Made by a program: the position numbers and the translations under genes
The notes under the pieces: model-generated
Seen by the model: the letters and a program-made list of their open reading frames with translations, nothing else
Told to the model about the DNA's origin: nothing
The model's database searches: none
Assembly (NCBI GenBank): GCA_964442255.1
Contig: CAYTYC010000001.1
Coordinates: 66,526 to 106,707 of the forward strand
DNA from: an uncultured archaeon
Lineage (GTDB): Archaea > Iainarchaeota > Iainarchaeia > Iainarchaeales > 1-14-0-10-31-34
Direction of reading: 5' to 3'
DNA: 40,182 nt
Shown here: one piece after another, positions 1 through 40,182 of the stretch
Layout of the letters: every line of letters starts with the position of its first letter
How positions within the stretch are numbered: the stretch's first letter is position 1

Positions 1-1
1 T

Positions 2-64
2 GAAGTGGAAAAGCCGGACAGCGTGAAACCCTACGCCTTGTGGTTTTGGGTTGAGGTAAGCTGA
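2..64 (+). CDS. possible 3' end of a gene entering from the left edge
   Basis: Open frame EVEKPDSVKPYALWFWVEVS-TGA, followed by a T-rich tract (87-104) shared with the convergent gene. Confidence 0.35.
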   Translation, partial: EVEKPDSVKPYALWFWVEVS

Positions 65-117
65 CAGCGTTTTGAAGGGCAAGCACTTTTTTTTTGTTTT
101 TTTTCCGGTTAAATGAA

Positions 118-1218
118 TTAATCTTTTTCTTTCTTTTTTGGGCCCTTGAGCCTTAATTTATATGACCTGTAAATCGAATGGGCTTTTGCGCTGTGCAGCT
201 GCTTTTCCAGGTTTTCAACCCTTTTTTCCCTGTGGGAAATGATTTTCCTTAAATCTTCCACCAATGAATCCCGTTCCCTTACCTCTTTCTCCAGAGACCT
301 CATTTTCTTTTCGTTTTCTTTTTTTGCTTCCTCTTTGGCTTTCAGCTTTGAGTGCTGCAAATTCAGGAGCTCGCGGCTGTAAGAACTGCGTAACTGCAAA
401 CTTTCATGTTCTATGTCTAAAAGAACTTTTTTCGCGAAATCTTTTTCCCTTTTCAGCAGTGAAACAAGCTCCGGGCCCTTTGAAAGGTAGCCGTACATGA
501 GGTGCTCGGCGGAATCAAACTTTTCCTTTACATCCGCAAAAGAATCATTGATTAAATCAATTTTTTCCGAAAGGCTTTTCATTTCCCCTTCCAGTTCGGT
601 GCGGCTTTTTTCCAGCCTCACTGCAACATCGTTTAAATCGTGCTCCAGGTCAATGGAACTCTTTTCCCCGGCCTTTCCAATAAACGCGTGGTGCTTCAGC
701 TCCTCGTGCTTTTCCCTTAAATCATGGAACTCTTTTTCCCTTGTTTTAAGCAAACTCATCACATGGGATGCGGTGCTTTTTTCATCCAGGGGGGTGAGCT
801 TTTCGGAGCGGGTGTGCAGGTGCACCTGCTCAAGGATGAAACGCGTTTTAAGCAAAAGGGAAAGGATTTTGTTGCTTAAGTCGCCGTACAGTTCCGGCAC
901 CTCTATTTGCTGCTGCCAGCCCCATTCCTCTTTCTCTTTTTTGTCCTGCTCCATCACAAGGTTTCTTCTGAGCACGTTAATGGAGGAGGCGTAATCCCTT
1001 GCAAGGGGCTCAAGGTTTGGGGCATTCATTCCGGGGTCTTGCTCCATTTTTCCCTTTATTCCGTACACAATCTTCTGTATTTCCTCCAGCCGCTGGATTG
1101 AGGAGTCCAGCGCGTGCACAAAGCTTTTCCTGCTGTATTTCTTCCATTCATTTGAATTCAGGTAATCCTGGAAGTCTTTCACGCGGTGAATCAGCTCTTC
1201 AGCCAGCCTTTCAACCAT
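118..1218 (-). CDS. coiled-coil hypothetical protein
   Basis: 366 aa ORF with E/K/L-rich heptad-like composition; no catalytic motif recognised. Confidence 0.75.
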   Translation of the reverse strand: MVERLAEELIHRVKDFQDYLNSNEWKKYSRKSFVHALDSSIQRLEEIQKIVYGIKGKMEQDPGMNAPNLEPLARDYASSINVLRRNLVMEQDKKEKEEWGWQQQIEVPELYGDLSNKILSLLLKTRFILEQVHLHTRSEKLTPLDEKSTASHVMSLLKTREKEFHDLREKHEELKHHAFIGKAGEKSSIDLEHDLNDVAVRLEKSRTELEGEMKSLSEKIDLINDSFADVKEKFDSAEHLMYGYLSKGPELVSLLKREKDFAKKVLLDIEHESLQLRSSYSRELLNLQHSKLKAKEEAKKENEKKMRSLEKEVRERDSLVEDLRKIISHREKRVENLEKQLHSAKAHSIYRSYKLRLKGPKKKEKD

Positions 1219-1304
1219 TTCAATCCGGTATTATTAAATCTTCGGTTATTTAAATTTCTTTCTACTCGCTTGGAAAACCTTAAAAGCCCCAAAAGCCTAT
1301 TATT

Positions 1305-1631
1305 TTGGGGATTGAAACGGGCTTAACGGATTTGTTCAGGCGAAGGAAAAAAATTGTTTCCAAAGAGCTGGTGAAAGAAGCGGAGTTTGAAGTGCGGTAC
1401 GTGTATTCACTGGAAGGAATCGGGCTGGTTGTGCACGGCTTGCTCCAAAAAGGCGCAATTGAAGAGGGCGTAAACTGCCTTTTGGAAGGCAAAACAGGGG
1501 TTGTGGAAAAAATTCTTTCCCGTTCCTCCCGGGTGAAGTCGGCCTTTGGAGGGCAGGAGTGCTCGCTGAAACTGGGCGCATTCAGGGAAGAAGAGCTAAA
1601 AGAAGGCCAAATCCTGCGGTTCAAGGAATAA
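1305..1631 (+). CDS. stand-alone translation-GTPase domain II (EF-Tu/EF-1A beta-barrel)-like protein
   Basis: VYSLEGIGLVVHGLLQKGAIEEG ... AFGGQECSLKL ... LKEGQIL resembles EF-Tu domain 2; TTG start uncertain. Confidence 0.6.
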   Translation: MGIETGLTDLFRRRKKIVSKELVKEAEFEVRYVYSLEGIGLVVHGLLQKGAIEEGVNCLLEGKTGVVEKILSRSSRVKSAFGGQECSLKLGAFREEELKEGQILRFKE

Positions 1632-1750
1632 GCCCGAAAAGCCGGCAACCAAAAAAAAGGAGTAAAAAAAAATCCGGAAAAGCCGGAAAAATTCAGCGGA
1701 AAAAAAAAATTTGCGGAAAAACCCGCAGAAAAAAAGGAAGATGAAAAAAA

Positions 1751-2746
1751 ATGCCGTGCGCGGAGGAAGAGGTTTGCCTGGGAAGGTCCCGGGAGTTTGC
1801 GGTTGACCCAAAAGGAAAAGCAAAGGCCAAAACGGTTTGCATTACCCACGCGCACTCCGATCATGCACGCCTTTCAAGAAAGGCTTCCTGCGAGTACTGG
1901 ATGACAAGGGAAACACATTCCCTCATTAAATGCAGGGGAAACGGCGCAAAAAAAGTGAAAGAATTGAAGTACGGGAAAAAAATTGCTTTGAACGGTTTTG
2001 GCGTAAGCCTGCATAATGCAGGCCACATCCTCGGCTCAAGCCAGGTGAAAGTGGAGGGAAAAAAAAACATTGTTTTCACCTCGGACTTCAAGCTTTCGGA
2101 TTCCCTGGTGCAGAAAGCAGCCGAAGTAATTCCCTCCGATATTCTTGTCATTGAAACAACCTTTGGCCTGCCTGAATTCAGTTTTCCTTCACGCGAAACC
2201 ATGTACAAGGAGATTGGAAAATGGGTGGAGAAAGGCGTTGCACAAAAAAGGTTTCTCTTGCTTGGCGGTTATGCGGTTGGAAAGGCGCAGGAGTTGACCA
2301 AAGCGGTAAACGAATTCACGGGGGAAATTCCTTTGGTCCATGAAACGGTTTTCAACGCAAACAAGGTGTATGAGTCGCATGGGGTGAAGCCGGGAAATTA
2401 TGTGAAGCTGGACCACAACCTGAAGGACTTTAATGTGCTGATTATTCCCCCGCATTACGTTGACTATAATCTGATGCAGGCGGTTTCCCTTTCAATCGGA
2501 AAAAAAGTTGAGGCCGCCTTCGCAACGGGGTGGAGGTACGGCAGCGGGCTGGCAAGGGTTTTCCACCTTTCAGACCATGCGGATTTCAGTCAGCTGCTGC
2601 GCTACGTGAAAGAGTCCAATCCGAAACTCGTTCTTACGCACCACGGCTTTGCGGAAGAGTTTGCGCGTGCAGTGAAAAGAAAACTCGGAATTGAGGCCCG
2701 CCCTCTGGGGGCGAAAGGGCAGAAAACCTTAAACGAGTTTGTTTAG
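1751..2746 (+). CDS. MBL-fold beta-CASP-type nuclease
   Basis: THAHSDH, NAGHILGS, FTSDF, IETTFG, GYAVGKAQEL, LSDHADF and THHG motifs. Confidence 0.85.
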   Translation: MPCAEEEVCLGRSREFAVDPKGKAKAKTVCITHAHSDHARLSRKASCEYWMTRETHSLIKCRGNGAKKVKELKYGKKIALNGFGVSLHNAGHILGSSQVKVEGKKNIVFTSDFKLSDSLVQKAAEVIPSDILVIETTFGLPEFSFPSRETMYKEIGKWVEKGVAQKRFLLLGGYAVGKAQELTKAVNEFTGEIPLVHETVFNANKVYESHGVKPGNYVKLDHNLKDFNVLIIPPHYVDYNLMQAVSLSIGKKVEAAFATGWRYGSGLARVFHLSDHADFSQLLRYVKESNPKLVLTHHGFAEEFARAVKRKLGIEARPLGAKGQKTLNEFV

Positions 2747-2833
2747 CGCAGGAAATAGCCTTGATTGCTTCCTTAAAAACCCAATGCTCCTTTTCCGCAT
2801 TCTCCCAAAGCAGCCCGGATATTTTCCCTGGCT

Positions 2834-3070
2834 TCACGGGGGTTTTCCCTTTCCTTTGGGTCTTTTGGCGATAGAACCGGCAAGTTCATCCAGGGCCTTT
2901 TGCGCTCTTTTCGTGTCACGCAAACCGGCTCTTGCATCTCCCTGTATTTTTCTTGTCCCGTTTATTAATCTTCCGGCATCTTTTTGAAGTCTTGTGAGTT
3001 GTGCCTGCACAGGGCTTCGCCTGTGAAATCTGCCGGCAATCCAGTTCCAGGCCCGCCTCAATTTCGGCAT
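2834..3070 (-). CDS. small basic orphan protein
   Basis: MPKLRRAWNWIAGRFHRR... helical ORF filling the intergenic gap. Confidence 0.5.
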   Translation of the reverse strand: MPKLRRAWNWIAGRFHRRSPVQAQLTRLQKDAGRLINGTRKIQGDARAGLRDTKRAQKALDELAGSIAKRPKGKGKPP

Positions 3071-3170
3071 ATTTTCCCTCAAATATTAACCCAAGAGGGG
3101 CTTAATTAAGGTATCTTTCAGGCATCTTTTTAAAGACTAAAATAAAAACATTTTCCGGCCACCTTTTTCT

Positions 3171-3884
3171 GTGCAGCCTATCACTTTATACAAAACCATC
3201 CTAAAAGAATTCGGTGAACAGAACTGGTGGCCTGTAACAGAACCGGGAGAAACTGCCCCAACCTATAAAAAAAGAAAATCGCTTTCCACTGCACAAAGGT
3301 TTGAAATCTGTGTTGGCGCAATCCTGACGCAAAACACTTCCTGGCTGAACGTAATGAAGGCGCTTGAGAACCTGAATAAAGCGAAAATGCTTTCCCCGCG
3401 AAAACTGGGTTCAGCAAGAAAGCGGAAGACAGCTTCGCTCATAAAGCCTGCGGGATACTTCAACCAAAAGGCGGGCTACCTGAAAAATTTTTCCGCGCAC
3501 CTGGAAAAAAATTACGCAGGCAAACTGGAGGAGTTATTCAAAAAGCCTTCCGCTGAGCTGAGGAAAGAGCTTCTCTCAATTAAGGGAATTGGGGAAGAAA
3601 CCGCGGACTCCATAATCCTGTACTCGGCCCAAAAGCCCGTGTTTGTGGTGGACGCTTACACGAAAAGAGTGCTTTCAAGGTTGCGTGGGGAAAGGCAAAC
3701 CAACAGCAGTTATGTAGAAGTTCAAAGTTTTTTTGAGTCCCGCCTGCCAAAAAATGTGAAGCTGTTCAATGAATTCCACGCCCTGTTTGTCGCATTGGGA
3801 AAGGATTTCTGCACCAAAACCTCGCCCGGATGCTTCGCCTGCTGCCTGCGCAGAAACTGCGCTTTCCCTTCAGTCAAACCTTAA
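3171..3884 (+). CDS. endonuclease III-related HhH-GPD protein
   Basis: GAILTQNTSW, LLSIKGIGEETADSI, VVDAYTKR and a C-terminal 4-Cys cluster (CTKTSPGCFACCLRRNC). Confidence 0.9.
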   Translation: MQPITLYKTILKEFGEQNWWPVTEPGETAPTYKKRKSLSTAQRFEICVGAILTQNTSWLNVMKALENLNKAKMLSPRKLGSARKRKTASLIKPAGYFNQKAGYLKNFSAHLEKNYAGKLEELFKKPSAELRKELLSIKGIGEETADSIILYSAQKPVFVVDAYTKRVLSRLRGERQTNSSYVEVQSFFESRLPKNVKLFNEFHALFVALGKDFCTKTSPGCFACCLRRNCAFPSVKP

Positions 3885-3982
3885 AACTTCAAAACCCCCC
3901 GGATTTTCTTTTGCCTTCTTTCGCGCTTCTAAACCTTTAAAACCCTAATGCAGGTACTTTATTATGAAATTCAGGTGAACCC

Positions 3983-5296
3983 ATGGAAAGAATGAATTCA
4001 CGCCAAATAACAGTAAAGACTGCGGAAAAAAAAATCAGGTTTTTTGGCTGGGTTTCGGAGAGCAGGGATTTTGGGGGCTTAAGGTTTCTTTCGCTCCGCG
4101 ACAGGTTCGGCTTTTTGCAGGTGACTGCGCACAAAAAAAAAGTCAAGCAGGAATTGTTTGAAAAAGTTCCCGAATTCACAAAAGAATCACTGCTTTGCGT
4201 TGAAGGAAAAATTGAAAAATCGCCGAAAGCCCCTGCCGGGGTTGAACTAATTCCCGACAAAATTGAGCTTGTTTCCAATGCGCATACCCCCACGCCAATT
4301 GATATGAGCGGAAAGATTGAAACAGACCAGTCCGCGAGGCTGGACTGGAGAAGCATTGATTTAAGAAAGCCAAAAAACCAGGCGCTGTTCACTGTTCAGG
4401 CAAAGCTTTTGCAGGGAGCGCAGGAATGGCTGAATGAAAACTCTTACCAGCAGGTTTTCACCCCCTGCCTAATGGGCGCTGCCTCGGAGAGCGGGGCAGA
4501 GGTTTTCAGGATGAAATACTTTGACACGGAAGCATTCCTCCGCCAGGACCCCCAGCTCCACAGGCAGCTGGCAATTGCGGGGGGAATTGAAAAGCTTTAC
4601 GACATCGGCCCAAGCTGGCGCGCGGAGCAGAGCCACACCACGAAACACTTATGCGAGCACAGGGCAATCGCGGTTGAAGAAGCCTTCATTGAGGATGAAA
4701 CCACAACCGAAAGGGCGCAGGAGGAGCTGGTTGTAGCGATGCTGAAAAAAGTGAAAAAAGAATGCAAAGAGGAACTCAAATTACTGGAAGTGGGCTTTAA
4801 AATTCCGGAAACACCTTTTCCCGAACTCCGATTCCCAAAAGTGTATGATATTATTGAAGAAAAAGGCGGAAGCGTTGAAAGAGGCAAAGACCCCGACGCG
4901 GAAGGCGAAAAGATTATATGGGATTACATCCAAAAAAAATTCAAGGCAGACTTTTACTTCTTTAACCGTTTTCCCTTTGAAGCAAAACCCTTTTACGTGA
5001 TGCGCGTGGATGAAGAGCCGGAGTACGCGCGCAGCGTGGACCTTTACTTCCGCGGGCTGGAGTTAAGCTCCGGAGGGCAAAGGGAGCACAGGCATGAAAG
5101 GATTGTTGAACAGGTTAAGCTTAAAGGAATGGCCCTGGATTCGGTTGAATGGTTCACCAAATTCTTCAAGTACGGGGTGCCGCCTCACGGAGGGTTTGCG
5201 ATTGGAATTGAAAGGATTACCCAACAGCTTTTGAATGTTGAAAACATCAGGGATACTGCATTATTTCCCCGGGACCCGACACGGGTCCTTCCCTAG
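3983..5296 (+). CDS. aspS: aspartate--tRNA ligase, archaeal type
   Basis: OB-fold GWV..RDFGG..F..LRD, RLDWRSIDLR, LRQDPQLHRQ, WRAEQSHTTKH, ELSSGGQREH, PPHGGFAIGIER, FPRD. Confidence 0.9.
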   Translation: MERMNSRQITVKTAEKKIRFFGWVSESRDFGGLRFLSLRDRFGFLQVTAHKKKVKQELFEKVPEFTKESLLCVEGKIEKSPKAPAGVELIPDKIELVSNAHTPTPIDMSGKIETDQSARLDWRSIDLRKPKNQALFTVQAKLLQGAQEWLNENSYQQVFTPCLMGAASESGAEVFRMKYFDTEAFLRQDPQLHRQLAIAGGIEKLYDIGPSWRAEQSHTTKHLCEHRAIAVEEAFIEDETTTERAQEELVVAMLKKVKKECKEELKLLEVGFKIPETPFPELRFPKVYDIIEEKGGSVERGKDPDAEGEKIIWDYIQKKFKADFYFFNRFPFEAKPFYVMRVDEEPEYARSVDLYFRGLELSSGGQREHRHERIVEQVKLKGMALDSVEWFTKFFKYGVPPHGGFAIGIERITQQLLNVENIRDTALFPRDPTRVLP

Positions 5297-6604
5297 GTGA
5301 AAGAATTGGCAGAAAAATTTTCCTCAGTCAAAGATGCCCTGAAAAAAAGGAAGGGGCCAGTGAATCTGCGGGGCTGGGTTAAAAGAAAAAGGCAGGTTTC
5401 AGATAATTTTTTCATCCTTTTAAGGGATTCAAGCGGAGAAATTCAATGCATTTTCGGGAAAAAAAAGTTCAGTGAAAAGGAATGGAAACAGCTTTCCTCC
5501 CTGAACTTTGAGTCCTCTGTTCATTTCACGGGAAAACTGAAAGTTGACTCGCGTGCCCCGGGAGGGATTGAATTAAGGGCGGAAAAATTCGCTGCAATTC
5601 ACATTGGAGAGCCGTTCCCAATCCAGAAAGATTTGAGTGAAGAGTTTTTGCTGGATGTACGGCATTTGTGGCTTAGGAGTTCAAAGATGACCGCAATCAG
5701 CAAGGTCCGCGACTCCTTGCTCCATGCAGCCCGGCTTTGGCACAGGAAAAACAATTTTTATGAAACAAGCCCCGCAATAATTACCCCAAACGCTTGCGAA
5801 GGCGGCACAACGCTTTTTCCATTGGATTATTTCGGGGAAAAAAGGTACTTAAGCCAGAGTGCGCAAATGTATTTGGAGGCACTGATTTTCTCAATGGAAA
5901 AGGTCTGGGCGCTTACCCCGAGCTTCAGGGCGGAAAAGCACAAGACAGCGCGCCACCTCTCAGAGTACTGGCACCTTGAAGGGGAAATCGCCTGGGGGGA
6001 CATGTTTGAAATGATGTCCCATATTGAGGAAATGGTGAAATTCATTTGCCATTTTGTCGCAAAGGAAAACCCGAAAGAACTGGGGCTTTTGGGCAGGGAC
6101 CCAAAGGATTTGCTGAAAATTAAAACCCCTTTCAGGAAAATCTCCTACGATGACACCTTAAAGGCCCTTGAAAAAGATTTCCGGAAAAACATTTCCTGGG
6201 GAGTGGATTTAACAATCAAAGAAGAAAAACTCTTAAGCCAGAAAGAAAAACAGCCTTTTTTTATCCACACTTACCCAACCGCAATAAAGGCTTTTTACGC
6301 AAAAGAGGACCCCAAGGACGGCAAAAAATGCTTCAGCTTTGATTTAATTGCGGCTGAAGGCTTTGGCGAACTGTGCACAGGCGGCCAAAGGGAAGACGTA
6401 AACGAAAACCTGGTGAAAAAACTCAAGAAAGACAAAATTCCTTTGAAAAACTATGAATGGTATCTTGACCTGCGCCGTTACGGTTCTGTCCCGCACTCCG
6501 GCTACGGTTTGGGAATTGAAAGGCTTCTTCAATGGATTTGCAAACTGGATTCAATTAAGGACACAATCCCTTTCCCGCGCACAATGAACAGAAGCTACCC
6601 GTAA
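5297..6604 (+). CDS. asnS: asparagine--tRNA ligase
   Basis: EFLLDVRHLWLRS, CEGGTTLF, YLSQSAQMYLE, FRAEKHKTARHLSEYWHLE, WYLDLRRYGSVPHSGYGLGIER. Confidence 0.93.
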   Translation: MKELAEKFSSVKDALKKRKGPVNLRGWVKRKRQVSDNFFILLRDSSGEIQCIFGKKKFSEKEWKQLSSLNFESSVHFTGKLKVDSRAPGGIELRAEKFAAIHIGEPFPIQKDLSEEFLLDVRHLWLRSSKMTAISKVRDSLLHAARLWHRKNNFYETSPAIITPNACEGGTTLFPLDYFGEKRYLSQSAQMYLEALIFSMEKVWALTPSFRAEKHKTARHLSEYWHLEGEIAWGDMFEMMSHIEEMVKFICHFVAKENPKELGLLGRDPKDLLKIKTPFRKISYDDTLKALEKDFRKNISWGVDLTIKEEKLLSQKEKQPFFIHTYPTAIKAFYAKEDPKDGKKCFSFDLIAAEGFGELCTGGQREDVNENLVKKLKKDKIPLKNYEWYLDLRRYGSVPHSGYGLGIERLLQWICKLDSIKDTIPFPRTMNRSYP

Positions 6605-6622
6605 AAATTTTTTTGTGGTAAG

Positions 6623-7021
6623 ATGCACACGATTTCAGTTAGAACAAACAAAAGAAACGAACTGATTGACGTAACAGACAAAGTCCGGGAATTAATTGAA
6701 AAAGCGGGAATGAAAAACGGTGTTGCTGTTGTCGTTGTTCCCCACACAACCGCGGGAATCACAGTAAACGAGAACGCCGACCCAAGCGTTAAAAAAGACA
6801 TTGAAAACACCTTGAATAAGCTGGTTCCGGAGGGCGCGGGATACTCGCATGCAGAGGGAAACCCGGATTCCCACATCAAGTCCTCGCTTGTCGGCCATAG
6901 TGTAATGCTTATAATTGAAAACGGAGAAGTCCAGTCCGGCGCCTGGCAGGGAATAATGTTCTGCGAGTTTGACGGCCCGAGAAACAGGGAAATCTGGCTG
7001 GAATTGCTTGAAAAGCCTTAA
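6623..7021 (+). CDS. yjbQ: YjbQ/UPF0047 family protein
   Basis: PHTTAGITVNENADPSV, HAEGNPDSHIKSSLVG, GAWQGIMFCEFDGPRNR. Confidence 0.92.
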   Translation: MHTISVRTNKRNELIDVTDKVRELIEKAGMKNGVAVVVVPHTTAGITVNENADPSVKKDIENTLNKLVPEGAGYSHAEGNPDSHIKSSLVGHSVMLIIENGEVQSGAWQGIMFCEFDGPRNREIWLELLEKP

Positions 7022-7204
7022 TGCCGGTTTGTGCTATTCTTCGCGTTTTGTACCAAAATTCATTTATAAATGAAAAGCTGCAGTCTATATGGCGAGTTTT
7101 AAGCTCCAAGGCGCCATTCCTCCTGAAGGGAATCAATTGCTTTGTTTCACCTCGCAATTGATTACCTTTTTCTTTTTTTTGCCTGTATTCTTTTTTTGAT
7201 TCAC

Positions 7205-7573
7205 ATGAAAAAAATTTTTTTGGCAGGATTGGTTTTTCTGCTTATTTTGTCCACTGTTTCAGCCGCCGCCCTCTGGGACCCTTTGCGGCCGGTAAGCGAG
7301 GCCGCGGCACAGTTTGATGCTGTAACAAAAGTTTTGGTGTTCGCTTTTTCCGCGGCAATCCTTGCGATTGCCTTGCTTGCCTACAGGAAAACCCGTTCCA
7401 GGCGCTTTCTGCTTATTGCGTTTGCCTTCCTTTTGTTTGCCGGAAAATGGTTCCTGAAAATAATGGACTTGTTTGTAAGCCCCGGCTTGTTCCTTCCTGA
7501 CTCTTCGGAGAACGTTTTTGAGCTCGCGATTCTGGTGCTGCTGTTTGTGGCGCTTTTTTATAAGGGGAAATAG
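7205..7573 (+). CDS. small membrane protein (signal anchor plus about 3 TM segments)
   Basis: Hydrophobic segments; LAYRKTRSRRFLLIAFAFLLF pattern; immediately upstream of an HTH gene. Confidence 0.7.
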   Translation: MKKIFLAGLVFLLILSTVSAAALWDPLRPVSEAAAQFDAVTKVLVFAFSAAILAIALLAYRKTRSRRFLLIAFAFLLFAGKWFLKIMDLFVSPGLFLPDSSENVFELAILVLLFVALFYKGK

Positions 7574-7581
7574 GTGCCTTG

Positions 7582-8112
7582 ATGGATGAAGCCGAGCAGG
7601 CGCTGGAGTTAGGGGCAAGAAAAAAAATCTTCAGCACCATTGACTCTTCACCCGGACTGCATTTCCGTGAACTGCAGAGGAGGACGGGAATTGCGGTCGG
7701 CAGCCTCCAGTATCACCTTGATTTCCTTGAAAAAAAGCACTTAATTCGCGTGGTAAAGGACGGAAAGTTTTCCCGCTATTTTTCCATCCGCGGAAAACAG
7801 TTGGGGGAAAGCCAGAACACAATGTCTCTTTTGCGCAAGGAAAAGGTCCGCAAAATAATCCTGTTTCTCCTTGAAAAAAAGAAAGCCAACCAACTATCCA
7901 TTGCAAACGCAGCCGGGCTTTCCACTTCCACCACCTCCTGGCACTTAAGCCAGCTCATGGAAAAAGGGCTGCTTTCCCGTGAACTTTCCGGAAGGGAAAC
8001 CTTTTTTTCCGTGAAAGAGCCGGAAAAAGTCGCCGGATTAATTGTCAGCCACAGGAAAAGCTTTTTGGATGAATTGGTGGACAGCTTCGTGGAAATCTGG
8101 GAAGAAATTTAG
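7582..8112 (+). CDS. double winged-helix (ArsR-like) transcriptional regulator
   Basis: PGLHFRELQRRTGIAVGSLQYHLDFL and a second HTH, IANAAGLSTSTTSWHLSQL. Confidence 0.88.
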   Translation: MDEAEQALELGARKKIFSTIDSSPGLHFRELQRRTGIAVGSLQYHLDFLEKKHLIRVVKDGKFSRYFSIRGKQLGESQNTMSLLRKEKVRKIILFLLEKKKANQLSIANAAGLSTSTTSWHLSQLMEKGLLSRELSGRETFFSVKEPEKVAGLIVSHRKSFLDELVDSFVEIWEEI

Positions 8113-8220
8113 AAACCCCTTTCCGGGAATCCCGCCTGTTTCAATGGGCGGAAGAGGGGTTTTCATAAGCAGTTTACGAAAAAAAAAATTTGGCGGATTT
8201 TTAACCCGCCGCAGTTTAAT
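8107..8220 (+). repeat. 114-bp dispersed palindromic element, copy 1
   Basis: Identical to 20355-20468 except one base (C8212 vs T20460); contains two hairpins. Confidence 0.95.
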
Positions 8221-8274
8221 GCGCTTTTTTTCCAGGAGCAATGAATTTAAACAGGAAAGTCTTTCCTTTTAAGC

Positions 8275-9618
8275 ATGGAGCGATACATCCGCTACGGAAT
8301 AATGGTTTTCGGCGTAATTGCGGCGATCATTACCTCCTTGCTTCCCCTCGGAATTGATCCGCAGGCGCAGCTTGTTCTCGCCTCAACAATTCTTGTGATG
8401 GTTTTCTGGTTTGCGGAAGTCGTTCCATTGCATGTTTCCGGATTGATTGGCGCATTTCTTTTGATTGTCTGGGCGGGCTTCACGCCCACCGAGGTTTTTG
8501 CCCCCTTTTTTGACCCCGTGCTGGTGCTGCTTTTGGGCGGCTTTGTTTTGGCTGTCGCAATGCAAAAGCACAAACTGGATGAAGTAATAACCCTCACCCT
8601 CCTTTCCCGTGTCGGCCACAGCCCCAAAAAATTTCTCCTTGTTTTGATGGCTTTAACCGCGTTTGTTTCCTTTTGGATGACCAACACGGCCTCAACAGCG
8701 GTAATTCTTCCCATTGCATTGGTTGTATTGGCGGCAAACAAGCTTGAGCCCCTTAAATCAAACTACGGGAAGGCAATCGTGTTGGGAATAGCCTATGCGG
8801 CAACAATAGGCGGGCTTGGAACCCTTATTGGCTCAACCCCGAACGCGATGGCGTTAAAGTTTCTCGGCGACCAGGGCATTCAGCTCACTTTTTTGGACTG
8901 GATGTTTTACGGCGTTCCAATCGTAATCATAATGGTTCCAGTCGCGTGGATTGTGCTGTACAAGATGTACAGGCCTGAGATTGACTCAATTGAGGCCCAC
9001 TTTGAAAGAAAGCCGCTTTCAAAAGAGCAAAAAATTATTTTCGCAATCTTTTTTGTTACTGTTGCGCTGTGGCTTACAACAGGATTCCACGGAATTTCCG
9101 CAAGCACAATTTCCCTGGTGCCGATTATTCTCCTGTACCTTTTTGGCCTGCTTAACACAAAAGATTTTTCCCGGGTGCAGTGGGCCGCGTTAATCCTTTT
9201 TGGCGCAGGGCTTTCAATAGGCACAGCAATGCACGCCTCCGGGCTGGACCAGCAAATAGCCAACCTGCTGCTTGCAATTGTTTTCGGCCAGCCGATGTTT
9301 CTCGTTCTCCTGATAATACTTTTGTTTGCAATCCTTCTCACAATTGTCGCAAGCAATACTGCGGCCGGAGCGATAATGATTCCCGTAATTTTGCCTCTTG
9401 CGCCTGTTATTGGAATCGACCCCAAAATTCTTGCAATCCTTGTTGCAGTGGGCGTGAGCCTGGACTTCATTGTTCCGGTCGGCACCCCGCCTTCCACAAT
9501 TGCCTACAGTTCCGGCTACATTAAAACAAAGGACATGGCGAAAAGCGGAATCGTGGTAGCGGCAATCGGAACACTGGTGGTTGCTTTGCTGGCTTACTTT
9601 GTGTGGGGCCTTTTCTAA
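8275..9618 (+). CDS. DASS/SLC13 family anion:sodium symporter
   Basis: Multi-TM protein with WMTNTAS, GTLIGSTPN, ASNTA and PVGTPPS motifs. Confidence 0.92.
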   Translation: MERYIRYGIMVFGVIAAIITSLLPLGIDPQAQLVLASTILVMVFWFAEVVPLHVSGLIGAFLLIVWAGFTPTEVFAPFFDPVLVLLLGGFVLAVAMQKHKLDEVITLTLLSRVGHSPKKFLLVLMALTAFVSFWMTNTASTAVILPIALVVLAANKLEPLKSNYGKAIVLGIAYAATIGGLGTLIGSTPNAMALKFLGDQGIQLTFLDWMFYGVPIVIIMVPVAWIVLYKMYRPEIDSIEAHFERKPLSKEQKIIFAIFFVTVALWLTTGFHGISASTISLVPIILLYLFGLLNTKDFSRVQWAALILFGAGLSIGTAMHASGLDQQIANLLLAIVFGQPMFLVLLIILLFAILLTIVASNTAAGAIMIPVILPLAPVIGIDPKILAILVAVGVSLDFIVPVGTPPSTIAYSSGYIKTKDMAKSGIVVAAIGTLVVALLAYFVWGLF

Positions 9619-9718
9619 ACCGCGTGCCGCCGAAAAAGTTTATTCTGCGTTAGGGGGTTTAATGCCTTGCCCCTGAGGGCGATTGTTTAACTGACTTTGC
9701 CAAATGAAAAATCAGATG

Positions 9719-9746
9719 CCCCTGCCTTCCGGCAGGGGAGCAGTCA
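9719..9746 (+). other. GC hairpin resembling an IS200/IS605 right end, or a bidirectional terminator
   Basis: CCCCTGCC-TTCC-GGCAGGGG followed by AGCAGTCA, between convergent genes. Confidence 0.5.
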
Positions 9747-10514
9747 TTTTCCCCTTACAAAGCCGTCAAACGCTCCAACCGTTTTTTTGTAGTCTTCCCT
9801 TCTGAAGGCCAGCACATAGCCCAGCCCCACAAACGCCCCGAAAACGTGTATCAGCGCATCGCTCGGCGTTTTCTCTTCGCGCTGCCGTCCTTCCTCTGTT
9901 TCCGCAATCTTTTCCTTCACAACCCCGATTTGCCTATTCAAATCCTGCGCCCTGTTCAAATCCCCCTCAAGGATTGCCTTGTTCTGGTTCTCCCTTATTT
10001 CTTTTACCTCTTTCTCCATTGCCTTCCTGCTTTCCTCAAAAATTTTACCGTAAGCAACAGTTCCCAGCCCGAAAAGCAAAAGCATTGCAATGAACGCAAG
10101 CACAGTGTTCTTTGGCTTAACCATGAACGCGGCGGCAATCATTCCTGCCGTTCCGCCGCTTGCCCCAACCAACGCGTACTGCGGAAAAACAAGGAGAAAA
10201 GCGGCTGCGGAAATAAAGCCTGAAAGAAAAAAAATTCCCACAACATGTTTTCCCTTTAGTGCGCGCTCCAGCACCAACCCAAAAACAAGGAAAGAAACCG
10301 AGTTCAATAAGAGGTGGCTTGCCCCAATGTGCACGAACATGAAAGTGAAAAGCCCTGAAGGCTGCCGTAAATAGAATTCCAGTGCCTCAATCTTTTCCAA
10401 CGGAATGAAGAAACCCATGTTTGAAAGGAAAAGATATGAGAGAATGAGCGCAGAAAACAAAATAAGGGTGGCTTTTGCTTTCTTCACTTCGTCCAAAAAA
10501 ATTTTTGTGTCCAC
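9744..10514 (-). CDS. rhomboid family intramembrane serine protease
   Basis: TFMFVH...HLLLN, VGASGG (catalytic Ser), IHVFGAFVG (catalytic His). Confidence 0.88.
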   Translation of the reverse strand: MDTKIFLDEVKKAKATLILFSALILSYLFLSNMGFFIPLEKIEALEFYLRQPSGLFTFMFVHIGASHLLLNSVSFLVFGLVLERALKGKHVVGIFFLSGFISAAAFLLVFPQYALVGASGGTAGMIAAAFMVKPKNTVLAFIAMLLLFGLGTVAYGKIFEESRKAMEKEVKEIRENQNKAILEGDLNRAQDLNRQIGVVKEKIAETEEGRQREEKTPSDALIHVFGAFVGLGYVLAFRREDYKKTVGAFDGFVRGK

Positions 10515-10530
10515 ACAATCATTTTAGCTT

Positions 10531-10548
10531 AAAAGTTATATATAAATA
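10531..10548. promoter_or_regulatory. BRE/TATA-like element between divergent genes
   Basis: AAAAG-TTATATATAAATA about 35 nt before the ATG at 10582. Confidence 0.5.
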
Positions 10549-10581
10549 CTCTTTCCGGCAGTCTTTTGGTTGGGATAGCGC

Positions 10582-12528
10582 ATGAAAATTTTTTTCGCAA
10601 GCCAGTCGTTTTACCCTTACATTGGGGGGGTTTCAACTTACCTGCTTAACCTTGCAACCGGGCTGAAGGAGCGCGGCCATGAAGTTGCTGAAGTGCAGCT
10701 CCGCCCTCCCCATGAATCTGGTGAAGAGGAAATAAAGCAGGTTAATGTTTACAGGGTGCCCAAAGAGCCGCTGGACAGAAAACAGCTCAAGGGCTACAGC
10801 AAATTCAAGGAAACGATTTACGATGAAGCCCACTGCTTCGGGAAAACCTTCAGCAAAAACCCCTCCGAAATGGAGGGGTTTGAGGAATACAATGAAATAA
10901 ACGATTTGATTGGTGAGCAGGTTTTTGAGCTAATGGAACAGCATCCCGCTGAAATAGTGCACGTGCAGGACTTCCAGCTCTTGTTCCTTTACCGCCACAT
11001 CCCACGGGGAGTGCCCACAATCCTCACCTGGCACATCCCCTTCAGCAGGCGGATGTCAAAAAACCTGCAAAAATTTTTGGTGTCGCACATGCAGGAATAC
11101 GATAAGGTTGTTTTTTCCTCCCCTGACTACATTAAGTCCGCGGTTAAGGCCGGGTTAAGGAAGGACAAAAGCGAACTCATTCACCCTATAGCCAACACAA
11201 GGCTTTTCAAAAAAATGAAAGTAAACCAGGAGGAAGTGAAGCAAAAGTTCGGGCTTCCAAAAAAATCCAAAGTCATTTTATGCGTGCAAAGAGTTGACAG
11301 AAAAAGCGGGCACAGCCAGCTGATAAAGGCAATGCCTGCAGTGCTGAAAAAAGTTTCTGACGCAAGGCTGGTTTTTGCGGGCGGAAAGTCTATGAGCTCA
11401 AAGATTTCATCCGCCAGGAGAAAATATGAGTTGCAGGTTGAAGGGCTGGTCAAGAAAAAAAACCTCGGAAAAAAGGTGGTTTTTGCGGGAAATGTCCCGT
11501 ACGAAAAGCTTCCCGAATTGTACAACGCGGTTGAGGTTGTGGCGCTTGTTTCAAGGGTTGAAGGGTTCGGGTTAAGCGTAACAGAGGCAATGGCGTGCGG
11601 AAAGCCGGTTGTGGGGACAAAGGCGGGTGGAATCCCCCTGCAGGTGAAAAACGGCTTCAACGGTTTTTTGGTTCCGGTGGGAAACCACAAGGCAACCGCA
11701 AAACGCCTGGCTGAACTCCTGGAAAAAGGAAACCTGAGGAAAAAAATGGGCGAAAATTCCTTGAAAACGGTTGAAAAAAAATTTGGCGCCCACATTGGAA
11801 TAGAAAAGCACATTGCATTGTATAACTCCCTTTTAAGAAAAAAATCCGAATCATGGAACCTCAGAATGCTTGACTTCAAGGACGTTTCGGCGATTTTAAT
11901 GGACTTTGACCGCACCTTAACGGACAGGCCCGGGGTTGTGAGAAAAAGCGTTCTCAACTACCTTAAAAAGGTGAAGAAGCCCAGGGTTTTGGTTACTGGA
12001 AGGAATTACCGGTACGTGCTTGGGCTGGAAAAAAAACTCCCTTTTTTTGACGCAATTGTTGCGGAAAACGGCGCGGTAATAAGGTTTCCCGAAAAAAAGG
12101 AAACCATTTTCATTGACTCCGAGCAGATGGCCGACGCAAGAAGGAAACTCAAAAAGGCCCTTTTCAGCGTGAATGCCGGAAAAATAATTGTTTCAACCGA
12201 GGCAAAAAACTCCGGAAAAATAAAGCGGTTTCTTGGCAAAAGCTTAAAGGAATTGGCATTTAAGAAAAACATTGACAACGTGATGGTTTCCCCAAAGGAA
12301 GCAGACAAAAAAAGGGGGGTCTTGTTTGCCTTGCAGCAACTGAACCTTGAGCCCGAAAAAACAGTCATCTTTGGTGACGGGGAAAACGATGTTGACTTAT
12401 TCAATGTTCCCGGTTTTAGGGTTGCGGTCGCAAACGCGGTCCCAAAGCTTAAGGCCCTTGCGGACCAGGTCACCTCCAAGTCCCGTTCCGCGGGGCTGAT
12501 TGAGGCGCTGCAGGAACTCCAAAAATAG
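10582..12528 (+). CDS. GT4 glycosyltransferase fused to a C-terminal HAD (Cof/SPP-like) phosphatase
   Basis: GT-B motifs HVQDFQL, TWHIP, EGFGLSVTEAMACGKPVV; HAD motifs DFDRTL, VTGR, AENGA, GDGENDVDLF. Confidence 0.88.
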   Translation: MKIFFASQSFYPYIGGVSTYLLNLATGLKERGHEVAEVQLRPPHESGEEEIKQVNVYRVPKEPLDRKQLKGYSKFKETIYDEAHCFGKTFSKNPSEMEGFEEYNEINDLIGEQVFELMEQHPAEIVHVQDFQLLFLYRHIPRGVPTILTWHIPFSRRMSKNLQKFLVSHMQEYDKVVFSSPDYIKSAVKAGLRKDKSELIHPIANTRLFKKMKVNQEEVKQKFGLPKKSKVILCVQRVDRKSGHSQLIKAMPAVLKKVSDARLVFAGGKSMSSKISSARRKYELQVEGLVKKKNLGKKVVFAGNVPYEKLPELYNAVEVVALVSRVEGFGLSVTEAMACGKPVVGTKAGGIPLQVKNGFNGFLVPVGNHKATAKRLAELLEKGNLRKKMGENSLKTVEKKFGAHIGIEKHIALYNSLLRKKSESWNLRMLDFKDVSAILMDFDRTLTDRPGVVRKSVLNYLKKVKKPRVLVTGRNYRYVLGLEKKLPFFDAIVAENGAVIRFPEKKETIFIDSEQMADARRKLKKALFSVNAGKIIVSTEAKNSGKIKRFLGKSLKELAFKKNIDNVMVSPKEADKKRGVLFALQQLNLEPEKTVIFGDGENDVDLFNVPGFRVAVANAVPKLKALADQVTSKSRSAGLIEALQELQK

Positions 12529-13722
12529 TCAGCTGAAGCCGTTCAGCATTTTAAGGTAATCCAGGAGATGCCTTGTAACCAGAAAATGTTTTTTCACGTG
12601 TTCCCTTCCGTTTGCCCCCAGCCTTTCCCGAAGCTTTTCATCTTTAAGAAGCTGAAGGGTTTTTTTCGCGCATTCCCTGTTGCTTTTCACCAAAAAACCG
12701 GTTTCCCCGTCAATCACCTGCAATGGAATGCCCCCCGCATTTGTGGCAACAACAGGGGTTCCCTTCCACAGTGCCTCGCTTACAGTAAGGCCAAATCCTT
12801 CCCTGGTTGATTTTTGGAGGACGACGCCTGAAGCCCTTTGCAGCACGTTAACAAGAAAGCTGTTCTGTTCCGTTATGAGGTGGATGTCTTTTTTTCCGTG
12901 AGCCTTTTTAACGGTTTTTTCGTAAATCCCCTGGCTTTCAGGGTCGTCCACGGCGGTTGAGCCCATTAAAACAAGCTGGCAGTTGCATTTCTTTTTAATC
13001 ATCTCATACGCTTTTATCACTCCAACAGGGTCCTTCCATTTGTCGAAGCGGGAAATCTGGGAAACAATGGGCTTGTCCCTGTCAATGCCTTTCTTTGAAA
13101 GGTATTTTGTCACCCTTTTTTCCGTTGTTTTCCTGTTTTTGCTGCTTAAGGGGTCAATGGATGGCGTGATTGTGGTTTGTGGAATGGATGCGTTTTGCCT
13201 GAATGAATCCATTGAAACAACCATCCTGTCGTACATTTGCACAAAATGCTTTGCGTATGCCCACATTTCTGTGTTGGGCTTTGACAGGTCCACGTGGCAC
13301 CTCCAAATCCAGGGCTGCCTTTTTTTATAGAATTTTATTAAAGGCAGGGGCTGAATGTCGTGCACTATTATGAAGTCGGAGTCGTCTATGTGCGAAATTA
13401 ATGACATTGCCTCGTTGAATTCCATGTAAATTTTTTTTTTCAGCTCCGAGAGCCGTATTTTTTCCCCCTGCAGGGCGTTGTGGAATTTTTTTGTGGTGGT
13501 AAAGAATTCCGGCGAACCCTTCATCACCCTCCAGCCGCTTTGGATTCCTGCGTCGTTCATAAGGAAAACAAAATTGGAAAGGATTTCCGCTACCCCGCCC
13601 CCGTAAAGGGTGGAGTTCACGTGCACCAAATGCTTTTCCTTGAGCGGCTCCGCCTCTTTTCTGATTTCCTGTATTGCCGTCTTTCCCGCGACCCCGGTAT
13701 AGTCCCTTAATTTCCTAAGCAT
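12529..13722 (-). CDS. treT: trehalose glycosyltransferring synthase TreT-like (GT4)
   Basis: HVNSTLYGGGVAEIL, FFTTTKKFHNALQG, WIWRCHVD, SRFDKWKD, DDPE, QKSTREGFGLTVSEALWKG. Confidence 0.88.
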   Translation of the reverse strand: MLRKLRDYTGVAGKTAIQEIRKEAEPLKEKHLVHVNSTLYGGGVAEILSNFVFLMNDAGIQSGWRVMKGSPEFFTTTKKFHNALQGEKIRLSELKKKIYMEFNEAMSLISHIDDSDFIIVHDIQPLPLIKFYKKRQPWIWRCHVDLSKPNTEMWAYAKHFVQMYDRMVVSMDSFRQNASIPQTTITPSIDPLSSKNRKTTEKRVTKYLSKKGIDRDKPIVSQISRFDKWKDPVGVIKAYEMIKKKCNCQLVLMGSTAVDDPESQGIYEKTVKKAHGKKDIHLITEQNSFLVNVLQRASGVVLQKSTREGFGLTVSEALWKGTPVVATNAGGIPLQVIDGETGFLVKSNRECAKKTLQLLKDEKLRERLGANGREHVKKHFLVTRHLLDYLKMLNGFS

Positions 13723-13745
13723 GCATTAAATAGGCTTTTTCTTAT

Positions 13746-14762
13746 TTAAAGGTTTTTCCCTAAAAATTTTTTTTTCCCCGCCTTCATCAGTTCGCATGCA
13801 GAGTTTTCCGGAAACTTTTCGTTTAACGCCATCCCCGTGCCTTTTTCCATTCCGCCGTAAATTTTGTGGATGTTCGGCAAAAATTCAATGTAAAAATGCA
13901 CGTGCTTTTCTTTTTCATTCCATGAATGGAACACGGCATTATAGGGGAGGTCGCCGAAAAGGCCGAAGTAAGCATTCAATGTTTGCAGGTAAATGCCCGC
14001 AAGGTGCCTCAACTCTTTTTCGGTAAACTCCATCAAACACCGCTTATGCCTTTTGCTGACAACCCATGTTTCATGCGGCCAGAAGGATGCATAAGGGGCA
14101 ATTACCGTGAAAGAAGGGTTTTCAAACACCTTTCTTTCGCTTTTCCTTTCCTTTTTTTCAATTTCGCAGTAAACGCATTTCCCTTCTTTGGAGTAAAATT
14201 TTTTTGCGCCTTCCTCCTCTTTCCTTGCCGCCGGCGGAACAAATGGCACGCCAACTATCTGGGAATGTTCGTGTGAAAGCGAGGCCCCGCATTCTTTTCC
14301 ATGGTTTTTGAACAGCACCACGCGTTTTATTCCCTTCATTTTCCACAGTGCTTTTTCCCTTTCCCTGTAAACCTTCAGCAGTTCAAGCATTTCCTTTTGG
14401 CTTAACTCCTTCAGCAGACGGGAATGATTGTTTGTTTCCACAATTATTTCATGCAAGCCGAACGCGGGGGAATGCGAGTAAAAATTTTTTCCTTGTTCCC
14501 TGTGCTCCAATTCCTGGTCCAGTGCGCTAAACTTGTTTTCAAAAACCCTGTGCTTCCATTTTTTTCCGTCAATTACCGCCAGTTTTTCAGGGGGAGTCAT
14601 TCCCTCATTCCCCAAGCAAAAGGGGCAGTTCTTTTGCCTCGCTTTTTTCCCTTTTTTCGTTTTCCAGCGCTCTTTTCTGAAGTCCGTCGGCCTGTTTGCC
14701 CGTTCCTCCGAGTAAATAACCCATTCATCCAAAAAATAGTGTTTCCTGAACTCTTTGGCCAT
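13746..14762 (-). CDS. galT: galactose-1-phosphate uridylyltransferase family protein
   Basis: RANRP, CPFC.GNE, ENKFSAL, HEIIVE, FKNHGKECGASLSHEHSQ (HxHxQ). Confidence 0.9.
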   Translation of the reverse strand: MAKEFRKHYFLDEWVIYSEERANRPTDFRKERWKTKKGKKARQKNCPFCLGNEGMTPPEKLAVIDGKKWKHRVFENKFSALDQELEHREQGKNFYSHSPAFGLHEIIVETNNHSRLLKELSQKEMLELLKVYREREKALWKMKGIKRVVLFKNHGKECGASLSHEHSQIVGVPFVPPAARKEEEGAKKFYSKEGKCVYCEIEKKERKSERKVFENPSFTVIAPYASFWPHETWVVSKRHKRCLMEFTEKELRHLAGIYLQTLNAYFGLFGDLPYNAVFHSWNEKEKHVHFYIEFLPNIHKIYGGMEKGTGMALNEKFPENSACELMKAGKKKFLGKNL

Positions 14763-14814
14763 AACTTAATTAGCCCCTGTGCCTTTTAAACCTTTTCAGC
14801 GCAAAATTCTTTTT

Positions 14815-15153
14815 TCATCTTGCCCTGGCTAAAGCTTTCTCTTTTCTTTCCCCTATTTTTTCCAATGCTTTTTTCATCAGCATGTTGTCCAGTTCGATTA
14901 ACTCCTGCACCACAGGGTTTTCGGTGTTAAGCCTGTACATCTCGGCTTTGCCTACTTTTCTTGTGTTGGTTACGACTTTTGTCTTTTCAAGCCTTTCCCA
15001 AAAGGTTTCCAGGGTGTTCCATGAAACGTCCGCCTGCCTGCAGATGTCTTTTTTGCCGTAGTCGAATACGTCGTTTTCAATCAAAAAGTCCAATACCCTG
15101 ATTATCGGGTAGTCCCCAAAGAACTCCACGAAAAGGGATTTGTCTTCCGCCAC
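14815..15153 (-). CDS. winged-helix DNA-binding protein
   Basis: FGDYPIIRVLDFLI...KKDICRQADVSWNTL...RKVGKAEMYRLN; GTG start at 15153 inferred. Confidence 0.75.
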   Translation of the reverse strand: MAEDKSLFVEFFGDYPIIRVLDFLIENDVFDYGKKDICRQADVSWNTLETFWERLEKTKVVTNTRKVGKAEMYRLNTENPVVQELIELDNMLMKKALEKIGERKEKALARAR

Positions 15154-15218
15154 TCCAATCACGTTAGATAATAGACGATGAATTAAATTTAAATATTTTA
15201 CTCTTGGTGTTTCAATTA

Positions 15219-15722
15219 ATGAAACTTTCTTCTTTCGGGATTCGGAGGCGGATTCTGCGCAAAATGGTGCGGCACAGCCTTTGGGGCGGAAAGCATACGG
15301 CTTTTGACAACATCCCAAAAGGCTTTCCAAAGGAGTTGTGGAGAGAGGTAAAGAAAGAGCTGGAACAGCTTATAAGAGAAGGCTTGGTCGTGAAAAAATT
15401 TCCCGGTCTGGTGTNNNNNNNNNNNNNNNNNNNNNNNNNNNNNNNNNNNNNNNNNNNNNNNNNNNNNNNNNNNNNNNNNNNNNNNNNNNNNNNNNNNNNN
15501 NNNNNNNNNNNNNNCGCTCCATGTTTCGTCTCTGGAACAGCTTATAAGAGAAGGCTTGGTCGTGAAAAAATTTCCCGGTCTGGTGTTCCGCTCCATGTTT
15601 CGTCTCTGGAACAGCTTATAAGAGAAGGCTTGGTCGTGAAAAAGCCTACTGGTTATGGGCTGCACGTTTCACTTAATGTGAGAATGAAGGCGGAGATTGA
15701 GGGGATAATTTTTGGGGAATGA
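15219..15722 (+). CDS. small basic winged-helix-like protein of about 85 aa, disrupted here by a repeat and N gap
   Basis: Collapsing the repeat gives MKLSS...WGGKHTAFDNIPKGFP...ELEQLIREGLVVKKPTGYGLHVSLN...IFGE. Confidence 0.65.
   Translation: MKLSSFGIRRRILRKMVRHSLWGGKHTAFDNIPKGFPKELWREVKKELEQLIREGLVVKKFPGLVXXXXXXXXXXXXXXXXXXXXXXXXXXXXXXXXXXAPCFVSGTAYKRRLGREKISRSGVPLHVSSLEQLIREGLVVKKPTGYGLHVSLNVRMKAEIEGIIFGE
15360..15643 (+). repeat. 74-bp-period tandem repeat flanking an assembly gap (probable artefact)
   Basis: 38-nt gene segment at 15360, 15532 and 15606, separated by the same 36-nt sequence; 100 Ns at 15415-15514. Confidence 0.8.
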
Positions 15723-15754
15723 TTTGGTGGACGCGGAAAGAAACGGGCTTGAGA

Positions 15755-16075
15755 TTATTTGTCCGGCTTCGGTGGCTGTTTTTTCTTCTTTTTGTCGTAA
15801 ACCAAAATTGACAGGCAGGCCAGCAAGTAGGAAACTACAGGGTATACAACCATATGTAAAATAAAAACAGCAAATTGGGGTTCAGAATAAAATTTTTGTT
15901 CAAAAATCAACCACAAAAGTCCGCCCAAAAATAGGAAAGGGGCTAAAAAAGGCATTGGATACCAGCCACTTCCTCCGGGGTCAATGTACATAAATATGGG
16001 AAAAGGCGCGACAAAAAAAATTATTAAAAACGCCGAAATTTTTCTTCCATTTGGCTTCAGAAAGTCAAGATTCAT
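15755..16075 (-). CDS. small membrane protein
   Basis: Three hydrophobic segments, FLKPNGRKI start, Lys-rich tail. Confidence 0.7.
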   Translation of the reverse strand: MNLDFLKPNGRKISAFLIIFFVAPFPIFMYIDPGGSGWYPMPFLAPFLFLGGLLWLIFEQKFYSEPQFAVFILHMVVYPVVSYLLACLSILVYDKKKKKQPPKPDK

Positions 16076-16134
16076 TCTAACTTATATATAAATAATCTTT
16101 CAGCCAAACATTTCCTGAAGAAAGGAGGGATTGA

Positions 16135-16650
16135 ATGTCTGCAGAAGGAAAAAAGGTTTTGTTTGTGATTGCCCCGGAAAATTTCCGGGACGAGGAATTG
16201 TTTCACCCGAAAGAGGAACTGGAAAAGGCTGGCGCAAAAACAGTTATTGCTTCGCTTTCAAGGGGGGAAAAAACTGGAATGCTTGGCGGGAAGGCTGTAG
16301 CGGAACTTTCCGTTGATGAAGTGAATCCTAAGGAATTTGACGCAATCGTTTTCGTGGGCGGAACCGGAAGCAGCACTTATTTCCAGAACCCAAAGGCGCA
16401 TGAACTGGCGAAAGCGTTTTTTTCTGCCGGAAAGCCGACTGCCGCTATCTGCATCGCTCCAAGCACTCTTGCAAACGCGGGCCTGCTGAACGGCAAAAAA
16501 GCCACCTCCTATCCAAGCGAAAAAGGAAACCTGGAAAAAAGGGGAGCAAAGTTCACAGCACAAGGGGTTACAGTGGACGGAAAACTGATTACGGCAGACG
16601 GTCCGAAATCTGCAAGGGAATTCGGCAGGAAAATTGCGCAAGCACTTTAA
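16135..16650 (+). CDS. DJ-1/PfpI family protein
   Basis: FRDEELFHP, FDAIVFVGGTG, AAICIAP, ITADGP; GGAGG upstream. Confidence 0.93.
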   Translation: MSAEGKKVLFVIAPENFRDEELFHPKEELEKAGAKTVIASLSRGEKTGMLGGKAVAELSVDEVNPKEFDAIVFVGGTGSSTYFQNPKAHELAKAFFSAGKPTAAICIAPSTLANAGLLNGKKATSYPSEKGNLEKRGAKFTAQGVTVDGKLITADGPKSAREFGRKIAQAL

Positions 16651-16656
16651 AAAAGG

Positions 16657-16734
16657 TGGTGGGAGAGGAGAGATTTGAACTCTCGACCTCCCGGTTATCA
16701 GCCGGATGCGCTAACCAGGCTGCGCCACTCTCCC
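16657..16734 (-). tRNA. tRNA-Ile(GAU), CCA encoded
   Basis: Reverse complement GGGAGAG-TGGCGCAGCCTGGTTAGCGCA-TCCGG-CT-GAT-AA-CCGGG...GTTCAAATC...CTCTCCC-A-CCA. Confidence 0.96.
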
Positions 16735-17006
16735 ACAATTATGCGTTAAATTGCTGAAACTAAATAATTCGCCAGAATAAGCTTTAAAACAGAATCCGTA
16801 AATCCCTTCTCGGGTTCATCAGACTAAATTCTGCCAGGAAAGGAATAAAAAGCTAATGAAGCCGCGAGGCAGAGTTCTGCCGCTCTTGAACGGCTGGTGA
16901 ATGCCGTTTCGCGCGGCTTTTAAGGAAAACATTGCCGGAAGCCATAAAGTGCCGGCGCTCCCGAGCGCCAGGAATCTACTTAATTCTTTTCCAGCACAGT
17001 TTTGGC

Positions 17007-17453
17007 ATGGGTCTGCCCAAACTCTTCAGAAGAAAGCCTTCCGCGCTTCACGCTTACAGGGGAATGCGGGTAAAGCCCTTAAGCCTGGGCGGTTTTCTGG
17101 GTTTAAGGGATAACCCCTTAAACAGTTCACTTCCGCTGATTGCAAGGAAACGCATTGTTCCTGCCAGGGGCGGGGAAAAAATTGTTTTCTCTTTGCATGA
17201 AACGGCCCCTGAAAGGGACTGGCTTGGGAGAAAGGTTTTGGCTGAAAGAGGCCCTGTTTCAAGCGTGAGCCTGTTTGTTCCGGCAGACAAAAGCAGGCCA
17301 GCCGCAGGCGGGGCATTCACTGCCCCAAAATACCAGCGCATGGGCCTGGCAAAGCATTTAAGCAGCTTGAGGGAAAACGAGCTAAGCGCAAGAGGCATAG
17401 AAAATTTTTTGCCTGAAGGCAGAATGCGCCAGAGGGGAGAGCCAAAAAGATAG
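17007..17453 (+). CDS. basic orphan with GNAT acetyl-CoA-binding motif
   Basis: FTAPKYQRMGLAKHL fits GNAT motif A; MGLPKLFRRKP N-terminus. Confidence 0.55.
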   Translation: MGLPKLFRRKPSALHAYRGMRVKPLSLGGFLGLRDNPLNSSLPLIARKRIVPARGGEKIVFSLHETAPERDWLGRKVLAERGPVSSVSLFVPADKSRPAAGGAFTAPKYQRMGLAKHLSSLRENELSARGIENFLPEGRMRQRGEPKR

Positions 17454-17568
17454 GCTGCATAACCTTTAAATCTTCTTCAACCCTATTTTTATTGTGCATC
17501 TTGGGTGCAGCCCCGTAGCCGGGGAACCTTTTAAGAAAAGGTTCGCCAAAAAACAGGCTGCGGAGCAC

Positions 17569-17811
17569 AGCCCCGTAGTCTAGCGGCCAAGGATGCAGGG
17601 CTTTGGAAATCAGAACCTGCGGTTCCGATACCTCCCTTAATTTTCGGGGGAGGCGCAGAACCAGGGATCCGGTACCTCCCTTAAAACTTTCGCGCGAAGT
17701 TTGCACGCGGATACGTCAAGGGTTTTCCCTTTGGTCAACCCTTTATAAATATTTGTGGGAGGTTCTGGTTGAAGAAACCCTGTGACGGGAGTTCGAATCT
17801 CCCCGGGGCTA
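17569..17811 (+). tRNA. tRNA-Gln(UUG) with a 170-nt intron at 37/38 (17607-17776)
   Basis: Exon 1 AGCCCCG...CAGGG-CT-TTG-G; exon 2 A-CCCTG...GTTCGAATC...CGGGGCT-A; BHB formed by CTTT/GAAG helix, two 3-nt bulges and 11-bp helix 17608-17618/17760-17770; A1-U72 pair typical of archaeal tRNA-Gln. Confidence 0.93.
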
Positions 17812-18417
17812 TTGCTTTATTGGCGCTATTTTCTTAACAAGCCTTATTTTTTCTGGAAAGGTGTCCCTTGGAAACCTTTCTATTGCTTTTAGGAGTTCCC
17901 CTTCGTTTGGGCTCCGTTCAAGCCCCAGTGAATTGAAAAGCCGCCTTGCCGCCGGGCTTGATTTGAAGCGTGGCTCCAAAATTCCGCCGTGCTTCAGGAA
18001 GAAAGCTATAATGCTCCTGTTTTCCACATTCACCCAAACCCGCCTTACGCCGCTTAACGACAGATGCGTTTCCATGAGCCTCCACATTACTTCCCCTAGC
18101 CCTTTCCTTTGATATTCTTTTTCGATAAGAAAAATTGGCGCCCTCTTTGGACTGCCGCCAACAAATGAAGCGGAGTTGCCTTGTCTCCGCACTTCAAGCA
18201 TTCCGATGTCTTCAGGCCGTCTTTCGGAAAAAACCGTTATGTGGTTTGCGGAGGGGTCCAGTTCAAGCAAAATTTTTTCTCCACCCAATCTATGCGAAAA
18301 GTACGCCCAAGAGGGACTCGCTGTAAAGGCTCTTTTCCCAATTGATATTTCTCTTCCTTCAGGCTTAACTTGTTTCAAGCCCGCTTGCCTGATCCTGTTC
18401 CAACGAAAAGCCGGCAT
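17809..18417 (-). CDS. GNAT-family acetyltransferase-like orphan
   Basis: IEKEYQRKGLGEVM (motif A), N..IIAFFLKHG (motif B-like); Arg-rich N-terminus. Confidence 0.7.
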   Translation of the reverse strand: MPAFRWNRIRQAGLKQVKPEGREISIGKRAFTASPSWAYFSHRLGGEKILLELDPSANHITVFSERRPEDIGMLEVRRQGNSASFVGGSPKRAPIFLIEKEYQRKGLGEVMWRLMETHLSLSGVRRVWVNVENRSIIAFFLKHGGILEPRFKSSPAARRLFNSLGLERSPNEGELLKAIERFPRDTFPEKIRLVKKIAPIKQ

Positions 18418-18472
18418 CTGATTATGCTAGTCCACTAAGCGGCTTAAATTTGTTTTGTTTTAATGATACTTT

Positions 18473-19132
18473 ATGATTAAGGCTGTTTTGTTTGACTGGA
18501 ACGGAACATTGTTTGATGACGTGAAAGCCGCGTTTGCGGGCGCAAATTTTCAGATAAAACAACTCGGCGGAAAAGAGATTTCCTTTGAGCAGTACAGAAA
18601 CACTTTCACAATCCCCCTCCCCAAGTTCTTTAAGGCAAACAATGTTCCAACCAATGAATACCTTAAAAACCTGGAAAAATACCAGCAGGATTTCTTCGAG
18701 TTTTACAGCGAAAAAGGGGAGAACTGCTGCCTGAGGAAAGGGGCAAAAGAGGTTTTACGGGAATTAAAAAAACGCGGCATAAAGGCCGCGGTTTTAAGCG
18801 CGCACCGAAAAAAGGACATCCTGGAAAAGCTGGAGGAATTCGGCATAAGCCATTTAATTGACGCGGTGGAGGCGGTGGAAGGAAACATCACGGGAATGGC
18901 GAAAGGAAAAGAAGCTGACAGGGCACTGAAGGAACTCGGCGTTAAGGCTGAAGAAGCGATCATTGTGGGCGACGGCCTGCAGGACATTGAGGCAGCAAAA
19001 GAACACGGAATGAAGGCAATAAGCATTGGGGGCGGATTCATTTCAGGCGAAAGGCTGAAAAAAGCGGGAACAGACTATTTTGTGAAGGATTTGGGGGAAG
19101 TGCTGGAAATAGTGGAAGAAATTAATTCTTGA
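18473..19132 (+). CDS. HAD family phosphatase (phosphoglycolate phosphatase-like)
   Basis: LFDWNGTLFDD, VLSA, IVGDGLQDIEAA. Confidence 0.88.
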   Translation: MIKAVLFDWNGTLFDDVKAAFAGANFQIKQLGGKEISFEQYRNTFTIPLPKFFKANNVPTNEYLKNLEKYQQDFFEFYSEKGENCCLRKGAKEVLRELKKRGIKAAVLSAHRKKDILEKLEEFGISHLIDAVEAVEGNITGMAKGKEADRALKELGVKAEEAIIVGDGLQDIEAAKEHGMKAISIGGGFISGERLKKAGTDYFVKDLGEVLEIVEEINS

Positions 19133-19165
19133 GCAGCCTTTTGTTGCAAAATCTTTTTCCTTTCT

Positions 19166-20014
19166 TTAATTCATTTTTAGCTTGAATATCAATATCGGCA
19201 TTTGTCCCGGGATTCCTTGAAACGAGTACTCGTATGATTTCACTGATTCTAGTTCCAAACCCACTTCATTTGCTATTCTTATCATGTGTTCTCTTGGTAT
19301 TTGGTGTGCTTTTAGTTGTTCTGGTGTAGGCTGTTGGTCTCGTTTGAGACCTGAACCTTTTTTGTTGTGGTGCGGTATCCAGCCGACAACAAAACGAGAA
19401 GTTGTCCTTTCTTTAAGCAATTTTTTTTGCTGTTCAAGAGCTTGTTTCAATCCACTCTTTCCAGCCCAATGTATTGCATTAAACGTTACTACAAGGTCAT
19501 ATGAATGCTGTGGAAGTCCGGGATTTTCAAGGGTTCCAACGCTGAAATTTACTTGGGCGTCTCCGCATTCTTTTTTGATTCTTTGTGCTTCTCTTAATGT
19601 TCCTGGTGCAAAATCAGTTGCGTCTATTCTTGTTTTAGGAAAGCTTGTAGCTGCAAAAAGTTCTTGCGTGCCACTTCCACAACCAGTGCTTGCAACCCTA
19701 AACTCGGGTCCAATTCTTTCAGCCATTTTGCGCATTTCCGTTAGTAATGTTTTGCTTATTGCTCTTTCTGTCCCTTCCTTTTCCAAATACCTGGGGGCGA
19801 ATTTTGCGGTACTGGAGAAAAAGCGGGCTTCATCTTTTGGCAGGTGTCTTCTTTTTGCTCTAAGAAATCTAGTGATAGGAAACAATTGAACTGGTTGATG
19901 TCTATGGATAAAATCTATGATGTCTTTATAATTTCTGCCAAGCCTTCCGTTTACCTGTGCTCTCCGTTTGGGTATTGTTTTGAGGTCTCTAAAACTCTGT
20001 ATAGCTTCACTCAT
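19166..20014 (-). CDS. class I SAM-dependent methyltransferase with long basic N-terminal extension
   Basis: VASTGCGSG, ATDFA, SYDLVVTFNAIHW. Confidence 0.8.
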   Translation of the reverse strand: MSEAIQSFRDLKTIPKRRAQVNGRLGRNYKDIIDFIHRHQPVQLFPITRFLRAKRRHLPKDEARFFSSTAKFAPRYLEKEGTERAISKTLLTEMRKMAERIGPEFRVASTGCGSGTQELFAATSFPKTRIDATDFAPGTLREAQRIKKECGDAQVNFSVGTLENPGLPQHSYDLVVTFNAIHWAGKSGLKQALEQQKKLLKERTTSRFVVGWIPHHNKKGSGLKRDQQPTPEQLKAHQIPREHMIRIANEVGLELESVKSYEYSFQGIPGQMPILIFKLKMN

Positions 20015-20162
20015 TATTCTTTTTGTCCCCCTAAGAAAATTAACGTAAGGATGAATTTAAAGGTTTGTTTCTTTATGTTTTTTGAGTATAAGTTGGGACT
20101 AGACGTTATCCAAGGAAAGTAATAAAAATAGTTGAAGAACTAAATAGTTAGGTGAAAAACTG

Positions 20163-20360
20163 ATGGGCTTAATGGACAGGTTTAAGGCAAAAAAAGAGGA
20201 AATGGAGAAGAAGAAAGCCGGGGAAAGCGCTCCGGAAGGGAAATACGATGAAGCCTGCGCTTTGTGCGGGGGAGGTGGAACAGAAAAAAAGTGGGCTGGG
20301 CAGTACTGGCACAAAAAATGCTACAGAAGGGCAAGAAAAGTCGGGAAAGGAATGATTTAG
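20163..20360 (+). CDS. small Zn-finger-like protein
   Basis: CALC...WHKKC metal ligands; GGTGA upstream. Confidence 0.7.
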   Translation: MGLMDRFKAKKEEMEKKKAGESAPEGKYDEACALCGGGGTEKKWAGQYWHKKCYRRARKVGKGMI

Positions 20361-20468
20361 AAACCCCTTTCCGGGAATCCCGCCTGTTTCAATGGGCGGA
20401 AGAGGGGTTTTCATAAGCAGTTTACGAAAAAAAAAATTTGGCGGATTTTTAACCCGCCGTAGTTTAAT
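20355..20468 (+). repeat. 114-bp dispersed palindromic element, copy 2
   Basis: Matches 8107-8220 with one mismatch; fills the interval between two convergent stop codons. Confidence 0.95.
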
Positions 20469-21141
20469 CTAAAACTTCTGTTTCCCTGTCTTTTCCCACT
20501 ATAACAGTGCAGTCCCTTGAAAAAATTCCGTTGGCCTTGACTCCGGGCGTTGCATCCAAGCGCTTCTCCAATTCCTCCGGTGCAGGGACGCCATCCGGAA
20601 AATCAAGATAGGCTATCAGGTTTTCGCTTTCGCTCACTTTCCTTTCACCCGCGTCATCCTTCACAAACTTTTTTTCGCAGTCCAAATCCGCAAACTCATT
20701 GAAAACAAAATCCCTTTTATCCTGTTCAACCTCAATCAGCACAGGTTTGGAGAGCCGCTCCACAATCTTTCCTTCATCAACCACGACCACAAACTTTTCC
20801 GCCCTGTAATCCACTTCCTTTTCCTTCAAAAACGCGTACAGCGTGTTTCCTTTAATCAGCCTCTTTTTTCCGTCCACTTCATCCGCGCCATCCACCGCCA
20901 AATCAATTTTCTTTGCTTTCTCAACCGAAACCAGTTTCAGCCCGACTTTTTCGGCTAGCGCGGCGCTTTGTTCGGAGGTGGAAACGCATTTTACCCCAAG
21001 CCTTGATTTTTTGTTTTTTTCCCCCAAAAGCCTGATGAACTCTTCTGCCGTGCTCCCTGAACCCAGGCCTACAGTCATTCCCTTTTTCACGTACTCCAGC
21101 GCCTTTTTTGCCGCGTTAACTTTCTGATCTTTTTTCCCCAT
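20464..21141 (-). CDS. rpiA: ribose-5-phosphate isomerase A
   Basis: VGLGSGST, AVDGADEV, LIKG, KEKEV. Confidence 0.92.
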   Translation of the reverse strand: MGKKDQKVNAAKKALEYVKKGMTVGLGSGSTAEEFIRLLGEKNKKSRLGVKCVSTSEQSAALAEKVGLKLVSVEKAKKIDLAVDGADEVDGKKRLIKGNTLYAFLKEKEVDYRAEKFVVVVDEGKIVERLSKPVLIEVEQDKRDFVFNEFADLDCEKKFVKDDAGERKVSESENLIAYLDFPDGVPAPEELEKRLDATPGVKANGIFSRDCTVIVGKDRETEVLD

Positions 21142-21143
21142 TT

Positions 21144-22049
21144 TTATTCCCCCAAAGCGTAGGCCGCGGCTCCCGCGGCCACAGAATAATCCCCATAACT
21201 TGCTTTAATTATTTTGGTTTTGGAGCGGAAAGCCTTGACAATATGCAGGTCAAGCCTTTTTTTTGCTTTATTTAAAAGCAGCCGGCTGTTGCTTAAGCCT
21301 CCCCCCAAAACAATTGCGTCAGGGGAAAAAATGTTCACAAGGTTTCCCAAACCAACTGCAAGATAACCGCTTAATTCCTCAATTGTCTCCTTTGCGGCCA
21401 TGTCCCCTTTTTTGGCTTCCCTGTCAATGTCTTTGGGGATTAAATCAGGGTAATTGGATAAAGAGCTTTTTTGTTTCCGCATTTTGCTTTTTGCGGTTTC
21501 CAGAAAAGCTTTTCTGCTCACGTATTCCTCCCAGCAGCCCCTGTTTCCGCAGCCGCATTTTTTTCCCCCAAAAAAAACGCACAAGTGCCCGAATTCCCCT
21601 CCCGGAAGAATTTTCCTGTCAAGCACGATTCCTCCCCCGAGTCCCGTTCCAAGGGTGACGCCCAAAACAAGCCTGAACTTTTTTGCCTTTCCCCACACTG
21701 ATTCCCCCCAAGTCATCAGGTTGGCGTCGTTTTCAACGAAAACCTTTTTGTGCAGATTTTTTTCCAGAAAACTTTTCAGGTTTGTTCCCTTTAAGGGCTT
21801 CAGGTGGGGGGCAAACAATATTTTTCCTTTTCCGTCAACAACCCCCGCAAACCCAACTCCAATCCCTTTAACCTTTTTGTTTTCTGGAAGCACTTCCCCG
21901 ACGGCCTTTAAAACGTTTTCCAGGGCCCTCTTTTTTTTCATGCCAGCCCCCGTTTTTGCCTTGAATTTTTTAATGATTTTTCCGTTTTCACCGGCAAGCA
22001 CTGCCTTGATGTTTGTGCCGCCGATATCCACTCCAACGGCCAAATTCAT
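21144..22049 (-). CDS. ROK family sugar kinase (glucokinase-like)
   Basis: VDIGGT, ENDAN, LGTGLGGG, GEFGH, CGCGNRGCWE. Confidence 0.93.
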   Translation of the reverse strand: MNLAVGVDIGGTNIKAVLAGENGKIIKKFKAKTGAGMKKKRALENVLKAVGEVLPENKKVKGIGVGFAGVVDGKGKILFAPHLKPLKGTNLKSFLEKNLHKKVFVENDANLMTWGESVWGKAKKFRLVLGVTLGTGLGGGIVLDRKILPGGEFGHLCVFFGGKKCGCGNRGCWEEYVSRKAFLETAKSKMRKQKSSLSNYPDLIPKDIDREAKKGDMAAKETIEELSGYLAVGLGNLVNIFSPDAIVLGGGLSNSRLLLNKAKKRLDLHIVKAFRSKTKIIKASYGDYSVAAGAAAYALGE

Positions 22050-23029
22050 TTTCTCGCCAAAGCCTTTTTCAGGTAATCAATGTTTTTAACCGGAAAAGGG
22101 TCTGTCCGGGTTTTCATCGCAAGAAAATAGGACACATAGCTTCCGAACTGCAGGAGGCAGAATATTTCCTCAAAAAAACTTTTTCCTTCAGCCTTTACAA
22201 CCACTACGGGAAAGCGCCTGAACAATTTTTTCATTGCCCGCACCCGTTTTTGCATTTGCTTGTCCAGTTTCTTGGGCAAAAGAATTATTACCGCCGCCTT
22301 CTTCAACTGCCTGAACCCCACGACCTCGTTGTGGTTCATTTCAGGAAAAGAATTGAAGTGCGCGAAATACTTTGAGTTTTCGTTTAATTCGGTTTGCCAT
22401 TTTCTGGCCGTACAGCTAATTTCTTCCGGAGCATAAATAAGCGGAATCCTTTCCTTGAGTTTTGCCGCGATTTTTTGCGCCCTTTTTTTCATTTTCGCCG
22501 ACTTTTTGTCCAGGCGCAAAATTGTGTCCAGCACGTCGTGTTCCTTTGATTCAATCAATCCCAGCTTCCTGAAAATTACGATCACTGGCACAGTGAGAAA
22601 GCCTCCCGCGCTCCGAGGAGGAAAGCCTTCCGGAAGCAGGATGCAGTTTTTCACTGCCTTTTTCAGTTTTCCCCCCGAGCAAATCCCTACAACCATTGCG
22701 CCCTTTTTTTTTGCTTCTTTCACTCCTGCAAGCGTTTCCTCGGTGTTTCCGGAGTAGCTGACCGCAATAAACAATGTGTTCCTGTCCACGTAGGCGGGAA
22801 TTGAGTAATCCCTGTTTACCTGCAAAGGAATTTTGAGCTCTTTTTTCAGCAGGCATTCCAGTATTTCGCCCGTTACTCCGCTTCCGCCCATTCCCTGCAC
22901 GACAAGGTTCCTGAATTTCTTTTTCCTTGCCTTAAAGCTTTCCCCCAACAGCAGGCCTTCAATCATTTCCACGGGAAGGAAGTCAATTAACTCCAGGTAA
23001 TTTTTTCCCTTAAACATTGCTTTCCCCAC
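22046..23029 (-). CDS. bifunctional phosphoglucose/phosphomannose isomerase
   Basis: GMGGSG, SYSGNTEET, PPRSA, NENSK, PEMNHNE. Confidence 0.93.
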   Translation of the reverse strand: MGKAMFKGKNYLELIDFLPVEMIEGLLLGESFKARKKKFRNLVVQGMGGSGVTGEILECLLKKELKIPLQVNRDYSIPAYVDRNTLFIAVSYSGNTEETLAGVKEAKKKGAMVVGICSGGKLKKAVKNCILLPEGFPPRSAGGFLTVPVIVIFRKLGLIESKEHDVLDTILRLDKKSAKMKKRAQKIAAKLKERIPLIYAPEEISCTARKWQTELNENSKYFAHFNSFPEMNHNEVVGFRQLKKAAVIILLPKKLDKQMQKRVRAMKKLFRRFPVVVVKAEGKSFFEEIFCLLQFGSYVSYFLAMKTRTDPFPVKNIDYLKKALARK

Positions 23030-23114
23030 TATTCTTTGGCTTTTAATCCTTTAAAACTTATACTGCTTATGGGTTTTATAACCTCTTTTTCCCAATTTCA
23101 AGGCTTATTTTGCC

Positions 23115-23957
23115 TCATTTTTCTTCAGGGAGTTGCCCAAGGCGTCTGTAGCTTTCGTATGCGCCCCAAAGCGCTTGTGCCTCTTTTAACGGGATTTTTC
23201 TTTCTCTGGCGGTTTCTTCCAAGGTTTTTTTCCCGTGCATTACCCCCCTAATTAGAACCGTGAGTCTTGACGCTTCACGGTACTTTAACCCTAAACGCTC
23301 TTTAAGCGCGCTTCTTATGAAATCCCGTGCAGCATTGTAAACTTTGTCGTAAATATAGCTTTTAAGACTCTTTTTTTGGGGATCATATTTTGTAATCCAT
23401 CTTGGCAGCAAACCTAAAACGTATGCCTCGAAATCCTTGGATGTTTCCCTCCAAAACCTGTGCTTCACGCCGGCTGAGCGTATTGCATTTTTTACGTCAG
23501 GCATTGCTTTTGCTTTTAACCTTTCCTGTTGAACTGACAATTCCGGAATTGTTGCTTTCCGCCCCCTTATGTCTGGCAACTGCCATCCCTCTTTCCGCAT
23601 ACGATATTTAACCTTGTTAATGGTGGTGATAGAAGCCGTTATTCCATCTTTTTTCAGCATTGCCTTTATTTTTGCAGCATTACTCCGGGGATTATAAAAA
23701 ACTTTTCTCTTAATTTTTGTTCCCATTTCATCCAAATTTGACCTTGGAGACATTTTCCGCACCACAGGTAACCCAATTCCATTTCTCCTCATTTGCGCCC
23801 TAACCTGACGAACAGAACCAATTGTTGTTTCAACTGGTTTTTCCTTGCGCTTAAGCATTTCCCTAATATCTGCTGCAATGGTCTCCGGATTACGAAAAAT
23901 TGCTCTCCTTATTGCGGCATTTTTTGTATCCAACCCCACTCGCCTGCGTGTTCCCAT
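23115..23957 (-). CDS. orphan with two N-terminal repeats and a sigma-70 region 2/3-like C-terminal part
   Basis: KYDPQKKSLKSYIYDKVYNAARDFIR and KKTLEETARERKIPLKEA; see findings. Confidence 0.6.
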   Translation of the reverse strand: MGTRRRVGLDTKNAAIRRAIFRNPETIAADIREMLKRKEKPVETTIGSVRQVRAQMRRNGIGLPVVRKMSPRSNLDEMGTKIKRKVFYNPRSNAAKIKAMLKKDGITASITTINKVKYRMRKEGWQLPDIRGRKATIPELSVQQERLKAKAMPDVKNAIRSAGVKHRFWRETSKDFEAYVLGLLPRWITKYDPQKKSLKSYIYDKVYNAARDFIRSALKERLGLKYREASRLTVLIRGVMHGKKTLEETARERKIPLKEAQALWGAYESYRRLGQLPEEK

Positions 23958-24211
23958 GCAAAAAACTATCATTAAAGTGGTTAAAATGCCTTTCCTTCAT
24001 TTCAAGCCTTTTTAATCCGCCAGAATTCTGCGTGGTCTGAAAGGCCCCCGGTCTTTATTTTTTGTGCGGCGGTTCAGCTGCCTGCTTATTTTTCAAGCAG
24101 CCATTTCCACAGGGGCATGAATCTTGCTTTTTGTCCTTGTATTGTTTCAGTGGCTCCATAATTCCGCGTTATTATGACGAAGTAGCGAAGACTAAAGTCC
24201 ACACTACTATA

Positions 24212-24241
24212 ATAGAAAGCTTTGTTTGAAAAGCTTTCTAT
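24212..24241. promoter_or_regulatory. perfect 12-bp inverted repeat (operator or terminator)
   Basis: ATAGAAAGCTTT-GTTTGA-AAAGCTTTCTAT. Confidence 0.55.
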
Positions 24242-24256
24242 CACACTATAAAGCTT

Positions 24257-25120
24257 TTATTGTTTCTTTGCAGGCTGAAAAAGCAATTTGGGCAGCTCTT
24301 CAAGCAGGTCGCTTGCCATCAGGCCATAGCCGTATTTCTTGTGAGCCCTGTTGCCTGCCAGGCCGTTGAAGTAGGCAGCAGAGCAGGCAGCTTCAAGCAG
24401 CCCTGCGCCCTGTGCAACCAGCCCCGCGCACAAGCCAGCCAGCACGTCCCCTGTGCCTCCAACAGTCATTCCCGCATTCCCTGTTTTATTTATTTTCACC
24501 TTCTTTCCGCATGAAATTACGTCCACTTTGCCCGTCAATAAAATAACGCACTTGTGCTTTAACGAAACTTTCTTCACCAAAGCCTTTCTTTTATTCAGCT
24601 CTTTTGGAACCTTTTTTCCGGAAAAAACCTCAAACTCATTGGAATGGGGAGTCAACACGCAATTGTTTTTGAAAATTTTTCCCTTAAGTGCTTTAATCGC
24701 GTCACCGTCCACGACAACCGGAACCTTCACTCCGCTCACAACCTTTTTCGCAAACTTTTGCGTTCCTTTCCCCAACCCCAAGCCGGGCCCAATAAGAAGG
24801 CAGTCGTTTTTTTTGCTTAATTCAATAACTTTTTTTGCGTGCTTTTCACTGAAATTCTTTCCCGCGAATTTGGTTGTAATCAAATCCGGGGAAAAGCAGT
24901 TAATCGCCCATGCGACTTTCTCAGGGGCGCAGATGTTCACCAAATCCGTTCCGGAGCGGAGGGCTGCAATTCCCGCCAACGCAGACAAAATCGGCGCGCC
25001 AATAAACTGTTCATTTCCTCCGGCAACCAAAAGCCTTCCGTTCTCTCCCTTATGCGAATCCTTTTTTCTTTTGACCAGCGCCTTTTTTGCGTAACTTGAA
25101 TCAGTTAGTTCTTTTTCCAT
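24257..25120 (-). CDS. nnrD: NAD(P)H-hydrate dehydratase
   Basis: SHKGENG, IGPGLG, VVDGDA, LTPHSNEF, GGTGDVLAG. Confidence 0.93.
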   Translation of the reverse strand: MEKELTDSSYAKKALVKRKKDSHKGENGRLLVAGGNEQFIGAPILSALAGIAALRSGTDLVNICAPEKVAWAINCFSPDLITTKFAGKNFSEKHAKKVIELSKKNDCLLIGPGLGLGKGTQKFAKKVVSGVKVPVVVDGDAIKALKGKIFKNNCVLTPHSNEFEVFSGKKVPKELNKRKALVKKVSLKHKCVILLTGKVDVISCGKKVKINKTGNAGMTVGGTGDVLAGLCAGLVAQGAGLLEAACSAAYFNGLAGNRAHKKYGYGLMASDLLEELPKLLFQPAKKQ

Positions 25121-25185
25121 GGAAACCCCTGATTTTTTTTTAGCCCACTCTTAATCTCTTGCCTTTAATTTACTTTTTTGGGGAA

Positions 25186-27075
25186 TCATTTAATTTTTTC
25201 GATTTCTTTCCTTAAAAGCCAGCTTAAGGTTTTTCCGTCCGCCTTTCCCTTCAGGGCCTTCATTGCGTCCCCCATTAAAGCCCTTACTGCGCCTTCCCCG
25301 CGCGCCTCAATCAAAGCACGGTTTTTGTGGACAACTCCTTTAACGGTTTTTGCAATTTCCTTTTCTCCGGCTGTTCCGCCGCCAATATTTTTCATGACAT
25401 CCTTAAAGTCCTTCCCGGGCTCTTCCGTCCATCTTCCCAGCGCTTCAGCCAAAAGCTTTCTCGGTACACCGTATTTTTCTCCCGCTTCAATTGCCTGTGA
25501 AAGCATTTCATTTGAAAGCCTTTCAACTTTGGCGCCCTCCCTTTTCATTCTAACCAAATCCTCCAATAGCAGCACGGCTGTGGGGGTGGGGCTGGCGCCT
25601 TTTTTGACCAATTCCTCAAAAAGGCCCGCAAAATTGCTGTAAGCCATTTTTTGGGCGAGGGCCGGATTCAAACCAAACCCCTTTATGTATAAGTTAACCC
25701 TTTCTTTTGTGCTGAGCGGAAGTTTCTTAAGCAGCCTTTTGAGCATTTTTTTGTCAACAATTATCCGTGGAATGTCTGTTTCAGGGTACATTCTTGCCGC
25801 TCCAGGCAGCGGGCGGCTGTATGCATTGCTTCCATCGGGAAGCGCGTCCCGGGTTTCCCCCGGCACCCCGTGCAGGCACTTCTTTGCCCTTTCCACAACA
25901 ACTTCCAGTGCTTCCCCCGCTTTTTTCTTTTCCCCAACCAAAAAAATAAAAGCGTCCTCCTTGCCGCACTTCAGCTTCCCTGAAACTTCCTTAACTTCTT
26001 TTTCGCTGACACCGTAATCCGGCATTTCATCCGAGTGAAAGATTCCCTTAATCCCGGTTCTCGCTTTCACATAATCAGCAAACTCTGTTCCAAGCCTCCG
26101 GTTTGGCTGCAGCTCCTTTCCCACTAACCCGCCAAAACTTTTCAATTTTATCCCGAAAACGCTTTCCTTGCTCCACTGCTTTCTTATTATCCCGCAACCG
26201 GTTTTTTCAAATACTTTGCTTAAGTTAATTGGCACCTGCTCTAAATCTTTTTCACTCAGTCCACGCGACTTTAATTCTTTCATCACTTCAACCAGCCCAA
26301 GCTGCCTTTGCGCTTCCCTTTCCACGCAGGTTTTGATTAACGCAAGTTCCTGCACCCCCTTTACCTCCGTCCTTGCGCCTTCCCTGATTGAAATGTTCAA
26401 ATCCTGCCTTATTGTGCCGAGTCCGCGTTTTGCTTTCCCTGTCCTCCGGAAGATTTCCCCGATTGCTTCAGCGGTTTTAAGCGCTTCCTCCGGTGAAAAA
26501 ATCCCGGGCTTTGTTGCAAGCTCTATTAACGGAATTCCCAGCCTGTCCAGGCGGTAAAAAATTTTTTTGCCTTCGCGTTTCATGGGCCTTCCGGCATCCT
26601 CTTCCAGAACGATTGCCTGAACCCCAACCTCTTTCCCGTTTATTTTGATTGCCCCGCCCACTGAAACCAATGCGGTTCTTTGAAAACCCGACGGGTTTGA
26701 ACCGTCAATGACTGTTTTCCTCATCACGCACAATTCATCAAAGACTTTGCTTTCCGTAATCAGTGAAACCTCTAAAACCGCTTCAAGGGCTTTTGGGTTA
26801 ACCGGATGCGGCGGCTCTTCATCCAGTTCAACCAAACACGTTGAATCGTTGTAAGCTTCGTAAACAAAGGAGTTTCCTCTCCTGAACTGCTCCAGTGCAG
26901 CCGCATCGTATTCCCCCAATTCTGAGGGCACAGGGCGCAGCCTTCTTTCAACGGTAAAGTCGGGCTTGTCTTCTTTCAGCCTTGAATCGCACCTGCAGAA
27001 CAGCTTTCCTGTGTCAAGCTGCTGGTGCACCTCCAGCCCGCACTTCAGTCCAAGTTTTTTGTAGTCCAACGTCAT
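25186..27075 (-). CDS. gatE: Glu-tRNA(Gln) amidotransferase subunit E
   Basis: DYKKLGLKCGLEVHQQL, DEEPPH, IDGSNPSGFQRT, RGLGTIRQD, RPLPGAARMYPETD; ATG at 27075. Confidence 0.96.
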   Translation of the reverse strand: MTLDYKKLGLKCGLEVHQQLDTGKLFCRCDSRLKEDKPDFTVERRLRPVPSELGEYDAAALEQFRRGNSFVYEAYNDSTCLVELDEEPPHPVNPKALEAVLEVSLITESKVFDELCVMRKTVIDGSNPSGFQRTALVSVGGAIKINGKEVGVQAIVLEEDAGRPMKREGKKIFYRLDRLGIPLIELATKPGIFSPEEALKTAEAIGEIFRRTGKAKRGLGTIRQDLNISIREGARTEVKGVQELALIKTCVEREAQRQLGLVEVMKELKSRGLSEKDLEQVPINLSKVFEKTGCGIIRKQWSKESVFGIKLKSFGGLVGKELQPNRRLGTEFADYVKARTGIKGIFHSDEMPDYGVSEKEVKEVSGKLKCGKEDAFIFLVGEKKKAGEALEVVVERAKKCLHGVPGETRDALPDGSNAYSRPLPGAARMYPETDIPRIIVDKKMLKRLLKKLPLSTKERVNLYIKGFGLNPALAQKMAYSNFAGLFEELVKKGASPTPTAVLLLEDLVRMKREGAKVERLSNEMLSQAIEAGEKYGVPRKLLAEALGRWTEEPGKDFKDVMKNIGGGTAGEKEIAKTVKGVVHKNRALIEARGEGAVRALMGDAMKALKGKADGKTLSWLLRKEIEKIK

Positions 27076-27076
27076 T

Positions 27077-27220
27077 TCAAACTTCCACAAGATTTTTTCC
27101 CAGTTCAAAGCATTTTTCCATTATCTCCTTGTTTTCCTTCACTTCCCCTGGTTTTTCCGCAGCTGCAAGCACTTTTCCCTTCACCTTGATTTCGTGGATT
27201 CTGCAGAATTCCTCCAAAGC
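27077..27220 (-). CDS. C-terminal fragment of a probable flavodoxin-like/FMN-reductase protein; the rest lies in the gap
   Basis: ...GEVKENKEIMEKCFELGKNL resembles flavodoxin-family C-termini and is unrelated to the MBL sequence across the Ns. Confidence 0.5.
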   Translation of the reverse strand, partial: ALEEFCRIHEIKVKGKVLAAAEKPGEVKENKEIMEKCFELGKNLVEV

Positions 27221-27320
27221 NNNNNNNNNNNNNNNNNNNNNNNNNNNNNNNNNNNNNNNNNNNNNNNNNNNNNNNNNNNNNNNNNNNNNNNNNNNNNNNN
27301 NNNNNNNNNNNNNNNNNNNN

Positions 27321-28048
27321 ACTTTGCCCCTGAAAAGCCTTTTAACGCCTTTCCGGAGCGCGCTTTCCTTTGCCCCCAAAAAAATGTGCGTCAAAAGCAG
27401 TTTTTTGCATTCCGCTTCCGACGCAATCATCCCGCATTCTTTCGGGGTAAGGTGGCCTGGCTCTTTTCTGCTGTTCGGCTTTGAACACTCAAGCGCAAGC
27501 AAATCCGCATTTTTTCCCATGGAAACAACCCCTTCACACTTTCCAGTGTCCCCGCTTATCGCCAAAGATTTTCCGCCTTTTTCAAGCCTGTAGCCCACGC
27601 TTTTAACCGGATGCCTTGTCGGAAAAACCCTGATTTTAATTCCTTTAAAATTAAGGCTGCCCCCTTTTAACTCCTTAATTTCGCAAATGAACGGAAGTTT
27701 TTTTGAGGGAAGGTGCCTGTCAAGCAAAAGAATTTTTTTCCACAAAAGCCTGAAATAGGCCCTGAATCCTTTCGGGCCCACAAGCAAAAGCTTTTTTTTT
27801 CTCGGCACAACACTGAACGCATAAGCCCAAAGCAGTGCGGGCAGGTCATTCACGTGGTCGTTGTGCAGGTGCGAGAAAAGAATTGCGTCTATTTGAAAAG
27901 GGTTAACCCCCGCCTCCAGCAGCCTGCGAATTGTTCCGGGGCCCGCGTCCACAAGCACAAGCGTTTTTCCCGCCTTCACCAGGTTGCATGCGGGATTGCG
28001 CTTAAGCCTCGGCTCCAAGGTGCCTGAACCCAGAACAGTTAACTCCAT
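27321..28048 (-). CDS. RNase Z-like MBL-fold hydrolase; 3' end in gap
   Basis: LTVLGSG, LVDAGPG, SHLHNDH, ISGDT, LECS, GHLTP, LLLTHI. Confidence 0.85.
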
Positions 28049-28057
28049 GTTAAAACC

Positions 28058-29395
28058 TTAATCCAAATCAAATCCATTGAATTCGCTTCTTTCGTCCAGC
28101 TCCCCGCGCAGGTTTTCGGTAAACAGTTTTTTTGCTTCCTCTTTCCTGTAATTCCCCCGGAGCCAGGCAAGCTTTATGAAGGCTGTTTCGGTTGTCATGT
28201 CCCCCGCAAAAATCACGCCTATTTCGTGGAGGCGCCTGCAGTTCGTGTAAATGAAGGGGTGAACCCTGCCAAAAATGCACTGGGAGGTCAGCACCACAAT
28301 CCCGCCCTTTGAAATGAATTTCTTAAGTGCTTCATAGTTTTTCCTGTTTTCCGGGGTGTTGGTCGGTGCCTGCCCAATGCCTGTGCCCTCCAGCACAAAG
28401 CCCTTGTACTTTTTGTCGGAAAAAAAGCCGAACTGTTCCGGGTTCATGTTGGGGTGGGTTCGGAGAATTCCGGTTTTTTCCTCAAAATTCTTTTTTGAAA
28501 CAACGTCCCTTGAATTGCCCTTCCTTTGGTAATTTTTCCCCAGAAAACTGATTTCCTTTGATTCATGGCTTATTTTTGCAATGGGGGAGGAATTAATTGC
28601 CTTGAACGCGTCCCTCCTGCTTGTGTGCATTTTCCTTGCCTTTGTAGCGGGAAGCACTGCACATGTTTTGTCCGCCGAAGAATCGTGCATGCATAAAGCC
28701 ACGCCCGCAAAATCCGTTTCCTTAATGAAGCGCGCCGCGCACACCAGATTCATTCCCGCGTCGCTGCTTCCCCTGTCAGAGCTTCTCTGCGAGCCCACCA
28801 GAATAACGGGAACAGGGAGTTTTTCAAAAATAAACGCAAGCGCCGCGGAAGTGTAATGCAATGTATCAGTTCCGTGCCCTATTATCACCCCTTCGGCCCC
28901 GTTTTTTATTTCTTTTTCAACCGCGTCCGCAATCTTTTTGTAGTTTTCAAACCGCATGTCCTCTGACATCATTTCGCTGACAAGCCTGCATTTAAAGTTC
29001 GCCACCCCCCTTAATTCGGGAAACATTGCCAGCAAATCCTCGGGGGAGAAGGACGCAATAACCCCGCCTGTGCTGTAATTGACCCTGGAGGCGATTGTTC
29101 CGCCGGTGTGGATTACGGTTATGCGGGGAAGGCCTTTCTGTTCTTCCGCGGATTCGGCGGCAGGTTTTCCGACCTTTTTCCCTTTCCCGAGCCTTTTTAT
29201 TTTCAGTTTTGAATCCGCCTCAACCGCGGCGTTGTACCCTGAGTCTGCCTTGACGTAGATTATTGAGGGGTTTTTTTCTGAAGCCGGAAGAAGGGTGCCC
29301 CGCACTTTTTCCCCTTCCGCCTCAACCTCAACTAAATCGCCTTCGCTCAGGCATTTTTTCCTTAAAAAGTCTTTTGCCTTCATTCCTTTAACCAA
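28058..29395 (-). CDS. gatD: Glu-tRNA(Gln) amidotransferase subunit D
   Basis: HTGGTIASRV, GHGTDT, GSQRSSDRGSSD, RKMHTSRRDAF. Confidence 0.96.
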   Translation of the reverse strand: MVKGMKAKDFLRKKCLSEGDLVEVEAEGEKVRGTLLPASEKNPSIIYVKADSGYNAAVEADSKLKIKRLGKGKKVGKPAAESAEEQKGLPRITVIHTGGTIASRVNYSTGGVIASFSPEDLLAMFPELRGVANFKCRLVSEMMSEDMRFENYKKIADAVEKEIKNGAEGVIIGHGTDTLHYTSAALAFIFEKLPVPVILVGSQRSSDRGSSDAGMNLVCAARFIKETDFAGVALCMHDSSADKTCAVLPATKARKMHTSRRDAFKAINSSPIAKISHESKEISFLGKNYQRKGNSRDVVSKKNFEEKTGILRTHPNMNPEQFGFFSDKKYKGFVLEGTGIGQAPTNTPENRKNYEALKKFISKGGIVVLTSQCIFGRVHPFIYTNCRRLHEIGVIFAGDMTTETAFIKLAWLRGNYRKEEAKKLFTENLRGELDERSEFNGFDLD

Positions 29396-29542
29396 AAGGA
29401 ATCAACTTAATTTAAAGCTAATCTTTCCGGTTTCCCGGGTTTTTGCGTGTTTTGCCGTGCTCTCTGGAACCACCATAGTGAAGCCGCAAGCCCGAAGCCA
29501 GGGCAAGGAATAAATACTGCCGTCCCCCTTTATTTGTGTTGA

Positions 29543-30607
29543 ATGCCTTTTTTTGAAAAGAACAGGAAAGCGGGTTTTTCTTCCCGGAGGCGCTGGGTTC
29601 CCCGCAGGCCAGGGGGCAGCGGAATAGCAAGACCCAAAGTGGAAAGCACGCTTCGCTTTGAAACCTCTGTTTATGCGGCAGCAGAAATAGGCGGTATGCT
29701 TTACGTGGGCGGAAGCAACTGGAACAGAAGAAAAGTGCCTTACTCAAAGAAAATTGCGGAAAAATCAAAAGGAGTCCTGCAAATACTGCGCGGCAGAAAA
29801 GTAGTGGGTTTCAGGGAATTTCCCTCAATGATTTACTCGATTCTTGAACTTCCAAGCAAAAAAACATTTGTGGGATGCAAGTCAGCAAAAGGCACTTTAA
29901 GCATAATGAACAGGCAGAGAAAGATTCTTCTCCAGAAAGACGACCGCCTTGGCGGAGGCGTTTACAACGCAGTATTCAACAGAAAAAGAAACGAAATAAC
30001 CTTAAGCACAAGGGCAGGAAAACTGGAAGTAATCGACGCGGAAAGCCTTGAAACAAAGGCCCAACTCCAGTTAACCAAAGAAGGCACAAGGCTCTGGTCG
30101 CTGAAGGAAAGCGGGGACGGAAAACTTTTTTCCGGCGACTATGACGGAATGCTTTACGCGGTTGACCGAAACAATTTCAGGGAAGACGCGGTTCTAAGGT
30201 TTGACTTTAAGTCCCTTCACACCGGAAGCGAAAGATTGAAAGAAGGCTTTGGCCCCTCGCTTTGGGGAATGGAATCAATAGATGAAAACAGGCTCTTAGT
30301 GGGAAACCGGTGGGGCGACATTGCGGTTGCAGAACCAGACTTTGCAAGAAAGAGGTTCAATGTAAAAATGCTTCGAAACATCGGGGAAGACATAAGCTGC
30401 ATGCAAACACTCTCTGGAAACACTGTGCTTGTTGGAACAAGATACGGAAAAGTTTTCTCCTTTGATTTGTACAGCAGTAGAATGGAAAAACTGATTGAAA
30501 TCCCCCCATCAAAACAGAAAGAAAACGCAATCTGGGGAATGGCTCCAGCAAAAGGCGGAGCCCTTGTCTGCTTCGCAGACGGAAATGTTGCAAAGGTTTC
30601 AATGTAA
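29543..30607 (+). CDS. beta-propeller (WD40-like) orphan with Arg-rich leader
   Basis: Repeating blades LFSGDYDGMLY, LLVGNRWGDI, VLVGTRYGKVF, LVCFADGNV. Confidence 0.75.
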   Translation: MPFFEKNRKAGFSSRRRWVPRRPGGSGIARPKVESTLRFETSVYAAAEIGGMLYVGGSNWNRRKVPYSKKIAEKSKGVLQILRGRKVVGFREFPSMIYSILELPSKKTFVGCKSAKGTLSIMNRQRKILLQKDDRLGGGVYNAVFNRKRNEITLSTRAGKLEVIDAESLETKAQLQLTKEGTRLWSLKESGDGKLFSGDYDGMLYAVDRNNFREDAVLRFDFKSLHTGSERLKEGFGPSLWGMESIDENRLLVGNRWGDIAVAEPDFARKRFNVKMLRNIGEDISCMQTLSGNTVLVGTRYGKVFSFDLYSSRMEKLIEIPPSKQKENAIWGMAPAKGGALVCFADGNVAKVSM

Positions 30608-30693
30608 GCCAAGGCAAAATAATTAGCAGTGAATAACCGTTTTTGCGGGTATTGTACCAAAATTCACTTAAACATGGAAAAAAAACATACAGT

Positions 30694-31170
30694 ATGCTTT
30701 TGGGGCATCCAATTGTTGCTTGGACTTTGTTGGGCTTTGGTTTTGGTTTGCCGGGTTTCACGTATTTTTGGGGTTTTCCCGCGCTTTTAGTTTTGGTTTT
30801 AGGTTTTTCTCTTCTGCCTTTTGGATTCATTCACAAGTTTTTTGGGGTTACCGGGGCTTTAGAGTTATGTGATTCCCGGTTTGAGTGCGCTACCGCTGTT
30901 TCAATAGGCTTTTACACTGCCCCGTATCTGGCTGTTCCTGGCTTCATTATCGGGGTTTTTGTTTGGCTTCATCGTTCCGGGAAATCCCTTAAAAGAGCCG
31001 CAGTAGTTTTGTACGTGGCTTTGCTTGCCTTGAGTTTGTTTTCTTATTCTTTGTTTGGAGCACAGCAACCGTTTCACCCGCTGTTTCTTTTCACGCCTTT
31101 AATTTTAGTTGCCGTGGCTTTAATTGGTTCAAGGTGCGAAGAAATAATTGCGGGCTTGGTAAATGATTAA
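30694..31170 (+). CDS. multi-pass membrane orphan
   Basis: About 5 hydrophobic segments; start uncertain because an upstream ATG at 30674 is out of frame across an A8 run. Confidence 0.55.
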   Translation: MLLGHPIVAWTLLGFGFGLPGFTYFWGFPALLVLVLGFSLLPFGFIHKFFGVTGALELCDSRFECATAVSIGFYTAPYLAVPGFIIGVFVWLHRSGKSLKRAAVVLYVALLALSLFSYSLFGAQQPFHPLFLFTPLILVAVALIGSRCEEIIAGLVND

Positions 31171-31313
31171 TAAAACAACATTTTGTTTTCAAGTGAATTT
31201 CCTTTTTCTTTTCCTGATTCTGAATTCTGGCTTGTTTGTTTTCATTCCCCTTTTTTTAAGGAATTCGTAGACTTTGCGTATGCTTGAAAAGTTTTGCGTC
31301 AGGATTTCCTGCA

Positions 31314-31832
31314 TTAACGCGTTTCTTTGCCTGGCGTTTGGAAAGGAGCCAAAAACCTTGCGGCAACCCACCTTCCATCCTTTGCCCCGCTTATTCCCTT
31401 GCTTGCCTGGTTTTCTGCAATTATTTGAGAGTATTTTTCTTTTTCGAAGCGTTTGCAGTACTCGAATTCAGAGGTTCGCGCAAAAAACTCGGTTAACTGA
31501 AGTTTTTCACGCCCATTGTTGGTTAACAGGCTTTTCAGGGGACGGATTCTTTGTGGGCCGCTTTTTTGTTCGTGTGCTGCGTGCCCCAACTCGTGTGCAA
31601 CCGTTGTTTTCCCCGGGTTTTTAGGGTTAATTAAAATCATTGTTTTTGTTTTACTGCCTTTTTCCATGGAAATGGTTTCCCCTTTTGGAGTTGACCCAAA
31701 AGGAGTTGCTGTCCTAAAATTGTCTGCCGTTTTTTCGCTTTGCGTAATTCTTGCCCTGACTGGAATGCCCCACATTCTTGACAATTGCCTTCCCCAGCTT
31801 GCTTTCATTCGGCGAACGGGTTTAACTGCCAT
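31314..31832 (-). CDS. basic orphan with HExxH zinc-metallopeptidase motif
   Basis: ILIN...TTVAHELGHAAHE...LTEFFA. Confidence 0.65.
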   Translation of the reverse strand: MAVKPVRRMKASWGRQLSRMWGIPVRARITQSEKTADNFRTATPFGSTPKGETISMEKGSKTKTMILINPKNPGKTTVAHELGHAAHEQKSGPQRIRPLKSLLTNNGREKLQLTEFFARTSEFEYCKRFEKEKYSQIIAENQASKGISGAKDGRWVAARFLAPFQTPGKETR

Positions 31833-31911
31833 AACACGCAATAGGGTTCATTGTCATTAAACTATTTTTCGTTTCCTTTAACCCGTGTGTGGCTGGAAAA
31901 AATAGTTTTTT

Positions 31912-32181
31912 TTAGATCGAGATTGTCAGCAGTCCTTCTACTTGGAATATGCCTTCATTTGTTAGATGGAGCCTGTTTTCTTCTTCTTTAACGAGTTTAA
32001 CGTCTTCCAGGTCTTTTAATCCTTGGAGCGCTTCTTTTCCAAATTTTTTTGCTATGTCTTCTTTGGTGGTTTTCGGGTTATATTTAGCCAGATACAGAAG
32101 CAGGTCTATGTTTTTGTTTTCCAAAATAATGTTTTTGAGTTTTATTGCGTCACTGTAGACTCTTTTCAGTTCTTCACTCAT
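31912..32181 (-). CDS. small winged-helix protein
   Basis: LLLYLAKYNPKTTKEDIAKKF...LEDVKLV...LHLTNEG. Confidence 0.7.
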   Translation of the reverse strand: MSEELKRVYSDAIKLKNIILENKNIDLLLYLAKYNPKTTKEDIAKKFGKEALQGLKDLEDVKLVKEEENRLHLTNEGIFQVEGLLTISI

Positions 32182-32226
32182 TTTCCTGCACCCACATTCA
32201 TTTGAGGTTTAATCTTTTATATTAAT

Positions 32227-32883
32227 TTATCGTTTTTCCCCCAGCCTTTTACGCCACGGAACGTAATCCAGCCTTTTTAGGCCTTTTCCTTTTTTTGACT
32301 GGTATTCAATTATGTCTGCCAGCCTGTGAATTCTGAGCCGGGCGTACGTTAAAATTTTGTCAATCAATTCCCCTTTCCTATAAACCACTATGGTTGGAAA
32401 ACTTTTAATATATTGGCTTGGGTCGCCTTTAAGCTTGTTGAATTTTGGTTCTTCTATGAAGAAAAGCGTTTTGCCGTGGAATACGTAGTTTTCTGTCAAA
32501 TAATTTTGTTCTGTTATTGTTCCTGCGCCTTCCCCGTCAATGAAAACTATTAGCTGGTGTGTTATGCAGCAGGTTTCCAGAATCTGAATTTGGCTTAAGC
32601 GGCCTGCCTTTTTCAAGTCATAATAAGTGTCTATTGTTTCAGCGTACAACCCTTTTTTTAGCAAAGCATTTTTTATGTCGTTCAACCGTTTTCTTTGTTC
32701 TCCGGTGTGCCAGTCCCCAAGGACAAGAATTTTCAGGCCCCGTAAAAGCAAAAAGTAGTCGCTTTCCCGTTTCTGCAACTGCCTGCGAATGCCATTCCTC
32801 ATTTTCTTAAAATCAGGGGAATCATATTCTGGAATAATTTTCTCCAGTTTTTCTTTCACTTCACTAAAATAGTCTTCCGCCAC
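32227..32883 (-). CDS. hypothetical protein, possible nucleoside-deoxyribosyltransferase/TIR-like fold
   Basis: ILVLG...IKNALLKKG...LIVFIDGEGAGTITEQNYL...KTLFF. Confidence 0.55.
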   Translation of the reverse strand: MAEDYFSEVKEKLEKIIPEYDSPDFKKMRNGIRRQLQKRESDYFLLLRGLKILVLGDWHTGEQRKRLNDIKNALLKKGLYAETIDTYYDLKKAGRLSQIQILETCCITHQLIVFIDGEGAGTITEQNYLTENYVFHGKTLFFIEEPKFNKLKGDPSQYIKSFPTIVVYRKGELIDKILTYARLRIHRLADIIEYQSKKGKGLKRLDYVPWRKRLGEKR

Positions 32884-33006
32884 TTACTCTCACACGGCAA
32901 ATTGTCTTCATAAATCATTTAATGCTTATCTTTTCCTTTAACCCATGTTTCCATGAACCTGTTGAATTGCTGCAAAGCAAAGCCTTTCCATTCCTTTGCT
33001 TTTTTT

Positions 33007-33738
33007 TCATCCGCTTTCGGCAGGTCCTTTCAGTTTAAAGCTGACCCTTTCCCTTTCCCTGCCCTTGTTTTCCCTTTTAACGAACTCAATGTGCCCTATT
33101 TCCTTCGTGTTTTTCACGTGCGTTCCCCCGCACGGGCACCTGTCCGCGCCAACAATCTCCACAAGCCTTATTTCCTTTATCGCCTCCGGAAGCCTGTCAA
33201 ACAGCACTCTTCTTTTTTCGTCCACGGACTTCAAAGCGTTTTCTCTTGACGTGAATTCAATCTTTATTTCCCTTCCCCCGTCCACTATCTTATCAAACTC
33301 TTTTTTTGCCTCCTCCAGCATTTTCTGCGAGAATTTAATGGGGGCAAAATCCATCCTGCTCTGCTCAGCGTGAATCTGGTTTCCAACCGTGGAGGCATTC
33401 CACTTGTCCAATACAATGGAGGAAAGCAGGTGCTGCGCGGAATGCATGCGCATTTCCCTGTATCTTTTTTCCCAGTCCAGTTTCAGCTTAACTTCGGTTC
33501 CGGCCGCGGGAACTCCGCCTTCCAGTTCGTGCAAAACCCTCCCCGGGGATTTCCTGACAAACTTAACCCTTGATTTGGAGGAGTTCCATTCAATTGTTCC
33601 ACTATCTGACTCCTGCCCCCCGCCTTCGGGGTAAAAAATGGTTTTGTCCAGCTCAACGCCGTTCCCTTCAGCCGCCGTGACCTTTGCCTCCAATTCTTTC
33701 GCGTAGCAGTCCTTTAAGTACACTAATTCTGTTGCCAT
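33007..33738 (-). CDS. alaX: AlaX-type alanyl-tRNA editing protein
   Basis: TIFYPEGGGQESD, MRMHSAQHLL (HxxxH), CGGTHV (CxxxH). Confidence 0.93.
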   Translation of the reverse strand: MATELVYLKDCYAKELEAKVTAAEGNGVELDKTIFYPEGGGQESDSGTIEWNSSKSRVKFVRKSPGRVLHELEGGVPAAGTEVKLKLDWEKRYREMRMHSAQHLLSSIVLDKWNASTVGNQIHAEQSRMDFAPIKFSQKMLEEAKKEFDKIVDGGREIKIEFTSRENALKSVDEKRRVLFDRLPEAIKEIRLVEIVGADRCPCGGTHVKNTKEIGHIEFVKRENKGRERERVSFKLKGPAESG

Positions 33739-33858
33739 TGGAAAAAGCTTAAATCCCGAAAACCTTTAATTAGTTGCCCCCGGCAGTGAGTATCTTTTTT
33801 ATATTAAGTATCCTGCTTGCAGTTACCTTTAAAATAGTTAGGTTTCAGGTTGTATATT

Positions 33859-34218
33859 ATGGACCGAAAATGCCCGATTTACCGGGTTGCCGGTTTTCTC
33901 GGAAAGCAGTGGACACTGCTGATACTCATTGAATTATACAAGGGAAAACCCAAATGGAAGAGGTTCACCCGCCTGAAGGAAAAGGTTCCGGGCATCACGC
34001 CAAAAATCCTTTCCGCAAGGCTGAAGGAGTTGGTCAGGCAGGGAATGGTGAAAAAAAGGGTTGACGCCAAAACATTTCCCGTTAAATCCAGGTATTCCCT
34101 CACGGAGTGCGGGGAAGACTTCATTGCGGTCATAAAGAAAATGCGCTCCTGGGCCCTTAAATGGAAAGTGAAAAACGAGTACTGTGAAACAGTGAACTGC
34201 AGGTACTGCAAGATGTGA
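33859..34218 (+). CDS. HxlR family transcriptional regulator
   Basis: CP..LGKQWTLLIL, RF..L, GITPKILSARLKEL, YSLTECG. Confidence 0.9.
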   Translation: MDRKCPIYRVAGFLGKQWTLLILIELYKGKPKWKRFTRLKEKVPGITPKILSARLKELVRQGMVKKRVDAKTFPVKSRYSLTECGEDFIAVIKKMRSWALKWKVKNEYCETVNCRYCKM

Positions 34219-34276
34219 AGCCGATGGTTTTTTTTGGGCTGCTGCGAAACCGCGGACGCGGGCAGGAAGTGAAACC

Positions 34277-34963
34277 ATGAGGCTTGCCGCGCTTTTTTCC
34301 GGGGGAAAGGACTCAACGTTTGCGGTTTACATGGCGCTTAAGGAAGGCCATTCCGTGGAAGTTTTGCTTTCAATGAAGCCAAAAAGCGCGGAGTCCTTTA
34401 TGTTCCATTACCCGAACGTTTCGCTTACGGAACTGCAGGCCGGGGCGATGGAAATTCCTTTGCATTCACGGGAAACATTGGGCGTAAAGGAAGAAGAGCT
34501 TGAAGACCTTAAAACCGCGTTAAAGGAATTAAAAAAAGAAAAAGGAATTGAAGGCGTTGTCTCCGGGGCACTGGCGTCCAATTACCAGAAAAAAAGGATT
34601 GATTCCCTGTGTGCAGGGCTTGGATTGAAAAGCTTTGCCCCGCTTTGGGGAAAAAACCAGAAAGCTTTTCTGAAAGAGCTTCTGGAAAAAAATTTTGAAG
34701 TGTTAATTGTTGCTGTCGCCGCAAAAGGCCTGGGCGAAGAGTGGTTGGGAAGAAGGCTGGACGAAAAAGCCGTGCATGAGCTGGCTGAACTGGAAGAAAA
34801 ATTCCAGTTAAATCCGGCAGGCGAAGGAGGGGAATTTGAGTCTCTTGTAATTGACTGCCCTTTATTCAAAAAGAAACTCAAAATCATTGAAGCCGAAAAA
34901 AGCTGGACCGGGGCAGGCGGGGAATACAAAATAAAAAAGGCGGAGCTTGAGGAAAAGGGTTAA
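34277..34963 (+). CDS. diphthine--ammonia ligase-like PP-loop ATPase (Dph6/MJ0570 family)
   Basis: SGGKDS, SFMFH, GALASNYQ, PLW, GEGGEFES. Confidence 0.9.
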   Translation: MRLAALFSGGKDSTFAVYMALKEGHSVEVLLSMKPKSAESFMFHYPNVSLTELQAGAMEIPLHSRETLGVKEEELEDLKTALKELKKEKGIEGVVSGALASNYQKKRIDSLCAGLGLKSFAPLWGKNQKAFLKELLEKNFEVLIVAVAAKGLGEEWLGRRLDEKAVHELAELEEKFQLNPAGEGGEFESLVIDCPLFKKKLKIIEAEKSWTGAGGEYKIKKAELEEKG

Positions 34964-36549
34964 GCTGGTTGGGAACATTCAAATCTTGGGTCGTCAAATT
35001 TATTTGGGTCACAGCTATAAGCGCTTGGAGTAAATTCCGCTTTTTGGTATGTTTCTTCACTGAAGTGGCAGAACGGATTTGATCCCTGGTCCTTCAATAA
35101 GTTTGGGGACTCATATACTTTGAAGTCTAAGTGTGATCCCCCGCTCTTCCCTGTGTTTCCGCTTTCGCCGATTTTTTCCCTTTTTCCCACTTCTTTTTCC
35201 TCATAGACGTGGATTTCGCTTAAATGGCTGTACCTTGTGAAAAGGTTTTCATTGTGCTTCAGTATGATGTAATTTCCGTATCCCCTGCAGTCCTCCCTTT
35301 CATTGAAGCAGGTTTCTTTTACAGTTCCTTCTTCCGCTGCGAACACTGAGCTTCCAACAGCAACAGCAATATCTATGCCGTCATGGAAATCGTCTTTTCC
35401 GTCCAGTTCCCGCATTCCAAAGCAGGAGGAAACCCGGTAAAGAGTTGTTGGCCACGCAAGATATTCGTTTTCTTCGGGCTCTTCAACAGGAGGCCAAACA
35501 GGGGGTTCCACCGGGGGCTCTTCAGGCGGATGTTCCGGAGGTTCCTCAGGAAGTTCGTCTGGCGGCTGAATTGTTCCTCCGCAGTCCTTGCCTTCGTTGC
35601 TGAAATACTCAAACGCATAGTCCTTTGAGGAAGCCTCAAACTCTTTTTCAGGGAGTTTTTTCTCCCATGCACTGCTGCATTCAAAGCCGAAAGAACAGCC
35701 CTCGCAGAAATATTTCCTGAAGCACATCCCTTCCCTTACACTACTCAAGTAAGCGGTTTCCTCCTCTTCTGTCGCCTCGCATAACGATTCCCCAGAGTTT
35801 ATTACCTCCAAATCCCGTTCAACTTCCGCAAACCCTGACTCAATGCCTTCAACCCTCGCCTTGATTGAATAACTGTCCTCTTCCTCCAATTCAAAATTGT
35901 ACTGGAAATGCTTTTTCTCCCGCGGCTCAATAACTTTAATGTATTCCCATTCGTCGCCCCACACCGCCTTTTTTTCTTCCCCCGCATCCCAATACTTCCT
36001 GTAAAGCTTAACGGAAACCCCCCACTCTATTCCGTCCATTTCTCCCGTGTTCAAGACATCAAACTTTACGGTTGCGGAAGTGCCTTCAGCCAAATCCAGT
36101 TCAGAAGGAATGGAAACATTTTCCAGTTCAGCCTGCGCCGGCGGCAACCCAAAGAAGACGCTGCAAAGAATGACCCCTGCTTTCTCTTCACAGCGGGCGT
36201 AAGCCTTCAGCCTTCTTGTTTCATTAAACTTCACGTACTCCCTTTCCCATTCCACCGCCTTTTCGCATTTCTCGCCTTCAGGGCAGCAAAGCCCGGGAAT
36301 GTTGCAGCGAAAATCCACAAGACGCTTTCTTGCATTGAATGTTTTCGCGGGAATGCTTTCCCCGCTTTGCAGAAGCATTTCCCGTGTCTCAAAAAACTGT
36401 CCCTGCAGGCTTTCCGCCTTTGAAAGCTTTAGCTTCAGCTCGTCCACAGAGTCAACTTCCTGGGGAAAAAAGCCAAAAAGCAACAGAATAACAGAGATAA
36501 GGGCAACTGAAAAAACCGCGTAAACCAGGAGCTTGAAAGGCGAAAACAC
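34960..36549 (-). CDS. membrane-anchored M23 family peptidase with Ig/CARDB-like domain and Pro/Glu linker
   Basis: N-terminal TM segment; HDGID (HxxxD), GYGNYIIL, YSHL, GNTGKS, HLDF. Confidence 0.85.
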   Translation of the reverse strand: MFSPFKLLVYAVFSVALISVILLLFGFFPQEVDSVDELKLKLSKAESLQGQFFETREMLLQSGESIPAKTFNARKRLVDFRCNIPGLCCPEGEKCEKAVEWEREYVKFNETRRLKAYARCEEKAGVILCSVFFGLPPAQAELENVSIPSELDLAEGTSATVKFDVLNTGEMDGIEWGVSVKLYRKYWDAGEEKKAVWGDEWEYIKVIEPREKKHFQYNFELEEEDSYSIKARVEGIESGFAEVERDLEVINSGESLCEATEEEETAYLSSVREGMCFRKYFCEGCSFGFECSSAWEKKLPEKEFEASSKDYAFEYFSNEGKDCGGTIQPPDELPEEPPEHPPEEPPVEPPVWPPVEEPEENEYLAWPTTLYRVSSCFGMRELDGKDDFHDGIDIAVAVGSSVFAAEEGTVKETCFNEREDCRGYGNYIILKHNENLFTRYSHLSEIHVYEEKEVGKREKIGESGNTGKSGGSHLDFKVYESPNLLKDQGSNPFCHFSEETYQKAEFTPSAYSCDPNKFDDPRFECSQPA

Positions 36550-36789
36550 TTAACGCCACCTCGGAAACCCGGCTTCCGCGCGGTAAAACCATTTAAGCAG
36601 CCAGCGCAAAATAAAACCAACCCCGAAAATGAATCCGTACAGCAATGCCGCGTCAAGGAGGTTTCCCTTAAGCAGGAGAACGTCCCTGAAGTAGCCGACC
36701 CTTTCCCCGAACGCAATTGAAGCATAGGCGACAACCAAAATCAATGCGATAAAAACGGCTGCCTTGACCGAAAACCCTGTCCTGCTCAT
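36550..36789 (-). CDS. small two-TM membrane protein
   Basis: Overlaps the lig stop (ATGA) and abuts the M23 gene; two hydrophobic segments. Confidence 0.65.
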   Translation of the reverse strand: MSRTGFSVKAAVFIALILVVAYASIAFGERVGYFRDVLLLKGNLLDAALLYGFIFGVGFILRWLLKWFYRAEAGFPRWR

Positions 36790-38630
36790 TTTTCTTCTCT
36801 CCCCACGATTTTCTGCGCCTTAAACATTTTTTCAATTTCCTTTTCTGTTGTTGCTTCCTCGGGTTTTCTGTCAGCCCTCAATTTAATCATCCTCGGAAAC
36901 CTAAGCGCAAAACCCACGCCTTCCCTTCTTCCCGCAGTATGCACCGGGCTTTTCGTTATTTCATCCGCCCTAACCTCAATAACGTATTTGGGGTCAACCC
37001 ATTTGTCCGGCTTTAACTCCGATTCAACCCGTGCAGGCCTGTCGTCCACGGAAATCTTTTTCAAGCTTGCTTCCAGTTTTTGCAGCATTTTTTCGCTCAT
37101 TCCCGTGCCAATCTTTGCAATTGACTTGAATTTGTCTTCCTTTTCACTGTAAACACCCGTAAGCAATCCGCCCAAACCAAACTGCGCCCTTTTCCCTCTT
37201 CCCTTAAAATAACCCAATATAACCGCGTCCACTGAATCGCTTAATTCTCCCTTGTAAGACCTTTTCAGCTTAATCCACGCAAACTTTCTTGCGCCCGCAA
37301 CATACCTTGCATTCAAATCTTTTGCAATTATTCCCTCCAGCCCTTTTTCCACATTTGCCTGAAAGAACTTGTCAATTTTCTTTGGGTTGTCGGTCACAAT
37401 TGCGTCAGTCAACTCAATTGTGCCGCCTTTTTTCAGGATCTTTTCCAGTTCTGGCCTTCTTTTTTTGAAAGCCTCATTCATCAAATTTTTTCCGTCCGCA
37501 TACATCAAATCAAAAACAAACAGCTTTAAGGGAAACTTTTTTGCCGTCTCATTCACCCCGTACTTCCTTTTCCTCTGCATTGTCACCTGAAAAGGCCGGT
37601 ATTCCTGCGTTTCCTCGTTCACAGCCAATGCCTCGCCCTCAAAAATCGCTTCCTTTGCCTTCACCTGTTCTTTAACTGCCTCCGTTATTTCCGGAAACAT
37701 TTCAGTGACGTTCTCGGACTGGCGGGAAAAAATCACGACTTTTTCTCCGTCCTTGTGCACGCTTAAACGAAACCCGTCATATTTGGCTTCAACCGCACAC
37801 TTTCCAATCTTTTTCACTATTTCCTCCGAGGAGGAAAGCCTTTCCGCCAAAGTCGGCCTTATGGGAATTCCAGGCGAAATTTTAACCTTCTCCAATCCCT
37901 TCAACCCCTTTTCTTTCAATAATTCAGCGATTCCCCCCAAATCCGAGTGAATGTTGTATTTTTCCTCAATTTTTTCCCTTACCTTAAACTTCAATTGCCG
38001 TTCCACTTCAGTTTCCTCAAGCTTTGCCCCCCGCGCCTCCAAAACCTTTTCCGCTTCCCGCAAAAGCCTTTTGTCTTTTTTTCCTTCCTTCAGAAAGGCA
38101 ATCGCAAACGCGTCCATTATTGTCGGGTCCCCTATTCCAAGGCGCAAATTTTCCAGCGGAATCCTCGCCAAATACTTTGCCTCAACAGGGGAAGCCGAGT
38201 TAAACAATTCAGCCATTCTTTTCAGCTTTAATTCCTTGCTTCCTTTTCCCTCCGACAGCGCCACCCTTTTCAGTTTCCCGAAAACGCCTTCAATTGTAAG
38301 CTTTTCCGTGAAAAGGCTTTTTTGCCTCCTTTTTTCCGCCAGTTTTTCTGCAACCAGCCCCAAATCGCCTTTTTCCCTGTACTCCGCCGCAATTTCTTCT
38401 TTCCGGTAGCCCGAGGACTTTGCCATTGCCTCCATCACAAGCTTTTCCCCGAGCCCAATCTCTTTGCGCTCATGCTTTGCCCCCAATCCGCCCTGCGCAA
38501 GGTAAATGACCCGCCTTACGTTCTCCTTGTTGGTTTTCCTGAAAAGTTCAGCAAGCAATTCGGTCATTTCAAGCCGTGATGAAGCTTTTTCAATTTTCTC
38601 AAAGTATTCCGCAAGCCTTTGGAAAAGCAT
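36786..38630 (-). CDS. lig: ATP-dependent DNA ligase
   Basis: EAKYDGFR (adenylated Lys), FEGE, FVFD, EGIIAK, WIKLK, ALRFPR. Confidence 0.96.
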   Translation of the reverse strand: MLFQRLAEYFEKIEKASSRLEMTELLAELFRKTNKENVRRVIYLAQGGLGAKHERKEIGLGEKLVMEAMAKSSGYRKEEIAAEYREKGDLGLVAEKLAEKRRQKSLFTEKLTIEGVFGKLKRVALSEGKGSKELKLKRMAELFNSASPVEAKYLARIPLENLRLGIGDPTIMDAFAIAFLKEGKKDKRLLREAEKVLEARGAKLEETEVERQLKFKVREKIEEKYNIHSDLGGIAELLKEKGLKGLEKVKISPGIPIRPTLAERLSSSEEIVKKIGKCAVEAKYDGFRLSVHKDGEKVVIFSRQSENVTEMFPEITEAVKEQVKAKEAIFEGEALAVNEETQEYRPFQVTMQRKRKYGVNETAKKFPLKLFVFDLMYADGKNLMNEAFKKRRPELEKILKKGGTIELTDAIVTDNPKKIDKFFQANVEKGLEGIIAKDLNARYVAGARKFAWIKLKRSYKGELSDSVDAVILGYFKGRGKRAQFGLGGLLTGVYSEKEDKFKSIAKIGTGMSEKMLQKLEASLKKISVDDRPARVESELKPDKWVDPKYVIEVRADEITKSPVHTAGRREGVGFALRFPRMIKLRADRKPEEATTEKEIEKMFKAQKIVGREEK

Positions 38631-38744
38631 AGTAAAAATTAAAGCGGTTCACTTATTTAACGCTTTTCTTTGAAAAAAAAGCCTTTTTTTTTAAGGCAAA
38701 ACCGTGGCCTCACTTCACGTGAAAAAGCCTGAAAAAAACCGTGC

Positions 38745-39290
38745 TTATTTTTTCCTTAACCGCGAGGTAACCGCAATGAATGCGATGGAAACAATGAGTG
38801 CAACCGCAAGCGTGAAGGCATCGAATTCCGGGACAACGGCGGATTCACAGGAAAGTGTTTTGATTTCAGAAATAACAGTTTCGGAGCTTCCAAAATACCA
38901 TCCTGCCACGCTATAATCGTCTGCCGCAACACAGGTTATTGTCTGCTCATACCATGTATCCTGGTCCGGCTGGTACTGCCGGCAGCTTACCCCCGTGCAG
39001 TCGATGTCAGTATCATCCGAGGGTATCATTCCCCACCCCGTGCCGATTCCCGTAGTTTGGTCCCTCCATTGAAGCCAGTTATTCAGCGTGCATGTCCCTG
39101 TCACATCCACCCTTAAGTCCATGTCGGTTGTTGAATCCACGTCCACTGTCCATCCGGTGTCGGATTTAATGCTTACAGAGTCAATGCTTCCTCCCTCTTC
39201 ACATGAATCATCAACGGCTTCCGCGGGAATAGAAAAAAACGGCGTAAAAACAATTAAGGCCAACACCAAAAAAAGCGCCTTTTGCTTCAA
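38745..39290 (-). CDS. secreted Cys-containing PEF-CTERM protein, paralog 1
   Basis: Signal peptide; C-terminal VPEF + TM + RLRKK. Confidence 0.8.
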   Translation of the reverse strand: MKQKALFLVLALIVFTPFFSIPAEAVDDSCEEGGSIDSVSIKSDTGWTVDVDSTTDMDLRVDVTGTCTLNNWLQWRDQTTGIGTGWGMIPSDDTDIDCTGVSCRQYQPDQDTWYEQTITCVAADDYSVAGWYFGSSETVISEIKTLSCESAVVPEFDAFTLAVALIVSIAFIAVTSRLRKK

Positions 39291-39343
39291 TTATTCACTC
39301 TCCTTTTGAACAGTAAAACTGAGGTGCAAATTACTATAAATGG

Positions 39344-39889
39344 CTACCGCTTTCCACTTTTTTGCATTCTGTAGGAAGCAAAGCCAATGAAACCAATCCC
39401 TATTCCAATTGCAGCCAAAACCGTCAACAAATCAAATTCCGGCACAACCGCGGCTTCGCAGGCGAGGGTTTTTTGGTCTGAAGTGAACCCGCCCAAAGTA
39501 CTTGTATACTCTCCCCTTACGTTATAGTTGCCTTCCGAAACACACGTTATTGTTTTCTGGTAGTAAGTGTTTACGCTTGGGCTGTCTCTGCTGCAGGTTG
39601 CCTCCGAGCAGTCAAGGTTTTCGCCGTCAACAGGAATCTGATACCAGTCCCCGTCGTAATACTGCCATTTTAATGTCTGGTCAAGGGTGCAACTCCCGGG
39701 GTCAGAAACGTTCACCCTTAAGTCCATGTCGGTTGTTGAGTCCACGTCCACTGTCCACCCTGTGTCAGATTTAATGCTTACCCCGGTAATTTCTGCACCA
39801 AACTGGCAGGTATCAGCTGCAGCGAAAGCAGAAAAAAACAGCAAAAACAAGGCCAAAAACAAACAAAACAAAAACTTTTTTTCCTTCAT
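39344..39889 (-). CDS. secreted Cys-containing PEF-CTERM protein, paralog 2
   Basis: ATG at 39889 (MKEKKFLF); VPEF + TM + basic tail; shares SIKSDTGWTVDVDSTTDMDLRV with paralog 1. Confidence 0.8.
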   Translation of the reverse strand: MKEKKFLFCLFLALFLLFFSAFAAADTCQFGAEITGVSIKSDTGWTVDVDSTTDMDLRVNVSDPGSCTLDQTLKWQYYDGDWYQIPVDGENLDCSEATCSRDSPSVNTYYQKTITCVSEGNYNVRGEYTSTLGGFTSDQKTLACEAAVVPEFDLLTVLAAIGIGIGFIGFASYRMQKSGKR

Positions 39890-39938
39890 TTTAATCCATC
39901 CTGGAAAGCCAAAATGCGCTAAAATAAGGGAATAATTC

Positions 39939-39947
39939 ATATAAATA
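39939..39947. promoter_or_regulatory. TATA-like box between tRNA-Pro and the divergent PEF-CTERM gene
   Basis: ATATAAATA about 30 nt upstream of the tRNA 5' end. Confidence 0.55.
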
Positions 39948-39976
39948 CTTTTCTGCCCCCAAAATCCTACTGTTTT

Positions 39977-40134
39977 GGGGCCGTGGTGTAGCCTGGTCCA
40001 GCATCGGAGCTTTGGGTCAGCCATTTCGTAGGCTGGGTCCGAGATATGTGGGGATTTCCCTTTGGTCAATCCCCAAGAATATGCTTTTGGCTGCAAAAGA
40101 GCTCCTGACCCCGGTTCAAATCCGGGCGGCCCCA
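39977..40134 (+). tRNA. tRNA-Pro(UGG) with an 83-nt intron at 37/38 (40017-40099)
   Basis: Exon 1 GGGGCCG...GGAGC-TT-TGG-G; exon 2 A-GCTCC...GGTTCAAATCC...CGGCCCC-A; BHB formed by TTTG/CAAA helix, 3-nt bulges and outer helix CAGCCA/TGGCTG. Confidence 0.94.
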
Positions 40135-40182
40135 TTTGCCGGCTTCTGCCGGCAGTGCAGGGAGCCATGCTAGCGCATGGTT

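Follow-up and report, generated by a model that had tools for sequence, protein, structure and literature searches.

Small non-autonomous repeats of bacteria include REP, BIME, and REPIN sequences, the Rickettsia palindromic elements, Correia elements, and MITEs. In archaea, the origin of tRNA introns is unsettled, and a 2026 preprint, in the part of its text drawn on here, still calls the route by which these introns arrive open. In Thermoproteales, tRNA intron families common to different tRNAs have been described in terms of "intron transposition" (Sugahara 2008 and Fujishima 2010, both as cited in an excerpt of bioRxiv 10.64898/2026.10.13.758758). Further, the accessible portion of a study of Nanoarchaeum equitans describes tRNA-linked, intron-borne, "mobile" C/D box sRNAs (PMC3491384), and, in Caldiarchaeum, a 1.8-kb recombinase-encoding element was proposed to disrupt a tRNA-Thr gene (PMC3293823, in the sections used here). 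We compared these systems with an element found in the introns of two tRNA genes within a 40,182-nucleotide stretch of DNA (the window) from an uncultured archaeon, and no description of this element was found in the literature searched, the coverage of which left out most subscription-journal papers. We propose that the element is probably a small mobile insertion sequence of one DPANN order, carried as a passenger in tRNA introns.

With introns allowed, ARAGORN placed one gene at window positions 17569–17811, with a 170-nt intron (C1:84094–84336), and one at 39976–40135, with an 83-nt intron; default ARAGORN and the Rfam tRNA model detected neither and found only a tRNA-Ile in the window. 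ARAGORN labeled the first gene "Stop tta"; parsed by hand, it is a tRNA-Gln(TTG) on the + strand, with its 5′ exon (nt 1–37) at 17569–17606, its intron at 17607–17776, and its 3′ exon (nt 38–73) at 17777–17811. The second gene, parsed in the same way, is a tRNA-Pro(TGG), also on the + strand, with exons at 39977–40016 and 40100–40134 and the intron at 40017–40099. Both introns lie between nt 37 and 38, the canonical archaeal position. Bulge-helix-bulge motifs could be drawn by hand for both genes: in tRNA-Gln, a CUUU/GAAG central helix with GGA and AAA bulges and a AAUCAGAACC/GGUUCUGGUU outer helix, and, in tRNA-Pro, a UUUG/CAAA central helix with GGU and AGA bulges and an outer helix of CAGCC (40018–40022) with GGCUG (40089–40093). 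The unconstrained ViennaRNA fold of the tRNA-Gln intron retained the long outer helix, and that of the tRNA-Pro intron favored local hairpins over the outer helix.

The original prediction held that a 15-mer is common to the two introns, and TTTCCCTTTGGTCAA was found exactly at 17724–17738 and at 40055–40069, both on the + strand, these being its only two exact occurrences in the whole window. When up to two mismatches were allowed, the window held three matches, a number reached in 0 of 100 shuffles. The third match, at 3863, carries two mismatches. The feature is real and statistically solid. Its sequence context was also as predicted: the hairpin is preceded by GATAYGT in both introns (GATACGT from 17710 and GATATGT from 40043) and followed by AATAT (17748–17752 and 40078–40082), and CTTTGG is present in the anticodon arms of both host tRNAs (in GGGCTTTGGA and GAGCTTTGGG).

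The 15-mer is the tip of the second hairpin in a non-coding two-hairpin element of ~70–78 nt; the unit takes in an upstream hairpin and a linker in addition to the hairpin described in the original prediction. As defined by pattern searches and blastn, the order is hairpin 1, a 7-nt linker, a RATAYGTC box, hairpin 2, and an ATWAATAT box. Hairpin 1 has a 6-bp stem and a 6–7-nt loop. The stem of hairpin 2 is 8 bp long and usually leads into a UC/UC internal loop, beyond which come a 2-bp stem and a loop of 3–4 nt; the two hairpins formed unaided in 11 of the 12 copies folded. In the tRNA-Gln intron (all features on the + strand), hairpin 1 (AAACTT/TCGCGCG/AAGTTT; alignments A1 and A2) lies at 17684–17702, and the linker GCACGCG and the conserved box GATACGTC, with near-invariant columns in A1, occupy 17703–17717. 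Hairpin 2 of this copy, supported by covariation, spans 17718–17743, with arms AAGGGTT (17718–17724) and AACCCTT (17737–17743) and an apical part, TTCCCTTTGGTC, that contains the UC/UC internal loop and a CC/GG mini-stem; the AT-rich 3′ box TATAAATATT, conserved in A1, A2, and A3, follows at 17744–17753. The tRNA-Pro copy extends over 40018–40083 on the + strand (covariance model R1 match at C1:106537–106610, 60.7 bits, E 2.8e-12; model R2, E 5.1e-11) and consists of hairpin 1 (CAGCC/ATTTCGTA/GGCTG, 40018–40035), the linker GGTCCGA, the box GATATGT (40043–40049), hairpin 2 (GGGGATT/TCCCTTTGGTC/AATCCCC, 40050–40074, with arms at 40050–40056 and 40068–40074), and the 3′ box AAGAATATG (40075–40083). 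The hairpin 2 stems of the two copies thus differ yet pair, in agreement with the original prediction. The tRNA-Pro intron consists mostly of the element. In the tRNA-Gln intron, the element is the last of three repeat modules, the others being a copy of a second repeat family (ATCAGAACC-NNN-GGTTCCGATACCTCCCTT, 17609–17638, + strand, by pattern search and blastn) and a partial second copy of it (17663–17682). The 18-nt core of this second family has 21 matches in the genome with up to three mismatches, of which ~4 look like chance matches in coding DNA, and positions 1–32 of the tRNA-Gln intron have blastn matches on 14 other contigs.

A covariance model had been suggested as a check on the motif, and, in the model that we built (R1), all 16 pairs covary: compensatory change was seen at 6/6 pairs of helix 1, 8/8 of helix 2, and 2/2 of the apical 2-bp helix. 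Pairing was observed in 91.6% of cells, compared with 60.8% after shuffling and 31–51% when the partner was slid, figures that are flattered because the alignment (43 family matches, giving 42 distinct rows) was fitted to the model. A third mini-hairpin in the linker (ACG/YGT) was rejected, with 53.2% of cells pairing against 52.1% in shuffled rows and no covariation. Among the 1239 paired cells, we counted 30 G-U and 23 A-C pairs and hence no strand signal; because G-U barely exceeds A-C, the pairs cannot tell selection on RNA from selection on DNA, nor one strand from the other.

In the source genome (93.8% complete), the 12-mer core has five exact copies: the two of the window, one in a tRNA-Ser(GCT) intron on contig C15, and two on contig C17, which are tandem units behind tRNA-Leu(GAG). 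R1 gave 21 matches at E ≤ 1, of which 17 had E ≤ 1.6e-5 (strong copies), so the further occurrences in the genome for which the prediction had recommended a search do exist. Each of the 17 strong copies is associated with a tRNA gene and lies on its strand, 8 within introns and 9 behind the genes, at up to 392 nt. A tabulation of contexts and host anticodons, likewise recommended, placed the intronic copies in Gln-TTG, Pro-TGG, Pro-CGG, Ser-GCT, Arg-TCT, Gly-CCC, Glu-CTC, and Glu-TTC; not all of these eight intron-bearing hosts are labeled correctly by ARAGORN. Five of the nine trailer copies either directly adjoin the 3′ ends of their tRNAs or follow them at 76 nt (Leu-GAG, Val-GAC, Val-CAC, Gly-GCC, and one more), and the remaining four sit further along trailer arrays. 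Hairpin 1 starts at intron nt 1–2 in the intronic copies and directly after nt 73 in the adjoining trailer copies. The original prediction spoke of a selected, intron-borne module; the module is indeed conserved, covarying, and structured, but it is not specific to introns, as 9 of the 17 strong copies lie behind tRNA genes. We also note that, in mosaic copies of the source genome, the hairpin 2 allele with the 15-mer occurs together with four or more different hairpin 1 sequences, and a near-identical hairpin 2 allele across differing hairpins 1 points to recent spread or to gene conversion and away from a long residence.

Related genomes, in which a search had also been advised, carry the family as well. 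R1 matched in 8 of the 9 genomes of the taxonomic family to which the source organism belongs, and one genome of this family (G008, 99% complete) has zero copies. R2, built from 43 copies and applied at E ≤ 1e-4 to 151 sampled genomes of the phylum under Infernal's stricter filters, with which weak copies are lost, matched in 31 genomes, with 0–19 copies in each genome sampled; all 31 belong to the same order or are more closely related. Of the 43 family-level copies, 10 are intronic, 9 directly adjoin the 3′ end of a tRNA, 8 are located further downstream, 5 are 31–129 nt upstream, 3 are on the opposite strand, and 8 have no ARAGORN tRNA in the locus. Among more distant genomes of the order, 19 of 38 copies had no ARAGORN tRNA in the locus examined (1.3–3.1 kb), and copies in relatives also occur in promoters and in the first ~40 nt of genes, at gene starts in both orientations. 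The loop varies among relatives, where CATTTCATTC, CACTTCGTTC, CGCTTACGCTC, and similar sequences replace the 15-mer loop, and the loop of the source genome recurs in the tRNA-Ser(GCT) intron and in tRNA-Leu trailers. The suggestion that the loop mimics an anticodon loop therefore fails, because loop sequence and host tRNAs both vary. The element occupies the same tRNA-Ser(GCT) intron position in three genomes of two families, with compensated stems, which could reflect selection on structure in place.

Copies away from tRNA genes are flanked by direct repeats of the surrounding sequence, which are of variable length (11–41 nt); the first base of hairpin 1 is typically the last of the upstream repeat, and the downstream repeat starts 0–14 nt past the 3′ box. 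A flanking-repeat score of at least 11.5 was obtained for 21 of 79 scorable copies, compared with 4 of 399 random sites of the source genome, although one of the 21 (L024:1117) is a repeat of a neighboring module rather than a target duplication and 2–3 more are far from the element ends. In a comparison with 200 shuffles each, 22 of the 79 copies beat all, or all but one, of the shuffles. Flanking repeats within 90 nt are absent from most copies in introns or abutting tRNA 3′ ends. Two loci of the complete genome G009 carry identical 72-nt cores, with unrelated flanks and with repeats of 17 and 41 nt. Further, fragments of tRNA ends follow trailer copies (TTCGAATCCTCCACCCCGCA on C17 and TTCAGTCCGCCCA in relatives) in the same pattern as the flanking repeats: the 3′ 20-mer of tRNA-Leu(GAG) recurs after each unit on C17, and contig C5 carries a repeat of 14 nt from the 3′ end of tRNA-Leu(TAA).

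The start of the ABCE1 gene offers filled and empty versions of one site. Genome G151 has an R2 copy with a ~41-nt duplication at this position, and the site is empty in at least nine relatives. Inserts in G095, G154, G094, G126, and G153 share hairpin 1 and the linker, differ in their bodies, and have duplications of 18–40 nt, the insert of G094 representing the same event as that of G154. In G090, which belongs to the genus of G095, the site is empty, and the uninterrupted sequence is identical to the upstream repeat copy of G095. Three independent events at ABCE1 left a duplication that starts precisely with the start codon, ~20 nt past a TATA-like box, which is the place where a leaderless transcript would begin. 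One insertion in G153 duplicates a promoter segment, and, in one gene that apparently has a leader, the duplication begins 8 nt ahead of the start codon.

The tRNA-Gln(TTG) gene also differs across the family. With its 5′ exon as the query, orthologs were found in 3 of the 8 other family genomes. The gene is intronless in G006 and G007, which represent two other genera, and, in G008, of a third genus, it has an unrelated intron of ~215 nt; in G001, the intron is 48 nt and consists of the second repeat module only, compared with 170 nt and three modules in the source genome. For tRNA-Pro(TGG), a 40-nt pattern with up to three mismatches matched only the source genome within the family. Contigs of two DNA runs compared with positions 16500–18500 revealed no polymorphism, the loose ends being other repeat copies. 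The only joint, from 17591 to 17783 with 21 other letters in between, was rejected as an empty site; it represents the paralogous intronless tRNA-Gln(CTG). For window positions 14000–22000, a search among RNA runs returned none that contain this DNA.

We compared the element with described classes of RNA and mobile DNA. The recommended comparison with Rfam gave no match to it: Rfam 15 at gathering thresholds returned only the tRNA-Ile in the window and only tRNAs in nine related loci, and, for both tRNA loci in E-value mode, matches at E ≤ 5 were partial tRNA-like hits (tmRNA and mascRNA) and scattered chance hits, all below the gathering score of each family. RTGATGA, TGATGA, and CTGA are all absent from both introns, as had been claimed, and the assignment to C/D box sRNAs was rejected, neither intron having a C (RUGAUGA) or D (CUGA) box. 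No terminal inverted repeats were evident when the first 22 nt of 80 copies were compared with the reverse complement of the last 22 (mean 3.91 compared with 3.88 for shuffled sequences); a MITE was rejected on this ground and because the flanking repeats are 11–41 nt rather than of fixed length. An IS200/IS605-derived or REP/RAYT-type element was likewise rejected, as target duplications are present and no link to a Y1 (HUH) transposase was seen. Y1 transposase was detected in 11 of 31 element-carrying genomes and 25 of 120 non-carriers, counts that are descriptive only because related genomes are not independent, and Y1_Tnp was missing from the multicopy genomes G009, G059, G146, and G001. 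The source genome does have Y1 transposase genes, and, at its IS200/IS605 locus, the best R2 match scored 10.9 bits, with ends that do not fit the model. RVT_1 was not found in the source genome or in 4 of 5 multicopy genomes, including the complete G009, and, by this RVT_1 search, a retroposed element needing reverse transcriptase was rejected. The source genome has one tyrosine recombinase gene, for which no link to the element was found. An integrase att scar was rejected overall, the repeats of tRNA ends holding only for the trailer arrays of C17 and C5. In the genomes examined, no transposase, integrase, or reverse transcriptase was tied to the element, and variable duplications of 11–41 nt match no standard transposase.

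Three explanations other than a mobile insertion can be weighed against these observations. We consider it rather unlikely that the host selects the element as a small RNA or protein-binding module linked to tRNAs and expressed from the tRNA promoter; its 5′ end would then be cut by the splicing endonuclease or RNase Z, and the linear or circular RNA released would act in trans or aid pre-tRNA folding. Such a role is suggested by the shared strand of all 17 strong copies and by hairpin 1 starting at the 5′ splice site or just past nt 73, by conservation of the single-stranded boxes, and by compensatory change that keeps the structure, including that at the tRNA-Ser(GCT) position in three genomes of two families; the tRNA-linked, intron-borne C/D sRNAs of Nanoarchaeum would be a precedent, on the part of PMC3491384 used here. 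Folding by hand adds a possible role in splicing. In tRNA-Pro(TGG), tRNA-Pro(CGG), and tRNA-Gly(CCC), the 5′ arm of hairpin 1 has two possible partners, the local 3′ arm and a second copy of that arm at the 3′ end of the intron, and the distal partner immediately precedes the 4 nt that pair with the anticodon loop, so that the hairpin 1 arm can form the outer helix of the splicing motif; between Pro(TGG) and Pro(CGG), three strands change together (CAGCC/GGCTG/GGCTG compared with CAACC/GGTTG/GGTTG). A host-selected RNA is harder to reconcile with a patchy spread (31 of 151 genomes, 0–19 copies), with the 99%-complete genome of the same family that has no copy, with gene-start copies that occur in both orientations and have target duplications, with the lack of a strand signal in the paired cells (30 G-U, 23 A-C), and with the absence of any Rfam match or C/D boxes.

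That the element is a portable promoter, with ATWAATAT as an archaeal TATA box and the hairpins as insulators or terminators, appears highly improbable. The 3′ box does resemble the TATA-like boxes upstream of tRNA genes of the source genome, and, two of the five tRNA-Gln loci of genus g2 (L063 and L047) have the element end 31 nt upstream of the gene, a spacing similar to that of the native TATA-like box before the tRNA-Pro of the source genome (28 nt); at the other three loci, however, it ends 91–129 nt upstream. A promoter makes no sense in the eight intronic copies, the box is just 13 nt from the ABCE1 start codon, and no consistent gene follows the trailer copies. Still less credible, and in our view very nearly negligible, is the idea that the copies are gene-less scars of tyrosine-integrase insertions at tRNA 3′ ends, with the repeats as att sites. 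The tRNA-Leu(GAG) 20-mer after each C17 unit, the 14 nt of tRNA-Leu(TAA) on C5, and the single tyrosine recombinase gene would fit such scars, but the repeats of copies away from tRNAs are unrelated to one another and 11–41 nt long, which a single attP cannot explain, and the difference of the repeats from site to site argues against a single att site. The units, moreover, are merely 90–290 nt, the intronic copies sit at 37/38, away from tRNA 3′ ends, and no full-length element was found in which hairpin 1 and the 3′ box enclose an integrase gene.

We therefore return to the small mobile insertion, which best fits the data among the three options raised in the original prediction (a protein-binding site, an anticodon-loop mimic, and a mobile mini-element). 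What the data show directly is the family with its structure and contexts, together with flanking repeats, empty sites, and a spread of copy numbers; for this reading, we infer in addition mobility at the DNA level, splicing out of the element together with the intron, and passenger status. Insertions would have settled repeatedly in places that tolerate additional sequence: precisely at the 5′ splice site of 37/38 introns, precisely past the tRNA 3′ end, in tRNA leaders, and, in relatives, in promoters and the first ~40 nt of genes. Outside introns, insertion would double 11–41 nt of the target, so that the interrupted tRNA end or gene start stays intact; within introns, the tRNA splicing endonuclease, cutting at the bulge-helix-bulge, would remove element and intron together, and the element would not need to have a function itself. 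That the same 15 nt occur in differing stems would then reflect recent shared ancestry or gene conversion within the genome rather than from a tie to the host tRNAs. The location of all 17 strong copies on the tRNA strand would not be predicted for a strand-blind transposon, and junctions that coincide exactly with sites of RNA processing, namely the 5′ splice site and nt 73, likewise speak against a plain DNA transposon. A more specific and tentative proposal, which we hold to be doubtful, is that the element belongs to an undescribed class of mobile DNA that has no element-encoded transposase or canonical reverse transcriptase and duplicates terminal segments of mature RNAs. In tRNAs, the duplicated segments would run from the T-loop to nt 73 at the 3′ end and from nt 1 onward at the 5′ end, and in leaderless mRNAs they would begin at the start codon; insertion would be templated by RNA ends or coupled to transcription. 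The shared strand, the junctions at processing sites, and the ABCE1 duplications from the start codon hint at such a route; the promoter duplication in G153, the duplication that starts 8 nt before a start codon, and the two orientations at gene starts argue against it.

On the best reading, the 15-mer connects the content of tRNA introns with a small mobile element and not with a task peculiar to the two tRNAs. One family occurs in three settings: it makes up the body of the canonical introns of eight tRNA genes within a single genome, it lies in the trailers and leaders of other tRNA genes, and it occurs in relatives as insertions that look fresh, with target duplications and matching empty sites. 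Within one taxonomic family, tRNA-Gln(TTG) shows an intronless stage, a one-module intron, and a three-module intron, and intron gain and growth by a small mobile element thus become directly testable in these archaea. If the element does represent an undescribed mobile class, new archaeal tRNA introns, and the growth of existing ones, would come directly from it. We also note, as a caution, that conservation and stem covariation between introns need not imply a function for the host.

Like the small non-autonomous repeats of bacteria, the element is short, multicopy, hairpin-forming, non-coding, patchily distributed, and tolerated near or in genes; unlike them, it has no terminal inverted repeats and combines two unlike hairpins with conserved single-stranded boxes, and it has long, variable duplications instead of fixed ones of 2–10 bp and no association with Y1 (RAYT-type) transposases. 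With the Caldiarchaeum model of tRNA disruption, as outlined in the sections of PMC3293823 considered here, it shares the targeting of tRNA genes, the duplication of tRNA fragments, and a link to intron gain, but the units described here are gene-less, are 70–290 nt long, and duplicate a target that differs at each site. The resemblance to the sRNAs of Nanoarchaeum, on the available part of PMC3491384, lies in a structured unit directly behind a tRNA or in a tRNA intron, in hints of mobility, and in a layout in which tRNA 3′ processing would make the 5′ end of a unit behind a tRNA; unlike those C/D sRNAs, the element has no C/D boxes or Rfam match, and its variable parts are paired stems and not single-stranded guides. 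As in the intron families of Thermoproteales, within what the excerpt of the citing preprint conveys, related sequence occurs across tRNA types, here in Gln, Pro, Ser, Arg, Gly, and Glu introns. Unlike those families, as far as that excerpt describes them, the element also lies behind and before tRNA genes and at the starts of protein genes with duplications of 11–41 nt, all of its intronic copies are at the canonical position 37/38, and the clade that carries it is DPANN.

The tRNA-Gln(TTG) gene in the window is also accompanied by repeated sequence outside the approximately 75-nt, probably mobile two-hairpin element whose second hairpin is tipped by the 15-mer. Its opening bases, CAGCCCCGTAG, recur 60 nt upstream (window positions 17508-17578), and a hairpin, GAACCTTTT/AAAAGGTTC, lies between the two copies at 17524-17544. 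The tRNA-Gln(CTG) gene on contig C42 of the same genome (G000) is preceded by a matching leader, and in the related genome G001 the counterpart of the CAGCCCCGTAG repeat measures 15 nt. The leader looks like a further small insertion that duplicated the 5' end of the tRNA.

Within the tRNA-Gln intron, modules 1 and 2 belong to a second repeat family, AATCAGAACC-NNN-GGTTCCGATACCTCCCTT, found at 17609-17638 and 17663-17682 of the window and in approximately 17 more copies across the genome. The repeat folds into a small hairpin with a tail behind it that resembles an anti-Shine-Dalgarno sequence, and the window copy is similar to the 3' end of the G000 16S rRNA, GGGGAACCTGCGGACGGATCACCTCCTT. The family also forms tandem arrays downstream of tRNA-Leu(TAA) and, in G001, accounts for the entire 48-nt tRNA-Gln intron.

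In three genomes of genus g2, the two-hairpin element itself is located upstream of tRNA-Gln genes, ending 31 nt before the tRNA at two loci (L063 and L047) and 91-129 nt before it at three others (L055, L043, and L056). The 31-nt spacing places the element's AT-rich box at the position expected for a TATA box. The element may have been co-opted as a promoter. A third match to the 15-mer, TTTCCCTTCAGTCAA at window positions 3863-3877, differs from it by two mismatches and was matched by neither covariance model of the element (R1 or R2).

Repeats also lie downstream of tRNA genes. The tRNA-Pro trailer opens with a GC-rich hairpin cassette (TTTGCCGGCTTCTGCCGGCAGTGCAGGGAGCCATGCTAGCGCATGG...; 40135-40182, the window ending within the cassette), which recurs in arrays downstream of tRNA-Arg(TCG) on contig C9 and tRNA-Trp on C24. 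Downstream of tRNA-Leu(GAG), a tandem array on the minus strand (G000:C17:22800-23360; loci L014 and L024) has a unit composed of the element, an GGTTCCGATGCCTTCC hairpin, an AACCTTTTTT/AAAAAGGTT hairpin, and, at its end, the final 20 nt of the tRNA; a 100-N scaffold gap falls within the array, whose true number of units may therefore differ from that assembled.

Inserts are also found in a protein-coding gene: the initial ~40 nt of the essential gene ABCE1 are a recurrent insertion target in family f4 (L108, L110, L113, L115, L116, and L124). Five inserts at codons 6-13 are independent, with L113 and L116 sharing a single event. At five of the six loci, translation beginning at the upstream copy of the start codon would find an open frame across the insert and a stop within -4 to +4 nt of the real start codon, a layout that would be compatible with termination-reinitiation. 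Genome G151 carries an insert that forms an in-frame extension.

Across the whole G000 genome, ARAGORN, with introns allowed, predicted 42 tRNA genes. Several received a wrong anticodon label; for example, Gln was annotated as "Stop," Pro(CGG) as Ser, and Ser(GCT) as Ala. Introns were predicted in 23 genes, and 16 of these introns span 80-259 nt, an unusually great length for archaea.

Follow-up and report, generated by a model that had tools for sequence, protein, structure and literature searches.

The competing 5' hairpins of two long tRNA introns in the window (the whole stretch of 40,182 nucleotides that was analysed) are probably a structural by-product of passenger modules and not a dedicated off-switch. 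The introns lie in the tRNA-Pro(UGG) and tRNA-Gln(UUG) genes, and in each of them one strand near the 5' splice site can pair either with a proximal arm, as a local hairpin, or with a distal arm, as helix h' of the BHB splicing motif. The original prediction held that the introns encode these hairpins as competitors that would block the BHB motif, and that a conformational switch could thereby gate tRNA maturation. Both hairpins instead proved to be the leading stems of repeated modules, here called M1 and M2, that also occur outside introns. Since the hairpins belong to repeated modules common in tRNA genes, a purpose-built splicing switch is unlikely. The argument draws on module membership, covariation, distribution and predicted energies.

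Both genes were missed by default ARAGORN and by Rfam at its gathering threshold, under which tRNA-Ile was the sole match in the whole window. ARAGORN with introns allowed detects the two genes, labelling the second 'Stop(tta)' because the intron is placed 2 nt too early. Intron boundaries were reset by the BHB rule (a 5-bp anticodon stem h, a 4-bp helix H and two 3-nt bulges cut after the second nucleotide), and ARAGORN calls the products spliced at these boundaries tRNA-Pro(tgg) and tRNA-Gln(ttg). The features of the tRNA-Pro(UGG) gene are as follows.

39977-40134, + strand: tRNA-Pro(UGG) gene, with an 83-nt intron at the canonical 37/38 position
39977..40016, + strand: exon 1, positions 1-37, with anticodon TGG at 40013-40015
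40017..40099, + strand: intron, 83 nt, essentially a single M2 module plus the distal arm
40018..40035, + strand: proximal hairpin, which is M2 stem P1 (CAGCC, loop ATTTCGTA, GGCTG)
40050..40074, + strand: M2 stem P2, with a small inner 2-bp stem; supported by covariation
40075..40083, + strand: M2 A/T-rich box at the module 3' end, TATA-like by eye
40088..40093, + strand: distal arm TGGCTG, forming the 6-bp BHB helix h' with 40018-40023
40094..40097, + strand: 3' strand of helix H, CAAA, pairing with TTTG at 40011-40014; 3-nt bulges at 40015-40017 and 40098-40100
40100..40134, + strand: exon 2, from position 38 to discriminator A

Those of the tRNA-Gln(UUG) gene are listed in the same way.

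17569-17811, + strand: tRNA-Gln(UUG) gene, with a 170-nt intron at the canonical 37/38 position
17569..17606, + strand: exon 1, with anticodon TTG at 17603-17605
17607..17776, + strand: intron, 170 nt, in the order M1, diverged M1 copy, M2, distal arm
17609..17640, + strand: M1 copy 1, whose hairpin at 17609-17629 is the proximal hairpin, followed by GATACCTCCCTTAA
17656..17684, + strand: second, diverged M1 copy, CAGAACC-AGG-GATCCGGT-ACCTCCCTTAA
17684..17762, + strand: intron-internal M2 copy with P1 AAACTTT/GAAGTTT, ATACGTCAA, P2 and TTTATAAATAT
17760..17770, + strand: distal arm AGGTTCTGGTT, forming an 11-bp h' with 17608-17618
17771..17774, + strand: 3' strand of helix H, GAAG, pairing with CTTT at 17601-17604; bulges at 17605-17607 and 17775-17777
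17777..17811, + strand: exon 2

Both are canonical archaeal hBHBh' tRNA introns. Read by hand and by script, the Pro motif consists of h GGAGC/GCTCC, H TTTG/CAAA and a 6-bp h' (40018-23 with 40088-93), and the Gln motif of h CAGGG/CCCTG, H CTTT/GAAG and an 11-bp h' (17608-18 with 17760-70); in both, H has 4/4 and h 5/5 pairs, the two 3-nt bulges lie on opposite strands, and h' is contiguous with H. The CCTCCC of GATACCTCCCTTAA in Gln M1 copy 1 additionally pairs with GGGAGG near 17648-17653. The same Pro intron is present in DNA contigs from two samples of one study, one low-depth contig showing a G>A at 40043, outside all arms.

The arms that had been predicted to compete read back exactly, as CAGCC (40018-40022) with proximal GGCTG (40031-40035) or distal GGCTG (40089-40093) in Pro, and as ATCAGAACC (17609-17617) with proximal GGTTCCGAT (17621-17629) or distal GGTTCTGGT (17761-17769) in Gln. 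The Gln proximal pairing contains one A.C mismatch and closes a 3-nt loop; the distal pairings, at 6 bp in Pro and 11 bp in Gln, are slightly longer than predicted. In both introns, the two pairings of the single 5' strand are mutually exclusive and non-random. We shuffled the mononucleotides of each intron interior 20,000 times and asked how often a proximal complement at least as good as the observed one arose: when required to start 3-15 nt after the arm, it did so in a fraction of 0.015 of the shuffles for Pro and 0.002 for Gln, and anywhere in the interior in 0.065 and 0.019, respectively.

Module M2 was delineated in the host genome (1.28 Mb, 94% complete), where 23 of the 42 predicted tRNA genes are called with introns. 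Fifteen long introns (76-259 nt) at the canonical site were detailed, all of which give proper tRNAs after splicing by the BHB rule; three loci (C15:27117, C24:7705 and C38:3593) were left out of this set for poor BHB scores, the first of which, read by hand, is a tRNA-Ser(GCU) gene with an M2 intron. M2 is a two-hairpin block of ~79 nt, and 11 own-genome copies of it align collinearly (a twelfth copy, identical to one on contig C17, was excluded from the alignment). It consists of stem P1, a conserved linker ending in ATACGTCAA, stem P2 with a small inner stem and an A/T box, for example TTATAAATAT. The hairpin that the Pro and Gln introns were said to share is real and corresponds to P2: across the 11 copies, 96.5% of its cells are paired and 6/8 pairs are changed on both sides, a covariation score that 0/500 shuffles reached, with slid controls 27-59% paired. 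P1 stands at the same place in 10/11 copies as seven different stems (CAGCC/GGCTG, CAACC/GGTTG, ACCCGGT/GTCGGGT, ACGCGG/CCGCGT, CAGCTG/CAGCTG, AAACCG/CGGTTT and AAACTTT/GAAGTTT). Eight of the 11 copies lie in tRNA introns and three outside introns, beside tRNA-Leu genes. M2 runs from intron nt 2 in six genes (Pro UGG, Pro CGG, Glu UUC, Arg UCU, Gly CCC and the Ser gene on C15) and is intron-internal in two (Gln and Glu CUC). Homologous intron sequence is thereby common to isoacceptors of different identity, namely Pro (two genes), Glu (two genes), Arg, Gly, Ser and Gln.

By eye, the M2 A/T box resembles the TATA-like boxes upstream of the genome's tRNA genes. We considered it as an internal promoter for a 3' half-tRNA, as in a split-gene intermediate, and set this reading aside. 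The spacing between box and exon 2 varies, measuring by our own count 22-34 nt in the Pro UGG, Pro CGG and Gln introns and about 45-65 nt in those of Arg and Gly, and with transcription beginning ~25 nt downstream of the box the distal arm would be lost as well. Next to the tRNA-Leu genes on contigs C17 and C5, arrays of modules are flanked by duplicated tRNA 3' ends.

A canonical hBHBh' can be folded with a 3' complement in Pro(UGG), Gln(UUG), Pro(CGG), Gly(CCC) and Ser(CGA), among others. A downstream complement of at least 5 Watson-Crick bp to the P1 5' strand accompanies 5/10 M2 copies, all five of them intronic, versus 4/84 non-cognate combinations; this enrichment downstream of intronic M2 fits selection for h' in introns. 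The M2 introns of Glu UUC and of the Ser gene on C15 have no distal arm, and that of Arg UCU has a weak one. The paralogous tRNA-Pro(CGG) gene (contig C34) carries a homologous 84-nt intron, in which the arms CAGCC/GGCTG/GGCTG of Pro(UGG) read CAACC/GGTTG/GGTTG, the G to A difference in the 5' arm being matched by C to T in both partners. Both helices seem to have preserved their pairing through a single compensatory event, just as would be expected of a functional two-state design, and this counts against the by-product reading. Placing one strand under two constraints (overprinting) would nevertheless explain the double compensatory change without regulation. The helix h' reaches 1-2 bp beyond P1 into its loop in both Pro introns; hence the distal arm does not simply duplicate the proximal one. 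Distal arms look selected for pairing and not copied, and they may have been selected to restore h'.

The arms are also direct repeats (GGCTG twice in one Pro intron, GGTTG twice in the other), which could be a DNA-level footprint left when a module inserted into a short hairpin intron that was already there, RNA pairing being under no selection. The duplicated tRNA 3' ends around the tRNA-Leu module arrays (C17, C5) and the frequent tandem duplication of modules would go with such an origin, yet the repeat stops at the pairing nucleotides, the complementarity of the distal arm runs on into the P1 loop, and P1, including its 3' strand, is present in the non-intron M2 copies and hence cannot be the old target. 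Furthermore, the Gln distal arm fits the complement of the 5' strand (11/11 pairs, one of them G.U) better than it fits the proximal arm, and both arms have changed in Pro introns that are homologous over P1. We therefore rejected a target-site duplication, with the repeat limited to pairing nucleotides and P1 integral to the module, and regard a footprint of this kind as very improbable.

Module M1 opens the Gln intron. It is an element of ~30 nt composed of ATCAGAACC, a 3-nt loop and GGTTCCGAT, then ACCTCCCTT; the hairpin followed by GATACCTCCCTT makes up the whole element. When the Gln gene was searched against 60 relatives, the M1 segment matched at 93-100% identity in many dispersed copies across families, with match counts, part of which come from tRNA exons, of 16 in G002, 12 in G011 and 12 in G029. 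When 185,579 species genomes were scanned for exact matches to a 25-nt degenerate pattern (22 specified bases), 66 loci (69 matches) came back, mostly in DPANN MAGs, under record labels that include Iainarchaeum, Aenigmatarchaeota, Micrarchaeota, Altiarchaeota, Woesearchaeota, Nanoarchaeota, Parvarchaeota and Bathyarchaeia; a few records are labelled Halobacteriales, Methanosarcinales, Bathyarchaeia or bacterial, and a few are unlabelled or probably mis-binned. M1 lies immediately behind tRNA 3' ends, in antisense immediately ahead of tRNA 5' ends and within anticodon-loop introns; other matches directly follow a 16S 3' end (L069), form a tandem array (L113) or possibly lie in frame within ORFs (L106, L068). 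Among the introns read, it starts at nt 3 in 8/9 and at nt 2 in the ninth. In the host genome it opens the Gln, Asn, Glu(CUC) and Asp introns, where several copies, tandem or diverged, are often present; modules are commonly duplicated in tandem. Neither IS200/IS605 elements nor RAYTs were retained as candidate mobilisers of M1, since the ends of a TnpA+TnpB element (C21) and the flanks of a solo Y1 gene (C9) bear unrelated hairpins. A C/D box reading of M1 and M2 was likewise set aside, no boxes being seen by eye and no Rfam match being found at E up to 10.

Orthologous introns separate the two arms. In two members of the same family (G005 and G006), the Gln intron is 49 nt long and consists of M1 alone, with no distal complement to the first strand; its first hairpin follows right after the bulge and the second hairpin of M1 abuts the 3' strand of H. 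Because these introns keep M1 without a distal arm, the proximal arm is the conserved part and the distal arm the novelty. Gln(UUG) is intronless in five other family members, in which the exon matches abut, and the Gln intron of G002 (201 nt) is of unrelated sequence. On whether the dual pairing covaries in related introns, the Pro paralogs show one double compensatory change, and the Gln orthologs of G005 and G006 retain the proximal arm and no distal one. Five tRNA-Pro(UGG) orthologs of family f1 (L009, L010, L017, L018 and L028) have unrelated long introns in which a local 5' hairpin and a distal complement can be seen by eye, a recurrence that would count against the by-product reading; by script, their distal arms measure 8, 2, 9, 3 and 10 bp, respectively, reaching at least 4 bp in 3/5. 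A sixth Pro ortholog (L003) has a plain short hairpin intron.

The generality of the two pairings was surveyed in 38 distinct introns of at least 40 nt with a good BHB core, taken from the host genome and from fetched loci; the set is biased, having been fetched through Pro, Gln and M1 queries from related genomes, and for several relatives the boundaries taken from ARAGORN are misplaced by 1 nt. At a threshold of at least 4 bp, both pairings occur in 19/38 introns, so the dual logic does recur, whereas 13 have the proximal pairing only, 2 the distal only and 4 neither. A proximal hairpin of at least 6 bp starting at nt 2-4 is present in 27/38, and a distal h' of at least 4 bp in 21/38 cognate pairs versus 14.5% of non-cognate pairs; h' is absent or at most 3 bp in 17/38. 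With the core fixed, predictions place the 5' strand mainly in the distal pairing in 16 introns and mainly in the local one in 6, with 6 mixed cases and 10 in neither. The claim that the hairpin would block the splicing motif does not sit with these counts, given the 13 introns with a hairpin of at least 4 bp and no distal arm of that length and the M1-only Gln introns of G005 and G006. For Glu(UUC), Glu(CUC) and Asn, the sole gene found in the genome falls in the hairpin-only class; together with G005 and G006, these genes imply that the hairpin form is not generally unspliceable.

Introns with the hairpin alone also suggest that a local hairpin 3' of the 5' bulge could itself promote cleavage and make the distal arm optional, either as a surrogate h' or carried in the enlarged bulge of a three-way junction. 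Such a helper role would account for the 13/38 hairpin-only long introns and for the G005/G006 Gln arrangement, with the first M1 hairpin right after the bulge and the second abutting the H 3' strand. It would also suit the position of the first paired nucleotide in minimum free energy (MFE) folds of the first 40 nt, which falls at 1-3 in 28/38 introns against 45% for arbitrary origins in the same introns, and the Pro hairpin form with the core fixed, in which P1, the extended M2 stem and H make a tight three-way junction with gaps of 0 nt from P1 to the next stem and 1 nt before H. On the other hand, in most hairpin-dominant predictions the nucleotide before the H 3' strand is unpaired (P 0.0-0.5), leaving no continuous h', and the enrichment of distal arms over non-cognate controls suggests that the canonical helix is favoured when available. 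A strict test for contiguous stems of at least 6 bp gave no enrichment at nt 2-3 (3/38 versus 9.8% in controls), partly because M1 has an internal mismatch, and we found no biochemical precedent for such a substrate.

The splicing endonuclease bears directly on this alternative. One EndA gene was found (G000, contig C19); it encodes 170 aa with N- and C-terminal domains and no insert, and is alpha4-like. Its best full-length PDB match is 1a79, the 171-aa homotetrameric enzyme of M. jannaschii (residues 3-168 on 5-169, E 4e-26), and no second EndA subunit was found. The BHB is described as the critical determinant for archaeal EndA in a passage of PMC4090602, and alpha4-class enzymes are reported, in the abstract of PMC5829648, to need canonical motifs. 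A sole alpha4-like EndA alongside introns with the hairpin alone is a point against the by-product reading. Mainly because these two coexist, we keep a splice-site helper as an alternative worth carrying forward, though an unlikely one.

Energies were computed with a nearest-neighbour model, which includes neither protein nor tertiary structure, so that all values given here are predictions. Helix H has a probability of about 0.01 in such folding of either intron because its two bulges are penalised; the BHB motif was therefore read from the sequence and not from the MFE, and ensembles were compared with h, H and the bulges fixed. Under this constraint, the two Pro forms are nearly tied, at -64.4 kcal/mol for the full BHB and -65.1 for the hairpin form (0.7 apart), whereas in Gln the full BHB (-96.4 kcal/mol) lies about 6 ahead of the hairpin form (-90.3). 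In the full Pro pre-tRNA, the proximal hairpin has a pair probability of 0.83-0.87 and distal h' 0.10-0.12; in the full Gln pre-tRNA, h' has 0.95-0.98 and the proximal hairpin <0.01. Pro(CGG), Gly(CCC) and Ser(CGA) are predicted at 0.97-1.0 distal over the h'-capable nucleotides. Findpath upper-bound barriers from the hairpin form are about 16 kcal/mol for Pro and 17 for Gln. MFE folds of growing transcripts kept the proximal hairpin at 8/8 lengths tested for Pro, full length included; the Gln 5' arm paired proximally at 73-103 nt, with other partners between, and distally from 208 nt. These folds suggest that the Pro(UGG) hairpin form is substantially populated and that the Gln hairpin is at most a transient co-transcriptional intermediate. 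In predicted stability the two mutually exclusive helices are comparable for Pro, with its near-tied folds, and not for Gln, with the BHB ahead by ~6 kcal/mol.

A regulated switch, in which the proximal hairpin ties up the h' strand while binding of a protein or ligand at P2 shifts the balance and so gates tRNA maturation, would draw on the mutually exclusive helices, the near-tied Pro(UGG) energies and predicted barrier of about 16 kcal/mol, the proximal hairpin in every Pro prefix MFE and the compensatory change kept in both helices of the Pro paralogs; P2, conserved by covariation, could be a plausible binding site. Gln and Pro(CGG), however, are predicted at 0.95 or above in the BHB form, the hairpins are part of modules also found outside introns, and they are kept where the distal arm is absent, as in the M2 introns of Glu UUC and Ser on C15 (Arg UCU having a weak arm). 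Rfam searches of both introns at E up to 10 gave partial tRNA-like or chance matches only and no riboswitch, and no evidence of a sensor, a ligand or a ligand pocket was found for these introns. Of the proposed conformational switch, what stands is the mutual exclusivity of the helices and the near-isoenergetic Pro folds; what does not is a switch common to both introns, in view of the Gln h' probability of 0.95-0.98 and the module hairpins retained without a distal arm. We consider a regulated switch improbable, though conceivable for Pro, where nothing was found in its support; passenger modules are the most likely reading.

A kinetic checkpoint is doubtful to a similar degree. Here a folded P1 or M1 would preclude the BHB, and intron excision and tRNA maturation would await refolding, perhaps catalysed or timed by a factor bound to the conserved P2 or M1 structure, as a constraint imposed by a selfish or symbiotic RNA element. 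If it were true, the best example would be Pro(UGG), whose two folds are nearly tied in energy and separated by a high predicted barrier.

Under the passenger-module reading that we favour, self-folding modules would have colonised the discarded parts of tRNA transcripts in a DPANN lineage resembling Iainarchaeota. They would have settled flush with the 5' splice site, M2 with P1 from intron nt 2 and M1 from nt 3, and because of this flush position the h' strand would be the module's own first-hairpin strand. Introns with a 3' complement would then fold the canonical hBHBh', and the others would display the local hairpin alone beside the 5' bulge.

Archaeal tRNA splicing is usually pictured as a simple one-motif readout in short introns. 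The host genome combines 15 long introns (76-259 nt) made of repeated structured modules with a single EndA found, of the narrow-specificity type, which raises the questions of how far an alpha4-type EndA tolerates departure from the BHB, whether a local hairpin can stand in for h', and how introns grow and spread. The sharing of modules among introns, leaders and trailers, in one case across DPANN phyla, suggests a concrete vehicle by which introns could be gained; a 2026 preprint on Asgard tRNA introns reports that how they arrive is still unsettled. For the claim of competing hairpins, the value of the analysis is mostly corrective, in that the hairpins are real and best read as overprinting and not as regulation. 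The literature searched (subscription journals and bioRxiv supplements were outside its scope) yielded no account of M1 or M2, nor of a hairpin/BHB competition in tRNA introns of DPANN archaea.

The introns agree with canonical hBHBh' introns, and with the relaxed BHL and hBH forms, in their 37/38 position, 4-bp H, two 3-nt bulges and cut after the second bulge nucleotide. A passage of the 2014 review (PMC4090602) gives archaeal tRNA introns as 11-129 nt, with medians of 12-25 nt; those described here differ in length (83 and 170 nt, with other introns of the genome reaching 259 nt), in containing repeated modules, in an h' strand that doubles as a module stem and in the many sister introns without h'. 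Box C/D sRNAs offer a second comparison: one resides in the archaeal tRNA-Trp intron (a passage of PMC4090602), and 'mobile' C/D box sRNAs next to tRNAs, as well as one in the N. equitans tRNA-Met intron, are mentioned in a passage of PMC3491384. Like these, M1 and M2 are self-contained structured RNAs in or beside tRNA genes that apparently move between loci; unlike them, they have no C (RUGAUGA) or D (CUGA) boxes by eye, no Rfam match and no noted complementarity to tRNA exons. In Haloferax pre-tRNA-Trp, guide-target pairing and the BHB are reportedly alternative folds as well. With REP/BIME and Rickettsia-type palindromic repeats, M1 has in common that it is short, hairpin-forming, multi-copy, present in both orientations and sometimes tandem; REPs are species-specific, whereas M1 is nearly identical across phyla, and the C21 and C9 flanks revealed no link to a Y1 transposase. 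A further parallel is the intron transposition among Thermoproteales tRNA genes (Fujishima et al. 2010, as cited in a passage of PMC4090602), where very similar introns likewise sit in different isoacceptors of one genome. The present case is set apart by the location of all host and surveyed long introns at 37/38, and by shared units that are sub-intron modules, found outside introns as well and, for M1, common to several archaeal phyla.

M1, an element of about 30 nt made of a hairpin and a tail, resembles the 3′ terminus of the 16S rRNA of its own genome (contig C17, about 3120-3155). In the copy located in the tRNA-Gln(UUG) intron (window 17609-17640), the 10-mer GAACCTGCGG and the 6-mer ACCTCC are found at the same spacing as at the 16S end, and 17 of 29 positions match in an ungapped comparison; the 10-mer match is weaker with TAC, the more frequent loop variant of M1. 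Furthermore, at the M1-bearing locus L069 of one other MAG, the 16S 3′ end is followed immediately by M1. This likeness could possibly be explained by derivation of M1 from the rRNA end or, as another possibility, by a binding partner common to both sequences, such as an rRNA 3′-end processing factor. The own-genome 16S match (C17:1481-3155) is itself 1675 nt long for a model of 1478 positions, and the gene thus probably carries at least one insertion or an intron.

Several M1 copies of the same genome are split, their hairpin (ending GGTTCCG) and tail (CCGAT[A/G]CCTCCCTTAAG) lying 40-200 nt apart:

C14:22400-22510, split M1
C27:60-160, split M1
C9:19090-19200, split M1
C3:26449-26780, split M1 in the Asn intron

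The presence of A/T-palindrome hairpins between the two halves suggests that a second type of small element inserts into M1. At two M1-bearing loci of other MAGs (L106 and L068), with frames read by eye, M1 seemingly lies within putative ORFs that encode acidic or proline-rich low-complexity stretches, and its ~30 nt are free of stop codons in all three forward frames.

M1, A/T-palindrome modules, and M2, a two-hairpin module of about 79 nt that includes an A/T box, also occur together in arrays after tRNA-Leu(GAG) and tRNA-Leu(UAA), both broken by runs of N that represent assembly gaps:

C17:22600-23480, minus strand, tRNA-Leu module array
C5:25700-26300, tRNA-Leu module array

Inside both arrays, the tRNA's own final 15-20 nt recur, up to three times on C17; the arrangement looks as if it arose either by tandem duplication or by integration, more than once, at the 3′ end of the tRNA. 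One M2 copy outside introns (C5:26230-26275) ends about 35 nt ahead of the ATG that opens a small, basic ORF, and the A/T box of M2 resembles, as judged by eye, the TTTAAA-type boxes found about 30 nt upstream of tRNA genes in the same genome. Given this position and this likeness, M2 may also act as a portable promoter.

Other small elements flank tRNA genes. About 60 nt upstream of both tRNA-Gln genes (window 17500-17568, and contig C42 before tRNA-Gln(CUG)), the mini-hairpin AGCCCCGTAGCCGGGG consists of a copy of the tRNA-Gln 5′ acceptor strand and its complement; it is followed in both cases by the A/T palindrome AACCTTTTAAGAAAAGGTT, which probably contains the TATA box. The GC-rich hairpin TTTGCCGGCTTCTGCCGGCAGTGCA lies downstream of tRNA-Pro(UGG) (window 40135-40182) and tRNA-Pro(GGG) (contig C47), and a similar sequence is found in reverse complement upstream of tRNA-Ile(UAU) (contig C12). 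In sequencing run X1, contig depth rises from ~9 to 62-89 across window 40116-40182, as would be expected of a repeat.

The 216-nt intron of tRNA-Trp(CCA) (C26:9120-9410) contains GATGA and CTGA motifs, as read by eye. Judged from these motifs, the intron is consistent with a candidate box C/D sRNA, fitting the box C/D sRNA of other archaeal tRNA-Trp introns.
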